64,000 nucleotides of DNA from an uncultured Gemmatimonadales bacterium (lineage in GTDB: Bacteria > Gemmatimonadota > Gemmatimonadetes > Longimicrobiales > Gaopeijiaceae), in NCBI GenBank assembly GCA_963809895.1, contig CAWELD010000010.1, positions 256,001 to 320,000 of the forward strand, read 5' to 3'. Below the pieces are notes generated by a model. That model saw only the letters and a program-made list of their open reading frames with translations, was not told the origin of the DNA and searched no databases. Position numbers and translations under genes: made by a program. Shown here piece after piece: positions 1 to 64,000 of the stretch (the stretch's first letter is position 1; the number at the start of each line of letters is the position of its first letter).

Positions 1-134
1 CGACGGTGCAGGTGTACCTTGCGGGCCCGGATGAACACGAATCCGGCCAGCAGACAGAGGGTGGAGGTCAGGTTGAGGGTGGCGTTCACCGGCGCGAGGG
101 CGTTCCCCAACGCCTCGGCGTTGATGACACCCAC
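1..134 (-). CDS. DUF420-family membrane protein, N-terminal part (runs off window edge)
   Basis: Manual translation from GTG 134: VGVINAEALGNALAPVNATLNLTSTLCLLAGFVFIRARKVHLHR. It resembles the DUF420 N-terminus and lies directly downstream of ctaA, a usual cytochrome oxidase assembly context. Not in the ORF track. Confidence 0.7.
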   Translation of the reverse strand, partial: MGVINAEALGNALAPVNATLNLTSTLCLLAGFVFIRARKVHLHR

Positions 135-137
135 GCC

Positions 138-1079
138 TCAGACCTCGGCCGCCTGTCGGTCCCGCGTTTCCCGAGCCTTCCCGGGGGTGCCGTCCGCCGC
201 GAATCCCCAGGTCGAGAGCAGGACGAGGGTGGCCAGCAGCGAAGCAGCGCCCAACGTGTGGAGCGACACCGGCGTCACGCCCAGGATCGTCACCACCGAC
301 AGGATGCCGAGCGTCACCTGAACCACCACCAGCACCAGCGACAGGAGCGCGGCGGCGCGGACGTGCCGCGGGGTGTCGGGGCGCGTGAAGCGAACCGTCA
401 GCGCCACGACGGCAATGGTCACGAGCACGGCCAGGACCCGGTGCGCGAAGTGGATGGCCACCAGCTCGTTGCCCATGGGCGGGATCCAGGCACCCAGGCA
501 GGTGGGCACGTCGGGGCACGCCATGCCGGCGTCGGTGTGACGCACGATGCCACCCAGGAGGCTCTGCACGAAGACCAGGCCGGCCGCCGCCGAGCCCCAA
601 CGCCGTAGCGCGCGGGCGGTGTCCGCGGGGAGGGCGGGTCGGGTCGCGCGCCGGGGAGACGTCGACGCAGCCAGGACCACCGCCAGGGACAGGAAGAGGA
701 GGGCCAGGCCCAGGTGGGTCGTGGAGACGGCGTCCGGGAGTCGAAAGAGGACCGTGAGTCCTCCGAAGACCGCCTGCACCAGAAGGAGCCCGATGCCCGC
801 CAGGCAGGTGCGGAAGATCCACGGACGTTCCGGGGTCTCGCGCCAGGCGTAGAAGGTCGCCAGAGAGAACATGAGGATGAGGCCGCCGGCCACGAGTCGG
901 TGCAGGTGCTCCCAGAACACGCCGCCCGACATCTCCGGCATCAGGGTGCCGAAGCAGGTCGGCCAGTCGGGGCAGGCCAGGCTCGAATGGGTCGCGTGCA
1001 CGATGCTGCCGAGGGTGAGCAGCGTCAGCGTCCACGCGACGGTGACGATGAAGGCGCGATTGTGCTGTGGTCTATGCAT
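138..1079 (-). CDS. ctaA: Heme A synthase (COX15/CtaA family)
   Basis: CPDWPTC and EHLHR motifs in the first half, CPDVPTC and HFAHR in the second; about 8 TM helices; start taken at ATG 1079. Confidence 0.9.
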   Translation of the reverse strand: MHRPQHNRAFIVTVAWTLTLLTLGSIVHATHSSLACPDWPTCFGTLMPEMSGGVFWEHLHRLVAGGLILMFSLATFYAWRETPERPWIFRTCLAGIGLLLVQAVFGGLTVLFRLPDAVSTTHLGLALLFLSLAVVLAASTSPRRATRPALPADTARALRRWGSAAAGLVFVQSLLGGIVRHTDAGMACPDVPTCLGAWIPPMGNELVAIHFAHRVLAVLVTIAVVALTVRFTRPDTPRHVRAAALLSLVLVVVQVTLGILSVVTILGVTPVSLHTLGAASLLATLVLLSTWGFAADGTPGKARETRDRQAAEV

Positions 1080-1225
1080 ATGGACCAGCCGGGACCTCGT
1101 CGCCCCGGTTCTCCGGACTCTCGTGTGCGTGGTGGCGCCGGGCCGACGGCCGCTGCATCGTGGTCGTCCCCCGGACGGGAGCATATGTTACTCGGGCTTC
1201 TCCTTCGCGTTTCACAGCCGTGCGC

Positions 1226-3016
1226 ATGACCGACACCGCGTCTCCACAGGCCCGCACCATCGGATTCCTCCGGCGGCTGAGGCCCCGCCTCGCACCGCAC
1301 CGGGCCGCCATCGCCGGGGCGGGCGTCCTCATCGTCGTCAGCAGCGCCGTCGGGCTCGCGTTCCCGCTGGTGGTGCGCGAGCTCCTGGACGCCGCGTTCC
1401 AACAAGGCAACGCGCCCTTGCTGAATCGCGTGGCGGTGGGACTCCTGATCCTGTTCGCCTTCCAGGGTCTGGTGAACTTCGGCCAGAGCTACCTGACGGC
1501 TGCCGTCTCGGAGCGGGTCATCGCGCAGCTCCGAAAGGATCTCTTCCAGGCCCTCGTCTGGCAATCGCCGGGCTTCTTCGCGGCCCGGCGGGTGGGCGAG
1601 CTGTCGTCTCGCATCGCATCGGACGCGGGCCTGCTCCAGCAGATCCTGCGCTTCGGGGTTCCCGAGGTGATTCGTCAGGGGATTTTCCTGATCGGTGCGT
1701 TGATTCTCATCACCGCCACCAATCCGCGACTCACCCTGGTCACGCTGACGGCCATCCCCTTCGCCATCGTGGTCGGCTGGTTCTTCGGACGGCGGGTCCG
1801 CAAGATCTCCACCGAGGTGCAGGACACGCTGGCGAAGGCGGTGGCGAGGGCGGAGCAGGTCTTCACGCAGATCCGCACGGTGCAGGGCTTCGCGCGCGAG
1901 GACTACGAGGCCCGCCACTTCGCCGTGGACGTGAACCGGACGCGGGATCAGGGGCTGCGTCGGGGCGTGGCCCGGGCTGCCCTCACCGGTGCCATCACCT
2001 TCGCGGCCTTCGGCGCCATCGTCATGGTGCTGTGGGAGGGTGGCCGGCTCGTGCTCACCGACCAGCTCACGGCGGGCACGCTGGTGGCCTTCCTCCTCTA
2101 TGCGGTCACCATCGCCGGCGCCATCACGTCACTCGCGGGGTTCTGGGGCAACATCCAGGAGGCCTCGGGGGCCGCGCAGCGCATCTTCGAGTTGCTCGAT
2201 CTCCGGCCCGAGCTTCGGTCGCCCGACGACCCACGCCCACTTCCGTCGCCGATGCGGGGAGTGATCAGGTTCGAGGGAGTCCGCTTCCGGTACGGCGACG
2301 ACCAGCCCTGGGTGCTCGACGGCATCGACCTCACCGTCGGCGCGGGGGAGACGGTAGCGGTGGTGGGTGCGTCGGGTGCGGGCAAGAGTACGTTGGCGGC
2401 CCTCGTTCCCCGCTTCTTCGACGTGCAACACGGCGACGTCACCATCGACGAAGTGGACGTGCGCGACCTGTCGCTCCGCCAGCTCCGTGAGACCATCGGC
2501 CTGGTCCCGCAGGAGCCCATGCTGTTCGCCGGGACCGTGATGGAGAACATCCTGTACGGCCGTGAAGGTGCATCGGCCGAAGAGGTGGAGAAGGCGGCGC
2601 GGCTCGCCCATGCCCACGAGTTCGTGTCGCGTTTCCCGGACCGCTACGAGCAGCTCGTGGGGGAACGGGGCGTCACGCTGAGCGGGGGCCAGAGGCAACG
2701 GATCGCCATCGCCCGGGTCATGCTCAAGCGCCCCCGCATCCTGATCCTGGACGAGGCCTCCAGCTCGCTGGACGCCGAGAGCGAGCGTCTCGTCCAGGAC
2801 GCCCTCGAGCGCCTGATGGCGGCGCGTACGACGTTGGTCATCGCGCACCGTCTCAGCACGGTCATCCGCGCGGATCGCATCGTGGTCCTCGACGGGGGCG
2901 TGATCGAGGACGTAGGCACCCACGCGGAGCTCCTGGAACGGAGCCCGGTGTACGCCCGACTCTATCGCCGACAGTTCGAGGACGCCCTCGCCAGTGTGGA
3001 AGGAGGCCGCGCGTGA
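1226..3016 (+). CDS. ABC exporter, fused permease/ATPase (MsbA-like)
   Basis: N-terminal TM domain, Walker A GASGAGKST, signature LSGGQRQR, Walker B ILILDE. Confidence 0.92.
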   Translation: MTDTASPQARTIGFLRRLRPRLAPHRAAIAGAGVLIVVSSAVGLAFPLVVRELLDAAFQQGNAPLLNRVAVGLLILFAFQGLVNFGQSYLTAAVSERVIAQLRKDLFQALVWQSPGFFAARRVGELSSRIASDAGLLQQILRFGVPEVIRQGIFLIGALILITATNPRLTLVTLTAIPFAIVVGWFFGRRVRKISTEVQDTLAKAVARAEQVFTQIRTVQGFAREDYEARHFAVDVNRTRDQGLRRGVARAALTGAITFAAFGAIVMVLWEGGRLVLTDQLTAGTLVAFLLYAVTIAGAITSLAGFWGNIQEASGAAQRIFELLDLRPELRSPDDPRPLPSPMRGVIRFEGVRFRYGDDQPWVLDGIDLTVGAGETVAVVGASGAGKSTLAALVPRFFDVQHGDVTIDEVDVRDLSLRQLRETIGLVPQEPMLFAGTVMENILYGREGASAEEVEKAARLAHAHEFVSRFPDRYEQLVGERGVTLSGGQRQRIAIARVMLKRPRILILDEASSSLDAESERLVQDALERLMAARTTLVIAHRLSTVIRADRIVVLDGGVIEDVGTHAELLERSPVYARLYRRQFEDALASVEGGRA

Positions 3017-4107
3017 AGAATCCAGTCCGCAAGCTCCGCGTCATGGGTCGCTTCGTGCGCCGCCGCGCCAAGAGCGCCGGCGCGCCTCCGGGCACCCTGG
3101 TGCACACCGGTCCCAAGCGCATGGAGGCGGTGCGGGTATCGTTCCTGGACTACGATGCGGACCATCTGGACGAGCAGGCGGTCGAGCGGATCCAGGAGGT
3201 CTGGCCGTTCCGGGATTCGCCGACGGTGAGCTGGGTCAACATCGACGGTCTGCACGACACGGACCTGATTCAGCAGGTCGGTGACCACTTCGGGATCCAT
3301 CCACTCGTCCTCGAGGACATCCTCAGTGTCGGGCAGCGGCCGAAGATCGAGGAATACGACGGCTACCTCTACGTCGTGCTGAGCATGCTCATGTGGAACG
3401 AGGACAGCCGCGAGGTGGAGGACGAGCAGCTCTCGCTCATCCTGGGGCCGAACTACGTCTTCACCTTCCAGGAGAGAATGGGTGACGTCTTCGACCCGGT
3501 ACGGGAGCGGCTGCGGAGCGCCAAGGGCCGCATCCGCGGACGCGGCAACGACTACCTCGCCTACGCGCTCATCGATGCCGTGGTGGACCGCTACTTCCAC
3601 GTCCTCGAAGCCATCGGGGCGATCACCGAGGAGTTGGAGCTGGAGGTTCTCGAGGACCCCGACCGGTCGACCATGGAACGCCTGCACCACCTCAAGCGGG
3701 AGATGGTGGTGATCCGGCGAGCCATCTGGCCCGTACGGGACCTGACCAACGGGTTGGCCCGCTCCGATTCGCCGCTCATCCAGCAGGAGACGCGGGTCTA
3801 TCTGCGCGACGTCTACGACCATACGGTGCAGATCATCGAGACGGTCGAGGGGCTCCGTGACGTGGTCTCGGGCATGATCGACCTGTATCTGTCCAACGTG
3901 TCCAACCGGACCAACGAGGTCATGAAGGTGCTCACCATCATGGCCAGCATCTTCATCCCGCTGACCTTCATGGCCGGGATCTACGGGATGAACTTCGACT
4001 TCATGCCCGAGCTGCACATGCGCTGGGCGTACCCGACGCTGTGGGGGCTGATGGTGGTGGTGGCGGGGACGATGCTCCTCTACTTCAAGCGTAAGGGCTG
4101 GTTGTAG
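3013..4107 (+). CDS. corA: Magnesium/cobalt transporter CorA
   Basis: GIYGMNF signature followed by MPEL and two C-terminal TM helices; GTGA overlap with the upstream gene. Confidence 0.95.
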   Translation: MKNPVRKLRVMGRFVRRRAKSAGAPPGTLVHTGPKRMEAVRVSFLDYDADHLDEQAVERIQEVWPFRDSPTVSWVNIDGLHDTDLIQQVGDHFGIHPLVLEDILSVGQRPKIEEYDGYLYVVLSMLMWNEDSREVEDEQLSLILGPNYVFTFQERMGDVFDPVRERLRSAKGRIRGRGNDYLAYALIDAVVDRYFHVLEAIGAITEELELEVLEDPDRSTMERLHHLKREMVVIRRAIWPVRDLTNGLARSDSPLIQQETRVYLRDVYDHTVQIIETVEGLRDVVSGMIDLYLSNVSNRTNEVMKVLTIMASIFIPLTFMAGIYGMNFDFMPELHMRWAYPTLWGLMVVVAGTMLLYFKRKGWL

Positions 4108-4109
4108 CG

Positions 4110-4142
4110 GAGGCTGCCCGCCGGTGCACGACGGGCAGCCTC
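4110..4142. terminator. Hairpin between convergent corA and acyl-CoA dehydrogenase
   Basis: 11-bp perfect stem GAGGCTGCCCG / CGGGCAGCCTC; no clear U-tract. Confidence 0.55.
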
Positions 4143-4179
4143 GGTGTAGGTGGGCGCGTGTCGCCCGACGCCGGAGCGC

Positions 4180-6132
4180 TCAGTCGGCGCCCGCGGGCTC
4201 CGGTTCGCGGCGAGCGGGCTCGCGGGCGTCCGCGGCGGATTCGTCGAGACCCTGCCCCGCGGCGCCGTAGGCTTCGCGCATTCCCACCACGCCCTCCTCG
4301 AGCCACTCGAACCGGCCGGCCATGGCTTCCTGCGCGACCTGGTAGGTGCGCACGTCGTCGTTGCGGAAGAGGCTCCGGAACGAGGCGTCCACACGCCGGC
4401 GGGACTGCCTGCAGAAGAGGTCCGCCAGCGTGACGGGAGAGGCATCCCCCGGGTTCTCCCGGCGCAGCTTCTCGGCACGCACGCACGCCGCGGTCATGGT
4501 GAAGAGCTCGGCGCCCACGTCGACGAGCCGCCCGAGCACCGCCTGTCGTTTCTCCAGCGACGGTCCGAAGCGCATCATGGCGTAGAAGAGCGAGCGGGCC
4601 AGCTTGCGCGCCCGTCGGTCGACCCAGCGCAGGTGGCGGGCCAGCGGACCGAACTCCCCGTAGCGCGGCCAGCGTCCCCACCCGATCCAGCGCGTGGGAT
4701 ACCACCACGCGTAGTAGACCGCCGCGCGCAGGGCGCCGGCGATGCGCTTCCCCGTGGGTGCCCGGGGATTCACCAGGTCGCCGGCCACCTTGAGGTGCTC
4801 GTCCACGGCCTCGCGGGCGATGAACAGCCGCATGATCTCACTGGAGCCCTCGAAGATGAGGTTGATCCTGAGGTCCCGGACCATGCGCTCGATGGGATAC
4901 GGGGTCTCGCCCCGGGCCAGCAGCGAGTCGTGGGTCTCGTAGCCCCGACCGCCCCTGATCTGGAGCGCTTCGTTGGCCAGCGTCCACGCCTTCTCGGTGT
5001 TCCACATCTTGGCCATGGCCGCTTCGAGGCGGATGTCGAACTGATGCGTGTCGGCCATGGCCGAGGTGAGTTCGACCACGGACTCCATGGCGAAGGTGTC
5101 GGCGGCCATGGTGCCCAGCTTCTGGGCAATGGCGTCGTGCTTGCCCACCGGCTGGCCCCACTGCACCCGCTTGGAGGCCCAGTCGCGGGATAGCTCGATG
5201 GCGGACTTGCCCGCGGAGGCGCAGAAGGCCGGAAGCGAGAGGCGGCCGGTGTTGAGGGTCACCAGGGCCAGCTTGAGTCCGCGTCCCTCGCCCCAGAGCA
5301 GGTTGTCACGCGGGACCCGGACGTCGGTGAAGCGGATGACGCCGTTGGACAGGGCACGCAGGCCCATGAAATGGCAGTGGTGCTCGGTCTCGATGCCCGG
5401 CCGGTCCATCTCCACGATGAAGGCGGTGATGGGGCGCTTGCCCCGTACACCTTCCCGCGCCGGCGTGCGGGCCATGACGATGATGATCTCTGCCCGGGGC
5501 CCGTTGGTGCACCAGAGCTTCTCGCCGTTGATGACCCAGTGCTCCCCGTCGTCGGAGAGCTCGGCGCGGGTGCTCATGTTGGCCGGGTCCGACCCCACGT
5601 CGGGCTCGGTGAGCGCGAAGGCCGAGAGGGCACCCTTGGCGAGCCGCGGCAGATAGCGCTGCTTCTGCTCCTCGGTCCCGAACATGAGGAGCGGTCCGGG
5701 GACGCCGATGGACTGGTGCGCGGAGAGGAACGCGCCCGTGGAGCCGCAGCGAGACGCGACGATGGCCAGGGCCCGGTTGTAGGTGGTCTGGGAGAATCCC
5801 ATTCCCCCGTATTTCCGGGGGATCTTGATCCCGAACGCGCCCAGCTCGGCCAGTCCCTCGAGCACCTCGTCGGGCACGTGACCTTCGCGGTCGAAGCGAT
5901 CGCCGTCGATGTGCTCCAGGGCGAAGGCGTGCAGGCGTTCCAGGAACGGCCGCGCCCTCTCCTGCTCCTCCGGGTCCGGCTCGGGGTGGGGATGAAGCAG
6001 GTCCAGCGCCAGTCGACCGTTGAACAGCCGCTTGGAGAACGACCGCTTCTCCCATTCCTCTTCGCGTGCCGCTTCGGCGACCTCCCTCGACTCGATCTCG
6101 CTCGCCAGACGGCGCTCTGCGTCCTTCGACAT
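4180..6132 (-). CDS. Acyl-CoA dehydrogenase (long, ACAD9/VLCAD-like)
   Basis: FALTEPDVGSD, NGEKLWCTNG, QIRGGRGY and IFEGSSEI motifs plus a C-terminal extension. Confidence 0.92.
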   Translation of the reverse strand: MSKDAERRLASEIESREVAEAAREEEWEKRSFSKRLFNGRLALDLLHPHPEPDPEEQERARPFLERLHAFALEHIDGDRFDREGHVPDEVLEGLAELGAFGIKIPRKYGGMGFSQTTYNRALAIVASRCGSTGAFLSAHQSIGVPGPLLMFGTEEQKQRYLPRLAKGALSAFALTEPDVGSDPANMSTRAELSDDGEHWVINGEKLWCTNGPRAEIIIVMARTPAREGVRGKRPITAFIVEMDRPGIETEHHCHFMGLRALSNGVIRFTDVRVPRDNLLWGEGRGLKLALVTLNTGRLSLPAFCASAGKSAIELSRDWASKRVQWGQPVGKHDAIAQKLGTMAADTFAMESVVELTSAMADTHQFDIRLEAAMAKMWNTEKAWTLANEALQIRGGRGYETHDSLLARGETPYPIERMVRDLRINLIFEGSSEIMRLFIAREAVDEHLKVAGDLVNPRAPTGKRIAGALRAAVYYAWWYPTRWIGWGRWPRYGEFGPLARHLRWVDRRARKLARSLFYAMMRFGPSLEKRQAVLGRLVDVGAELFTMTAACVRAEKLRRENPGDASPVTLADLFCRQSRRRVDASFRSLFRNDDVRTYQVAQEAMAGRFEWLEEGVVGMREAYGAAGQGLDESAADAREPARREPEPAGAD

Positions 6133-6291
6133 GGAGTGCTCCCGGTTGGTGCCGGTGTCATGGAGGGCCGTGGGAGGGTATACCCCTCAAAGTTGGCGCC
6201 GTTGCCCCGGCCTGTCCAACGCGGCCGGATCGGCCATGGACCCGCCCGGGCTACGACGCGACGATCCAATCGGGGGGCGCCCCCCGGGTCG

Positions 6292-7503
6292 TCACACCGG
6301 CGCCGGCTCCTCCTCCAGGAAGGCCGCGACCTCGTCCATGCGGGCCTCGGCGTCACGCTGGCCCATCTCCATGAGCGCCTTGAGATAGTCCGGCTGGAAG
6401 AGGACCAGGCTCAGGAAGTCCGGACTCTCCGTCTCGCGCGTCCCCAGGCCGCGTGTGAGGAAGCGGAAGACCTTCGGCAGCTGCGCCTCGTACTTGCCGG
6501 CGAGCCGCCCGAGATCGGTGGAGGGCCGCAGGACCATGAGCTTCACCGGACGGAGCCCGATGCGGTCCTCCGTCGGCAGCTTCTCCAGCAGCCGGTTCAG
6601 GCGCTCGAGCCGGAGGGCGTCGTGGTCCAGGAGGTCCAGGAAGACCGAGTTCATCAGGACGCCCACGATCTGCGCCGGCGGCGGGTAGCCCGCCACCGCG
6701 GGTCGGTTGGCCTCTTCGGTGCTCCGGTCGTAGCGCGTGGAGATGGCCAGGATGCGCCGCGCTCCGAGGTGGAGGGCCGGCGACAGAGGAGCCGCGAGCC
6801 GGACACCGCCGTCTCCGTACCAGGCGCCGTCGAGCTCCACCGCCGGGAAGAAGAGGGGCAGGGCCGACGACGCCATGACATGCTCCACGGTGAGCACACA
6901 GTTCTGCGAGCGCCGCTGTGGACGCTCCCACTCCTGGATGTCTTCACCCTGGACCCACGTCACCGACTGGCCGGTGGTGTACGAAGACGTGCTCAGCGCC
7001 ACGGCCCTGAGGTGACCCCGGTCCAGGTTGTACTGAACCCCGGTGAGCTCTCCGTCCACGGCGTGAAGCGCCTCGGTCAGGAAGCGGCGCAGCGGCCGGG
7101 TGTCGACCAGTCCGCGAATGTGCACGTTGCGGGTCCCGAGGCCGCCGGACACGAGCTTCAGTGCCCAGGTCAGGACGTTGCGAGCCAGGGAGGACAGGTC
7201 GACACGGAAGACCTCACCCATCTCCAGGTTCGCCCACAGGCCGGTGAGCTCCTGCACGGCCTGTAGAAAGGTGCCGTGGTGCGAAGCGAGGTGGGCGGCG
7301 TTGATCGCTCCAGCGGACACGCCGGTGATGTAGGGGATCTTCAGGTTGGGGTAGTGATGCGCCAGGCAGCGCAGGAACCCGACCTGATACGCGGCCCGAG
7401 CGCCGCCGCCCCCCATGACGAGGCCCAGATCTCCGGGTCCGGGCCCGGTGGGCGCGTCTTCAGCGGGTAGGAGGGGATCGTCGACGGAGCAGGGTGTCGC
7501 CAT
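6292..7503 (-). CDS. Patatin-like phospholipase
   Basis: GGGARA oxyanion motif, GVSAG nucleophile, DGG motif; real start near ATG 7503 within the longer track ORF. Confidence 0.9.
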   Translation of the reverse strand: MATPCSVDDPLLPAEDAPTGPGPGDLGLVMGGGGARAAYQVGFLRCLAHHYPNLKIPYITGVSAGAINAAHLASHHGTFLQAVQELTGLWANLEMGEVFRVDLSSLARNVLTWALKLVSGGLGTRNVHIRGLVDTRPLRRFLTEALHAVDGELTGVQYNLDRGHLRAVALSTSSYTTGQSVTWVQGEDIQEWERPQRRSQNCVLTVEHVMASSALPLFFPAVELDGAWYGDGGVRLAAPLSPALHLGARRILAISTRYDRSTEEANRPAVAGYPPPAQIVGVLMNSVFLDLLDHDALRLERLNRLLEKLPTEDRIGLRPVKLMVLRPSTDLGRLAGKYEAQLPKVFRFLTRGLGTRETESPDFLSLVLFQPDYLKALMEMGQRDAEARMDEVAAFLEEEPAPV

Positions 7504-7571
7504 GGCTCCATTCTCCATCGATCCGGCGCGGGCGTCAAACCCCGCGGAGCCGGCGCCGAGGTGCGTCGGGC

Positions 7572-7967
7572 CTACCGCGCGGATCCCAGGAGCGTCGCTC
7601 CGGGCACGGCGAGGATGCCTGCCACCACCAGCGCGAGCGCCACCAGCGTCCCCACCACGTGGGGTCCGTAGCTCCGTTGCTCCATCGGCCGCCGCCGCAT
7701 GACCGACGGGACGATCTGGGCCGCCGCCGTGGCGAAGATCATGAGGATCACGTGGACGCCGAGTCCCGGATTGAACCGGCCCGTGAACAGGACGCCGATC
7801 CCCACGACGATCTGCACGAAGAGCAGCAGGGCGAAGATCCCTCCGAGCTGCCGCATGCGGTCGTCGTACGGACGCCGGGTGACGAGGCCGTAGAGGGCGT
7901 AGCCCAGGGCCGCCAGGCCGGCCAGCAGAACCAGATATCGGATTCCAGAGTGCGCGTGTGCGAGCAT
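7572..7967 (-). CDS. Hypothetical 4-TM membrane protein
   Basis: 131 aa, four hydrophobic helices, His residues in helices 1, 3 and 4; co-oriented with neighbours. Confidence 0.7.
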   Translation of the reverse strand: MLAHAHSGIRYLVLLAGLAALGYALYGLVTRRPYDDRMRQLGGIFALLLFVQIVVGIGVLFTGRFNPGLGVHVILMIFATAAAQIVPSVMRRRPMEQRSYGPHVVGTLVALALVVAGILAVPGATLLGSAR

Positions 7968-8012
7968 TGCGTGTGGCGGTTGGTCGGAGTGTCGAGCGGT
8001 CGGGGAGGGGGG

Positions 8013-9170
8013 TCAGGGCAGGGACCCTTGCTTGGTGTCCCAGAAGAGGTCGGCGACGCTGCGGGCAGCCTGGGTGGGCCTGCCGCTCTGGATGTTGGTG
8101 AGGATGGACACCACGATGCCACGATCGGGAAAGATCATGAGAATGGTGCTGCCGCCCACGGCCCCACCCGTGTGCCACACCGTGCGCACCCCATCCTCGT
8201 CCCGGACGAACCAGCCCATTCCGTAGTCGGTGGCCTCGCCGTCGCGAAGGTGCTGGCTCGTCCACAGCAGGTCCACCGTGGCGGGCTCCAGGATGGCGTG
8301 ATCGAGGTAGGACGATCCGTAGCGCACCATGTCCCGCGCGGTGGAGAGATAGCCGCCGCCTGCCCACTTGTTGCTGTTGTCGACGAAGGGCGCATTGACG
8401 ACTCGGCCGTCCTCGCCCCGGATGTAGAAGCGGGCACGGTAGGGGATGATGGAGTCCACGAACTCGCCCACGGTCTCGCGCATCCCCAGCGGGTCCAGTA
8501 CGCGTTGCCGCATGAACCGCAGGAACGGGATCCCTGCCGCGCCCTGCATCACCGCGGAGATCAGGTTCCAGCCGTAGGTCGAATAGCTGTACTGCGTGCC
8601 CGGCTCGAAGAGCAGCGTGTCGTTCTCGAAGATCTCGAGCGCATCCACTACGTCGTCGTAGTGAACCGCCGACCGGAACTCCAGGCCTCGATAATGCCGA
8701 ATGCCCGCGATGTGGCCGGCGACCTCTCGCGTGGTCACGGGCCAGCGCTTTTCCGGGAACGACGGCACGTACTGCTGCACCGGCGCGTCCAGGTCCACGC
8801 GACCCTCCTGCACCAGGATCCCGAGGCCCGCCGACGTGAGCGCCTTCGAAATGGACGCGATGCGGAACTTGGTGTCCGGCACCACCGCCACGTGATTCTC
8901 CAGATCGGCGAATCCGAAGCCCTCCGCCCACACCACCTCACCATCCACGGCCACCGCGACCGAGAGGCCGGGAACGCCCACTTCCTGCATCTGCTGCCGG
9001 ATGACGTCGCGCGATCCTTCGATGGCGCCCCGCCAGACCCCGGGCGACGGGGCCTCGGCAGGCTGGACGGCGACCTGCGCCGAGGCGGCGGTGAGGCCGC
9101 CCGAGAGCAGGAGGAGGGCGGCGGAGGCGAGGCCGGCGAGCCTCGACCGGTTGCGGTGATGGGGCGTCAT
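8013..9170 (-). CDS. Serine hydrolase, beta-lactamase/AmpC-like family, secreted
   Basis: Signal peptide, SISK (SxxK), YSYS, HTG motifs. Confidence 0.9.
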   Translation of the reverse strand: MTPHHRNRSRLAGLASAALLLLSGGLTAASAQVAVQPAEAPSPGVWRGAIEGSRDVIRQQMQEVGVPGLSVAVAVDGEVVWAEGFGFADLENHVAVVPDTKFRIASISKALTSAGLGILVQEGRVDLDAPVQQYVPSFPEKRWPVTTREVAGHIAGIRHYRGLEFRSAVHYDDVVDALEIFENDTLLFEPGTQYSYSTYGWNLISAVMQGAAGIPFLRFMRQRVLDPLGMRETVGEFVDSIIPYRARFYIRGEDGRVVNAPFVDNSNKWAGGGYLSTARDMVRYGSSYLDHAILEPATVDLLWTSQHLRDGEATDYGMGWFVRDEDGVRTVWHTGGAVGGSTILMIFPDRGIVVSILTNIQSGRPTQAARSVADLFWDTKQGSLP

Positions 9171-9246
9171 GGAGCACCTCGATGCTGGAATGTTCCGGCA
9201 GTCTACCGCCATGGGGCGCACGAGGCCACCGTGCCACCGTGGGTCG

Positions 9247-10033
9247 CTAGGGAGCCCCGGGGCCTCTCAGCGCCCGCTCCAGGATCTCCAGGAGCTCGGA
9301 ATCCATGTCGTCCACGCCCTGCATCCACTCGATGTAACCCGGCTCGTTGCGGGCCACGTCCTCGAGCAGGCTCCCCCGGTGCTTTCCTCGCCGAAAGAGC
9401 AGTCCCTCCTCCGTACTCTCGAACCATCGCTCCAGCGCCGTCTCGAAAGGCGCGTACTCGTCGCAGTAGGCGTGCAGCCCGTCCAGGTCCCTGGGAAGGT
9501 GGCCGTAGCGCTCGAGCTGGGCGGACAGGACCGCGGCCGAGGTGCGGATGTCGCCGAGGGCGCTGTGGGCCTCGGGGTGCTCGCGGCCCAGGTAGAAGCG
9601 GGCCGCCGCCGACAGGTCGCGGCGCTCCTCGCGGTGGAAGATCGCCTGCATGTCGATGAGCCGCCGGTCGCCCACGTCGAAGTCCACCCCGGCTCGGCGG
9701 AACTCGGCCAGGAGCATGGGCAGATCGAAGCGGCGGATGTTGAAGCCGGCCAGATCGGCATCGTCCAGGAGCTCGGTCGAGCGCCCGTGCGCGCCGCGCG
9801 AAGGGCGCCTCGTCCCGCACGTCCTCGTCGGTGATGCCGTGGACGGCCGTCGCCGCGGCGGGGATGGGGATTCCCGGATTGAAGCGGCGCACGCGCTCCA
9901 GGACGTCGCCGGCGGGGGTGAGACGGATGAGGGCCAGCTCCACGATGCGGTCGGCGGTGACGCTCAGGCCGGTGGTCTCGAGATCGAAGAAGACCAGCGG
10001 CCGGTCCAGGGGAAAGGGAAGCTCCATGGTCAT
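9247..10033 (-). pseudogene. DEDDh 3'-5' exonuclease (DnaQ/Pol III epsilon-like), one-base frameshift near 9778
   Basis: FDLETTG and VHGITD lie in one frame; LAGFNIRRFDL and AHSALGD continue in another. One extra base around CTC-G-ACC. May be an assembly error rather than a true pseudogene. Confidence 0.8.
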
Positions 10034-10269
10034 GGCTCCGGCCTCCGGGACGACACGAGGGCAGGCAGGGACACCGCCGCCCACGCCCCTTCCAGGACGA
10101 TGAATCCGAGTCGCCAATCGACGATTGCGATCCACAGGAGGAGGAGCGAGCCGCACAGGTTCAGGAGCGCGTACGTGCGGTCCCGCGGCCCGAGGCGGCC
10201 ACGCTGGTTCAGAACGTAGGCCACCAGGATGAGCGTGGCCCCCACGAGCGAGATCGTTTGATCGAACAA
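10030..10269 (-). CDS. Small membrane protein (CBU_0592-like)
   Basis: 79 aa, pattern GxxLILxAY...YxLLNLxG...FIVLExAW; ATGA overlap with the exonuclease gene. Confidence 0.7.
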   Translation of the reverse strand: MFDQTISLVGATLILVAYVLNQRGRLGPRDRTYALLNLCGSLLLLWIAIVDWRLGFIVLEGAWAAVSLPALVSSRRPEP

Positions 10270-10343
10270 GGCGGCGTCCCCATGCTACGTGGTTCGCGAA
10301 GGGTCGGTCCACATAAGGTACCCGCGTCACCCCCGGAGGTAGA

Positions 10344-11345
10344 ATGGCCGAGTCGGACATGCGCGCCATCGTGCTGCGAGAGCACGGCGGGCCCGAGGTC
10401 ATGGAGTTGCGTCGCGTGGCCCGGCCGGTACCCGCCCGGGGCGAGCTCCTCGTGCGCGTGCACGCCTCCGGGGTGAACCGAGCGGACCTGAGCCAGCGCA
10501 GGGGGCACTACCCCGCACCTCCCGGGTGGCCCGCCGACATTCCCGGGCTCGAATACGCGGGCGTCGTCGAGGCCACGGGCGCGGACGCCGACCTCTTCCA
10601 GCCCGGGGATCGGGTCATGGGTCTCGTCGGGGGAGGTGGCTACGCGGAGCTCCTGTCGGTGCCGGAGCGAGAGGCGGTGGCCGTTCCTTCGGCGCTGGAC
10701 CTCGGGGAGGCGGGTGCCGTGCCCGAGGCCTTCTTCACGGCCTGGGATGCGCTGGTGCGGCAGACGGGCCTCTCCGGCGGCGAGACGGTGCTGGTCCACG
10801 CCGCAGGCAGTGGCGTGGGCACGGCGGCCATCCAGATCGCCCGCGCGTTGGGATGTCGCTCGGTGGGAACCTCGCGCACACCGGAGAAGCTGGAACGAGC
10901 GGCGGGGTTGGGCCTGGACCAGGGCATCCTCGTCGGCGGAGACGCGGACTGGCCCGCCGCGGTCCTGGAGGCCACCGGAGGGCGAGGCGTCGACGTGGTC
11001 CTGGATCTGGTGGGTGCCGCCTATCTGGAAGGCAACCTGCGCTGCCTCGCACCACGGGGCCGCTGGATCGTCGTAGGTGTGCCGTCGGGCCACGCCGGAA
11101 CGATGGACCTTCGCGCCCTCATGGGGCGCCGCGCCTCCATCACCGGCACGGTGCTCCGAGCGCGCCCTCCGGAAGAGAAGGCCGTGTTGGCGCGCGACGT
11201 GGCCAGGCGCCTGAATCCCCTGATCGAGAAGGGTGCCCTCGTGCCCGTCGTCGAGCGGGCCTACGCACCCGAAGAAGTGGCGGAGGCGCACCGCCGCATG
11301 GAGTCGAATCTCAACTTCGGCAAGCTCCTGATTGTCTGGCAATGA
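10344..11345 (+). CDS. NAD(P)H-quinone oxidoreductase (PIG3/zeta-crystallin MDR family)
   Basis: GVNRAD, PGLEYAG, HAAGSGVG nucleotide-binding motif, C-terminal FGKLL. Confidence 0.92.
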   Translation: MAESDMRAIVLREHGGPEVMELRRVARPVPARGELLVRVHASGVNRADLSQRRGHYPAPPGWPADIPGLEYAGVVEATGADADLFQPGDRVMGLVGGGGYAELLSVPEREAVAVPSALDLGEAGAVPEAFFTAWDALVRQTGLSGGETVLVHAAGSGVGTAAIQIARALGCRSVGTSRTPEKLERAAGLGLDQGILVGGDADWPAAVLEATGGRGVDVVLDLVGAAYLEGNLRCLAPRGRWIVVGVPSGHAGTMDLRALMGRRASITGTVLRARPPEEKAVLARDVARRLNPLIEKGALVPVVERAYAPEEVAEAHRRMESNLNFGKLLIVWQ

Positions 11346-11377
11346 GGAAGAGTGGAACGAACCCCAGGAGGACCCAC

Positions 11378-12760
11378 GTGAGGAGTCTCATCGCTACCGG
11401 CGTGCTCGCCGGCCTGTTCGTCGTCGTGCCCGTCGCCGTCCGCGCCCAGGACCAGGCTCCGGTGCCGCCCGACCGGGACGCGAGGATCTATGGGATCATC
11501 GAGCGTGCCTCGTCCGAGCGGATCGAGTCCGACATCCGGACGCTGGTGGGCTTCGGCACTCGCAATACGCTGTCCGACACGCTGTCGGATACCCGGGGCA
11601 TCGGCGCCGCCCGTCGCTGGATCAAGGCGGAATTCGACCGGATCTCGGCGGACTGCGGCGGCTGCCTGGAGGTGTCGTACCAGCGCATGCTGGTGGAGGC
11701 CCAGCCCCGCTCCCGGATCCAGGGGGACACCTGGGTCGTGAGCGTCGTGGCCGTCCTGCGGGGCACCACCGATCCGGGACGGTACGTCATCATGAGCGGC
11801 GACATCGACTCGCGGGCCTCGAGCGCCACCGACGCGGAGACCGACGCGCCGGGCGCCAACGACAACGCCTCGGGGATGGCGGGCGTGCTGGAGGCCGCCA
11901 GGATCCTGACGACCATGAGACCCTTCGGAGCCAGCATCGTGTTCGCCGGCCTCGCCGGAGAGGAGCAGGGGTTGTACGGCGGTCAGCACATGGCGCAGGT
12001 GGCCCGGGACGAGGGCTGGAAGATCACCGGCGTGCTGAACAACGACATGATCGGCAACATCGAAGGCATCGACGGCGTCATCGACAACTCGACCTTCCGC
12101 GTCTTCTCCCAGGCCACGCCGGTGCCGGACTATCAGCCACAGCGCTGGAACTATCGCTTGTACGGCGGCGAGGTGGACGGCCCCTCCCGGCAACTCGCGC
12201 GCTACGTCGCCCGCATCGCCGACGACTACTTCACGAATCTCGACGCCAGGATGATCTATCGCCTGGACCGCTTCGGCCGCGGGGGCCATCACCGTCCCTT
12301 CAACGACGCGGGCTTTCCCGGCGTGCGCATCATGGAGACCCACGAGAACTACAACCGACAGCATCAGGACGTGCGCATGGAGGACGGGATCGCCTACGGA
12401 GACGTGCTCGAGGGCGTCGATTTCGACTACGCCGCGCGCCTGACCGCGGTCAACGCCTCGGTGCTGGCATCGCTGGCGTGGGCTCCGGCGGCGCCCGAGA
12501 ACGTCCTCATCAACGGCGCCGTCCAACCGTCCACGACCCTGATGTGGGATCCCGTGGAGGACCCGGATCTCGCCGGATACCGGATCTACTGGCGCGACAC
12601 CACCGCACCCCAGTGGGAGCACTCGCGGTTCGTCGGCAAGGTCGATCGCTTCACCCTGGAGAACCTGGTGATCGACAACTACCTGTTCGGCGTGGCGGCG
12701 GTGGGGACGAGTGGCGACGAGAGCGTGGTGTCGTTTCCCGTGGGTCAGGGTCGGCGTTGA
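11378..12760 (+). CDS. M28 family metallopeptidase with C-terminal FN3-like domain
   Basis: Signal peptide, PGANDNASG, GEEQGL, NNDMIG, GGHH motifs; GTG start after SD AGGAGG (11366-11371); alternative ATG at 11342. Confidence 0.9.
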   Translation: MRSLIATGVLAGLFVVVPVAVRAQDQAPVPPDRDARIYGIIERASSERIESDIRTLVGFGTRNTLSDTLSDTRGIGAARRWIKAEFDRISADCGGCLEVSYQRMLVEAQPRSRIQGDTWVVSVVAVLRGTTDPGRYVIMSGDIDSRASSATDAETDAPGANDNASGMAGVLEAARILTTMRPFGASIVFAGLAGEEQGLYGGQHMAQVARDEGWKITGVLNNDMIGNIEGIDGVIDNSTFRVFSQATPVPDYQPQRWNYRLYGGEVDGPSRQLARYVARIADDYFTNLDARMIYRLDRFGRGGHHRPFNDAGFPGVRIMETHENYNRQHQDVRMEDGIAYGDVLEGVDFDYAARLTAVNASVLASLAWAPAAPENVLINGAVQPSTTLMWDPVEDPDLAGYRIYWRDTTAPQWEHSRFVGKVDRFTLENLVIDNYLFGVAAVGTSGDESVVSFPVGQGRR

Positions 12761-13378
12761 TCATCCGCTCCCGGGCTCAGGCTGCGACCCGGACGCATGG
12801 GTGTGCCCCGGCGGCACGAGGAGGTCCTCCAGAAAGAAGGCGGCGAGCTCGGAGCGCCCCGCCAGGCCGGCTTTTCGGTAGACCTCACGAGCCTGTTGGC
12901 GGACCGTGCGCTCGGAGGTGTCACGAACCCGGGCGGCTTCGCGATGGCTGAGCCCCTTCAACAGCAGGAGCGCCACGTCCCGCTCGGCGGGGGTGAGCTG
13001 CCAGCGGTCGAACTGCCGCCCCATGCTTCGGCCGAGGCCCTCGAGGAGGTCGCGGGCTTCGTGGCGCCAGCGCTGGGCTTCGGCTCGGGCGGTATCCACG
13101 TCCCGGGCCAGGAGTCGCGCCTCCACCCGCGCCCGACGCATCCTCAGGAAGAGGTGCAGGGCGCCGGCGCCGGCGGTGAGCATGAGCGTGCCTTCGAGCA
13201 CCAGGTGCAGGGGTCTCGCGCCCGAGCGGCTGTCGAGCACCAGGTCGGCTCCGACCAGGATCACCACCGCCACCAGGACCGCCAGGACGAGCTTCAGCCC
13301 TCCTTCATCCGACGCATCGGCCTCTCCCGAAGGCGAGTTCGTAATGCGTGACCGCGTCGCTAAGTCGTTGTCGTTCAT
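12761..13378 (-). CDS. Membrane-anchored LuxR-type HTH regulator
   Basis: Two N-terminal TM helices, a coiled linker, and C-terminal LTPAERDVALLLLKGLSHREAA...SERTVRQQ HTH; no receiver domain. Confidence 0.85.
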   Translation of the reverse strand: MNDNDLATRSRITNSPSGEADASDEGGLKLVLAVLVAVVILVGADLVLDSRSGARPLHLVLEGTLMLTAGAGALHLFLRMRRARVEARLLARDVDTARAEAQRWRHEARDLLEGLGRSMGRQFDRWQLTPAERDVALLLLKGLSHREAARVRDTSERTVRQQAREVYRKAGLAGRSELAAFFLEDLLVPPGHTHASGSQPEPGSG

Positions 13379-13512
13379 CGTGGTGCCATGTTATCGCACA
13401 TCTGACGGATAGCGCTACCCGCGGGGATTCGGCATCGTTCACCATCCTGGAAGGGATCGGCCTGGGATGGGCCTGAACGAGAACCTGTGCATTCATTCTG
13501 CGGAACCGAACC

Positions 13513-14052
13513 ATGAGCAAGCGATCCGGGTGGACCCTCAAGATCATCATCGGCCTGGCGGTCGTCGCCGTGGGCATCCAGTTCATTCCGGTGGATCGTT
13601 CGAATCCTCCGGTGGCGCAGGCAGCCCTCGTCCCTCCCAGCGAGGAAGTCGGCGCCATTCTCCGGACGGCGTGTTACGACTGTCATTCCAACGAGACCGA
13701 ATGGCCGTGGTACTCCAGTGTCGCGCCGGCCTCCTGGCTCCTGGCGGACCATGTGTCCGAGGGCCGTCGCGAGCTCAACTTCTCGACCTGGGCGGAGCAG
13801 CAGCCGCGCCGCATGGACCACAAGCTCGAGGAGTTGGTCGAGAAGGTCCGGGACGGGGAGATGCCGCTCAAGAGCTACACCCTGATGCATCCCCAGGCCC
13901 GACTCACCGACGAGGACCGCCAGGTCCTGATCGCATGGGCCCGGGACGCCCGCGCACAACTGGACGTGCCGGCGGATCAGCAGATGGAGCACGGCGAGGA
14001 GCGGGGTGAGCGGGAGTCGGGGGAGCGCGGATCAGGCCAGCGGGACCGCTGA
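13513..14052 (+). CDS. Heme-binding (Haem_bd-like) c-type cytochrome
   Basis: N-terminal signal/anchor, CYDCH heme motif, WPWYS and LNFS motifs, distal EMP Met. Confidence 0.85.
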   Translation: MSKRSGWTLKIIIGLAVVAVGIQFIPVDRSNPPVAQAALVPPSEEVGAILRTACYDCHSNETEWPWYSSVAPASWLLADHVSEGRRELNFSTWAEQQPRRMDHKLEELVEKVRDGEMPLKSYTLMHPQARLTDEDRQVLIAWARDARAQLDVPADQQMEHGEERGERESGERGSGQRDR

Positions 14053-14083
14053 AGCCCCGGTAGGTCGGGGCGGAGCCCGGTGG

Positions 14084-15178
14084 CTATCCGCCGCCGGGCG
14101 ATGCGCCTGCCCCCGGCAGCTCCAGCCGGACCCGCACGCCATTTCCGTACTCCACCCGCACGTGGTCGGCATCCAGCGGCGCTTCGCCCGCGTCCTCGAC
14201 CCAGAGCGCGGTGAGCCGGCCATCGGGGAAGTAGCGCTCGATGAAGGCCTTCCCACGATCGGGGCCCAGCACGAAGAGTAGCGTGGAGAGGGCGTCGGCG
14301 GTCATACCGTCGTCGGCCGCCACGGTGACGGCCACCACGCCCTGGGCGGGCTCTCCGGTGGTGGGGTCCATGATGTGGCTGTAGCGGGCCCCGCCATCCT
14401 CGAACATCTGCTCGTAGTCCCCCGACGTCGCCACGGATCCCGACCGCACCGCCACCGTTCCCATGAGGTCGTCCGGTGCCCGTGGATGGCGGATACCCAG
14501 CACCCAGAGGGAGTCCGCCCCGGGCGGGGCGCCGAATACGCTCACGTTGCCGCCCAGGTCGGCGAGGGCCGACGTAGCTCCGGCCTCACGCATGGCCTCC
14601 AGCGCCCGGTCCAACGCGAACCCCTTGGCCAGGGCCCCGAAGTCCAGTTGCATGCCCGAGCGTTCGAGTCGGGCACGGGCGCCGGCGCTGTCCACCGTCA
14701 CGCCCTCCCATCCGACCAGGGCTTCGGCCCGGGCGAGGGCGTCTGGATCGGGACGGCCGGGCTCGTGCTGAAAGAAGCCCCACGCCTTCATGAGGGGCCC
14801 CACCGTGGGATCGAACGCCCCCTGGGAACGGCGTGCCCAGGTCAGGGCGGCGCCCAATACCTCGAGGGTCCACGGGGACAGCGGTGTCCAACGACCGGTG
14901 CCGGCCGCGTCGTTCAGGCGCGAGATCTCGGAGTCGGGTTTGTAGTTGCTCATGAGCGAGTCCACCCGGAACACCGCGGCCCGGCCTGCCTCGGCGGCCG
15001 TGCCGGCGGTCTCCTGATCCGCCGCCCATGCGCTCACCTGGAGCACCGTGCCCATGACGGGTACCGAGCGGTCGACCCTGGAACCGGGCACGGGGCCCTC
15101 GCCCGCGCACGCCGAGAGAGCGCCCAGGACCACGGCCGCGAAGGCGGCCACCAGGACGTGGCGGCTCCGGAGGGTCAC
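14084..15178 (-). CDS. apbE: FAD:protein FMN transferase lipoprotein
   Basis: Lipobox LSAC, MGT, FDPTVGPL, DFGALAKG, VATSGDYE, HIMDP, ADALST motifs. Confidence 0.92.
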   Translation of the reverse strand: MTLRSRHVLVAAFAAVVLGALSACAGEGPVPGSRVDRSVPVMGTVLQVSAWAADQETAGTAAEAGRAAVFRVDSLMSNYKPDSEISRLNDAAGTGRWTPLSPWTLEVLGAALTWARRSQGAFDPTVGPLMKAWGFFQHEPGRPDPDALARAEALVGWEGVTVDSAGARARLERSGMQLDFGALAKGFALDRALEAMREAGATSALADLGGNVSVFGAPPGADSLWVLGIRHPRAPDDLMGTVAVRSGSVATSGDYEQMFEDGGARYSHIMDPTTGEPAQGVVAVTVAADDGMTADALSTLLFVLGPDRGKAFIERYFPDGRLTALWVEDAGEAPLDADHVRVEYGNGVRVRLELPGAGASPGGG

Positions 15179-15192
15179 GACTGGTTGACTCG

Positions 15193-18024
15193 TCAGTCCT
15201 GACGCCCGAGGCCCAGCGCGTCACGGACCACGCGTTCCTGCTCCTGGGCGTGGGCCCTGGCCCGGCCCTCGGCGGGGCTGGCCCGCTCGGGTCGTGACAC
15301 GTGGCGTAGCGGGAGCGTCCGGGGAACCACCGCCCGCAGCCGGGGACCGATGAAGGTGAGGGCGCCCATATTGCGGGGTTCCTCCTGGACCCAGACCACC
15401 TCCTCGAGCGACGGATAGCCCTTCACGACCGCCTCGATGTCGGCCGCGGGGAAGGGATAGAGCTGCTCGACCCGGGCCACGGCCACATGAGGCGCCTGAT
15501 CGCGTTCGCCGTAGCCCTGGATGTCGTAGTACACCTTGCCGGAGCAGAGCACCAGGCGACGGATCTCCGACCGCTCGCTGGCCAACTCACGATCGTCCAG
15601 CACCGGGTGGAAGCGTCCGTCGACCAGCTCCGAGGCGGGGGAGCTGGCGGCGGGAAGACGGAGCAGGCTCTTGGGCGTCATCACCACCTGCGGGTGCTCG
15701 GGACGCGCGTAGGCCTGACGTCGCAGCATGTGGAAGTACTGCGCCGGCGTGCTCGGATAGAGGACCCGCAGGTTCTCCTCGGCACAGAGCTGCAGGAAGC
15801 GCTCGAGCCGGGCGCTGGAGTGCTCCGGTCCCTGTCCCTCGTACCCGTGGGGGAGCAGCAGCGTCAGATTCGACACCTGTCCCCACTTCTGGCGGCCCGA
15901 CGAGATGAACTGGTCGATGGCCACCTGCGCCGCGTTCACGAAGTCTCCGAACTGGGCCTCCCACAGGACCAGGTCCTCCTTGCTCGCCACCGAGTAGCCG
16001 TACTCGAATCCCACGACCGCAGCCTCGGTGAGCGGCGAGTTGTAGATCTCGAAGCGGCCGTCGCCCACGTGGGCCAGCGGTGTGTAGGTCTCGCCGGTCT
16101 CGACGTCGTGGAGCACCAGGTGCCGTTGGCTGAAGGTGCCGCGCTGAGAGTCCTGTCCCGAGAGCCGTACCACCCGGGCCTCCTCCAGCAACGATCCCAG
16201 TGCCAGGGTCTCGGCGTAGGCCCAGTCCAGCCGGGTGTCTTCGGTGAAGCTCTCCCGCCGGCGATCGAGCTGGCGCTTCAGTTTGGGATGCACGGTGAAG
16301 CCTTCGGGAGCGCTGAGGGCGGCCTCGTTGAGATGGGCCAGCCGCTCCAGCGGCACGCCGGTGTCGGGCTCCACCACCTCGACGGCCTCGTCGATCACGG
16401 GGCTCGTGTCGCCGTTCTTGAGCTCTTCCTGGATGCGGTCCTGGGCCTCGCGGAAGATGCGGGCCACCTCGTCGTCCATGGCGTCGACGTCGTCCTGCGA
16501 GACGACGCCCTCTTCCACCAGACGCCGCGCCAGGATCGTGCGCACGGTGGGGTGCTCCCCGATGCGGGCATAGAGCCGGGGCTGCGTGTACGCCGGCTCG
16601 TCGCCTTCGTTGTGGCCGTGGCGACGGTACCCCACCAGATCGATGACCACGTCGTCGTGGAAGCGGTCCCGGTACGCCATGGCCATGCGCATGGCCGCCA
16701 GGCACGCCTCGGGCTCGTCGGCGTTCACGTGCAGGATCGGAAAGTCGTAGCCTTTGGCCAGGTCGCTGGCGTACAGGGTGGACCGCCCCTCGCTGGGCGT
16801 GGTCGTGAACCCGATCTGGTTGTTGGCGATCACGTGGACGGTGCCGCCCACGGAGTAGCCCTCCAGGCGGGCCATGTTGAGACCTTCGGCGACGATTCCC
16901 TCGGCGGCGAAGGCCGCGTCGCCGTGGATCAGCACCGGTACCACGGCGTCGGTGTCCTGTGTCGCGTCGCCGTTTCCGTCTCCGAACTGCCAGGCCCGCG
17001 TCATGCCCATGACCACCGGGTTCACGAATTCCAGGTGGCTGGGATTCGGGGCGAGGACCACGTCCATGGTCGTGCCGTCGGGCAGCGTGTACTCGCCCCG
17101 GGCTCCGTGGTGGTATTTCACGTCACCCGTGCCCGCCACCGCCAGCGCGCCTCGTCCCTTGAGGCCCTCGAACTCCCGGAACATCTCCCCGTAGGAGACC
17201 CCGAGAATGTGCGTGAGCACGTTGAGGCGGCCGCGGTGCGCCATGCCGATCACGACTTTCGTGCCACCACGGGCGGCGGCTTCCACCAGCGCCGTATCCA
17301 GCATGGGCACGAGCATGTCGGTGCCCTCGATGGAGAAGCGCTTCTGCCCCAGGTAGGCCCGCTGCAGGAATTGCTCGAATCCCTCGACGCTGGTCAGGCG
17401 CTCCAGAAGCCGGCGGCGTTCGTCGGCCGAGGGCGGGCTCGTGTGGATGCCCGACTCCACCTGATCCCACATCCAGCGCACGCGCTCCGGGTCGACCAGG
17501 TGCTCGAACTCGTAGGCGATGGCGCTGCAGTAGGCCTCACGCAGGCGGCGCAGAGCGTGCGCCACGCTCTCTCCGGGCGTGGCCTCGGACTCGTCCATGA
17601 TGATGGAGGCGGGCACTTCTTCCAGCTCCTCCATGGAGGTGCCGAAGAACGACGGATCCAACTGGGGATGTCCGGGCGGATCGCTTCCCAGCGGATCGAT
17701 GTGCGCCAGCATGTGCCCGTGGTCCCGGAAGGCCTGCACGAAGGAAGTCGCCCGGGCCACCACCGGGAGCAGCCGCTCCAGACGGGCGGCGTCGGCGCTG
17801 GCGGGCACCTCCGACGGCCTGGCGGCAGGCGGTGCGGGAGCGGCCACGCCTCCGTTGCCCGAGAGGCTCTCCGGCACCAGCAGGCCGGCCGCCTCGGCGG
17901 CGCCCGTGCCCCGGGCGAAGAAGGTTCGCCAGGACTCCGGCACGGCTTCCGGATTGCGGGCGAATTCCTCGTAGAGCGCCTGCGCGTACGCGGCGTTCTG
18001 ACTATCGAATGGCGTGTCGCTCAT
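15193..18024 (-). CDS. sucA: 2-oxoglutarate dehydrogenase E1 component
   Basis: KRFSIEG, GMAHRGRLN, HGDAAF TPP motif, WEAQFGDF, PEHSSARLERFLQ. Confidence 0.96.
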   Translation of the reverse strand: MSDTPFDSQNAAYAQALYEEFARNPEAVPESWRTFFARGTGAAEAAGLLVPESLSGNGGVAAPAPPAARPSEVPASADAARLERLLPVVARATSFVQAFRDHGHMLAHIDPLGSDPPGHPQLDPSFFGTSMEELEEVPASIIMDESEATPGESVAHALRRLREAYCSAIAYEFEHLVDPERVRWMWDQVESGIHTSPPSADERRRLLERLTSVEGFEQFLQRAYLGQKRFSIEGTDMLVPMLDTALVEAAARGGTKVVIGMAHRGRLNVLTHILGVSYGEMFREFEGLKGRGALAVAGTGDVKYHHGARGEYTLPDGTTMDVVLAPNPSHLEFVNPVVMGMTRAWQFGDGNGDATQDTDAVVPVLIHGDAAFAAEGIVAEGLNMARLEGYSVGGTVHVIANNQIGFTTTPSEGRSTLYASDLAKGYDFPILHVNADEPEACLAAMRMAMAYRDRFHDDVVIDLVGYRRHGHNEGDEPAYTQPRLYARIGEHPTVRTILARRLVEEGVVSQDDVDAMDDEVARIFREAQDRIQEELKNGDTSPVIDEAVEVVEPDTGVPLERLAHLNEAALSAPEGFTVHPKLKRQLDRRRESFTEDTRLDWAYAETLALGSLLEEARVVRLSGQDSQRGTFSQRHLVLHDVETGETYTPLAHVGDGRFEIYNSPLTEAAVVGFEYGYSVASKEDLVLWEAQFGDFVNAAQVAIDQFISSGRQKWGQVSNLTLLLPHGYEGQGPEHSSARLERFLQLCAEENLRVLYPSTPAQYFHMLRRQAYARPEHPQVVMTPKSLLRLPAASSPASELVDGRFHPVLDDRELASERSEIRRLVLCSGKVYYDIQGYGERDQAPHVAVARVEQLYPFPAADIEAVVKGYPSLEEVVWVQEEPRNMGALTFIGPRLRAVVPRTLPLRHVSRPERASPAEGRARAHAQEQERVVRDALGLGRQD

Positions 18025-18155
18025 TGGGTCCTGATCCAGGTACGGACATCCCCTGCTTCCTTCGGCCTTCAAAGCTACGAAAATTCGTTCTCGGGGCGAG
18101 GGCGGCCGGGGGCGCCCGTGGCCTGTCCCGGAGCGTCCTCCTATTGTTCGCCGCC

Positions 18156-18938
18156 ATGGATACCCTCTCGCCTCCCCACGGACCCACGATCTCCGAAGAG
18201 GCCGCCGTCGGGCCCGTGCCCTATGCGGTCCACCCCGGCTGGCGGCGGGCGTTCCCCTGGCTCGCTCACGGAATCACCCGGGAAGGGGATCCAGCGACCC
18301 CGTGGGACATGGCGCTTTTCGGGGACGGCGCCGCGGCCCCCACTCTGCGCCGCTGGCAGTCGCTTCTCGACGCCGTGGGCATGGACCGGGCCGTGCACGC
18401 CCGCCAGGTGCACGGCGCGGCGGTGCGTGTCCACGACGGCCTCGCCCCGGGGATTCGACTCGCCCCGGATTGCGATGGGCACGTGACCGGCGCGCCGGGC
18501 GTGCTGCTGGCGGTCACGGTGGCGGACTGCGTGCCGGTGTGGCTGGTCCACCCCCGGCGGCGCGCGGTCGCCCTCCTGCACGCGGGCTGGCGTGGCATCG
18601 CCGCCGGCGTCCTGGAGTCGGGGCTCGCGGCGCTTCGGACGCGGTTCGGCATCTCGGCCGGGGAGCTGCACCTGCACCTCGGGCCCGCCATCTGCGGCCG
18701 ATGCTACGAGGTGGGCCCGGAGGTGCACGACGCCCTGGGCTTGCCCCGGCCGGAACGGCCCACTCCCGTGGACCTGCGCACGCTGCTCCGGGAGCGAGCG
18801 ATCAGCGCCGGCGTGCAGGAGGCGCACACCACCGCCTCGGCGCACTGCACGCGTTGCGGAGAGCTGGACCTGTTCTCGCATCGGCGAGGCCGGTACGAGC
18901 GCCAGGTGGCCTTCGCGGGCATCCGTGTCGGGGCCTGA
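18156..18938 (+). CDS. pgeF: YfiH/PgeF family purine nucleoside phosphorylase (laccase-domain protein)
   Basis: QVHG, VADCVPV, HAGWRG, GPAICxxCYEVG, CTxC..FSHR motifs. Confidence 0.88.
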   Translation: MDTLSPPHGPTISEEAAVGPVPYAVHPGWRRAFPWLAHGITREGDPATPWDMALFGDGAAAPTLRRWQSLLDAVGMDRAVHARQVHGAAVRVHDGLAPGIRLAPDCDGHVTGAPGVLLAVTVADCVPVWLVHPRRRAVALLHAGWRGIAAGVLESGLAALRTRFGISAGELHLHLGPAICGRCYEVGPEVHDALGLPRPERPTPVDLRTLLRERAISAGVQEAHTTASAHCTRCGELDLFSHRRGRYERQVAFAGIRVGA

Positions 18939-18956
18939 CGGTGGGGGTGGCGGGTG

Positions 18957-19175
18957 ATGCCCCGCGGCGAGGTGTTGCCGGGCCTGTGTGGAGACTGCCG
19001 CCACGCGCGCGTGATCGAGAACCGTCGGGGCTCCACCTTCTATCTGTGCGAGCGTTCTCGCACCGATCCCCGCTTTCCCAGGTACCCGCCTCTGCCGGTA
19101 CTGGCCTGCCCGGGCTTCGAACCCGCGGCCCACGATCCCCCTGACAACCACCAATCCGAAACGGAGAGACCATGA
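18957..19175 (+). CDS. Small 4-Cys hypothetical protein (possible Zn or Fe-S binding)
   Basis: About 72 aa, CGDC...C...C pattern; stop overlaps the next start (ATGA). Confidence 0.75.
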   Translation: MPRGEVLPGLCGDCRHARVIENRRGSTFYLCERSRTDPRFPRYPPLPVLACPGFEPAAHDPPDNHQSETERP

Positions 19176-19642
19176 GCGAGCCCTTCTACGTATCGCGCTG
19201 CACGGTGACCCGGGTGGCCGGCGTCCACCGTCGAGCCCGCCTCCAGGACGGCACCATCGTGGAGATGGGCGTCCACGGCGCCATCAAGCGACACTACGGC
19301 CTGGACGCCGAGCCGGACCTTCCGCTGCCGGTGGATCTGCTGGTGGCCGCCGCTGCCGGGTGACTACTGGGAACCCTCAATGGCGCGCTGGAGGCGCGCG
19401 AGATCCTTCTCTCGCCCGACGACCTCACGGTCGAGGCCGAGGGCATCAACGAGATCCGGGACCGGGTGCCCGTGCTGACCCTGATCCAGGTGCACTACAC
19501 CATGACCATTCCCCGGGGAACGCGTGACGCCGTGGACCGGGCGCTGGCCCGGCACGTCGATCGGTGTCCCACCGCGTGCTCGCTCAAGGGCGCGGTGTCG
19601 GTGACGTGGACCGCGGAGATCGAGGAGGCGGACGAGGCGTAG
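19172..19642 (+). CDS. OsmC/Ohr-like protein, probable selenoprotein (UGA 19361-19363 read as Sec)
   Basis: PVDLLVAAAAG-[TGA]-LLGTLNGAL matches the OsmC first-Cys motif. The frame stays open to TAG 19640-19642 and includes the second motif RCPTA. SECIS-like hairpin follows. 156 aa total. Confidence 0.85.
19364..19408 (+). promoter_or_regulatory. Candidate bacterial SECIS element
   Basis: GCGCGC (19383-88), loop TGGAG, GCGCGC (19394-99); the loop starts 25 nt after UGA with G at loop position 2; lower pairings CTC/GAG and GGA/TCC possible. Confidence 0.65.
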
Positions 19643-19646
19643 CCCG

Positions 19647-20996
19647 TCAGGCCAACGTGGTCTCGCTCTCTCGTCGCTCCTCGAGGCGCACGCCGATGCG
19701 CGACGCGGATTCCAGCGACAGGAGCAGGAGAGGGGGTACCCAGATCAGGGCGCGGGCCCAGAGAGGCTGGGGCCACACACCGGTATCCATGGCTGTCGGG
19801 AGTCCCCAGTAGCCCAGCAACGAAGTGCAGGTGAGGAGGAGCCAGGACCGGCGGCGATTCAGGACGGCCATGGGCAGCACCCAGAGGGCGTGCCAGGGAT
19901 AGAGCACGGGAGACAGCACGAGGGCGCCGCCGATGACGGCGAGAAGGCCGCGGCTCGTCGGGAAGCGGTTCGACGTCGCCCACATGACCACCAGCATGAA
20001 GAGGATGGTGGCGGCCAGCCGCGGCAGGGCCGTGCCTGGAAGGACCCAATCCAGCAGGGCGAAGATCCCTCCATTGAAGCGCGTGTGGTCCAGGAAGACG
20101 TTGGCGCCGTCGAAGAGGTGGGAGATGCCCGCCCAATACGGGAGCAGCGCGACGAGGAACAGCGCCAGGGCCACCGCCAGATACCGGAACCCCAGGCGGA
20201 TCGCGACGGCGGGTACGGCGGTGGCGGGCACCAGGCCCACGAGCGCCGACCAGGCGGTGCCCAGCGCGGCTCCCACGGGCCGCCGAGCCCACGCCAGCGC
20301 CAACGCCAACCCCAGCAATCCGAGTATCTGGACGTGGGCGTTCCAGGCGGTTTCGACAAGAAGAAGCGGGGACCAGAAGTAGAGGATCAGGGTCAGGCGA
20401 CGACCCCGGGAGTGGACTCGGGCCGCGCGAATCATGAGGGCGGCGGTGGCCAGGTCCGCCACCATCCACAACAACTTGAGGCCCAGCACCTGGAGCCCGC
20501 TCCACGCCGCGATGACGAACGCCCCCTGGGCCAGCGGCGGGTAGAGGGTGTGCATTCCGGGATTCGGAACGAGATCGAACCAGGCGGTGCGAAGGGGTTC
20601 GAGCACCGCCGCGCCGGGGGCGTAGAGATAGGGGTTCACGCCCTGCAGCTGGATGTAGCCGTCCCAGAGGTAGCGCCATACGTCGCGGGTGAGCTCCGGC
20701 GGCACCGGCATCAGGATCAGCCTGGCGGCGATCCCCACGATCCAGATCCAGGTCAGCGACGCGGCGCCGTCCCGGACGGCGTTGGCAGCGGCGGCGTACC
20801 CCACGATGGCCAGGACGAGGAGTCCGAAGCCCGGCCAGGGGAACGGCAGGTTCGGCCACCACGCCAGCGCCGCCAGACTGCCCACCTCCAGGGCTGCAGC
20901 GCCGAAGAAGACCGCCCGCAGCCGCGAACCGTCGGCCGGTGCGGCGGCCGCTTCGGCGGAGCGCTCGGTCATGCGGCGCGCGTCCGTGAAGACCAT
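19647..20996 (-). CDS. Polytopic GT-C glycosyltransferase (GT87/DUF2029-like)
   Basis: DVWRYLWDG...NPY and TLYPP motifs, many TM helices; start uncertain (20996 or 20972). Confidence 0.75.
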   Translation of the reverse strand: MVFTDARRMTERSAEAAAAPADGSRLRAVFFGAAALEVGSLAALAWWPNLPFPWPGFGLLVLAIVGYAAAANAVRDGAASLTWIWIVGIAARLILMPVPPELTRDVWRYLWDGYIQLQGVNPYLYAPGAAVLEPLRTAWFDLVPNPGMHTLYPPLAQGAFVIAAWSGLQVLGLKLLWMVADLATAALMIRAARVHSRGRRLTLILYFWSPLLLVETAWNAHVQILGLLGLALALAWARRPVGAALGTAWSALVGLVPATAVPAVAIRLGFRYLAVALALFLVALLPYWAGISHLFDGANVFLDHTRFNGGIFALLDWVLPGTALPRLAATILFMLVVMWATSNRFPTSRGLLAVIGGALVLSPVLYPWHALWVLPMAVLNRRRSWLLLTCTSLLGYWGLPTAMDTGVWPQPLWARALIWVPPLLLLSLESASRIGVRLEERRESETTLA

Positions 20997-21042
20997 GCCA
21001 TGGCCTGCCCCTCCCGTCCAAGAGGATTGAGACACCCGCGGG

Positions 21043-21861
21043 TCACCCTGCGAGGAACTCCAGCAGTGCGTCAAGCGATTCCTGCGGCCGCTCGTCCACG
21101 GGAAGGTGGCCACATCGGTCCAGGATCACCAGTTGCGCGTTCGGGATCTCGCGGCTGAGGCGCTCCCCGACCCAGAGCGGGACGACGGGATCGTCGCGGC
21201 CCCAGAGACACAGTGTAGGCACCTCGATCCCACCGTAGCGAGCCATCAACGCGGGAAGCTCGGGGGGCACGATGTGGGCCGCGCAGGTCACCAGGGCGGC
21301 CTGGGTGTCGGGGTCGGTGAGCGGATCGGCGAAGGTCGCGACGCGCTCCGGCGTGACGACCTGGTCCTGCACCACGACGTCACGCATGACCTTCGCCACC
21401 AGCCAGCGTTTCGGTGCCAGTCGCAGGACCATGCGGCTGAAGGTCGGGTGGTCCGCAAAACGCACGAAAGGCGGCGCTGCCTGGGGGTACGCGGCTCCGG
21501 CCACGCTCACCAGTCGAGCCAGGCGCCCCTCGTCGTCGTCCTGGAGCCGCACCGCCGCTGCCAGGGCCACTCCTCCGCCCAGCGAGTGCCCGATGAGCGT
21601 GGCGTCACGCAGATCCAGCTCCCGGACCAGGTCACCGACGGCGCCCCCGAGGCTCAGAGGATCGTAGGCACCGTCACGGGGCTTGGGGGCGGCGCCGAAA
21701 CCGGTCAGATCCACGTTCACCACCCGGTAGCGGGCGCGGAGGGGCGCGAGCCAGGGCGCCCACACGGCCCCATGGGCGCCGTAGCCGTGGATGAGGACCA
21801 AGGGCTCGCCCGTTCCCTCGTCGGTCCAGGCCAGGGGGATCGCCGCCCGCCCCTGCCTCAT
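21043..21861 (-). CDS. Alpha/beta-fold hydrolase
   Basis: LIHG, GHSLGG nucleophile, WGRDD acid, GH catalytic His; ATGA-coupled to the upstream ATPase gene. Confidence 0.9.
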   Translation of the reverse strand: MRQGRAAIPLAWTDEGTGEPLVLIHGYGAHGAVWAPWLAPLRARYRVVNVDLTGFGAAPKPRDGAYDPLSLGGAVGDLVRELDLRDATLIGHSLGGGVALAAAVRLQDDDEGRLARLVSVAGAAYPQAAPPFVRFADHPTFSRMVLRLAPKRWLVAKVMRDVVVQDQVVTPERVATFADPLTDPDTQAALVTCAAHIVPPELPALMARYGGIEVPTLCLWGRDDPVVPLWVGERLSREIPNAQLVILDRCGHLPVDERPQESLDALLEFLAG

Positions 21862-24500
21862 GGCGCCTCCAGCTCCAGGCGGTGCGCGCCGCGGGCCTCG
21901 GCCTCGCGGGCGAGGTCGTCGTGGCAGGTGAAGAGGAAGACCTGGCGGGTGTCCGCCGCAGTGGCGAGCAGGTCCAGCCCGCGGCCCCGCCGCCTGGCGT
22001 CCCAGTTGACGAAGACCTCGTCCAGGAACAGCGGGAGCCGCTCGCCCGAGCGGTCCAGCTCGTCGAGAAGGGCGAGGCGCAACGCCAGGTAGACCTGTTC
22101 GCGCGTGCCGGTGGAGAGCGGGGGGCCCACCGGCCGGGGCTCGGCGAGGGCGGGGCCGCGGACCATGAAGGTGCGTCCGTCCTCGCCGCCGAGCAGGAGT
22201 CGATCGTAGCGCCCCCCGGTGAGGATGGAGAGAAAGCGCCCGGCACGCCGGAGGGCGCCGGGTTGATGCTCCTCGCGGATCCACCGGTCTGCATCGCGAA
22301 CCACCCGGGCCATGATGTAGAGGCGGTCCCGGCGGCGAGCCAGGTGGGCGCATTCCTCTTCCAGGCTCTCGATCTCCCCGTCGAGATCGTCCAGGGTGTC
22401 CCGGTCGGCGAGGTGCGCTACCTCGCCCCCGAGGCCCTCCACCCTCCTGGCGAGCTCCTCGATCTCCTCGGTCAGGCCCTTCTCCCGTGCGGCGAGTCGG
22501 GCCAGCTGCTCGTCGTCGGGGAGGGCCTCCTCGCTCCACGAGGCCGGATCCGGCGTGAGCTCGGCCAGCTCGGCCTGCGCTTCGTGCGCCCGTCGAAGCG
22601 CGTCCAGGCGCTCCCTCGCCTCACGGGCCCCGGCGATGGGATCGCCCTCCGGATCGAAGGCCGCCAGGCGGTCCCGCAGGGTGTGCGCGGCCCGCTCGGT
22701 CTCCTCCACGTGAGCGCAGACGCGCCGCCTCTCCCGGGCGAGCCGTTCCAGCTCGCCCTCGGCGGCGCGGGCCGCCTCCATGCGTCGGGTGGCGGCACGC
22801 ACGGCGTGACGCGCGGCGTGCAGGGCCGCACCGGGATCGGCGACCGGGAGGTCGTCGAGGGGCAACTCGGCGACGAATGCAGCTATGTCGGCGCCCAGGC
22901 CCTCCACGGACTCTGCCAGCTGCCGCTTGCGCGCCCGACGTTCGCGGAGGTCCCTCAGGATCTCCTGGATGCGCTCGACGTCACCGGCGAGCTCGGGACC
23001 CACGGGCCGCCCCTCGACCAGGAGCGCGAGGTCTCCCAGGATCTCGCTGAGCTGGGCCCGCGCCCGCTCCGCGTCGCGCCGGGCTCGCTGGGCGTCCTCG
23101 TGCCTGGTTGCGCCCCGCCGACGAGAGCGCAGCCACCAGAGCAGGCCGGCAGCGGTCGCGGCCCCGGCCAGAAGGGCGGCTCCCAGGGCGAGCACCAGCA
23201 CCTGGCCGGCCGTGGCGCCGACCGCGACGCCCGCCAGGCCCAGCAGGGCGGCCCCCACCAGGGGTGTCCGCGGAAAGGGAGGCAGGGCGTCGGAGTGATC
23301 CTCGGCCTCGGCCTGTCGCTGGCGAGTCGCCGCGTCGGTCCACGCCCGCAACGTGTCCCGGAGCCGGGGCAGCGGGATTCGGAGCCAGGCCTCTTCGTCG
23401 GCGTCGGCCCCGCCGTCGAGTCGCGATCGAACCGTGTCGAGGCGGCGTCCGAGATCGCGGACCTCCTGATCCAGCTGCGCGATGCGCAGGCGATTCTGGT
23501 CGGCACTCGCCCAGTGTCCGGCCAACTGTTCCAGTCGGGCCTCGCCGGCGAGCAGGCGCCTGTCCGCCTCGGTGAAGGCGTCCAGCGCCGATCGCGGGGC
23601 GCTCTCGTCGCTGGCCAGCCGCGCCAGGTCGTCCTGGGCGTCACGATGATGGCCCTGGGCCTCGGCCAGCGCGCGCTCGGGATCGGGGGGAAGATCGTCG
23701 AGCGGCTCGGGATCCCCCGCTCGAGCCTCGAGGTCCCGCGCGCGCCGAAGTCGACGCCGTACCGGAAGCAGCCGGCGCGCCCGCTCGAGCTCCACCCGGC
23801 AGCGTTCACGCTCCTCTCGCCGCGCCTCCAACAACTCGCGGGCGCGCCTAAGCTCCGCCTGTGCGTCGCGCATGCGTCGGTCGGCCTCCCGCACGTCGCT
23901 CCGGCGGAAACGCAGCTCCCCGATGCGCTCCCGGAGGTCGCGGATGCGCTGGTGGCCACGTCGATTGGGACGCCACAGAGCACCGGCCTCCGCTTCCAGC
24001 TCGTCGGCGACCGTCCGGGCCGGACGGAGGTCCCGTGCCCCGAGGGCGCCCACGAGCCGATCCTGCACCGCGTCCCAGCCGTCGGCGTCCAGCGAGGCGA
24101 GCTCCGCGAGCCCCAGGGCGAACACCTGCCGAAAGACCGGGAGCGGCACATGGGCGGCAGCCGGCACCGTGTGGTTCCGGATCGGCTCCTCCACGCTGCC
24201 TCGCACCAGAGACCCGGTCGGCGACGACAGAAGGCGCCGATGGACCTCCAGGACCTGTCCCGTTTGCAGACGCAGGACGGCATCGCCCGCGGCGTCACCG
24301 CCGGCCCAGGGAGCCCATGGGTTGCGGTCCCGCGAGGACGGATAGAAGCCGTAGAGCAGCGCGGTCAGGAACTCGAAGAAGGAGCTCTTGCCGGCCTCGT
24401 TCTCGCCGTGGACGAGCACCCAGGACGGAAGCGGCGCATCTCCCGTGTCGACTTCCTGGAGACCCCCGAAGGCCTGGATCCGGATCCGCTCGAACCGCAT
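21858..24500 (-). CDS. YhaN-like SMC/Rad50-type ATPase with internal TM hairpin
   Basis: Walker A GENEAGKS, long coiled coil, central hydrophobic hairpin, LSTGTREQ signature, Walker B LFLDEVFVNWD. Confidence 0.88.
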   Translation of the reverse strand: MRFERIRIQAFGGLQEVDTGDAPLPSWVLVHGENEAGKSSFFEFLTALLYGFYPSSRDRNPWAPWAGGDAAGDAVLRLQTGQVLEVHRRLLSSPTGSLVRGSVEEPIRNHTVPAAAHVPLPVFRQVFALGLAELASLDADGWDAVQDRLVGALGARDLRPARTVADELEAEAGALWRPNRRGHQRIRDLRERIGELRFRRSDVREADRRMRDAQAELRRARELLEARREERERCRVELERARRLLPVRRRLRRARDLEARAGDPEPLDDLPPDPERALAEAQGHHRDAQDDLARLASDESAPRSALDAFTEADRRLLAGEARLEQLAGHWASADQNRLRIAQLDQEVRDLGRRLDTVRSRLDGGADADEEAWLRIPLPRLRDTLRAWTDAATRQRQAEAEDHSDALPPFPRTPLVGAALLGLAGVAVGATAGQVLVLALGAALLAGAATAAGLLWWLRSRRRGATRHEDAQRARRDAERARAQLSEILGDLALLVEGRPVGPELAGDVERIQEILRDLRERRARKRQLAESVEGLGADIAAFVAELPLDDLPVADPGAALHAARHAVRAATRRMEAARAAEGELERLARERRRVCAHVEETERAAHTLRDRLAAFDPEGDPIAGAREARERLDALRRAHEAQAELAELTPDPASWSEEALPDDEQLARLAAREKGLTEEIEELARRVEGLGGEVAHLADRDTLDDLDGEIESLEEECAHLARRRDRLYIMARVVRDADRWIREEHQPGALRRAGRFLSILTGGRYDRLLLGGEDGRTFMVRGPALAEPRPVGPPLSTGTREQVYLALRLALLDELDRSGERLPLFLDEVFVNWDARRRGRGLDLLATAADTRQVFLFTCHDDLAREAEARGAHRLELEAP

Positions 24501-24506
24501 GGTCTC

Positions 24507-25751
24507 CTACCGGGCCCGCTCGGGATCCAGCATGCGCGCCAGGATCTCACCCTCGGCGTCGCCCAGAACCTCTCGCACGTAGTCCCGGGCATCGACATCG
24601 TCTCGCAACCCCGCGAGCTCCCGCTCCAGGCCCGCCGGAAGGGCGCCCTGGCCGTGGGCGAGCTCCCGCAGGCGCCGGAGCGCGACCCCCAGGACGTCTT
24701 CCCGGCCCTCGTGCATGTCGGCGTCCACCACCGCGTGCACGCGGTCGGCGCGGACCTCCACGTCCAGGGCGCCGATGGCCTCGCGCAGCTCGCGGGCCAG
24801 CGCCGGCCGCTCGTCGTCCGAGGCGAGCTCTCGCCAGAGGGGCGTGCCGCCGGCGAGGGTCACGCGCACCATCCACTCGGCGTCGGGCGCCGGATCGGCC
24901 GCGCGCGCAGCGCGCCAGCGTCGGGTCACCGCACCCACCACCGCGTCCAGGGTGGCGGCGTCGCCGAGATCGGATACCTCGATAGACTCCCAGCGCACCG
25001 GTGCGAACGCTCGGAACTCCACCTCGGCCGCTCCGTCGACCCCCACGTCGACGAGCAGGCCACCGCGCGGCCCCGACTCGGCGTGGGTGCGACCCTGCAG
25101 GTTTCCAGGGTAGTGGATCGCCGGAAGCCCGGAGAGCGCCTGCCGGGTGTGCACGTGCCCGAGCGCCCAGTAGTGGTACCCGGCCCGACGCAGGGTCTCC
25201 ACCTCGGTCGGAGCGTAGGGCTCATGGGCCTCTTCGTCGCGGGACCCGACCACCTGAGCGTGCAGGACCGCGATCTCGGGCCGGTGTCCCTCCGGACGGG
25301 GAAAGCGGGCCGCCAGGTCACGTGTCTCACGGGGTCCGGTGTGCCCCGCAGCCGTCACGTGCCCCACCACCGTTCCGTCGCGGTCCCGGATGGCCACGCG
25401 GCGCGGCGTGGCGTCGGGAGCCACGGTCACGTTGCTCGGCCAGTGCAGGGACGCGGCGCGCGCGCCGTCACGACCCGGGTCGTGGTTGCCCGTAGCGTAG
25501 ACCACGGGGATGCTCGCGGCCTCGAGGCGGCCGAGCTCGTCCAGGAGGAAACGCTCGGTCTCGAAGGAGAGCGTGGCGCCGTCGAAGAGATCGCCGGCAA
25601 TGACCACGCACAGGACCTCCTCCGCCAGCGCGGCGTCCACGGCGCGCGCGAAGGCTCGGCGTGAGGCGTCACGCAGGCGCCGGCGGAGGTCCGGTGAGCG
25701 CCCTGCGAACGGCGTGTCCAGGTGAACGTCGGCAAGATGTAGGATGCGCAT
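24507..25751 (-). CDS. YhaO-like Mre11/SbcD-type metallophosphoesterase nuclease
   Basis: ADVHLD, AGDLFD, GNHD, ALGHVH and YPGNLQGR motifs. Confidence 0.9.
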   Translation of the reverse strand: MRILHLADVHLDTPFAGRSPDLRRRLRDASRRAFARAVDAALAEEVLCVVIAGDLFDGATLSFETERFLLDELGRLEAASIPVVYATGNHDPGRDGARAASLHWPSNVTVAPDATPRRVAIRDRDGTVVGHVTAAGHTGPRETRDLAARFPRPEGHRPEIAVLHAQVVGSRDEEAHEPYAPTEVETLRRAGYHYWALGHVHTRQALSGLPAIHYPGNLQGRTHAESGPRGGLLVDVGVDGAAEVEFRAFAPVRWESIEVSDLGDAATLDAVVGAVTRRWRAARAADPAPDAEWMVRVTLAGGTPLWRELASDDERPALARELREAIGALDVEVRADRVHAVVDADMHEGREDVLGVALRRLRELAHGQGALPAGLERELAGLRDDVDARDYVREVLGDAEGEILARMLDPERAR

Positions 25752-25985
25752 GCACCGGGTAAGCTACATGTCGTGTCGGGCGCCGACAGGGCTGGATGCG
25801 GCGCGGTGGTCGTCGCGAGCCGCTGCGTCGCGTTCCGCGGACAGGCTCCGGCGAGCCCTTCCGACGCGTGCGCTGTCTACTATCTTGAGTATTGTCATGG
25901 ACTCCATCCGCTCCCCGGCCGCGGGCCGGAGGTTCTGCCCTCACCCCGAGGTCTTCCGCCCACTCGCGGCGCGTTTCCCTTCCCC

Positions 25986-28900
25986 ATGAGCGATACCACC
26001 CAAGCGGCGGTGACGCGGGTCCGGAAGGACTCGCCTACCGTCGACGCCGTCTGCCGGCAACTCGAGCGCCACGTGAGCGCCGACGAATGCGCCCTGGTCA
26101 TCGAGTTCGCCGAGATCTTCTTCTCCAAGACCCCGCCGGGGTTCCTCCACGAGCGGAGCACCGACGCGTTGGCCCACCTGGTCCTGGGGGCCTTCCGCTT
26201 CCTTCAGGGGAGCCGTCCGGACAGGGTCGACGTCCAGGTCTTCAACCCCGACGTGGACAACGAGGGATGGTACGCGCCGGTCACGCTGATCCGCACGAAC
26301 CTCTCCGAGCGCCCGTTCATCGTGGACACGATCAGGGAGTTCCTGCACGCCCAGGAGCTGCCCATCGAGCAGAACATCTATCCCGTCCTGCACGTCGGAC
26401 GCGACGAGACCGGTGAGGTCGTCGAGGTCAAGCCGTCGCGCGAGGGCGTTCGGCGCGAGTCGCTCGTGCACTGCGAGATCGCCCGGGTCGCCGACGAGGA
26501 CACCCTCGAGCGGATCCGCCAGGAGCTGCAGAGCCGTCTCGAAGACGTGGTCCGTGCCACCGACGACTTCCAGGCCATGCGCGCTGAGGCGGATGCCATC
26601 ATCGAGGAGATGGATCTGCGAGCCGCCGAGCTCCCGGCGCGGCGGGCCGAGCTGGAGGAGATCCAGGCGTTCCTGAGGTGGCTGCGGGACGGCGCCTTCG
26701 TCTTCCTGGGCTACCGCGGCTACGACCTGGTGCCCCAGGACGGCGAGCGAGCCGTGCGGGTGGAGGCGGGCTCGGGGCTGGGCGTGCTCCGCGACGAGAG
26801 CGCGTCGACGTTCTCGGAGCCCGTGGCGCTGTCGGAGTTGCCTGGAGGCATGCGCGAGCTGGTAGAGGGAGGCCCGCTTCTCATCATCAGCAAGACCAAT
26901 GCGGAGTCGACGGTGCACCGGCGTGCCCGCATGGACTACATCGGCGTCAAGAAGATGGGGCCCGACGGTGCGATCCACGGTGAGCATCGCTTCCTCGGGC
27001 TCTTCACCTCCAAGGCGTTCGCGGAAGAGGCGGAGCGCATCCCGATCCTGCGGGAGAAGTTGCAGACGATTCTGGAGGATGCCGGCGTCCAGGAAGGATC
27101 ACACGACTACAAGGAGATCAACACGATCTTCAACTCCATGCCGAAGGAGGAGCTCTTCCTCACTTCGGCGGTGGAGATCGGCGCCGATGTCCAGACCGTC
27201 CTCACCACCTACCACGCCGACGACGTGCGCGTGACGCTGCGCGGAGATCCCCTCCGGCGCGGCGTCTCCGTGATGGTCATCCTGCCCAAGGACAAGTTCT
27301 CGTCCGAGGTGCGGCGCCAGATCGAGCGGGCATTGGTGGAGATGTTCCACGGTGAGGCGCTCAACTATCATCTGGCATTGAGCGAAGCGGAGCAGGCGCG
27401 CCTGCACTTCTACATGGCGGCCACGCCGGACCGGATCGAGCATGTGGAGGCGAGTCATCTGGAGGCGATGCTCACCGAGCTCATCCGCTCCTGGGAAGAC
27501 CGGGTCCGCGAGGGTCTCGAGCGTGTGCGCCCCGCCGACGAGGCGCGCCGACTCGCCCGTCGCTACGGTGACGCCTTCAGCCCCGAATACCAGGCCGCCA
27601 CGCCGGCGTTGACGGCCGTGCAGGACATTCTCGAGCTGGAGGCCATGGCGGCGGACCGGCGGCCGGTTGCGGTGGCGTTCGCGAATCCGGACGTGTCGCC
27701 GGCGGCGCCCGGTGGCGAGCGGGTCACCGAGTTGAAGCTCTACCTCCAGGGCGAGCGGCTGGTGCTGTCGGACTTCATGCCCATCCTGGAGAACTGCGGC
27801 CTGCGGGTCATCGCCGTGAATCCCTTCGACGTCGAGGGCTCCGACGTCCAGAGGGCCATCATCTACACCTTCGCGGTCCAGGATTCGGAAGGGAGACCCC
27901 TCGAGGTCGAAGGCCGGGGATCGCTGCTCGGCCAGGCCATTCTCGCCGTGCGCGCCGGCGACGCCTCAAACGACGGGCTCAACAGCCTGGTCCTGGGCGT
28001 GGGACTCCACTGGCGCGAGGTGGACGTGCTGCGCACCTACGCGGGGTACGCCTTCCAGGTAGGAGCCGTGCCCAGTCGGATTTCGCTGCCCTCCGCGCTC
28101 ACCAAGCACACCGACGTGGCCCGCATTTTCTTCGACTGGTTCCGGGCCCGCTTCGATCCGGCGGCGGGAGCGACCGTCGAAGACCGACTGCCCGCGGTGG
28201 ACGACATCCGACGGTCCTTCACGGCGGCGCTGGCCAGCGTGGAGCTTCTGTCCGACGACCGGGCGCTCCGCCGCATGGCGGTTCTGCTCGATGCCACGCT
28301 GCGCACGAACTACTATCGCCACGGCGGGCGGACTCCTACCCGTCGCTCCGGGGGCGCCCCGTACATCTCGCTCAAGTTCGACGCGCGCAGGCTGGACAGC
28401 ATCCAGAAGACGCGCCTGCGCTACGAGGTGTACGTGCGTTCGTCACGGATGGAGGGTGTGCATCTGCGCGGCGCCTCGGTGGCTCGGGGCGGCATCCGGT
28501 GGAGCGACCGTCCCGACGACTTCCGCATCGAGATCCTGGGCCTGGTGAAGACCCAGATGGTGAAGAACGCGGTCATCGTGCCCGGGGGCTCCAAGGGAGG
28601 GTTCATCGCCACCCGCCTGCCCGCGGACCCCGAGGCCCGCGGCGAGGAGGGCAAGGAGCAATACCGTACGCTGATTCGCGGCCTCCTCGATCTGACCGAC
28701 AATCTCGATCCTTCGGGGGCGACGGTTCCGCCGGAGAACGTGGTGTGCTGGGACGACCCCGATCCCTACCTGGTGGTGGCGGCGGACAAGGGGACGGCGA
28801 AGTTCTCCGACGTGGCCAATGGGGTGTCGGCGGAGTACGGCTTCTGGTTGGGGGATGCCTTCGCCTCCGGTGGATCGCACGGGTACGATCACAAGGTCGT

Positions 28901-30896
28901 GGGCATCACGGCCAGAGGTGCGTGGGAGTGTGTGAAGCGGCACTTCCGGGAGAAGGGCAAGAACATCCAGGAGGAGCCGTTCACCGTGGTGGGCATCGGC
29001 GACATGAGCGGTGACGTCTTCGGCAACGGCATGCTCCTGTCCCGGAAGATCCGGCTCATCGCGGCCTTCGATCACCGGCACGTGTTCGTGGACCCGGATC
29101 CCGATCCCGAGGCCTCGTACCAGGAACGGGAGCGACTCTTCTCACTGGGGCGCTCCTCGTGGGAGGACTACGACGCCAGCGTCCTGAGCGAAGGCGCCCT
29201 TATCGTACCCCGTGGGGCGAAGGAGGTGGAGCTCTCGCCCCAGGCTCGATCGGCCCTGGGGATGCCGGAGGATACGGGCATCATCGATGGAGAGACCCTG
29301 GTGCGCGCCGTACTGCGGGCGCCGGTGGAGCTGCTCTGGAACGGCGGCATCGGCACCTACGTGAAGGCGGACTTCGAATCCCACGGCGAGGCCGGTGATG
29401 CATCGAACGACGCGGTCCGCGTGGATGCCGGGGAGCTGCGCTGCCAGGTCGTCGGCGAAGGAGGCAATCTCGGACTGACCCAGGCCGCGCGCGTGCAGTA
29501 CGCCTTGAGGGGCGGGCGCATCAACACCGATGCCCTGGACAATTCGGGTGGCGTGTCGCTCTCGGACCGCGAGGTCAATCTGAAGATCCTCCTGGGGCCC
29601 GCCGTGCAGGCCGGTGCTCTGTCCGAGGATGATCGCAACGACCTGCTGGAGCGTCTCACCGATCAGGTCGCCGACCTCGTCCTGTACGACAACTGGTCCC
29701 AGAGTCTCGCCATCTCGCTGGACGAGCTCCGGGTCGAGGACATGCTGGACGAGTTTCGGGATCTGATGACGGGCCTCGAGCGAGACGGGCTGCTGGACCG
29801 GGCCGCCGAAGGTCTGCCCTCCATGGAGATCCTGGTGGAGCGGGCCGACGCCGGCCACGCGCTCACCCGACCGGAGCTGTGCGTGCTTCTCGCCTACGCC
29901 AAGCTCTCGGTGAAGGCACATCTGTTGAAGAGCCCGCTGCCCGACGATCCGGCGCTGGAGAGCTACCTGCTGCACTACTTTCCCACGCAGGCCACCTCGG
30001 AGGCCGGCGCGGATCGGCTCAAGCAGCACCGTCTGCGCCGGGAGATCGTGACGAGCCAGGCGACGAACGACGTCGTGGACCTCATGGGAGCGAGCTTCGT
30101 GCACCGCGTCGCGCGGGACACGGGCCGGGGGGCCGACGAGGTCGTGCGCGCGTGGATGGTGGCGGCCCGACTGGCCGATCACCGCGCCCTGCTCCGCGAG
30201 CTCGCCGTGCCCGGCAGGCCGCTTCGTACCACCGATGCGTACCGTTGGTTGCTGGGCCTCGGAAGGGTGCTGGAGCGTACCACGCGCTGGGTGTTGTACA
30301 ACACGGGGCCCGACGATTCGGCCACCGACATCATCGGCCGGAATGCCGGTGGCCTGCGCACGCTCCGGAGCCACTTCCACGACATCGTTGCGGGTCACGA
30401 CCGGGAGGTCTTCGAGGGACGGGTCGAGGAGCTCATGGCCCTGGGCTCGGACGAGGACTTCGCCAGGGAGCTCATCACCTTGCGCTTCCTGGACCAGCTC
30501 CTGGAGGTCCTTCGCATCGCCCGCGAAACGGACTCCGACGCGCTGGACGCCGCGCGGGCGTACTACAGGGTGTCGGATCTCATGCATGTGCCCTGGCTGC
30601 GGGAAGCCATCTTCGAGAGCGCCGAAGACGACCGCTGGGAGCAGCGCGCCGCGCAGGCGTTGGCCGACGACCTCAGCCGTGCCCACCACCGCATGGTGGC
30701 CCAGGTCATGCGCAAGCGGGACGGCGGCCCCGACGTGGGCGAGGCGGCCACCCGACTCCTGGAGCATCGGGCCCGCGACGTGGAGCGGTTCAGACGGCTG
30801 CTGGAAGAGATCCGTGCCGAAGACGTCATGACGCTGTCCGGGTTTTCCGTGGCCGTGCGCGAGATGACCGTGCTCTCGGAGAAGATGGGCGCCTGA
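25986..30896 (+). CDS. gdhB: Large NAD-specific glutamate dehydrogenase
   Basis: About 1636 aa; ARGGIRWSDR, KNAVIVPGGSKGGF, YLVVAADKGTA, GDMSGDVFGNG, EGGNLG motifs. Confidence 0.95.
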   Translation: MSDTTQAAVTRVRKDSPTVDAVCRQLERHVSADECALVIEFAEIFFSKTPPGFLHERSTDALAHLVLGAFRFLQGSRPDRVDVQVFNPDVDNEGWYAPVTLIRTNLSERPFIVDTIREFLHAQELPIEQNIYPVLHVGRDETGEVVEVKPSREGVRRESLVHCEIARVADEDTLERIRQELQSRLEDVVRATDDFQAMRAEADAIIEEMDLRAAELPARRAELEEIQAFLRWLRDGAFVFLGYRGYDLVPQDGERAVRVEAGSGLGVLRDESASTFSEPVALSELPGGMRELVEGGPLLIISKTNAESTVHRRARMDYIGVKKMGPDGAIHGEHRFLGLFTSKAFAEEAERIPILREKLQTILEDAGVQEGSHDYKEINTIFNSMPKEELFLTSAVEIGADVQTVLTTYHADDVRVTLRGDPLRRGVSVMVILPKDKFSSEVRRQIERALVEMFHGEALNYHLALSEAEQARLHFYMAATPDRIEHVEASHLEAMLTELIRSWEDRVREGLERVRPADEARRLARRYGDAFSPEYQAATPALTAVQDILELEAMAADRRPVAVAFANPDVSPAAPGGERVTELKLYLQGERLVLSDFMPILENCGLRVIAVNPFDVEGSDVQRAIIYTFAVQDSEGRPLEVEGRGSLLGQAILAVRAGDASNDGLNSLVLGVGLHWREVDVLRTYAGYAFQVGAVPSRISLPSALTKHTDVARIFFDWFRARFDPAAGATVEDRLPAVDDIRRSFTAALASVELLSDDRALRRMAVLLDATLRTNYYRHGGRTPTRRSGGAPYISLKFDARRLDSIQKTRLRYEVYVRSSRMEGVHLRGASVARGGIRWSDRPDDFRIEILGLVKTQMVKNAVIVPGGSKGGFIATRLPADPEARGEEGKEQYRTLIRGLLDLTDNLDPSGATVPPENVVCWDDPDPYLVVAADKGTAKFSDVANGVSAEYGFWLGDAFASGGSHGYDHKVVGITARGAWECVKRHFREKGKNIQEEPFTVVGIGDMSGDVFGNGMLLSRKIRLIAAFDHRHVFVDPDPDPEASYQERERLFSLGRSSWEDYDASVLSEGALIVPRGAKEVELSPQARSALGMPEDTGIIDGETLVRAVLRAPVELLWNGGIGTYVKADFESHGEAGDASNDAVRVDAGELRCQVVGEGGNLGLTQAARVQYALRGGRINTDALDNSGGVSLSDREVNLKILLGPAVQAGALSEDDRNDLLERLTDQVADLVLYDNWSQSLAISLDELRVEDMLDEFRDLMTGLERDGLLDRAAEGLPSMEILVERADAGHALTRPELCVLLAYAKLSVKAHLLKSPLPDDPALESYLLHYFPTQATSEAGADRLKQHRLRREIVTSQATNDVVDLMGASFVHRVARDTGRGADEVVRAWMVAARLADHRALLRELAVPGRPLRTTDAYRWLLGLGRVLERTTRWVLYNTGPDDSATDIIGRNAGGLRTLRSHFHDIVAGHDREVFEGRVEELMALGSDEDFARELITLRFLDQLLEVLRIARETDSDALDAARAYYRVSDLMHVPWLREAIFESAEDDRWEQRAAQALADDLSRAHHRMVAQVMRKRDGGPDVGEAATRLLEHRARDVERFRRLLEEIRAEDVMTLSGFSVAVREMTVLSEKMGA

Positions 30897-30919
30897 GGCA
30901 GCGGTCCGGCCAGACGCGC

Positions 30920-30953
30920 GAATGCCCCGCCGGACGCATCCGGCGGGGCATTC
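30920..30953. terminator. Probable bidirectional terminator hairpin
   Basis: Perfect 15-bp stem GAATGCCCCGCCGGA, 4-nt loop, TCCGGCGGGGCATTC, between convergent genes. Confidence 0.75.
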
Positions 30954-30975
30954 TGTCTCGAGTCGCGCCACTACA

Positions 30976-31386
30976 CTAGCGCGCGGCTTTCAACACGTCG
31001 TCGACGTAGGAGTCCACGTTGGCGAGCACCTTGACCAGGTCCTTGCGTGCCTCGGCGGCAGACAGGTCGCCGGCGAATTTGAGCAGCACCTTGCGAATGG
31101 CATCGCGATCGCCGTTGGAGCCGGCGGCCTGGGCGGCGGCCTTCCTGCGCGAGACACGGCGCCGCGGGCGCGCAGGCTTGGCCTCCTTCTGCTTGTCCTT
31201 CGCAGCCGCAGCTTGCCGCCGCTTGATCTGTAGCGGATAACGGGCGTGGAACTGCCGAACGGTGAGTTGTTTCACCGAGGGGAGCGTGCCCTTCGCCTTC
31301 TCGTAGAGGTCAGAGGTCTTCGCATCGGGATTCTTGCGAAGCTCGTCCTGGACGAAGGACATGACCTTGTCGTCGGTCTTCGCCAT
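30976..31386 (-). CDS. Basic hypothetical protein, candidate nucleic-acid-binding
   Basis: 136 aa, K/R/A-rich; strong SD AGGGAGGT 7 nt upstream; has its own promoter and terminator. Confidence 0.8.
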   Translation of the reverse strand: MAKTDDKVMSFVQDELRKNPDAKTSDLYEKAKGTLPSVKQLTVRQFHARYPLQIKRRQAAAAKDKQKEAKPARPRRRVSRRKAAAQAAGSNGDRDAIRKVLLKFAGDLSAAEARKDLVKVLANVDSYVDDVLKAAR

Positions 31387-31433
31387 CTTGGATACCTCCC
31401 TGGGGGGGGATGGATTGTCGGTACAGTCCTCCC

Positions 31434-31461
31434 ATTATGCCAGGATTGTCGTCTCTGTCAA
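31434..31461 (-). promoter_or_regulatory. Near-consensus sigma70 promoter
   Basis: TTGACA (31461-31456), 16-nt spacer, CATAAT (31439-31434) on the minus strand. Confidence 0.65.
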
Positions 31462-31484
31462 CGACGCCCTCTGCGATAGTCACC

Positions 31485-32089
31485 ATGGATGCTTCGGAAA
31501 TCACCGGACTACTGGACTTTCTGCGGGCTGCGGAACAGCTGAAGAGCACATATCGCAGCGCCTGGACCTCGACGGGCGAGCGGGAGAGCACAGCCGAGCA
31601 CACCTGGCGATTGAGCCTGATGGCCGTGCTCGTCGGCCCGGACTATCCGGACGTCGATGTGGGACGACTATTGCAGATCTGTGTCGTTCACGATCTGGGC
31701 GAGGCCGTCGGTGGCGATATTCCAGCGGTGGACCAGGATCCGGCGGTCAGCAAGGCGCCCGGGGAACGCGAGGACCTGGCAGCTTGACCGAATCCCTGCC
31801 GTCACGGTTGGGTCGGCGACTGCTGGATCTATGGGATGAATACGAGGCGGCGGAGACGGCCGAGGCGCGTTTGGCCAAGGCGCTGGACAAGCTCGAGACG
31901 ATCCTTCAGCACAATCAGGGACGGAATCCCCCGGACTTCGACTACCGCTTCAACCTCGACTATGGGAGGCGCTACACGGCGGGCGATCCTCTCGTGGAAG
32001 CGCTCCGGGCGCACCTGGACCGCGAGACGGAGGCGCGAGCGCGGGCCGCCGAGGTGCGCGACGCCGGGGCGGAGGACGCCGAGGCATGA
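31485..32089 (+). pseudogene. HD-domain hydrolase (HDDC2/YfbR-like), one-base frameshift near 31783
   Basis: ESTAEHTWR and VVHDLGE in the first frame, ending at TGA 31785-87; LWDEYE...AKALDKLE continues in the -1 frame. Confidence 0.8.
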
Positions 32090-32093
32090 AGAG

Positions 32094-32729
32094 TTACCCG
32101 CCGCCCAACCTCAGCCCCACCGTGAGCCATGGCGTGGTCAGGTCCGAGCCCCGGATGCGACCGGGGCCCTCGACCTGATAGACGATACGGTATCCCAGGG
32201 AGACGTCGAGGGCGACGGGGCCGGTCCGAAACACCTCCACGGCGAGGCCGGGCTCCACGATCCCCAGGGTCTCGGAGCCCACGGTGGTGCCCACGACCAG
32301 ATCCCGCAGCGTGGCGACGCCGGCCCCCACCAGGACGCGCGCCTGTACCGGGACGGGTGCCTGGGGGATCTCGAGCTCTGCGGTGATCCCTCCGTAGCCC
32401 AGACTCAGGGTCCGCTCGGGCCCGGTGCGTTCCGGAGCGTCGTCCACGGCCTTCAGAACCCGATAACCGCCGCCGCCCAGCCAGAGCCCCGGGAGGATGC
32501 TCACCAGGGCGCGCCCCCCCGCCAGGAAACCCGGGCGGTCGACGAGCCGGGCCCAACGCAGGTCCAGCTCGAGAATGGCGCGCGCGCGGTGTTCGGCGTC
32601 GGCCGCCGTGGCGGAGTCGGCAGGGACCTGGCCACGGGCACTCCCGGGGGCCGCCAGTAGCGCGACCCCCAGGAGCATCTCCAGCGCGAGGCGCCGGATC
32701 AGCCGCCGGTCCGTTGCCCGTCGCGGCAT
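32094..32729 (-). CDS. Hypothetical secreted protein, likely outer-membrane beta-barrel
   Basis: Signal-like N-terminus, amphipathic beta strands, C-terminal LTVGLRLG; start uncertain. Confidence 0.6.
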   Translation of the reverse strand: MPRRATDRRLIRRLALEMLLGVALLAAPGSARGQVPADSATAADAEHRARAILELDLRWARLVDRPGFLAGGRALVSILPGLWLGGGGYRVLKAVDDAPERTGPERTLSLGYGGITAELEIPQAPVPVQARVLVGAGVATLRDLVVGTTVGSETLGIVEPGLAVEVFRTGPVALDVSLGYRIVYQVEGPGRIRGSDLTTPWLTVGLRLGGG

Positions 32730-33178
32730 GACCGCCACTCGGAGGCTTCACCGGTTCGAGGATCGGGCGGGAGCGTGCGGCGCGCCCGCGGCATCCGGTC
32801 CGGTGCGTCGGCGGCCATGTACGCCAGCATGGCCGTGAGCACCGCGTTGGACCGCACCTCGTCCAACACGAGCTTGTCGAAGGTGTCTCGGTTCGTGTGC
32901 CAGGTGTACGTGCCGTAGTTCTCGAGCCTGGCGTCGATGCCCCAGCCGTCGTAGGTGGCGACGGCCCAGGCCTGCGCGGCCTCGGACTGCGGTGAGCCGG
33001 TAAGACGCGGGCCCAGCGAGTCCATGAGGGTCTGGGCCAGCGCCGGCACCTCGGAGCGCTGCATCCCCTCGGTCCAGATGCCCTGCAGGACCGGATCTTC
33101 GGTGGCGAAATCCTGGGCCGCGAGGGCGGGGGTGCCGAGCAGGAGCGCGGCAAGCCCGTACCGGATGGCGCGTGACAT
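32699..33178 (-). pseudogene. Internally deleted M28 (carboxypeptidase Q-like) peptidase: N- and C-termini fused in frame
   Basis: Signal peptide and LMDSLGPRLTGSP N-terminus join directly to YTWHTNRDTFDK C-terminus. The catalytic GAxDNxxG and EE motifs are absent. 159 aa. Confidence 0.7.
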
Positions 33179-33373
33179 GTCGTGTCTCTCCTTCCGTGGG
33201 TCGTACCCGGGGAACAGCGGTGGGAGGACCCTGCCCCGACGTTCGTGGGCCAAGTATACAGGACGCGGACAGGTGCGGACATGGGGACTGCGCCTTCGTC
33301 TCCGAAGTGGTAGGTTGCGCCGCTGTAGCTCCGAGCGAGCTCCGACCAGTTTCTCGTCCTCGCCCCCCGCGCC

Positions 33374-34042
33374 ATGCCGTCGACCACCCGTCGTTCGCAA
33401 CTTCGCCCGCGCACCCGTCGCATCGCGCGGCACGGTCTCCTCGCCGTGGCGTGCGCCATCGCGGGTTGGCTGGTCACCGTGGCCCTGGCACCGTCGAACC
33501 GACTGTTCCAGTTGAGCATGGCGTCGGCCTACGTGGGATTGACGCTGTGGGCGGCGACGCTGTTGCTCGGTCCCTGGAACGTGCTCCGTCGAGCCCCCAA
33601 CCCCGTGAGCACGTATGTGCGCAGGGACGTGGCCATCTGGGCGGGGCTGGTGTCGCTGTTCCACGTCGCGGTGGGGCTGCAGCGGCATATGTCGGGGCGC
33701 TTCTGGCAGTACTTCGTGTTTCCCGACGGACACGGCCCACTCCTGGGCCTCCGCTACGACGCCTTCGGCCTGACGAACTGGCTGGGGCTGGCGGCGACGC
33801 TCGTGCTGCTGGTGCTGCTGGCGCTCTCCAACGACGCGGCGCTTCGCACGCTCGGAAAGCGCCGCTGGAAGTTTCTGCAGCGCTGGAGCTATCCGGCGTT
33901 CGCGGCGGTGATCCTGCACGGCTTCGCGTTCCAGCTCATCGAGAATCGTGCGGTGGCCTGGATCGTCGTGGTGGGGCTCGTCCTGGTGGTCGTGCTGGTG
34001 GGGCAGCTCGCCGGGTTTCGGAGGGTCGCGAGCCCGGACTGA
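33374..34042 (+). CDS. Ferric reductase-like transmembrane protein (MsrQ/YedZ-like)
   Basis: About 6 TM helices, RRDVAIW, TM His residues, LSND..LRTLG.RRWKFLQRWSY motif. Confidence 0.8.
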   Translation: MPSTTRRSQLRPRTRRIARHGLLAVACAIAGWLVTVALAPSNRLFQLSMASAYVGLTLWAATLLLGPWNVLRRAPNPVSTYVRRDVAIWAGLVSLFHVAVGLQRHMSGRFWQYFVFPDGHGPLLGLRYDAFGLTNWLGLAATLVLLVLLALSNDAALRTLGKRRWKFLQRWSYPAFAAVILHGFAFQLIENRAVAWIVVVGLVLVVVLVGQLAGFRRVASPD

Positions 34043-34056
34043 GTGGGGCCGGATGC

Positions 34057-34087
34057 AGAAAGGGGGCCCCGCCGAAGCGGGACCCCC
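34057..34087 (-). terminator. Rho-independent terminator with C(UUCG)G tetraloop
   Basis: Minus strand GGGGGTCCCGC-TTCG-GCGGGGCCCCC-TTTCT, downstream of the lipoprotein gene. Confidence 0.75.
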
Positions 34088-34114
34088 GATCCTCAACCGG
34101 TCAGGTGCGTTGCG

Positions 34115-35020
34115 TCAGTCGTCGCAGTGGCCGGGACCCGTGGTGCCCTCGTTGAAGTCGGTGAGGGCCGTATTCAGGGCGCTGGTCTCGCTGGGCGAGA
34201 GATAGCCACCACCCACCGGCGGAACCACCAGGTCGCCGATCATGGCATCGGCGGCCGCGATGTCGGGATTGACCTCCGGGAAGCCCCAGGTGTTCAGCTT
34301 GGCGGCGATGAGCTGCGTGGCGAGCGAGATCAGGCCGTTCCCCCTGGTGGGGGCGTCCATGATGCTCAGGAGCTCTTCCTTCGTGTAGCTCACGTCACCG
34401 AGCATGAAGCCGCCCTCGGTGCCGGCCGGCCAGGCGTCGGGATCGAACTTGCCGTTGTGCTTCATCTCGCCGGCGTGGGTCTTCCAGAAGCCCTGCGTGA
34501 GGGTGCAGAACTCGATGGGCTCCAGCTTGTTGAAGTAGGTCACCACGGAGCCGTGGAAGGCGTTGCCGCCGACGGCCGCCTCGGCGCCGTTGATCGAGTA
34601 CGAGAGGGGAGAATTGACCTCTACCTTGTCGAGCGTCACACCCGCCGGAAGGTTGACTTCTTCCACGGTCACCGTCGTCACTGGATCCACCTCTGGGTCC
34701 TGGGCGGGTCCGGAGGCCCAGACCTGGACGCAGTCGCCGGGGTCCAGGGAGAACGACGCCCCGGCGCTCAACGTGCCGTTGGCGGCCCCGCTCTGGGAGA
34801 CCGTGAAGTCGTATGTACCGGCTGGGCTGTCGGTATCCTTGCAGACCCAGACCTGGGCCGAAACCGGGTCGTCACCCACCTGGATGTCACTGGCACGGAC
34901 TGTCCCAACGGCCTCGGGAGTCGCCACCGGCGAGGTGGGCTCGGAGCAGGCCGCGGCGAGAATGAACGTCGACAGGATCGCACCCCGGATCACACCGGGA
35001 CGCAGGTTCGGGAGGGACAT
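34115..35020 (-). CDS. Hypothetical lipoprotein
   Basis: Lipobox LAAAC; beta-rich N-domain with a Cys pair; C-domain CTLTQGFWKTH...LATQLIAAKLN...GPGHC. Confidence 0.8.
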   Translation of the reverse strand: MSLPNLRPGVIRGAILSTFILAAACSEPTSPVATPEAVGTVRASDIQVGDDPVSAQVWVCKDTDSPAGTYDFTVSQSGAANGTLSAGASFSLDPGDCVQVWASGPAQDPEVDPVTTVTVEEVNLPAGVTLDKVEVNSPLSYSINGAEAAVGGNAFHGSVVTYFNKLEPIEFCTLTQGFWKTHAGEMKHNGKFDPDAWPAGTEGGFMLGDVSYTKEELLSIMDAPTRGNGLISLATQLIAAKLNTWGFPEVNPDIAAADAMIGDLVVPPVGGGYLSPSETSALNTALTDFNEGTTGPGHCDD

Positions 35021-35221
35021 GGATGGAACCCCTTGCTTGGGAGGGAGAAGCGGTCGGGCCGCGGTTCAGTCTTGAAGAATCCTTGAAGGAATCGTGCCGG
35101 ACGAAGTGTGGCGGAATTCCGCGGCATTTTCCGTCCGCTCTGTGGTAGGCGCGCAGCAGTTCTGTTGAAGTCACGCGACGTTGTGGTGCACGTGCAGCAC
35201 CGAAGCGCCGCGGACCTCCCG

Positions 35222-36208
35222 CTACTGGCCGAGGCCTACGCCGACCTGCTCGAGGATGCGGGCGACACCCAGCGTCTCCGTGGGCGATACCGGACTCTCC
35301 TCGCCGCACTCCGCGGCCAGGTGGAATCGCCGTACGAGCTCTCGCAGCCCTGGGTAGGCGGGCTCCCGCGTGGCGCCGCGCAGCAGGAGGTTGGCAGTCG
35401 CGCGGCCGAGCACACGGCCCGAAAGGACCAGCGGCCGGACGATCTTGGATGCCCGCGAAACGCCACCTCTGTCGATGACGGAGAACCCGTGGAAGAGATC
35501 GGCGTGTGCAGTGCCTTCGGTACCCAGAAGCTCCAACCCGGCCCGGGTCGGGCGCCCCGCCATGGACACCAGGATGTCGAACGAGGTGCGGTCCCGACTC
35601 CCGACGAGCCTCACTTCGCCCGGTGCGGTGCGGTGCACGCTCCAGACTCCGTCCTCGAGTGATCCGGGGACGAACGCGTGCGCCAGGGAGAGGAAGTGCG
35701 GCAGCACCTCGAGGGCCACGCGATCCCGCTCCGCGTCCGTCCGCTCCTCGGCGCCGGCCGAGCACACGGTTCCCCGAACATGGAGGATCGACCCGAGACT
35801 CGCGTCGCCGTCTCGCAGCAGGCGCAGAACGCCCCGCTGGAAGGGAAACTGGTGGACCGGAGCCAGCAGGCGGTTTGCCGAAAGGGCGGCCTCCAGCAAG
35901 GACCTGGTGGTGCGCAGATCTTCGGCCAGGGGTTTCTCGACCAGGACGTGCCGGCCCTCGGCCAGGGCACGCATGGCCAGCGGTGCGTGTGTTCCGGCAG
36001 GTGTGCAGAGATGGATGACAGGCGCCGACAGCGCCTGCAGGGCCTCTTCGAGCCTCTCGAAGGAGCGAGCACCGCGGTGGCGGGCGGCCAGGCGCTCGGC
36101 TCGCGCGACATCGGGATCCACGACGCCCAGCACGTCGCCCCCGGTGCTCTCCACGGCGTGGGCGTGCCAGCGGCCCATGAGGCCGGCGCCCACCACGACG
36201 GCGTCCAT
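35222..36208 (-). CDS. Gfo/Idh/MocA oxidoreductase
   Basis: GAGLMG Rossmann motif, HVLVEKP. Confidence 0.85.
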   Translation of the reverse strand: MDAVVVGAGLMGRWHAHAVESTGGDVLGVVDPDVARAERLAARHRGARSFERLEEALQALSAPVIHLCTPAGTHAPLAMRALAEGRHVLVEKPLAEDLRTTRSLLEAALSANRLLAPVHQFPFQRGVLRLLRDGDASLGSILHVRGTVCSAGAEERTDAERDRVALEVLPHFLSLAHAFVPGSLEDGVWSVHRTAPGEVRLVGSRDRTSFDILVSMAGRPTRAGLELLGTEGTAHADLFHGFSVIDRGGVSRASKIVRPLVLSGRVLGRATANLLLRGATREPAYPGLRELVRRFHLAAECGEESPVSPTETLGVARILEQVGVGLGQ

Positions 36209-36233
36209 CAGACCCGGGACCCCGTACGGCCAG

Positions 36234-37340
36234 TCACGACCGGGCGCCCAGCGAGACATCGGTGAGGCCCTTCGCCTCGTCCGAATCCAGGGCGAGCCGC
36301 CGGCCGGTAGCGGCGGCATGGTAGCAGGCCACGATCACCTCCAGCACGTCGCGCCCCCAGCGCCCGTCGCTCGGCGGCGCGCCGCCCTCGCGGAACGCCG
36401 CGAGTGTTTGCTCCAACACCGAACGCGTCGCGAAAACCATGGGGTCTCTGGGATTCCGGGCCAGCACCCGCCGTCGGCCCGACTCTTCCTGCCACGCCAG
36501 CCCGGAGGCCCCCAGCTCGAGCCGTACATGGGGTCGGGTCGAGCGGAAGAGCCCGGCGCTCACGCGGGCGCGGCCACCGAACGAGGCACGCAGGGACGCA
36601 GTCCGCGTATCGGCCCGTACCTCGAAGTACTGACGCTCGCCCTTGCAGACGCGATTCTGCACGAGGTTGGCGAGGCGTCCTCCCGAGAACTCCAGGGTCG
36701 CCACCACGACGGCGTCGGATCCCTCGGCTGTCACGGCACAGTCCGACGTCAGCGCCTGGACGGCCCGGGGTTGCTCTCCGAACAGCGCCATGAGGTAGTC
36801 GATCTGATGGACACCGGCTTCGAAGAGGGTGCGGTGCAGCATGCCTCCGCGCCATCCGCCTTCCGCCGACGGCGGGAGATCGATGAGCTGCCACGCCTGT
36901 GCGAAGACCACGTTCCGACCCTCGCCGGCGGCCGCCCGCAACGCCTTGAAGATCGGCATCTCCCGGAACTCGTGGTTCAGGGCGACTTGCCGGTCCGCGG
37001 CGCGGGCTGCGTCGAGAATGCGGTCGGCTTCCGCCAGGCTGCAGACGAAGGGCTTCTCACAGATCACGTGGGCGCCTGACGACAGCGCCCGCACGGCATG
37101 GTCCAGATGGGTCTCCGGTGGCGTGGCGACGATGACCACGTCGGGGTCCGCGTTCTCGAGCATGCGGGCGACGTCGTCGAACACCGGGACTCCCCAGGTC
37201 GAGGAGGCTCGCCGGCGCATGGCCTCGGAGACGTCGCATCCCCCGACCACCTCGATGCCGTCAAGCCCCGCCAGGGCAGGAAGGTGGAGCGTGTGACCGG
37301 CCTCTCCCAGGCCGATGATGGCGACGGTGTCGACGGACAA
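36234..37340 (-). CDS. Gfo/Idh/MocA oxidoreductase
   Basis: IIGLG, ATPP..H, HVICEKP, GVHQID; start (TTG 37340) uncertain. Confidence 0.85.
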   Translation of the reverse strand: MSVDTVAIIGLGEAGHTLHLPALAGLDGIEVVGGCDVSEAMRRRASSTWGVPVFDDVARMLENADPDVVIVATPPETHLDHAVRALSSGAHVICEKPFVCSLAEADRILDAARAADRQVALNHEFREMPIFKALRAAAGEGRNVVFAQAWQLIDLPPSAEGGWRGGMLHRTLFEAGVHQIDYLMALFGEQPRAVQALTSDCAVTAEGSDAVVVATLEFSGGRLANLVQNRVCKGERQYFEVRADTRTASLRASFGGRARVSAGLFRSTRPHVRLELGASGLAWQEESGRRRVLARNPRDPMVFATRSVLEQTLAAFREGGAPPSDGRWGRDVLEVIVACYHAAATGRRLALDSDEAKGLTDVSLGARS

Positions 37341-37425
37341 GCCCGACTCCGGTGTTGAGGGTGACGCCAGGACGCGACCACGTGCGCGCCGGCGGCGCTG
37401 AAGGTAGACGTGGAGGCCTGCTCTG

Positions 37426-39012
37426 TCAGGCGGGACCGTCTCCAGATTCCTCCGACCCAGCCGAGTCTCCCGGGCCGTGTCCGTCGCCACGCCGCAAGAA
37501 CCGGCCCAGGTCCCGCCAGTCCTGGCGGCTGAGGAAGAGGGCGAGGATCCCCGTCGCACCGATCCAGAAGGCCAGCTTCCAGGCCACGGTCCCCCAACTC
37601 AGCCCCGGGAGCGCGCTCGCCAGCAGGCCGCTGGCCGCCAGCACCACGAACACGTAGAGCGACAGAGCCGCGAGGCGCCGAGGAACCTCCACCCGGTAAC
37701 GCCACCCGAGATACGACAGGGTCCCCACCAGAAGCACCATCTGCGCCGCGAGTCCCGCCAGGGCGGCGCCGGTGATCCCCAGCGCGGGAATCGTGAGCAC
37801 GGCCACGCCGTACATGGCGACCTGCGCCAGCGCGTTCTGCGTCACGTAGAAGACGATGTGCTCCATGGCGATCAGCACCGCCTGGTAGGCTCCCACCGCC
37901 AGCGCCAGGACCTCGACGGTGACGAAGAGCGCCACAAAGGAGGCACCCGGCGTGAACTCGGCCGAGTAGAGGATCCGGATGGCCAGCCCAGAGAACAGGA
38001 CCAGTGGTGGGACGACCCCTCCGACGAACAGAAACAGCGTCTTCTGGAACTCGGTTGCGCGCTGCAGTCGGTCCTCGAAGGCACCAGCCCGGTTCACCAG
38101 GGGTGTGAGGAAGACCTGGCTGGCCGCCCCCAGGACGCTCCGGACGGCCAGCGAGAGCCCGACCGCTGCCTGCATGTACCCCGCCGCCTGGTTCCCCTGG
38201 GTGCTCAGAACCTGGTAGAACACGGAGTAGGCTACCGCCGGCGCCAGAAACGCGGAGGGGAGCAGGAGGAGGCAGAATCGCCACACCCGCGGGGGCAGGT
38301 AGCCCACGATGCCGGTACCGAAGGACACCGCCGGCGCCCCTCCGGCCGCTCCAGCGCTCGCCGGCTCCGGGCGTGCCGGTGCAATCGGGACTGGGCGGCT
38401 CCGCTCCGCGTTCCGTCGGGCGCGTCGCTGCACCCGCCAGAGGACGACGAAAACCAGCGCACTCCCGAGGACCGCGTAGACGCCGTACATGCCCCGGAGC
38501 CCCCACAGGGCCACCCCGCTCAACGACGCTGCCGCGAACACCACCGCGTGCAGAAGGAGGAAGAGCATCGCCCGATTGTGCGCGAACGAGCTCGCGACCG
38601 TGTTCTGCAGAAAGGGTACCAGCGCCACCACGGGGAGCCCCGCCAGCGCCAACGTCGCCAGCACCCGGTCGCCGGCCACCTCGGTGCCCAGCATGGTCGG
38701 TGACCACCAGGTGAGCGCCACGCCCGCCGTCAGCGCCACCCCGACCAGGAGCAGCAGCACGTTCTTCATGCGCCGCAGCAGCTCGTGGTATTGGTCGCGG
38801 CGCTCGTGCCAGAGGGGCGACAGGTATCGCAGGGCGGCGAACGGCAGCGACAGGGAGGCGGTCTGGGCGAAGACCGCCACCAGACGATCCAGCGCAGCCA
38901 TGAGACCGAACTGCTCGGGCCCCAGAAGGAGGGCGAGCCCCTTCGTCCGGAGCATCAAGACGAACATGGCCGCGAACTGCAGCGCGCCCACGGAGATGAG
39001 CACTCTAAGCAC
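37426..39012 (-). CDS. Oligosaccharide flippase (Wzx/MOP superfamily)
   Basis: About 12-14 TM helices, LLLGPEQFG N-terminal motif, glycan-cluster context. Confidence 0.78.
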   Translation of the reverse strand: MLRVLISVGALQFAAMFVLMLRTKGLALLLGPEQFGLMAALDRLVAVFAQTASLSLPFAALRYLSPLWHERRDQYHELLRRMKNVLLLLVGVALTAGVALTWWSPTMLGTEVAGDRVLATLALAGLPVVALVPFLQNTVASSFAHNRAMLFLLLHAVVFAAASLSGVALWGLRGMYGVYAVLGSALVFVVLWRVQRRARRNAERSRPVPIAPARPEPASAGAAGGAPAVSFGTGIVGYLPPRVWRFCLLLLPSAFLAPAVAYSVFYQVLSTQGNQAAGYMQAAVGLSLAVRSVLGAASQVFLTPLVNRAGAFEDRLQRATEFQKTLFLFVGGVVPPLVLFSGLAIRILYSAEFTPGASFVALFVTVEVLALAVGAYQAVLIAMEHIVFYVTQNALAQVAMYGVAVLTIPALGITGAALAGLAAQMVLLVGTLSYLGWRYRVEVPRRLAALSLYVFVVLAASGLLASALPGLSWGTVAWKLAFWIGATGILALFLSRQDWRDLGRFLRRGDGHGPGDSAGSEESGDGPA

Positions 39013-39033
39013 GGCGAGCCCCTGCCCAGCCGA

Positions 39034-39987
39034 TCATGACGGGAGACCCATGGCGCGGAGTGTCTCGTCCAGGCCGACGCCCAGGGGGGTGGGGTCGAAC
39101 CCCAGCAGGGCCCGAATCCTGCCGATGTCCACCCCACGGTTCACCCGACGCCTCGTGAGTCGTTCCAGGCGCGGCGTGGCGAGACCGGCCGCCGACGCCA
39201 GCGATGCGCCGAGACCCGCCAGGGGTGCGGTCCAGCCCGGTAGCCGCAGGTGGCGCGGCCCTCGCCCGAGTCGCGCGCCGATCTCGTCGATGAGCTCGAC
39301 GTAGGCGAGGGGGCGCTCACCGGCCACGTTCAGAAGCAAGCCCGGCTCCAGGTCCGCTACCAACACGAGCTCGATGGCCGACACGACATCGGCGACGTAG
39401 GTGGGGTGCACGAGAACCTCGGCGGGTCCATGGAGCCAGACCCGTTTCCGGATCACCTGTCGTACCAGCGCCTCCGTGGCCTCGCGACCGGCACCGTAGA
39501 CGCCGGTGGGGCGAAGGACGACCCAGTGCAACGGAGATCCGGTCAGGGCACCTCGAAGCGCCTCTTCAGACTCCAGCTTGGATCGTTCGTAGGCGGTCTC
39601 GGGAGAGGGCGGATCGGTCTCGAGGAAGAGGCGGCGGGACGCGCCACTCCCGTAGACACCGGCGCTGCTCACGTGGATGAACCGGCGCACCCCAGCGGCG
39701 CGTGCCGCGTCGGCGAGGGCTGCGGTGCCATCGACGTTGATCTCGGTGAGGAGCCCGGCGTCGTGATCACCGACGGCCGCGGCGAGATGCACCACGCAGG
39801 TGACGTCGGTCACCGCCCGCTCGAGCGACGGTGGATCGCGAAGGTCGCCCACCACCTCGTCCACCTTGCGAGGTCCACCGGTGCGGCCGCCCCGGCGCGC
39901 CAGGACGCGCACCCGCTCTCCACGGGCGTGCAGACGGCTCACCAGGTTGGTGCCGATGAACCCTCGGCCGCCCGTGACCAGGATCAT
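39034..39987 (-). CDS. NAD-dependent epimerase/dehydratase (extended SDR)
   Basis: TGGRGFIG, VVHLAA, YERSK (YxxxK). Confidence 0.88.
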   Translation of the reverse strand: MILVTGGRGFIGTNLVSRLHARGERVRVLARRGGRTGGPRKVDEVVGDLRDPPSLERAVTDVTCVVHLAAAVGDHDAGLLTEINVDGTAALADAARAAGVRRFIHVSSAGVYGSGASRRLFLETDPPSPETAYERSKLESEEALRGALTGSPLHWVVLRPTGVYGAGREATEALVRQVIRKRVWLHGPAEVLVHPTYVADVVSAIELVLVADLEPGLLLNVAGERPLAYVELIDEIGARLGRGPRHLRLPGWTAPLAGLGASLASAAGLATPRLERLTRRRVNRGVDIGRIRALLGFDPTPLGVGLDETLRAMGLPS

Positions 39988-41585
39988 GCGGAGGAGGCCG
40001 GAGCCTCCCTGGGCTTGGGCTTGGTGGTGGTCCGCGTCGTGGCGGGCCCCCGCTTGGCGGAGCGGAGCGTCAGGCGTAGCGCGGCCGACCCGAGGTGGTA
40101 GAAGACCCAGCCCGCGGATCGAGAGGACATCTCCGCGAGGCGCCGCATGAGGCGATACGGAAGGTCCTTGCGAGCCTCGTTCTTCAGGACGCCGCGGCGG
40201 TTGATGAAGTTGCGCTGCAGGATCTGCGCGAAACGGTGCAACAGGTGGACCTGCGAGGGCGTCAGGTTCTCGTTGCCGATGGAGCCCTCGTGGCTGCTCA
40301 CGATGCGGTAGTGATCGGCCGGAATCAGGTCTTCGTCCACGGCCCAGTCGTACAGGCGTGTGCCGATGAAGGGCGTCGCCACCGTGAACTGGGTCCAACT
40401 GGCGCGCAGGCCCAGGGCGAAACGAATGGTGGAGAGGATCGTGTCCACGGTATCGCCGGGCAATCCCACCACGAAGAAGGCGAAGGTCGAGATGCCGTGC
40501 TTGCGGAAGTACCCCACCGTCTCGACGAACTGCTCCTCGGAAATCGGCTTGCGCTCGGCGTTCTTCTGGATCTGCGGATCACTGCTCTCGACCCCGAAGT
40601 TGACGCCGGAGCATCCCGCGCGGGCCATGAGCTCGATGGTGGGCTCGTCCAGGCAGTCGATCCGCGTTTCGCAGCGCCAGCGCACCGTGATCCCGCGATC
40701 GATGATCTCCTGGCAGATGCCCGCCACTCGCTTCTTGTTGGCCGAGAACAGGGGGTCGCGGAACAGGAGGTATTCCACCCCGAAGTCCCGGACGAGATGC
40801 TCGATCTCGTCGACGACGTTCTCAGGTGAGCGATATCGCCACTTGAGCCCCTGACCCACCGGATAGGGACAGTAATTGCAACCGAAGGGACATCCGCGCG
40901 AGGTGAGGATGGGCAGAAAGCGCATCGTGCCGGCGACGCTGGACTTCGGCATCCGGTACTGATCCAGCGGCATGAGGTCCCAACGCGGGAACGGGATGGA
41001 ATCCAGGTCGCGCCGGAAGTCACGCGGCGCCGTTCGCCGCCAGGCTCCGGTCTCGTCCCGGAAGGCCAGGCCCTCCACCTCGGCCATGGGCTTGCCCTGC
41101 AGTAGCTCCAGGACGGTGAGGTCCGGCTCTCCGACCACGGCGCAGTCGATGGAGTCGTCCTTGCCGATGCGCTCCATGAGCGAGCCGACGACCGGGCCGT
41201 AGAGGACGATGCGGGCCTCGGGGAAGCGTTCTCGGAGGGCACCACACACCTCCAGGTCCCAATCGATGGTAGGGAGAGAGGTTCTGAGGACAAGGAAGGC
41301 ACCTGCCCCTGCTCCTGCGTGGCCGACCTCCTCCACGAGCCGTTCCTTCGTCCAGTCTCTGGCCCCGGCCTCCAGAACCGCGATGCCTTCGCCTGCTTCC
41401 GAGAGCACCGCCGCGAGGTAGGGTAGGTCCAGCGGTGGAAAGTGGGTCGCGCCCTTGGGAAAGAGCTGCCCGAACCCACCCATGGAGTCCTTGTTCGAGA
41501 CGTATCCCGGAGGACTGGGAGGGTTGATGAGCAGCGCCGTGGGGGGGTCGCCGTGGCGCACGGGCACGTCGGAAGGGTCTGGCAT
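39984..41585 (-). CDS. B12-binding-domain radical SAM protein
   Basis: N-terminal PPLDLPYLAAVL cobalamin-binding-like domain; TSRGCPFGCNYC; FGVES; FVVGLPGDT. Confidence 0.9.
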   Translation of the reverse strand: MPDPSDVPVRHGDPPTALLINPPSPPGYVSNKDSMGGFGQLFPKGATHFPPLDLPYLAAVLSEAGEGIAVLEAGARDWTKERLVEEVGHAGAGAGAFLVLRTSLPTIDWDLEVCGALRERFPEARIVLYGPVVGSLMERIGKDDSIDCAVVGEPDLTVLELLQGKPMAEVEGLAFRDETGAWRRTAPRDFRRDLDSIPFPRWDLMPLDQYRMPKSSVAGTMRFLPILTSRGCPFGCNYCPYPVGQGLKWRYRSPENVVDEIEHLVRDFGVEYLLFRDPLFSANKKRVAGICQEIIDRGITVRWRCETRIDCLDEPTIELMARAGCSGVNFGVESSDPQIQKNAERKPISEEQFVETVGYFRKHGISTFAFFVVGLPGDTVDTILSTIRFALGLRASWTQFTVATPFIGTRLYDWAVDEDLIPADHYRIVSSHEGSIGNENLTPSQVHLLHRFAQILQRNFINRRGVLKNEARKDLPYRLMRRLAEMSSRSAGWVFYHLGSAALRLTLRSAKRGPATTRTTTKPKPREAPASSA

Positions 41586-41886
41586 GATCTGGTGCCTTGG
41601 ATCGGGCGGGGAGCAATTTCAAACATCAACCCCGCCCGTTCTGGGTGTCAAGCAAGCATTTTCAGGCCACTCCAGGGCAGAACCCGACTCGGAGGCCGAT
41701 GTGGGACATGGCGGGTCCACGAGAAGCTTGACCGCGACGCGTGTGGTGCCGAGCCTGGAAGTGACCCCCTTTTCGCGCCCTCCCACCGAGACCCTCACCG
41801 GCCTGACCCCCGACGACGCCCACCTCGTGGGGTCGTTGCGTCTCGAGCCCACCGCATCCTCCCCCCCACCTCGAGCACCGTTCTGC

Positions 41887-43098
41887 ATGAGTGAACGTCA
41901 GTTGCGCGTTCTCGTACTGTCCTGGAACTACCCGACGCCGGCGGCTCCGCAGCGGGGATTGTGGGCGGAGCGCATGTGCGACGCCGTGTCGGCCCGGGCC
42001 GAAGTCACGGTCATCGTACCGACGCCCTGGGTGCCGCCTCTCCTGCCGTTCAGGAGCCTGTCGCGGTTCCGGTCGATCCCGCGTGAGGAGCGCCGGGGAT
42101 CGGTGCAGGTCTACTTTCCCCGCGTGCCGGGATCCGTCGAATACCTGACCCACGGCGCCGACGCTCGTCTCGCCGCTCCTCGAGTGCGAGCCCTCGCGCG
42201 ACGCCTCCACGCCGAGCGACCCTTCGACCTGATCCACGCGCACTTCATCTATCCGGACGGGGTCGTAGCGAGTCGGCTCGGGAGAGACCTGGGGATCCCG
42301 GTCATGACCTCGGAGCACGCCTTCTGGACTCCCTGGCTGGTGGACCGGGCGGGTGTCGGTCGTCAGGTGCGGGCCGCGCTTCCCGACATCGATCTGGTTG
42401 CGCCGGTGAGCGAGTTCCTCCTTGACGACGTGAAACGCCATACCCGAGGCGTGACGGAAACGGCCGTGCTGCCCAACGTCCTGGACGACCACGTCTTCTA
42501 CCCCGAGCGGCGGGAGCGCGACCTGAACGAGCTCCTGTTCGTGGGGCTGATCCGACGCTTCAAACGCGTCGACGTTCTCCTGCGGGCGTTGGCCTCGGCT
42601 CGCCGGCACGAGCCAGGCTTGCACCTCAGGATTCTGTCGGCCAACGCCTACAGGGCTTATCGAAAGGACCGCCGCGAGGTTCGCGACCTGATCGCGGAGC
42701 TGGATCTCGAAGAGGCCGTCGAGATCGTGTACGGGTCGGACCCGCCCGCCGTGGCGGAGGCCATGCGGCGCTGTGGGCTCGTGGTGGTGTCCTCCACCCG
42801 CCGCGAGACCTTCTGTTCGGTGGCCGCTGAAGCACTGGGCTGCGGTACGCCATTGGTGCTCACGCGCTGCGGCGGTCCCGAGGAGTTCGTCACCCCGCAA
42901 GACGGGATCATGGTGGAGGCGGACGATCCCGAGGCGCTGTCGAGCGGCATTCTGGAGGCCGTCCGCCGGCGGGAGAGTTTCGATTCGGAGGCCATTCGCC
43001 GGCGGATCGTCGCCCGGTTTGGGCGTGACGCGTGGTGCGACCTCGCCCTGGACACCTACGGACGGGTCGTGGCGACCCCCACGGAGCGGAGCCGATGA
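41887..43098 (+). CDS. Glycosyltransferase family 4
   Basis: DLIHAHF, FVGLIRRFKRVD, ETFCSVAAEALGCG (ExFxxxxxE). Confidence 0.9.
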   Translation: MSERQLRVLVLSWNYPTPAAPQRGLWAERMCDAVSARAEVTVIVPTPWVPPLLPFRSLSRFRSIPREERRGSVQVYFPRVPGSVEYLTHGADARLAAPRVRALARRLHAERPFDLIHAHFIYPDGVVASRLGRDLGIPVMTSEHAFWTPWLVDRAGVGRQVRAALPDIDLVAPVSEFLLDDVKRHTRGVTETAVLPNVLDDHVFYPERRERDLNELLFVGLIRRFKRVDVLLRALASARRHEPGLHLRILSANAYRAYRKDRREVRDLIAELDLEEAVEIVYGSDPPAVAEAMRRCGLVVVSSTRRETFCSVAAEALGCGTPLVLTRCGGPEEFVTPQDGIMVEADDPEALSSGILEAVRRRESFDSEAIRRRIVARFGRDAWCDLALDTYGRVVATPTERSR

Positions 43099-44144
43099 GC
43101 AAGAGGGGACGGGTTCCGGGCCTCGACGGTGTCCGCGCCATCGCGGTGCTCGGCGTCATCGCCTCCCACTCGGGGCTCTTCGGCCTCGGCTGGGTGGGCG
43201 TCGACATCTTCTTCGGACTGTCCGGGTACCTGATCACGGGGATCCTGCTGGACGCGAAGCTCCCGGGAATTCCGGCCCGCCGTTACTTCGTCCCGTTCTA
43301 CATGCGCAGGGTGCTTCGTATCCTGCCACTCGCGTGGGCCTTCATCCTGATCGTCGCAGCGGTACGTGGGCAGTGGAGTGGCGTGCCCTGGTACATGGGG
43401 TATCTGGTGAACTGGCTCCCCACGAGCCCTCCGCCTCGGGACCTCGGACACTACTGGTCGTTGGCGGTCGAGGAGCAGTTCTATCTCCTCTGGCCCGCGG
43501 TCGTGTTCCTGGCCTCTCGCAAGACGCTCCTGCGCTTTTCGTTGGGCGTGATCCTCTTCAACGCGCTGTGTCGCTTCACGGTGTCCGTCTGGCCTCCGGA
43601 CTGGGTGACGGCGCAGTGGATGGATCTGGCCACCTTCGCCCGGGCGGACTCGCTGCTCGTGGGTGCCATCATCGCACAGCTCGAGCGGGGCAGGGGATGG
43701 GGAGGAATCGCGTCACGAGCGCTTCCCGTGGCCCTGGCTGCCGGCATGGCGTTGGTAGGCATCCGACTCATGGAGAAGAGTCAGCTGTGGCCGGTGCTCA
43801 CCTACAACCTGAAGTGGCCGGTCATCGCGCTGGGTGTCGGCGCCGGGCTCCTCTGGGTCCTGAGCCGCAGCCCGCGCTTCCTCGAATGGGGATGGCTGGT
43901 CTGGATCGGGCGAGTCAGCTACGGCATCTATGTGATCCACGCGGTCTTCGGCCAGTGGCTGCATGACCACTTCACGCTGGCTCAGGCACCCCTGATCTTC
44001 CTCATTCAGGTCGGGATCACGCTGCCTCTGGCCGCCCTGAGCTGGTATCTGTTCGAGTCACCGATCTTGCGCCTCAAGCGGCGTTGGCCCATGCCGTCGG
44101 CGAAGACCGCCCCGCCCGCGCCTGCGCCCGCCGCCGGCGACTGA
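43095..44144 (+). CDS. Acyltransferase family 3 (OafA-like O-acyltransferase)
   Basis: LDGVRAIAV, GVDIFFGLSGYLI, RRVLRI, WSLAVEEQFY motifs. Confidence 0.92.
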   Translation: MSKRGRVPGLDGVRAIAVLGVIASHSGLFGLGWVGVDIFFGLSGYLITGILLDAKLPGIPARRYFVPFYMRRVLRILPLAWAFILIVAAVRGQWSGVPWYMGYLVNWLPTSPPPRDLGHYWSLAVEEQFYLLWPAVVFLASRKTLLRFSLGVILFNALCRFTVSVWPPDWVTAQWMDLATFARADSLLVGAIIAQLERGRGWGGIASRALPVALAAGMALVGIRLMEKSQLWPVLTYNLKWPVIALGVGAGLLWVLSRSPRFLEWGWLVWIGRVSYGIYVIHAVFGQWLHDHFTLAQAPLIFLIQVGITLPLAALSWYLFESPILRLKRRWPMPSAKTAPPAPAPAAGD

Positions 44145-44158
44145 GCAGCGTTCGGGAG

Positions 44159-45340
44159 CTATGCCTGCTCAGCGAGCATCGAATCCTCGTCGACGATGCG
44201 GGTGATCCGGTTCACCCAGGTGCGGATCCGCCACGGATCGAATCTCTCCGACGAGAGGTAGGTGCGCGCCGCATCTCGGTACCGGGCCTCGTCTTCCGGG
44301 GACAGACCATGCAGAAACCTGCGCAATTCGTCGAAGTCGCCGAACTCGCGCATGTCGATGAAGCACTCCGGCGGCACCCAGTCCAGGATGTCCGGCGCTC
44401 CCCAGTAGACGGGAATGGTACCCGCGAAGAAGCAGTCGAAGATCTTCTCGGTGATCCACCCTTTGAGCATGCTGTTCTCGAAGCAGAGGGCGAATCGATA
44501 CCGTGAGATCGTCTCCGACTTCGAGGGCGCCGCGCCGCGCCACGCGGCGGCGGCCGCGACGTACAAAGGGTCCGGGCTGAGGCGTTGCGAGGCGGCGCGC
44601 AGCCAGGATTCGACGCGCCGGAGGGTCGCGGGAGTCCAGGTTTTTCCCACGCGGACCGGGGGTCGGTTCCAATTCCGTCCGTAGAGATCGATCTCGTCGT
44701 GCCTGTGGAAGTACTCGACCGCTTCCAAGCGCGCCGTGTAGAGCTCGTCCACGTAGAGGCGAGGCAGCTTGTTGGCGTTCATCATCACCAGGAAGCCGCG
44801 ATCGCGTCTGGCCCAGATCTCGTCGTGAACCGCGTCGAAGGACTGGGGCCAGCAAAAGTGTTCCAGGGCCACGGGCTCGTGGGTGAAGGGAAGGAGCGCC
44901 TGGGTGTCGCTCCAGGAGAGGACTCGGCGAAACAACCGGCCGAGCTCGGGGAGCGCCACGAACAGGGTGGGCTCGACGATGGGGCACTCCATGGCGAAGA
45001 ATGCGCTCATCACGACATCGGGACGACGGGCCAGCGCCCTGTATCGCCTCACGGTGAGTGTCGCCATGCGGTCCGGGACTCCGAAGGAGATCAGGAGGTT
45101 CCGCCGGCCGTCGGACCGTTCGGGCAGCCGGTCGGCGGTGTCGACGTGGAAGCCCCGCTCGACGAGCGCGTCTTTCATGGCCGCGTAGGGGGCCAGGATA
45201 TCGTCGCCGGCGTAGGGGTTGCTGCCTCGTTCGAAGAGTCGGCCCCCGAGCTGGTGGTGCGTGGCCGGATCGAAGTAGACCGCCACCTTCGACGTGGTGG
45301 CGCCGGGTCCCTCTACGCGGTCGTCCACGTTCGGTACCAT
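44159..45340 (-). CDS. Glycosyltransferase family 10 (alpha-1,3/4-fucosyltransferase-like)
   Basis: YRFALCFENS...WITEKIFDCFFAGTIPVYWG is the GT10 nucleotide-sugar-binding motif. Confidence 0.85.
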   Translation of the reverse strand: MVPNVDDRVEGPGATTSKVAVYFDPATHHQLGGRLFERGSNPYAGDDILAPYAAMKDALVERGFHVDTADRLPERSDGRRNLLISFGVPDRMATLTVRRYRALARRPDVVMSAFFAMECPIVEPTLFVALPELGRLFRRVLSWSDTQALLPFTHEPVALEHFCWPQSFDAVHDEIWARRDRGFLVMMNANKLPRLYVDELYTARLEAVEYFHRHDEIDLYGRNWNRPPVRVGKTWTPATLRRVESWLRAASQRLSPDPLYVAAAAAWRGAAPSKSETISRYRFALCFENSMLKGWITEKIFDCFFAGTIPVYWGAPDILDWVPPECFIDMREFGDFDELRRFLHGLSPEDEARYRDAARTYLSSERFDPWRIRTWVNRITRIVDEDSMLAEQA

Positions 45341-47196
45341 TGATCGAGGATGAAGGCGGAGTGGATGATGGCCGTGAAGCGGGCTCGACCGCCGGCCTGG
45401 GCGCCGGTGAGCTCCTGGAGCCGATCCAGGTCGAGAAGGTCGCCCAGCGGACCCGACTCGGCCGCGGCGCGCACCTTCCGGGCCATGGTCGAATCGCCGC
45501 CCAGCCATTCCGGTAAGGGGAGCGCGAATCCCTGTTTGCGCCGGTCGAGCAGGTCGTCGGGGAGCCACGGTCGAACCGCGTCTTTGAGCGCGATCTTCGC
45601 GGAATCCCGGCTCGCCAGGGAACGGGCCGGGAGGTCGGCGGCCAGCTCCATGACGTCCCGGTGGAGGAAGAGTGGACGCACCTCGAGGGAGACGGCCATG
45701 CTGGCGCGGTCCACCTTCGTCAGCATGTCGCCGGGCAACGTCAGTGTGAAGTCCAGGTGGCGCATTGCATTCACCAGACCTACCTCCTGCGGAGGGGCGT
45801 CCCGCAGCAGGTGATCCACGAGGCGATGCGGATCGTAGTGCTTCAATGTGTCCGCAAGGGGTCCCCGGGCCACCTGACGCAGCAGTGGCAGCGGGAAGCC
45901 GTGACAGAGCATGTCCGCCAGCATCGGGGCCGGCGCCAGGCCGTACTGCCGCAGCGTCCGGCGCCAGTGGCTACCTTCGGGAAGGGTCCGGCGGGCCAGG
46001 TCCGCGACCACCCGTGCCACCGTGCGGGGCACGATACGGCCCACCTCGTTCATCCGAACCAACCGCTGGTACTTTCGATAGCCGGCGAAGATCTCGTCGG
46101 CACCGTCGCCGGACAGCGCCACCGTGATGGCGCTACGAGCCTCACGACACAGGTAGTAGGTCGGAAAGGCGGAGTAGTCCCCGAACGGCTCGTCGTAGTG
46201 CCAGGCGAGCTTGTCGAAGACCGTGACAACGTCCGACGGGTCCACCGTGCGCTCGACGTGGGCCGTGTGATACCGGTCCGCGACTCGCCGCGCCCAGCGC
46301 CGTTCGTCGTAGTCCGCGGCGTCGAACCCGATCGTGAAGCTCTGCACGTCGTGGCCGGAGAGGCTGAGGGCCGCCGTGACGGACGACGAATCGACCCCGC
46401 CGCTGAGAAAGGTGCCCAGGGGCACATCGGCCACGGCCATCTCGTCGGCGGCGGCCAGGATCCGCTGCCGGATCTCCTCGCTCCCGGCTCGGCGGCCGTC
46501 ACGGAACGGCAAGGACCAGTAACGGCGCGGCTCCTGCACCGTCGGTGGCCCCTGGCGGCCGATCTGGACCGTGATGCAGTGGGCCGGAGGGAGCTTGCGC
46601 ACGTCCTTCCAGATTGTCCGCGGGTCGGTGATGAACCCGAAGGCGAGGAAATCGATCACGGCCTCGTGGTCGATTCGCCGGGGGAGTCCGGGCCATTCCA
46701 GCAGCGCCTTCAACTCCGACGCGAAGAGGAAGGCGTCTCCGACGTGGGCGTAGTGGAAGGGCTTCTCACCGGCCCGGTCCCGGGCGCAGAAGAGCCGGCG
46801 CTCCTCGGCGTCCCAGATGGCGAAGGCGAACTGCCCCGACAGCCGGTCCAGCAGGTGCGGGCCCCAGCGCCGGTAGGCCTCCAGGAGCACCTCGGTGTCG
46901 GACTCCGTACGAAAGCGCATCCCCCCGGCGGCCAGCTCGTCGCGGATCCCGCGGAAGTTGTAGATCTCACCGTTGAAGGTGACGGTCAGCCGACCGTCGG
47001 GAGAGACCATGGGCTGGTTGGACCGGGCGTCGAGGTCGATGATCGACAGCCGACGATGGCCCAGGACCACGGTCCGGTCCTCGGTGTGCCACAGTCCCGC
47101 GTGATCCGGTCCCCGATGGGCCAGCGTGTCGCGCATGCGTTCCACCAGCGCCGGGTCCACGGTGCCGGCGGCGACGACGCCCACGATTCCACACAT
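45313..47196 (-). CDS. asnB: Asparagine synthase-like glutamine amidotransferase
   Basis: N-terminal MCGI, HRGPD, HRRLSIID, LSGGVDSS, SGDGADEIFAGY; in glycan clusters such enzymes usually amidate sugars. Confidence 0.92.
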   Translation of the reverse strand: MCGIVGVVAAGTVDPALVERMRDTLAHRGPDHAGLWHTEDRTVVLGHRRLSIIDLDARSNQPMVSPDGRLTVTFNGEIYNFRGIRDELAAGGMRFRTESDTEVLLEAYRRWGPHLLDRLSGQFAFAIWDAEERRLFCARDRAGEKPFHYAHVGDAFLFASELKALLEWPGLPRRIDHEAVIDFLAFGFITDPRTIWKDVRKLPPAHCITVQIGRQGPPTVQEPRRYWSLPFRDGRRAGSEEIRQRILAAADEMAVADVPLGTFLSGGVDSSSVTAALSLSGHDVQSFTIGFDAADYDERRWARRVADRYHTAHVERTVDPSDVVTVFDKLAWHYDEPFGDYSAFPTYYLCREARSAITVALSGDGADEIFAGYRKYQRLVRMNEVGRIVPRTVARVVADLARRTLPEGSHWRRTLRQYGLAPAPMLADMLCHGFPLPLLRQVARGPLADTLKHYDPHRLVDHLLRDAPPQEVGLVNAMRHLDFTLTLPGDMLTKVDRASMAVSLEVRPLFLHRDVMELAADLPARSLASRDSAKIALKDAVRPWLPDDLLDRRKQGFALPLPEWLGGDSTMARKVRAAAESGPLGDLLDLDRLQELTGAQAGGRARFTAIIHSAFILDQWYRTWTTA

Positions 47197-47205
47197 GCGC
47201 CGCCG

Positions 47206-48279
47206 CTACGCCCAGAGAGGCTCGAGCCGCTTCGGCCTGTCCTTCACGTGCCAACGGCGGAACATGCGCATCGCCAGCCACTCCATCCTGGGCAGCCGCA
47301 GCACGGCCCAAAGGCCGACCATCAGCGCCAGGAGACGCCAACGCTCGACGTTGCGGGAGCGGAAGATCGCGCCGGCCTGCACCTGCTGGAGCGCGGCCCT
47401 CCCTGCGCGTTGCTCGCCCTTGATGTAGTGACTGATGGCCGCCATGAGGCGGTCTTCGGAACGATGAGCCTCGAAGTCCGTGAGCGCGTCGGGCTCGGCC
47501 AGGGAGCGGCCGCCATCGTCCAGGTACTCGTCCATGATCCAGAAGAAGTTCTCGGGTTCCGTGCGCAGGCGGTGGTAGAGCTGCGATGAATTACCGTGGA
47601 AATGGCGATACTTCATGAGGTGGTCCTCCAGCACGGCGACCGGATGGCGGCGGGCGATGCGCAGCCACATTTCCAGATCCGCGGTGTTCCGATAGCGGTC
47701 CTGACGGTACAGCCCGACCTCCCGGTGCACGGACGCCCGTACCATGGCGGTGGGACAGACGAGGAACCGGTTCTTGTAGCGCAGGAGAGCGTTCAGCACG
47801 GTCCGGAAGTCCAGCGGCGCCTCGCCTTGCACGTCCGGGGGGAGGACCATGCGGCCGTACTCGCGTCCGCTGGCGTCGACGAAGATGTCGGAGGTGAAGA
47901 CCGCGCCCACCTCGGGGTGCGAGGCGAGGTAGTCCACCTGTGCCTGGACGATTCCCGGCAGGTAGACGTCGTCGGCGTGGTAGGTGGCGATGAGCTCGCC
48001 ACGGGCACGCTCGATCCCGAGATTGACGGTGTCGTAGATGCCGCGATTCTCGGTCTGCCGCACGTAGGTGATGCGATTCCCGTATTCTCCGGCGATGGCA
48101 GGCGTCGCATCCTCGGACGCATCGTCGACGAGGATCACCTCCATGCGAGGGTAGGTCTGGTCCAGGATCGAGTCCAGCGCCTCGCGCAGGTACGAGGCTC
48201 CGTTGAAGCACGGGACCACCACGGACACGAGGGGCACGAGGTCGGACCGGGGTGGTTGGACTCGGGGGGGCTCGGCCAT
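47206..48279 (-). CDS. Glycosyltransferase family 2
   Basis: VSVVVPCFN, VDDASED, HADD (DxD-like). Confidence 0.92.
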   Translation of the reverse strand: MAEPPRVQPPRSDLVPLVSVVVPCFNGASYLREALDSILDQTYPRMEVILVDDASEDATPAIAGEYGNRITYVRQTENRGIYDTVNLGIERARGELIATYHADDVYLPGIVQAQVDYLASHPEVGAVFTSDIFVDASGREYGRMVLPPDVQGEAPLDFRTVLNALLRYKNRFLVCPTAMVRASVHREVGLYRQDRYRNTADLEMWLRIARRHPVAVLEDHLMKYRHFHGNSSQLYHRLRTEPENFFWIMDEYLDDGGRSLAEPDALTDFEAHRSEDRLMAAISHYIKGEQRAGRAALQQVQAGAIFRSRNVERWRLLALMVGLWAVLRLPRMEWLAMRMFRRWHVKDRPKRLEPLWA

Positions 48280-48416
48280 GTTTGGTCGGCGAAGGACGGG
48301 GGATCCTGGGAGGGGCGCCGTCACAGCGGACCCATACCTTGAACATTGCGGGCACGATAGCACATGCCGCCAGGGTCGAGTAGGCCCCGCCGCACCGAGG
48401 GAGGAGTCGTGAAGGT

Positions 48417-49499
48417 ATGAACGTCCAGGGAATCCCGTATCGCTCCATCTGGCTGGAGGACGACGGCGAGACGGTGCGCATCATCGACCAGACCTGCCTG
48501 CCCCACGCCTTCGTCACGCCGGTCTTGCACACGGTGGACGGCGCGGCGGAGGCCATCCGGATCATGCGAGTCCGGGGCGCTCCTCTGATCGGCGCGACCG
48601 CCGCGTTCGGAGTTGCGCTGGCGATGCGCCAGGACCCGTCAGACGAAATGCTGGAGCGCGCCTGCCGCCTCCTTCTCGGTACCCGGCCCACCGCGGTCAA
48701 TCTCCGCTGGGCGTTGGAGGAGATGCGCACGCACCTGACGACCCTCGATCCGGCGCGACGCGCGAAGGCCGCATTCCGCCGCGCCCAGGAGATCGCCGAC
48801 GACGATGTCGCCATAAACCGGGCCATCGGCGACCACGGACTGGAGTTGCTGCGGGCGGCCCACCGGGAGAAGGGCGACACGGTGAACATTCTCACCCACT
48901 GCAACGCCGGGTGGCTCGCCACCGTGGATCGGGGAACCGCGCTGGCACCGGTGTATCGAGCGTTCGATGAGGGCCTCCCCGTGCACGTCTGGGTGGACGA
49001 GACCCGCCCCCGCAACCAGGGAGCTCGCCTGACCGCCTGGGAGTTGGCGCAGCACGGCGTGCCCCACACGGTGATCGTGGACAACGCCGGAGGACACCTG
49101 ATGCAGAGGGGGCAGGTCGACCTGTGCATCACCGGTACCGACCGTACAGCCGCCAACGGGGACGTCTGCAACAAGATCGGCACCTACCTGAAGGCGCTGG
49201 CCGCCCACGACACCGGTGTGCCGTTCTACGTGGCGCTGCCGTCGCCCACCATCGACTGGACCCTCGCCTCCGGGCGCGACATTCCCATCGAAGAACGCTC
49301 CCCGGACGAGGTCGCCTCCGTGACCGTGTGCGGTGCCGACGGCGAGGCCGTGTCCGTGCGCCTGACGCCGGAAGCGAGCCCGGCGGCGAACTACGCCTTC
49401 GACGTCACGCCGGCGCGGCTGGTCACCGCGTTGATCACCGAACGGGGTGTGTGCCCGGCGTCCGAGGCCGGTCTACGGGGGCTCTTCGCGGACCGGTAG
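48417..49499 (+). CDS. mtnA: S-methyl-5-thioribose-1-phosphate isomerase
   Basis: [48 protein letters not shown] motifs. Confidence 0.95.
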
Positions 49500-49508
49500 C
49501 CCGGCGCC

Positions 49509-51506
49509 TCACACCACCCGGTCGCTTCCGCCGTCGATGGGGATCTGGGCACCCGTGGTACCCCGAAAGGTCGGCCCTGCCAGCGCCACCACCGCCCGGG
49601 CCACGTCGTCCGACGTCAGCTCGACCCCCAGCAGGTTGTTCTTCCGGTACTCGTCCTCGGTGATGCCGTAGTGGCCCGCCCTCTCCGCCAGCACCTCCGG
49701 GCTCCAGGCGCCCGTGTCGAAGATGGCGTGGGGATGCAAGACGTTGACCCGCACGCCTCCCGGGCCCAGCTCCAGCGCAGCGACGCGGGCGAGCTGGGTG
49801 AGTCCGGCCTTGGCCGCGGAATACGCCACGGCCCCCACGCCGGGAGCGGGCACGTTCTTCGAGGCGACGATCACCACGGCGGGATCGAAGCCGTGGCTCA
49901 GGTACGGAGCCGCCGCACGCAGCAGATGCAGGTGGCTGGACAGGTTGAGCCGGAGGCTGTCGTCCCAGACCTCGTCCGGGAGCGATTCGATGCGGTGGCT
50001 CGGCGGAAAGGACCCGGCGTTGCTCACCACGATGTCCAGACCACCGAACTGGCGCACGGCAGCGCGAACCGAGTCCTCCACCGCGGCCCGGTCCGTCGCG
50101 TCGCAGGTCACGCCCAGATAGGAGGGACCCGCCGGACCATGGGCCACGGCCGGGTCGATATCCGTGGCCACCACGGCCGCGCCGGCGGCGTGGAGCGCCC
50201 GGGCGCTGGCCGCGCCGATGCCGCTGGCGGCTCCGGTCACCAGCGCCACCTTGCCGGCGAGGTGCGGCCGGGCACCCGTACGCCGAAGCTTGGCCTGCTC
50301 GAGCTCCCAGTACTCCACCTCGAAGAGATCGTGCTCGGGCAGGGCCTTCCATCCCCCCAGGCGCTCCGCAGTGAGGATGGCGCGGGCCGTGTGGCGGGTG
50401 ATGTCACGGACGATGCCGGCCGCGCGGGCCGAATCCCCGATTGCGACGGATCCTCTCCCCTTCCACACGATCCATCGGGGCGCCGGGTCCAACATCTGCA
50501 GCTCCGGGTTGGCATGGCGCTCGAAGTAGGCTGCGTAGTCGTGTACGTACCCGGCGACCGCGTCGTCCGGCTCGCCATCGTCGCCGAAAACCAGAGGGCG
50601 GGGCTTGGTGCGAATCACGTGATCCGGCGTCAGCGGGCCCCGGGTCGCGACATCGTCGACACGGGCGTCCGAGGCCAGAGCCCGGGCGTCGGGCCCATCG
50701 TCCAGAGACGCCAGCACCGGTGCGCCGCGTGCCCGGCCGACCGCGCCCCTGAGTCTCGCCAGAAGCTCCAGGGCTTCGTCGCCCGTGGCGCCCGCGGCGT
50801 ACCCCGCTGCCGGAGACGACGAAGACGAGGCGCCGGCGCTCGTGAGATGGTCTTCGGCGAGGCTCACCAGCTCGATCATGCGCTCGTAGCTCGTGCGGGC
50901 ATCGGGGCCGAAGGTGAAGACCCCGTGGTTGAGCAGGATCATGCCGTCGAGGGCATTCCAGTCCAGGTCACGAGTCATCTCGTGCACCGTGCGCGCCAGG
51001 ACGAACCCGGGCATGACGTAGGGCACCACCAGCACCCGATCCCCGTAGATTTCGCGAATGCGCGCCTCGCCGTCGGCGGTGTTGCTCACCGTCACCACGG
51101 CGTCCGCGTGGGTGTGGTCGACCCAGGCGTGGGGGATGATGGCGTGCAGGACGGCCTCCACCGAAGGCGTGGGCGCATCGGCGTCGAGCATGGCCGCACG
51201 TTGCGCCCGGACCATGTCGCCATCAGCCAGCTCGGGCAGATCCGCCATCCTTCGGAGCACCTCCAACCGAACCGGAGCGAATCCGGCGGGCTGGATGGTC
51301 GCCAGGTCCCACCCGCTGCCCTTCACGTAGAGCACCGCTTCCTCGTCGCCGAAGAGGTCGGTAGCGGTGGTCTTCACCGACGTGTTGCCGCCGCCGTGCA
51401 GCACCAGCGACGGCTCGCCGCCCAGGAGACGGGACGTGTAGGCGCGGAGGGCGACGGGAGACGCCGCGAAGCGGGCGGCGTCGTTATCGCTCCAGAGAGA
51501 ACGCAT
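49509..51506 (-). CDS. Bifunctional class II aldolase / short-chain dehydrogenase
   Basis: HGGGNTSVK, PSVEAVLH, DHTH, NHG aldolase motifs; C-terminal TGAASGIG and YSAAK SDR. Confidence 0.92.
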   Translation of the reverse strand: MRSLWSDNDAARFAASPVALRAYTSRLLGGEPSLVLHGGGNTSVKTTATDLFGDEEAVLYVKGSGWDLATIQPAGFAPVRLEVLRRMADLPELADGDMVRAQRAAMLDADAPTPSVEAVLHAIIPHAWVDHTHADAVVTVSNTADGEARIREIYGDRVLVVPYVMPGFVLARTVHEMTRDLDWNALDGMILLNHGVFTFGPDARTSYERMIELVSLAEDHLTSAGASSSSSPAAGYAAGATGDEALELLARLRGAVGRARGAPVLASLDDGPDARALASDARVDDVATRGPLTPDHVIRTKPRPLVFGDDGEPDDAVAGYVHDYAAYFERHANPELQMLDPAPRWIVWKGRGSVAIGDSARAAGIVRDITRHTARAILTAERLGGWKALPEHDLFEVEYWELEQAKLRRTGARPHLAGKVALVTGAASGIGAASARALHAAGAAVVATDIDPAVAHGPAGPSYLGVTCDATDRAAVEDSVRAAVRQFGGLDIVVSNAGSFPPSHRIESLPDEVWDDSLRLNLSSHLHLLRAAAPYLSHGFDPAVVIVASKNVPAPGVGAVAYSAAKAGLTQLARVAALELGPGGVRVNVLHPHAIFDTGAWSPEVLAERAGHYGITEDEYRKNNLLGVELTSDDVARAVVALAGPTFRGTTGAQIPIDGGSDRVV

Positions 51507-51548
51507 GCGAGAGTCCGTGGCTGAGAAGGTGCGAGCCGAACGCGAAGG

Positions 51549-51578
51549 TTGACAATGGCGAAACCGGGCTCGTACGGT
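51549..51578 (+). promoter_or_regulatory. Candidate sigma70 promoter for the radical SAM/GT operon
   Basis: TTGACA (51549-54), 18-nt spacer, TACGGT (51573-78). Confidence 0.5.
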
Positions 51579-51663
51579 TCAAACAAGCTGTTGTAGCTCC
51601 GTCCCCACGGCAAAGGCGGCAACGCCTTCCCGGCCCGAGCGGCATTGCCGTTCGGGCTCTGCC

Positions 51664-52863
51664 ATGCCAGGCCATCCGACGCCATCGCCCGGGATCCAAC
51701 GCGTGAAGACACCCTCCCTCCTGAGTCGCGTGCGCCGGCACGTCCGGCTGTCCCGCAGGGCGAGCAGGCCCGTGAACGGCGACACTCCTCCGTTCCTGGT
51801 CCTGTTCATCAACTCCATCTGCAACCTGGCCTGCGACCACTGCTTCTATTGGCGCGACCTCAACCAGCGCGACGACCTCAGCTTCGACGAGCTGGAGGCG
51901 CTGTCGCACGACCTCGGTCCCATCGAGAATCTGAACCTCTCCGGTGGCGAGCCCTTCATCCGGCCGGACTTCGCCGAGATCGTCCGGATGTTCATTCGCA
52001 ACAACGGGGTCAAGCAGGTCTACGTACCGACCAACGGCTACTTCACGGCCAAGACCGAGAAGGCGCTGCGGAGTGTGCTCGAGGAGGAAGATCTCGTCCT
52101 GTTCGCCTGTGAGATTTCGTTGGACGGGACGCCGGAGTTCCACAACGAGTTCCGGGGCAACAAGAAGTCCTTCGAGAACGCCATGGTGACGTACGACATG
52201 CTGGCGTCGCTGCAAAAGGAAGACTCGCGGTTGCGGATCCATTCCATCTCCACGGCCACCAACCGGAATATCGAGGAGATCCACCGGCTGACGGAATACC
52301 TGTACGAACGGTGTCCCCAGATGGATCACCACAACCTGGCCGTGATCCGCGGTGACCGGAAGGATCCGAACCTGCTCGCTCCGGCGTTGGAGGACTATCA
52401 GGCGCTGGAGCAGCACGTGCGACACCGCTGGTACCCCCGAGAGGTGGGACGCTTCGGCTCCATCGTGGAGCCCATGCTGCAGTGGACCAAGATGGAGACG
52501 CTGCGCGAGGAGCGGCAGGTGGTGCCGTGCCGCGCCGGCGTGCTGGCCGGGGTGGTCTACGCCAACGGCGACGTTTCGGTCTGCGAGCTCCACGAGCCCC
52601 TGGGGAACCTCCGCGACCGCTCGTTCCGCGAGATCTGGAATTCGCCTGAGGCCGCGCGACTCCGGGAGAGCATCCAGAACAAGGAGTGCTGGTGCACCAC
52701 CGAGGTGTTCATGTGGCCCAGCGTGGTCTTCCAGCCCGGTCCCATGGCCCGCGCCATGGTCGGTGGACGCGTCTGGAAGCGGCCTCCGGCGCCGGAGGCC
52801 CGCCCCGAGGGGGGATCCGAGGGTGGCCGGAGCCGGTCGCTGCCGGTGGTCTCCGTCGAGTAG
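51664..52863 (+). CDS. Radical SAM protein with SPASM/twitch domain
   Basis: [14 protein letters not shown]-terminal CRAG...GDVSVCE...LGNL...CWC; start may be GTG 51703. Confidence 0.9.
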
Positions 52864-52875
52864 CTCCAGCGGGCC

Positions 52876-53796
52876 GTGACTGAGGCGGCCCACCCGCGTC
52901 TGTCGGTCGTCGTCGCCTTCCGTGAGGCGCCCGACGCTCTGGAGCGCGTGTTGGCGGCGCTACGGGCGCAGATCCCGGACGAGGACGTCGAGGTCATCGT
53001 CGCCCACGGCTCCGACCGTGGCACGGCCACCCTCCAGGAGACGTACCCCTGGCTGCGCGTTCTCCGACGTCCCGGCGCGATCTTGCCGGTGCTGAAAGGC
53101 GACGCCATCCAGGCGGCCCGGGCGCCGGTCGTGGCGATCCTGGATCCCGCCGACGTTCCCGAGCCCGGTTGGGTGGCGGCCATTCTCGAGGGCTTCGGCC
53201 CCGACCGTGCCGAGGCCGTCCGGGCCATCGGAGGCGCCGTGCTGCCGGGAGGCACGCCATCGGGGGCCAACCGTGCAGCCTACCTCTTCGAGTACGGCGC
53301 GTTCAACCCTCCGGTCACGGCGGGGCCCACCGAGGCGGATCTCCCCGGAAACAACGTCGCGTATCGACGGGAGGCGCTGGTCGTCGACTGTGGCGACGTG
53401 CTCGCGGAGGAGGGATTCAACAAGCCGTTCTGCCACGAACGCATCCGAGAGCTCGGGGGCGTGCTGGAGATCCGCCCGCAGATGAGAGTCCGCCACGAGA
53501 CCCGCTACGGGTTCTTCGCCTTCGCCGCGCGACGCTTCCACTACGGACGGTGCTTCGGAGCGACTCGCTGCCGGAGGAGTACGTCCCGGCGCCGGTGGCT
53601 CTACAGGGTGTTCGCCCCCGCCGTCCCCGTTCTGCTCGTGACCCGCCACCTCGCGAGGGCGTTGGCGGGGCGGTCGAATCGGCGACTTCTGCCGGCGGCG
53701 GCGCTGCCCCTCGTGGGGATCTGCCTCTCCTGGGGCGTGGGCGAATGCCTCGGGTACTGGTTCGGGCCAGGGCGCTCCTGCCGCATGTTCTACTGA
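52876..53796 (+). CDS. Divergent GT2-like protein
   Basis: LSVVVAF N-terminus, AIGGAV, FEYGAF, LPGNNVAY; C-terminal hydrophobic helices. Confidence 0.7.
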   Translation: MTEAAHPRLSVVVAFREAPDALERVLAALRAQIPDEDVEVIVAHGSDRGTATLQETYPWLRVLRRPGAILPVLKGDAIQAARAPVVAILDPADVPEPGWVAAILEGFGPDRAEAVRAIGGAVLPGGTPSGANRAAYLFEYGAFNPPVTAGPTEADLPGNNVAYRREALVVDCGDVLAEEGFNKPFCHERIRELGGVLEIRPQMRVRHETRYGFFAFAARRFHYGRCFGATRCRRSTSRRRWLYRVFAPAVPVLLVTRHLARALAGRSNRRLLPAAALPLVGICLSWGVGECLGYWFGPGRSCRMFY

Positions 53797-53810
53797 TCGT
53801 GAGTACTTCC

Positions 53811-54692
53811 ATGGCCGCGCCCGCCCTCTCGTTGGTGGTGGTGGAGTCCGCGCCCGGCGCCGTGAATCCGCGGTTCTTCGAGGCGGTCGCTGCCGAAGCC
53901 GCTGCCGGGCGCCTGGAGGTGCTCGTGGTTTCCACCACCACCCCGGAAGCTGCAGGCGAGCTCCCGGGTGTGCGCTGGGTCCCCTCGCCGGATGATGCCA
54001 CGGTGCCGCGCCGGCGCGGGTCGGGGCTCGCCGAGGCGCGAGCGCCCCTGGTGGCGCTCACCGAGAGCTTCTGTGTGCCCGCGGCGGGATGGTTCGACGC
54101 GGTTGTCGCGGCCCACGAGGCGCACGACGTGGTGGCCGTGGGCGGCCCGGTGGACCGGCGCCAGGGGGGCGCCCGCGATTGGGCGTTGACCCTGGTCGAG
54201 TACGGTCGCTTCATGGGGCCCGCGCCCGCAGGGCCTGTGCCCGACCTTCCGGGTATCAACGTGGCCTACCGGGTCGAGACGTTGCGCCGCGTCCTCGGCG
54301 CTCTGCCGGCAGAGATCGTCGAGGTGGAGCTCCATCGGACCCTCAGGCAGGCCGGCGAGGTTCTCTGGCGAGCCCCTGCGGCCGTCATGTTCGACGAGAG
54401 CCGCATGCCCGCCGGGTCGGCGCGCCGGGCCCAGTTCCAGCACGGCCGCCTGTTCGGAGCGCAGCGGCTTCGGGGGGCCGGCGTGGCGCCGCGGCTGGGC
54501 CGCGCGGCCCTGACGCCGGCGGTGCCCCTCGTCCTGGGTGCGCGTATCGCGCGGGGCGCCTTCGGGGCCCGGCGCGGGGGCCACCTGATGCGCTCGCTGC
54601 CGTGGTTGGTGGGCCTGTTGGCGTCGTGGACCGCCGGAGAGCTCGTGGGATCGCTGATGGGCCCGGGCAGGGCGGCAGAGGGCTGGCGCTGA
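53811..54692 (+). CDS. Divergent GT2-like protein (paralog of the upstream gene)
   Basis: AVGGPV, VEYGRF, LPGINVAY, WTAGELVG shared with 52876-53796. Confidence 0.7.
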   Translation: MAAPALSLVVVESAPGAVNPRFFEAVAAEAAAGRLEVLVVSTTTPEAAGELPGVRWVPSPDDATVPRRRGSGLAEARAPLVALTESFCVPAAGWFDAVVAAHEAHDVVAVGGPVDRRQGGARDWALTLVEYGRFMGPAPAGPVPDLPGINVAYRVETLRRVLGALPAEIVEVELHRTLRQAGEVLWRAPAAVMFDESRMPAGSARRAQFQHGRLFGAQRLRGAGVAPRLGRAALTPAVPLVLGARIARGAFGARRGGHLMRSLPWLVGLLASWTAGELVGSLMGPGRAAEGWR

Positions 54693-54695
54693 GTG

Positions 54696-55823
54696 TCAGC
54701 GGCGTTCCCAGTCCTCGGCCAGAGGAATCAGCAGGTCCAGGTAGCGGCGGGTCACCCTGGCCCAGTCGTACCCGGCGGCTCGACGGGGCCCTTGCTCGCG
54801 CGCGCGCCGGCGCAACGCTTCATCCTCCAGCGCCCGGGCGAGCCCGTTCACCAGGGTCGGGACCTCCGCGTCGGGCAGAAGAAGCCCGATGCCGCCGGCG
54901 AACTCCGGGAACGCGGTATTGTCCAGGGTGACGAAGGGGGTGCCGCAGGCCATGGCCTCCAGCACCGGCATCCCGAAGCCTTCGTACGACGAGGGGTAGA
55001 CGAAGGCGTCAGCGGCATTGTAGAGCACCGGCATGTCGTCGTGGCTCACGTAGCCCAGCACCGTGACCAGGTCCTGGATCCCCAGCTCGGCGATCACCTT
55101 GCGGAAGGGTGAGGTTCCGGGAAGATCGGCACCGGCGAGGAGAAGGCGGTGGGGGAGGGCCCCCTGTTCGCGCAGGCGCGCGAAGGCCTGGATGAGCGCG
55201 GACAGGTTCCGGCGTTCGGTGGGTTTGCCCACGTACGCGATGTAGGGCGTATCGTCACCGAAGAGGGAACGCCGCCAGGCGGACAGGCGCTCGGGGTCGG
55301 GGATGGGCCTGAAGCGCTGGGTGTCCACGCCTTCCGGCACCACGTGGATGCGCTCCGGGGGCAATCGATAGAACCGCACCATGTCCCGGCGGCTGTACTC
55401 ACTGACGGTGGTCACCACGTCGGAGCGCCACGCGCTGGCCGCATACGCCAGGCGAGCCTTGTTGAGCGTCCACCAGTCGAAGGCCTGGGGGTAGCCCTCG
55501 TACGATCCGTGATGCACCACCATGGTCGGAGCCGACGGAAAGAACGGCGCCACGTAGCTCGGGCAGAAGAGCACACCTCGGCTTCCGTGGGCCCGGGGAA
55601 GCGTCCACTGCTCCCACAGCGGGTTGGGGAGCCGGGACGGCAGTACGACGGACCGCCCCATGGAAGGCAGGCGAACGTCGTCGGGAAGCGGATCCGGGGA
55701 GTAGACCCTCACGTCCTGGAACGGATGGTCCAACCTGTCCAGTTGAACCAGGAACGCCTCGATGCAGCGGGCCACACCCGACCGTGCCCGCACGAGCCGG
55801 ATGCCGTTGACGCCGAGAATCAC
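54696..55823 (-). CDS. Glycosyltransferase family 4
   Basis: FVYPSSYEGFGMPVLEAMACG; start GTG 55823 inferred. Confidence 0.9.
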   Translation of the reverse strand: MILGVNGIRLVRARSGVARCIEAFLVQLDRLDHPFQDVRVYSPDPLPDDVRLPSMGRSVVLPSRLPNPLWEQWTLPRAHGSRGVLFCPSYVAPFFPSAPTMVVHHGSYEGYPQAFDWWTLNKARLAYAASAWRSDVVTTVSEYSRRDMVRFYRLPPERIHVVPEGVDTQRFRPIPDPERLSAWRRSLFGDDTPYIAYVGKPTERRNLSALIQAFARLREQGALPHRLLLAGADLPGTSPFRKVIAELGIQDLVTVLGYVSHDDMPVLYNAADAFVYPSSYEGFGMPVLEAMACGTPFVTLDNTAFPEFAGGIGLLLPDAEVPTLVNGLARALEDEALRRRAREQGPRRAAGYDWARVTRRYLDLLIPLAEDWERR

Positions 55824-55860
55824 GAGCCGGTCGTGGGGGGTGCCGGGAACGCGGCGAGGG

Positions 55861-56169
55861 TCACGAAGGAAATCCCTCGACGAGCTTGTTGTACAATGTG
55901 CCCACCACGCGGCCCAGGAAATAGCCCACGACGAACATGTACACGAAGCCCACCAGGCTGCCCACGAAGGAAACCGAGTAGCCCGGGAAGAAATAGCGCA
56001 GCAGCCCCAGGTGCGAGCCGACCTCCTGGCCTGGGGCCGCGCCTTCCAGGATGAGCACGTTCGTAGCCAGGAAGAGGCCCAGGCCCAGCAGCAGGCCACC
56101 CGCGACGCCCCAGGCACGAGCATTGAGGCGCCGAACCGCGCGGCGAATCTCCTTGTCGTTGTCGGTCAT
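55861..56169 (-). CDS. Small Gly-rich 2-TM membrane protein
   Basis: 102 aa; LGLLRYFFPGYSVSFVGSLVG motif. Confidence 0.75.
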   Translation of the reverse strand: MTDNDKEIRRAVRRLNARAWGVAGGLLLGLGLFLATNVLILEGAAPGQEVGSHLGLLRYFFPGYSVSFVGSLVGFVYMFVVGYFLGRVVGTLYNKLVEGFPS

Positions 56170-56180
56170 CGGATCGTGGG

Positions 56181-56555
56181 TCAGATGTGGTCGAGAAAGT
56201 CGCGCGTCGCGCGCAACTCAGCGCGAGTGCGGACCAGCCAGATGCTGGCGGCGATGAAGAAATTTCGGCAGAAGGCGACGAACCAGCCCGCGACGAAGCC
56301 CATGAAGAATCCCCAGGCGAACCCGGCGAGGGCTCCGGCGGGCGAGACCGCGTATCCGGTCAGGTAGTTGGACAGAAGGGGCAACATGGGCGGATCGCCG
56401 AGCAGCATGCCATAGACGGTGGCGATCAGGATCGCACTCCCCAGCGCCAATCCCAGGGCCATGCCGAAGGCCCGTTTGTGCAACGGGGCGAAGGCCAGGA
56501 TCAACTCGTCGGGAATCTGTTCGGCGGAGCTCGGTGAGATGTCGTTCACGCTCAT
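56181..56555 (-). CDS. Small Gly-rich 2-TM membrane protein (paralog)
   Basis: LPLLSNYLTGYAVSPAGALAG motif; ATGA overlap with the methyltransferase stop. Confidence 0.75.
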   Translation of the reverse strand: MSVNDISPSSAEQIPDELILAFAPLHKRAFGMALGLALGSAILIATVYGMLLGDPPMLPLLSNYLTGYAVSPAGALAGFAWGFFMGFVAGWFVAFCRNFFIAASIWLVRTRAELRATRDFLDHI

Positions 56556-57340
56556 CTCCGGCACAAGGCGAGAAGGGTCCTGCCAGCGGGGAGCTTCCAG
56601 CCGCGGGCCACGGCGCGCGCTTCCATGCTCAGCCAGCGGCGCTTGAGGCGTCCGGCGAGCCCCTCGGCCGTACCCGGATCCGAGAGAATGCCGTGATATC
56701 CGCGGCCGGCCTCGTGATTGGCCCGCAGCTCCCTGGGAATCTCGGCCAGCCCCAGGAGGGCGTTGAGGCGGCTGAGGCGGATCACGGTGAAGCCGGCCGC
56801 GGTCATCTTCCGGGCCAGCTCGGCCGGTCGGTACTTGTGAAAGTCATGCTCCGGATCGTCGGGGGTCCTGGGAAACGCCTGCGCGTTCGTCCTGGCCAGA
56901 AGGTAGCCTCCGGGACGCAGCACGCGATGCAACTCGGCCAGCGCGGTCTCGTCACCCCGGTTCAGCGGAAGGTGCTGGAGCACGTCCAGGGTGATCACGA
57001 GGTCGACGGACGCATCGTCCAGGGGAATCTGGAGCGCGCTGGCCGCGAGGATGCCACGCTCGCCCAGCGCTCGCCCGGCCCGCAATCCCTCCAGGGCGAC
57101 GTCCAGACCCACGGTGGTCCAGTCCGGGTGGGCCTCTCTGAACCAGGCCATGGTCTGGCCCGAGCCGCAGCCCAGGTCCAGAAGACGCCCCCGCTCCGGG
57201 AGCTCCGCCAGCGCGAGCAGGCGCGCACCGGCGTCCCGCATGCCGGCGTTCCACCATCCGGAGCTCTCCAGCTCACGCATGCGCTGGTAGTACTCCGGCG
57301 TGAAGATCATGGGGCCACCCAGGCGCCCGTCGGCCGTCAT
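56552..57340 (-). CDS. Class I SAM-dependent methyltransferase
   Basis: LLDLGCGSG motif I, DVLQHL, RVLRPGG. Confidence 0.9.
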   Translation of the reverse strand: MTADGRLGGPMIFTPEYYQRMRELESSGWWNAGMRDAGARLLALAELPERGRLLDLGCGSGQTMAWFREAHPDWTTVGLDVALEGLRAGRALGERGILAASALQIPLDDASVDLVITLDVLQHLPLNRGDETALAELHRVLRPGGYLLARTNAQAFPRTPDDPEHDFHKYRPAELARKMTAAGFTVIRLSRLNALLGLAEIPRELRANHEAGRGYHGILSDPGTAEGLAGRLKRRWLSMEARAVARGWKLPAGRTLLALCRR

Positions 57341-58410
57341 GTCACTCTCCCTTCGGGCGTCGACGCGACCTCGGCCGTCGCGGCGCGATGCGGGTCCGGC
57401 CCTCCCCGTCTCAGCCGGTGCAGACCCCACGCCGCGAGCACGGCCGACCCGCTGAGAAAATAGTACAGCAGGTTCATGGGGATCACGCGCAGGGCGAAGC
57501 TCCAGCCCCGCAGCCGGGCGAACCAGCGGTACAGCTCCAGGTTGAGGAGCACGACCGCGGCGAGAGCCGCCAGCGCGCCGACCGCCCAGCGCCCGTCCCA
57601 GGTGACCAATGCCACGCCCACCAGCGCGCACGCGAATCCCACCAGCGCCGTCTTGAGCTTCTCCACCGGACGGACGTTCAGACTGTCTTCGGCCCGGGAC
57701 CCCCGCTCGATGAGCTTGAGCATCCACGGTACGCCGCGATCGAAGAAGTCGGTGCGCACGATACCCCGGAAGGTCCATCGCTTGAGGTGTCGTCCCTGGA
57801 TGTCCGGATCCAGCACGATGCACCCTCCGGCGTCACGCAGCCGGTAGCCCAGCTCGATGTCCTCGATCTGGGGCCGCGGAAACGCCTGCACGTCGAAGCC
57901 GCCCACCGCCAGAAAGGCGTCCCGCCGAACCGCGCCGCATCCCGCCCAGAACGTCATGGCTTCGCCGGCGCCTCGCAGGTGCACGTAGCGGTGATAGAGA
58001 TTGCGGTACTGGGACAGGAACGTCGGATCGCCGGGGTCGTCGTCGTAGGCACCGAAGACGCCGTGCACGGCCGGCCGGTCGCGAAAGGCCTCCAGCATGC
58101 GGGACAGGGCATCCGCGTGCACGCAGACGTCGGCGTCCACGAAGGCCAGGATCTCGCCCCGAGCCGCATCGGCGCCGAGGTTGCGCGCATTCCCGGGGCC
58201 CCTGGGGCCACCTTCGACCCGCAGCACACGGTCGGCCCAGGCGGCGGCGGTCTCCGGTGTGTCGTCGTCGCTCCCGTCGTCCACGACGATGACCTCCCAC
58301 GATCCCTGCTCCAGACCGGTGCTCCCCCGGATCGCTCCGAGGCAGGCCGGCAGAAGATGGCTGGCACGGAAGGCCGGCACGATGACCGAGAGCTGCAGGG
58401 GGGCGCTCAC
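57337..58410 (-). CDS. Glycosyltransferase family 2 with C-terminal TM helices
   Basis: LSVIVPA, VDDGSDD, FVDAD, IEDIELGYRL. Confidence 0.92.
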   Translation of the reverse strand: MSAPLQLSVIVPAFRASHLLPACLGAIRGSTGLEQGSWEVIVVDDGSDDDTPETAAAWADRVLRVEGGPRGPGNARNLGADAARGEILAFVDADVCVHADALSRMLEAFRDRPAVHGVFGAYDDDPGDPTFLSQYRNLYHRYVHLRGAGEAMTFWAGCGAVRRDAFLAVGGFDVQAFPRPQIEDIELGYRLRDAGGCIVLDPDIQGRHLKRWTFRGIVRTDFFDRGVPWMLKLIERGSRAEDSLNVRPVEKLKTALVGFACALVGVALVTWDGRWAVGALAALAAVVLLNLELYRWFARLRGWSFALRVIPMNLLYYFLSGSAVLAAWGLHRLRRGGPDPHRAATAEVASTPEGRVT

Positions 58411-59162
58411 GGTGCGCGTCCGGCCACGACGCCCGACAGGGCCGCGCGCACGCGCCGCCCCGCCCGCCGGAACGCCAGATAGCGCCCAAAACCGGGACTC
58501 CCCCACTCCTCCAGGCGCGCGGGGTTCCGGAAGTACACCATGTCCAGCCGGGGGAGTCGCAGGAGATGGTCGTCGCACCCCACGGTGCGGAGCTCGGTGG
58601 TCACGGCGAGACGGTGGAATTCCTCCACCACCCGGACCACCCGCTCGTCGACGGCACCGTAGGGATAGCAGAAACTCTCCGGCCGCATGCCGAGCTCCCG
58701 CTCGAGATCTGCCGCCGCCCCGCCCACCTCGTCCCGGATCTGCTCGGTGGACAGACTCGTCAGCCGGGGATGCGTCCGGGTGTGGGAGCCCAGCTCCAGG
58801 CCGGCGCGCGCCAGGTCTTCCAGGTCGCGCCAGCCCAGGACCGGCAACTCCGGGATGCCGGGTTCGTCCCGCCCATCCCAGCGATTCGAGGTGCCCGTGC
58901 GCTGGGTCACCACGAAGACGGTGGCCGGTAGCCCCAGATCTTCCAGGAGCGGGGCCGCCATGTCTCGCACACTCTCGAGACCATCGTCGAAGGTGAGAGC
59001 GACCGCGTCATCTGCGGCGGGAGCCCGCGCCAGCTCACCCAGCGGCAGCACACGTGGGCCGCGGCGTGCCAGCCACTCCATCTGCCGCCGGAAGGCCTCC
59101 GCATCGATGGACACCGGCGAGCCGCTGGCGTCGATGGAGTGAAAGGTCAGGATGGCGCGCAC
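58407..59162 (-). CDS. Polysaccharide deacetylase (CE4/NodB-like)
   Basis: LTFDDG, GSHTRTH, FCYPYG. Confidence 0.9.
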   Translation of the reverse strand: MRAILTFHSIDASGSPVSIDAEAFRRQMEWLARRGPRVLPLGELARAPAADDAVALTFDDGLESVRDMAAPLLEDLGLPATVFVVTQRTGTSNRWDGRDEPGIPELPVLGWRDLEDLARAGLELGSHTRTHPRLTSLSTEQIRDEVGGAAADLERELGMRPESFCYPYGAVDERVVRVVEEFHRLAVTTELRTVGCDDHLLRLPRLDMVYFRNPARLEEWGSPGFGRYLAFRRAGRRVRAALSGVVAGRAP

Positions 59163-59175
59163 GATGGTCTCCGGC

Positions 59176-60441
59176 CTAGGCGGTGGGGAGGTCGGAGAGG
59201 GCGGAGACGATTTCCCCGCGGCCCAGGCGCGCCGCGGTGCGCCGGACGATGTCCAGGTATCGCGGCACAACCACACGTTCGGACCAACGCTCGCGAAAGG
59301 AGCGGGCCGCCGCGCTGGAGAGCTCGCGGCGATGTTGCGGATCAGTCTGAATGCGGTGCATGGCCTGCAGGAGGTCCTCGGGCTCATCGAAGAGCGCGCC
59401 GCCGCCGGAAGCCTCGATGATCTCGGGGAAGGGACCCAGGCGCCTGGCCAGCACGGGCGTCCCCTCGCGGAAGGCCTCGATCAGGACCATTCCGAATGTC
59501 TCGAAGCACACGGACGGAACCACGAGCGCCAGGGCGTGGGCGTAGTACCGTCGGAGCTCGTCCGCCGGCACCCTGCCCACGAAACGCACGCCGGGTATTT
59601 CCCGGGCCCCCGCACGCGCCTCCTCGTCGCCGGACCCGTCTCCGGCCACGAGCAGATCGGCGTCTCGATACCGTTCGAACAGCGGAAGGATGGTATGGAG
59701 CCCCTTGATCTCGGCCAGGCGACCCACAAACAGGAAGTAGGGGCGGTCGTGCGGCGAGTCCGGGTCCGGCGGCGAGTCGGGTCCGTGCTCCGGGAGACAG
59801 GGGTTCAGGACCTCCATGGGATGCGAGAACCCGAACTCACGATGCTTGTCGCGACTGAACTCACTCAGAGCGATAAACGTGTCTACCTGGTCGAGCTGCC
59901 GCTGCAGGTAGCCCGTGTAGCGATAGAGTTGCGGAGGCCGACGATAGTGGAGCTGGCAGCGAATGCACTCGCGGCCGGTGCATCGCTCGCGCCCGTGCCG
60001 CCAGAGGGCGTGCATCGGGCAGACGAGCCAGTGCTCGTGGGCCATGTACAAGCGCAGGGCGCTCTGGCCATAGGAGAGGATTCCGGGGCCGCCCACCAGC
60101 GAGACGTTGTGGAAGTTCACGACGTCGAAATCTCCCTCCTCCATGACCCGCCGGATCGCCCGGTCCTGGACCAGGGGCCGGCCGGTCTGGTGCGTGATCA
60201 GCACCGAGAGGCGCGGAGTGGCGCTTTGTAACGTGACGACCTCCAGACCGCTGGGCTCATCCGGCGCTTCGGGATCGTCGCCTTCGTGGAGCACGTGGTA
60301 GGCGTCGGCATCGTGCAGGACGGTCACCCGGTGGCCGAGCCCGACGAGTCCCCGGGCCAGTCGCTGAATGCTGATCCCGTCTCCGCCGAAGTTGTGCGGC
60401 GGGTAGAACGTCGTGACGAAGCAGAAGCGAAGGGGTCTCAC
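59176..60441 (-). CDS. Glycosyltransferase family 4 with Cys-rich insert
   Basis: FVGRLAEIKG, ETFGMVLIEAF; CPMH...CTGRECIRC insert. Confidence 0.9.
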   Translation of the reverse strand: MRPLRFCFVTTFYPPHNFGGDGISIQRLARGLVGLGHRVTVLHDADAYHVLHEGDDPEAPDEPSGLEVVTLQSATPRLSVLITHQTGRPLVQDRAIRRVMEEGDFDVVNFHNVSLVGGPGILSYGQSALRLYMAHEHWLVCPMHALWRHGRERCTGRECIRCQLHYRRPPQLYRYTGYLQRQLDQVDTFIALSEFSRDKHREFGFSHPMEVLNPCLPEHGPDSPPDPDSPHDRPYFLFVGRLAEIKGLHTILPLFERYRDADLLVAGDGSGDEEARAGAREIPGVRFVGRVPADELRRYYAHALALVVPSVCFETFGMVLIEAFREGTPVLARRLGPFPEIIEASGGGALFDEPEDLLQAMHRIQTDPQHRRELSSAAARSFRERWSERVVVPRYLDIVRRTAARLGRGEIVSALSDLPTA

Positions 60442-61616
60442 GCCGCCGCCTCCCGGAGGGCCTCCAACGCCACCTCCGCCGCGCGGGCCCAGCTCAGCTC
60501 CGCGGCGCGGCATCGGGCGGTGTCGCCCATGCGATCCCGCAGGGCGGCATCGGTCAGGAGGGCCACCATGGCTTCGCTCGCCGCCGTCACGTCGGCGGGT
60601 GCAACGAAGAACCCGCCGCCTTCGAGGAGCGAGGGCAGCGGGCTGGCCGTGGTCGCTACCACGGCACACCCGCATGCGGCCGCTTCCACGGCGGGCAGCC
60701 CGAAGCCCTCGCTGGCGGACAGCAGCAGGAGCCCCCGCGCGCCGGAGTGCAGGTCGCGGAGGTCCTCGTCGGGCAGGTACCCGGCCCAGTGGACCAGCGC
60801 CTCGGTACCGGCGTCGGCCACCGCCTGTCGGACCTCGTCGAGATGCGAGTGGAAGCCGTCTTCGGACGTCGGGCCAACCAACACGAGATGCGGGGGAGGC
60901 TCCGGGGCCGCCTGGGCGACCCGGGCGTGGGCCCGCACGATGGCGTCCACGTGCTTGTGCGGGTTGAAGCCTCCGACGTAGGTGAACCAGGGCGCGCCCA
61001 CGGGGACTCCGACGCGGCGGGCCGCGGCGGCGATCCGCGCGGCATCCTCCTGCGGGCGGTAGACCTGTGCCGGAGCCTCCACCGCCACGCGCATCCGCTC
61101 GGGGGCCACGCCGAGAACCTCGACGATCTCGTCGCGGGCGAAGTCGGACACGGTGAGCACGAGCGTGGATTGGCGCAGAGCGAGCCAGACCTTGGCGCGC
61201 CAGAACATGCGGGCCCGCAGGCTCGGCAGGGTGAGGTGGGGGTAGCGCTCCGCGATGGCGTCGTGGATGGCAACCACGGTGCGCTGGCCGAGTGGCAGCG
61301 GGAAATAGGTGTACACCGAGGGCGAGAAGAACACGTCGGGCTTCTCGGCCCCCACGGCGCGCGTGAAGCGCAGCATGTCGCCCGGGGATCGATTGCTGTC
61401 GGCCGAGGCAGCCTCGGTAGGGGACCGGTGCTGGCGCACCCGGACGGCCCGGACGTTGGCCTGCCCGAGGTCGAAGGTCTCGGCCGCGCGGTCATCGAGA
61501 AAGAAGACGAACTCGTCGTCCGGTGCGGCCGCGACCATGGCCGCCAGGAGCTCCCGGGCGTAGCGGCCGTAGCCCCGCGCATTGGCCCAGCACGCCGCAT
61601 CGATGCCGATGCGCAT
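60438..61616 (-). CDS. Glycosyltransferase family 4
   Basis: MRIGIDA, GYGRY, SEGFGLPAVEAAACG. Confidence 0.9.
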   Translation of the reverse strand: MRIGIDAACWANARGYGRYARELLAAMVAAAPDDEFVFFLDDRAAETFDLGQANVRAVRVRQHRSPTEAASADSNRSPGDMLRFTRAVGAEKPDVFFSPSVYTYFPLPLGQRTVVAIHDAIAERYPHLTLPSLRARMFWRAKVWLALRQSTLVLTVSDFARDEIVEVLGVAPERMRVAVEAPAQVYRPQEDAARIAAAARRVGVPVGAPWFTYVGGFNPHKHVDAIVRAHARVAQAAPEPPPHLVLVGPTSEDGFHSHLDEVRQAVADAGTEALVHWAGYLPDEDLRDLHSGARGLLLLSASEGFGLPAVEAAACGCAVVATTASPLPSLLEGGGFFVAPADVTAASEAMVALLTDAALRDRMGDTARCRAAELSWARAAEVALEALREAAA

Positions 61617-61619
61617 GGC

Positions 61620-63125
61620 TCACCCCGCCGCCGTTACGGACGACGCGTCGCCGGCGGCGTCGGCGGGACGCTCGAGACGCTGCTCCTCGTGATACTCGAA
61701 GTCGGTGTTCACCGCCCAGATGTGGTGCGACGCGCCTTCCATGTTCCAGACGGCCATCATGGCCGTGAGCATGGAGTGGTCCTGATTGTTGTACTTGTGC
61801 ATCCCGTTACGCCCCACGGTGTGGAGGTTCGGGATGGGGTCGATCCAGCTCCGGATCGTGTCGACGTGCCCCTTGTAGTCCGCATCGTAGATCGGATACG
61901 CCTTGGGCATGCGAATGACGGTACCGTCCTCGACCCGAGCGTCGCCGGCCACGTCGAGCTCCGCCAGCTCGCGGGTCGCCAGCTCCACCAGGTCGTCGTC
62001 GTCCGAGGTCCACAGGCCGTCGCCCTCGAAGCAGAAGTACTCGAGCCCCAGGCAGGTCTTGCCGGGCTCGGGCACCATGGCTCGACTCCAGTTGTTGAAG
62101 TTCTGGATGCGTCCGACCCGCACGCCGGGCGTATGGACGTAGATCCAGTTGTCCGGGAACAGATCCTCCTGATCCATGATGAGCGCCACGACCAGGAAAT
62201 CGCGGTAGCGGAGTCCGTCCGCGGCCTGCAGCACCCCTTCGGGCGCGCTGGGGCTCAGCGAGCGTACCAACGTCCGCAGGGGCATGGACGAGATCACGTG
62301 GTCGCAGGCCACGACGCGCTCACCCTCGGGGGATCGCACCTCGACGCCAGTGACCTGGCCGTCCTGGACCCGCACCCGATCCACGTAGTGCTCGAGGAGC
62401 ACCTCGTTACCCATCGTCCGGATCTTGTCCGCGCACACCTCCCACATCTGTCCCGGTCCCAATCTCGGGTACTGGAACTCGTTGATCAGCGTCTTGATCT
62501 TCGTGGAGCGCTTGTTCAACGAGGCCGCCGACAGGATGGCCCGGTAGAGCGAGAGCCCTTTGATGCGCTGCGCGGCCCATTCGGCCCGGATCTCCGTGCA
62601 CGGGATTCCCCAGACCTTCTCCGTGTAGGTCTTGAAGAAGATCTCGTAGAGCTTCTTGCCGAAGCGGTTCGTGACCCACTGCTCGAAGTTCTCTTCCTCG
62701 GCGTACGGCCAGAAGTGCCAGCGCAGGTAGCTGAGCCCGATGACGAACGCCTTCCAGGGGCCCAGCCCCAGCAGGGCATTGGCGGGCTTGAGCGGATAGT
62801 GGAAGAACTTGCCGTCGTAGTGGATCCGCGACAGACGGGGGACGGAAATGAACTCGTCTTCCAGGATCTCGTGCCAGAGGGCTTCCACCGGCTCGATCTT
62901 GGTGAAGAAGCGGTGGCCGCCGATGTCGAAACGGAATCCCCGGTACTGCGCGGTCTGCGAGATCCCGCCGAGGATGTCCTCGCCCTCGAACACGGTCGTG
63001 CGGATGCCCCGCTTCGACAGCAGGTAGGCCGCCGTGAGACCCGCGGGGCCACCGCCGACCACCACGACGTGATCATGGGGTTGGAGCGGACGGACCGAGC
63101 GGGTCTCGGGGAGGGAGGCTTTCAT
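61620..63125 (-). CDS. FAD-dependent oxidoreductase (protoporphyrinogen oxidase / UDP-galactopyranose mutase-like fold)
   Basis: GGGPAGL, FDIGGHRFFTK, GRNGMHKYNNQDHSMLTAM. Confidence 0.85.
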   Translation of the reverse strand: MKASLPETRSVRPLQPHDHVVVVGGGPAGLTAAYLLSKRGIRTTVFEGEDILGGISQTAQYRGFRFDIGGHRFFTKIEPVEALWHEILEDEFISVPRLSRIHYDGKFFHYPLKPANALLGLGPWKAFVIGLSYLRWHFWPYAEEENFEQWVTNRFGKKLYEIFFKTYTEKVWGIPCTEIRAEWAAQRIKGLSLYRAILSAASLNKRSTKIKTLINEFQYPRLGPGQMWEVCADKIRTMGNEVLLEHYVDRVRVQDGQVTGVEVRSPEGERVVACDHVISSMPLRTLVRSLSPSAPEGVLQAADGLRYRDFLVVALIMDQEDLFPDNWIYVHTPGVRVGRIQNFNNWSRAMVPEPGKTCLGLEYFCFEGDGLWTSDDDDLVELATRELAELDVAGDARVEDGTVIRMPKAYPIYDADYKGHVDTIRSWIDPIPNLHTVGRNGMHKYNNQDHSMLTAMMAVWNMEGASHHIWAVNTDFEYHEEQRLERPADAAGDASSVTAAG

Positions 63126-63135
63126 GGGTGCGGTG

Positions 63136-64000
63136 TCAGCAGACGCGCTGAAGAGCGTCGCCGGGGCCGAAGGCGGCGCCGACCGCCTCACCGAAGCCCC
63201 AGGCGGCGGCGAAGAACGCGAGCAGGGGAAGGCCCTCGAGCACATCGCGGCGCAGCTCCGGACGGGTCCAACCCCTCCGGACAATGCGCACCAGAAGGAC
63301 CGCGGGCAACAGGAGCGAGCCCAGGGCTCGGAGGAGGCGGGCGACCCATCCCTCGAGACGCCGCCCACATGCCTGCATAGGAGCGAGAGAAGAGGAAGCG
63401 CTGCGCTGCGTAGTCGCGGGCCCGAGGGTAGTGCATGCGATGCGAGACCCGGATCTCGGGGCGGCATCGCAGTTCGATGCCCGCGTCGCGCATCGCGTCG
63501 TGCAGATGGCCCTCCCAGCGGTCCTCGGCCACGACCTTCCGGAACCGTTCCAGGACCTCCCGGTCGTAGACGACGTTGTTTCCGGTCACCGACGAGCAGG
63601 TGCCCCGGCGAATGGGCGCCAGCAGGTGTCCGTACTCGCACAGGAACGCCAGACGGTCCACGCGCGTGTCGGTGGCGCCGTTGACCACCGAGCCCCCGAC
63701 GACCGCGTGGCCATCGCTGCGAGCCTCGAGGAGGGCCGAGGCCCAGTCCGGCGGCACGATCACGTGGTCCTCCACCACCGCGACGGATGGGGCCGTCGCA
63801 CGATCGAAGCCCATCCGCCGCATCGTGGGAATGCCGGTGCTCGGAGGCACGGGCAGGACGCGCACCTGCGGAAAGCGGCCAGCCATGGCATTCTGCACGG
63901 CCGCGCCGCAGCGCTCGGGAACCAGGATCTCCAGCTGGAAGCCTCCTCGTTGGGCGTGCAGCGCGGCGAGACAATCGCGAAGGCAGGTGAGCCCGTTGAC
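63136..64000 (-). pseudogene. Divergent GT2-like protein (third paralog); 5' end outside window, frameshift near 63350
   Basis: The frame is open from 64000 (VNGLTCLRDCL...VVEDH...VVGGSV...CEYG...GNNVVY). The C-terminal WGFGEAVG...GPG segment lies in another frame. Confidence 0.65.

Follow-up and report, generated by a model that had tools for sequence, protein, structure and literature searches.

The window, the whole 64,000-nt stretch of Gemmatimonadota DNA analyzed here, holds a gene whose internal TGA almost certainly codes for selenocysteine (Sec) at the active site of an OsmC/Ohr-type protein. We consider it highly probable that the gene is intact, that its UGA is decoded as Sec through SelB, and that the product is an OsmC-fold Sec64/Cys132 enzyme with a likely hydroperoxide cycle. 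Judged by sequence comparison, the protein is a subfamily-level addition to a kind that is already known, since OsmC-like selenoproteins have been predicted since 2005. The annotation error corrected here is systematic: the subfamily occurs in 113 of the 401 phylum genomes sampled, its database entries are mostly fragments, and the curated model for OsmC selenoproteins does not pick it up.

Reading frame and gene context

Under translation table 11 the open reading frame (19172..19363) ends at the TGA after 63 amino acids. This TGA is the single internal stop of the longer frame, whose 156-aa read-through product includes the stretches AAAAG-U-LLGTL and RCPTAC; translation reproduced both the short frame and its extension as the initial annotation had described them. 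The Pfam OsmC model (PF02566) scores the read-through protein at 51.4 bits (cut-off 27.5) and its downstream half alone at 29.8 bits, the upstream half being without a match. GC3 is 0.89 on the 5' side of the TGA and 0.90 on the 3' side, and both halves look coding. The coordinates of all features are collected in Table 1.

Table 1. Features of the OsmC-like locus in window positions; counts out of 125 refer to stop-containing loci, which include 4 unrelated OsmC-like loci and duplicates
Feature	Position	Strand	Basis
PF02578 gene, upstream	18156..18938	+	Pfam E 1e-46
72-aa four-Cys hypothetical protein, upstream of OsmC-like gene	18957..19175	+	no Pfam/NCBIfam family
RBS-like GGAGAG	19163..19168	+	read in sequence
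Predicted OsmC/Ohr-fold selenoprotein gene, 156 aa	19172..19642	+	ATG to TAG, internal TGA read through
Arg20, candidate analogue of Ohr catalytic Arg (inferred)	19229..19231	+	R in 120/125
His35 of clade-specific GVHG motif, candidate active-site residue (inferred)	19274..19276	+	H in 121/125
Asp55 at U-9	19334..19336	+	D in 122/125
In-frame UGA, predicted Sec64 at peroxidatic-Cys position	19361..19363	+	profile alignment and conservation
Putative bacterial SECIS hairpin GCGCGC-TGGAG-GCGCGC	19383..19399	+	6-bp stem, loop UGGAG 19389-19393
Cys132 (CP motif), predicted resolving Cys	19565..19567	+	invariant in alignment; aligns with second OsmC Cys

On sequence grounds the TGA is not an assembly error, because the codon is conserved across the phylum and because a contig from another public run (X2), of low depth and possibly not independent of the source sample, covers 19232-19416 with 0 differences, the TGA included. 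No read with TGC or TGT in its place was seen, so the sequencing error that the initial annotation had allowed for did not appear. A contig from an RNA run over 19344-19493 (1 difference) was rejected as evidence of expression, given its small word share and the 17 letters that it holds before the TGA. Neither a sigma-70 promoter nor an intrinsic terminator was found at 17900-20000.

Gene callers routinely split this widespread subfamily, as had been suspected from this one locus. Databases list the 63-aa front half as a protein of its own, and 97 of the best 120 database matches are rear halves of 89-97 aa that start at an ATG directly after the TGA.

The stop codon of the upstream four-Cys gene overlaps the start of the OsmC-like gene (ATGA), and because of this overlap the two are probably co-translated. 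Atlas look-alikes of the four-Cys protein at 0.95 are all hypothetical and occur in Actinomycetota and Acidobacteriota. The four-Cys gene adjoins the OsmC-like gene in 35 of 104 loci, the PF02578 gene, which we take to be PgeF/YfiH-like, in 34, and an upstream gene, presumably sucA-like, accompanies it in 18. Clustering the open reading frames of the 104 neighborhoods gave shadow frames for the most part, and no redox partner was conserved; the neighborhood is conserved in about a third of loci, is no redox operon, and gives no functional lead. Elsewhere in the window, adjacent genes for an AAA_27/SMC-like ATPase and a metallophosphoesterase, presumably a YhaN/YhaO-like pair, lie at 21858-25751 on the minus strand.

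Decoding of the UGA

Taking E below 1e-9 as a strong match, we found matches to the gene in 127 of 401 Gemmatimonadota genomes, 113 of them strong and 14 weak. The internal TGA is present in every match among the matches listed, 54 weaker ones standing outside that set. Its closest relatives with a name belong to Gemmatimonadota, and many of these to Longimicrobiales. Among 105 loci examined in DNA, 104 cover the Sec column and represent 97 distinct genes, our own included; the column is TGA in 95 of these and TGC in 2, counts of related sequences rather than of independent events. The column is TGA without exception in another 20 loci, of which 17 are distant paralogues. TGA-bearing relatives are mostly 50-68% identical to the query, and the 85 loci checked have no stop besides this one. 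The column therefore holds TGA or Cys with conserved sequence on both sides, the pattern that the initial annotation had expected of homologues. Among 23 longer database homologues (of the best 120 matches) the column reads Cys in 19, Trp in 2, and Gly in 1, with 1 unparsed, and the Trp and Gly entries probably reflect the choice of a different code by the gene callers. A second, distant paralogue with the same TGA (L144-L160, roughly 35-45% identity) occurs in many relatives; it was not found in the source genome with this query.

The hairpin noted at the outset is present, its loop beginning 25 nt after the UGA and its energy being -12.9 kcal/mol. It satisfies all four constraints of the bacterial SECIS model as outlined in PMC13188914, a fit that is weak alone because, in a sample of 400 true TGA stops from the source genome (69% GC), 157 pass too; a stem of at least 6 bp together with GG is passed by 29 of the 400. 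Nor does the hairpin stand out from chance by its folding energy alone (z = -0.8 to -1.6). We therefore rejected energy or model fit alone as proof, since neither separates the hairpin from chance; on the sequence evidence, support for the hairpin lies in its conservation and covariation.

Covariation was read from 93 distinct TGA genes above 45% identity, after 1 more with too short a flank was dropped. All six pairs are kept in 92 of the 93, with compensatory changes: pair 26-34 is A-U in 60, G-C in 30, and G-U in 3; pair 25-35 is C-G in 90, U-A in 2, and G-U in 1; and pair 22-38 is G-C in 90, G-U in 2, and C-G in 1. The A-U/G-C switch at pair 26-34 changes the protein from Val to Ala, and the loops of the homologues read UGGAG, UGGAA, or UGGAU. 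Within the hairpin synonymous variation is reduced: third-position entropies are 0, 0.21, 0.24, and 0.92, whereas 31 sites outside it have a median of 1.41, and the rare codon GCA is used at Ala72 in 60 of 93 genes, against 62 of 1557 elsewhere. The one close homologue with TGC (L108) keeps the peptide and has 2 of the 6 pairs broken and the GG loop lost. Hairpins of the paralogues are mostly the same, some being weaker or having other loops. At a second site of the genome, near 1058212 on C10, a TGA is likewise followed after 24 nt by this hairpin motif; the frame there is noncoding (GC3 0.56-0.63), and we set the site aside as chance.

The machinery for Sec is complete in the source genome, which contains selA, selB, selC, and selD (SelA E 4e-134, selB 322 bits, selD 374 bits, all above cut-offs; tRNA-Sec 76.6 bits) and so supports the predicted use of selenium by this organism. 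The selD gene (C3:3207042-3207965, plus strand, L018) itself has an in-frame TGA, in HGAG-U-ACK, with a hairpin 32 nt downstream. Across the phylum selA occurs in 320 of 401 genomes (80%) and in all 113 with a strong match to the OsmC-like gene, tallies that include three genomes flagged as unpublished (G097, G057, G157), none of them among the 113. In the family of the source genome the OsmC-like gene is present in 57 of 69 genomes, and all 9 genomes without selA are among the 12 without the gene; the commonness of selA in the phylum and the kinship of the genomes limit the weight of this co-occurrence. Judged by selA, Sec use is the norm in this phylum, antioxidant-type enzymes included, although according to a 2026 review selenoproteins are rarely kept by aerobic bacteria (PMC13188914). 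From the machinery, the conservation, and the covariation taken together, we infer with near certainty that UGA64 is decoded as Sec.

Fold, active site, and known relatives

The AlphaFold model of the 156-aa protein (pLDDT 95.7) has the OsmC/Ohr fold (Foldseek E 1.6e-9), with 2ONF as the best structural match (Z 15.7, rmsd 2.0 over 138 residues), and sequence profiles agree. A search of the PDB with the single sequence gave no match, while a profile search gave matches. A profile built from 60 clade members pairs position 64 with the first Cys, and position 132 with the second, in OsmC proteins of solved structure, among them those of T. thermophilus and E. coli. The predicted placing of the TGA at the catalytic Cys, with a second Cys in a CP motif, is thereby supported. 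Presumably the protein is a homodimer like its family.

The model places Arg20 where beta2 begins, immediately past the beta1-beta2 turn, and His35 within the beta3-alpha loop; the His35 column is H in 74 of 92 full-length database proteins. His128 is also conserved in the clade, and G67 and T68 of the U-L-L-G-T motif are nearly invariant. Val54 occupies the canonical position of the catalytic Glu (U-10), where V, L, or I stands in 123 of the 125 stop-containing loci (composition as in Table 1).

Sec-containing OsmC-like proteins were mentioned in the initial annotation, and the literature indeed holds such predictions: 3 sequences from the Sargasso Sea in 2005 (PMC1088965) and 5 from GOS in 2008 (PMC2398784). 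The kind is listed as PF02566/COG1765 with motif UxxT (PMC9312934, PMC13188914), and a passage of PMC1976440 gives it as not detected. Our protein resembles the published ones in belonging to PF02566, in placing Sec where the long helix has its first catalytic Cys, and in its downstream bacterial SECIS; a representative, MCS5647933.1, compared by eye as it appears in PMC12013277, likewise has its second Cys close to the C-terminus and lacks a Glu at U-10. The motif differs (U-L-L-G-T, thus UxxxT, against UxxT), the second Cys lies in CP[TV] rather than in CFA as in that representative (PMC12013277), and the GVHG motif is absent from it. On NF041052 (OsmC_like_Se), which we assume to model the published family, the protein scores 12.8 bits against a cut-off of 95, with a best E of 1.7e-8 among 60 clade members, and no protein of the source genome or of 201 genomes of the phylum is over the cut-off. 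The reported sequences are few (3 and 5 in those two sources), in contrast to a clade that is present in 113 of 401 genomes of one phylum, often in two copies. A search of the literature on OsmC selenoproteins and on Gemmatimonad selenoproteins returned no description of this clade; it may already be in BSepDB, which according to its description covers Gemmatimonadota genomes (PMC13326102).

The Ohr-like/YhfA proteins (2ONF Ta0195, 1ML8, 2PN2) share the fold (Z 14.1 for 1ML8), the absence of the canonical Glu, and two catalytic positions, here 68 residues apart. They form a third Ohr/OsmC group that, as characterized in passages of PMC5384416 and PMC8945050, keeps the Cys pair, is without the Arg and Glu, and is poorly characterized. 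Unlike them, our protein (14-23% identity) has Sec for Cys and its own conserved Arg20, His35, Asp55, and His128. With Ohr and OsmC proper (TIGR03561, TIGR03562) it shares the fold (Z 12-14) and aligned columns for the peroxidatic and resolving Cys, a pair that the superfamily has about 60 residues apart, but it scores 16.4 bits against the OsmC cut-off of 85.8, has no match to the Ohr model, and has Val54 in place of the Glu ten residues before the peroxidatic Cys. By these scores and the missing Glu the protein is outside both subfamilies proper. The catalytic Arg sits in the beta1-beta2 loop in Ohr and in the beta3-alpha1 loop in OsmC; Arg20 and His35, placed in the model as given above, may be candidates for a comparable role. 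The proposed OsmC-family Sec/Cys redox enzyme thus stands in its OsmC/Ohr fold and its Sec64/Cys132 pair, while its class has to be amended from canonical OsmC/Ohr to Ohr-like (YhfA-type) without the catalytic Glu.

A FastTree phylogeny was built from 143 of 227 sequences after removal of near-duplicates and gappy rows; in it the clade of this gene has support of 1.00, with Cys forms nested at several places, among which L108 alone is verified as TGC in DNA. Because of this nesting, the tree fits an ancestral Sec in the clade with reversions to Cys. Across the wider family the Sec and Cys forms intermingle and the deep branches have low support, and the database side of the tree is biased because Sec genes are present there only as fragments. 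The clade supplies natural Sec/Cys pairs, together with a cleanly covarying SECIS, for probing what Sec brings to an Ohr-like enzyme.

Catalysis and alternative readings

In the mechanism that we propose, SelB with Sec-tRNA would bind the UGGAG hairpin 25 nt downstream, and UGA64 would be translated as Sec within one intact gene. Sec64 would replace the peroxidatic Cys, with Cys132 as resolving partner; the selenolate would reduce a hydroperoxide, oxidized Sec and Cys132 would form an Se-S bond, and a lipoylated protein or another dithiol would re-reduce it. Sec is more acidic (lower pKa) than Cys, which could make the Glu unnecessary; Cys members are also without it, so Sec is not a required compensation for its loss. 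The redox cycle is drawn from Ohr/OsmC chemistry, in which a peroxidatic and a resolving Cys act with an Arg and a Glu and lipoylated proteins carry out the re-reduction, as summarized in parts of PMC5384416 and PMC8945050. For Xf Ohr, whose Glu precedes the Cys by ten residues (Glu51/Cys61), E51A and R19A are given as leaving residual activity only, and loss of the Glu as raising the pKa from 5.9 to 7.2 (PMC5962072). An Ohr-like protein of T. vaginalis is cited as a peroxidase in one study and as having no such activity in another (PMC5384416, PMC8945050). By analogy, our protein probably works like a two-site thiol oxidoreductase of the OsmC/Ohr fold. Peroxidase activity is likely at most, because the clade is outside the modeled family and without the catalytic Glu, and a peroxide as substrate has somewhat better than even chances.

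The readings that dispense with Sec fare poorly. Were the TGA a true stop, a split pair of proteins could arise by restart at an ATG after it; an A, as the first base of ATG, follows the TGA in 48 of 93 homologues, and databases hold both halves as separate proteins. Here, however, CTA follows the TGA, and a CT- codon does so in 45 of the 93, which offers no ATG for a restart. A split would also remove the catalytic residue from mid-helix, continuous Cys forms exist, and neither the covarying hairpin nor the joint occurrence with selA would have an explanation, so that we regard stop and restart as very unlikely. Reassignment of UGA to Trp or Gly throughout the genome, or its reading as Cys, would suit the three database homologues with W or G at the column; against it, 1190 long high-GC3 frames of the source genome end in TGA, the sole UCA-anticodon tRNA found there is the tRNA-Sec, and the sense-codon homologues checked in DNA carry TGC, and we hold it to be extremely unlikely. 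Partial insertion of Cys at UGA64 may nevertheless occur under selenium shortage. A pseudogene or sequencing error, which has nothing in its favor beyond the stop itself, has a negligible chance in view of the same TGA in 95 of 97 distinct genes and the identical codon in the X2 contig.

A more serious competitor shares Sec decoding with our preferred explanation and differs in the reaction: Sec64, Cys132, and the GVHG His would serve another redox task, such as disulfide or persulfide exchange, the transfer of sulfur or selenium, or the reduction of one particular small molecule. The absent Glu at U-10 and the conserved, clade-specific His35 and His128 fit this reading, as do the closest structures, 2ONF and 1ML8, which are uncharacterized Ohr-like proteins; the function of the YhfA class is described in places as still to be investigated (PMC5384416, PMC8945050). 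Against it, the characterized members cited in those passages are all peroxidases, a conserved Arg lies near the site of the Ohr catalytic Arg, and conserved neighbors point to no other pathway; we regard it as a tenable but less probable alternative. A bolder version, which we think unlikely, would make the clade a separate OsmC-fold selenoprotein family that abounds in Gemmatimonadota, with Sec ancestral in the subclade of this gene and repeated reversions to Cys, its own catalytic set (Arg20, His35, Asp55, His128), and a reaction beyond plain peroxide reduction. If true, it would give a first handle on the function of the uncharacterized Ohr-like/YhfA group.

The source genome also contains other genes with features of interest. 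An AhpD/CMD-family gene (C3:841607, plus strand, L165) has the motif C-F-Y-TGA (CxxU) with a hairpin 16 nt downstream and, read through, scores 147.9 bits on TIGR01926, over the cut-off. An AhpC/TSA (peroxiredoxin-like) gene (C3:2553273, minus strand, L167) has W-TGA-P-H-C (UxxC) and a Pfam E of 8e-22 when read through. Each is probably a selenoprotein of a known type, and as peroxide-type Sec candidates the two speak in favor of our reading of the OsmC-like gene. Both of our genome-wide Sec scans were crude and missed selD, so they give no size for the selenoproteome; one further scan candidate, at C3:3400725, had no family match and was dropped. Three other OsmC-family genes, near 2218600, 2294200, and 2543600 on C3 (L128-L130), have no internal stops. 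At C10:355200-358464 lie 18 clustered tRNA genes, 17 of which form a tandem array of about 2 kb on a single strand.
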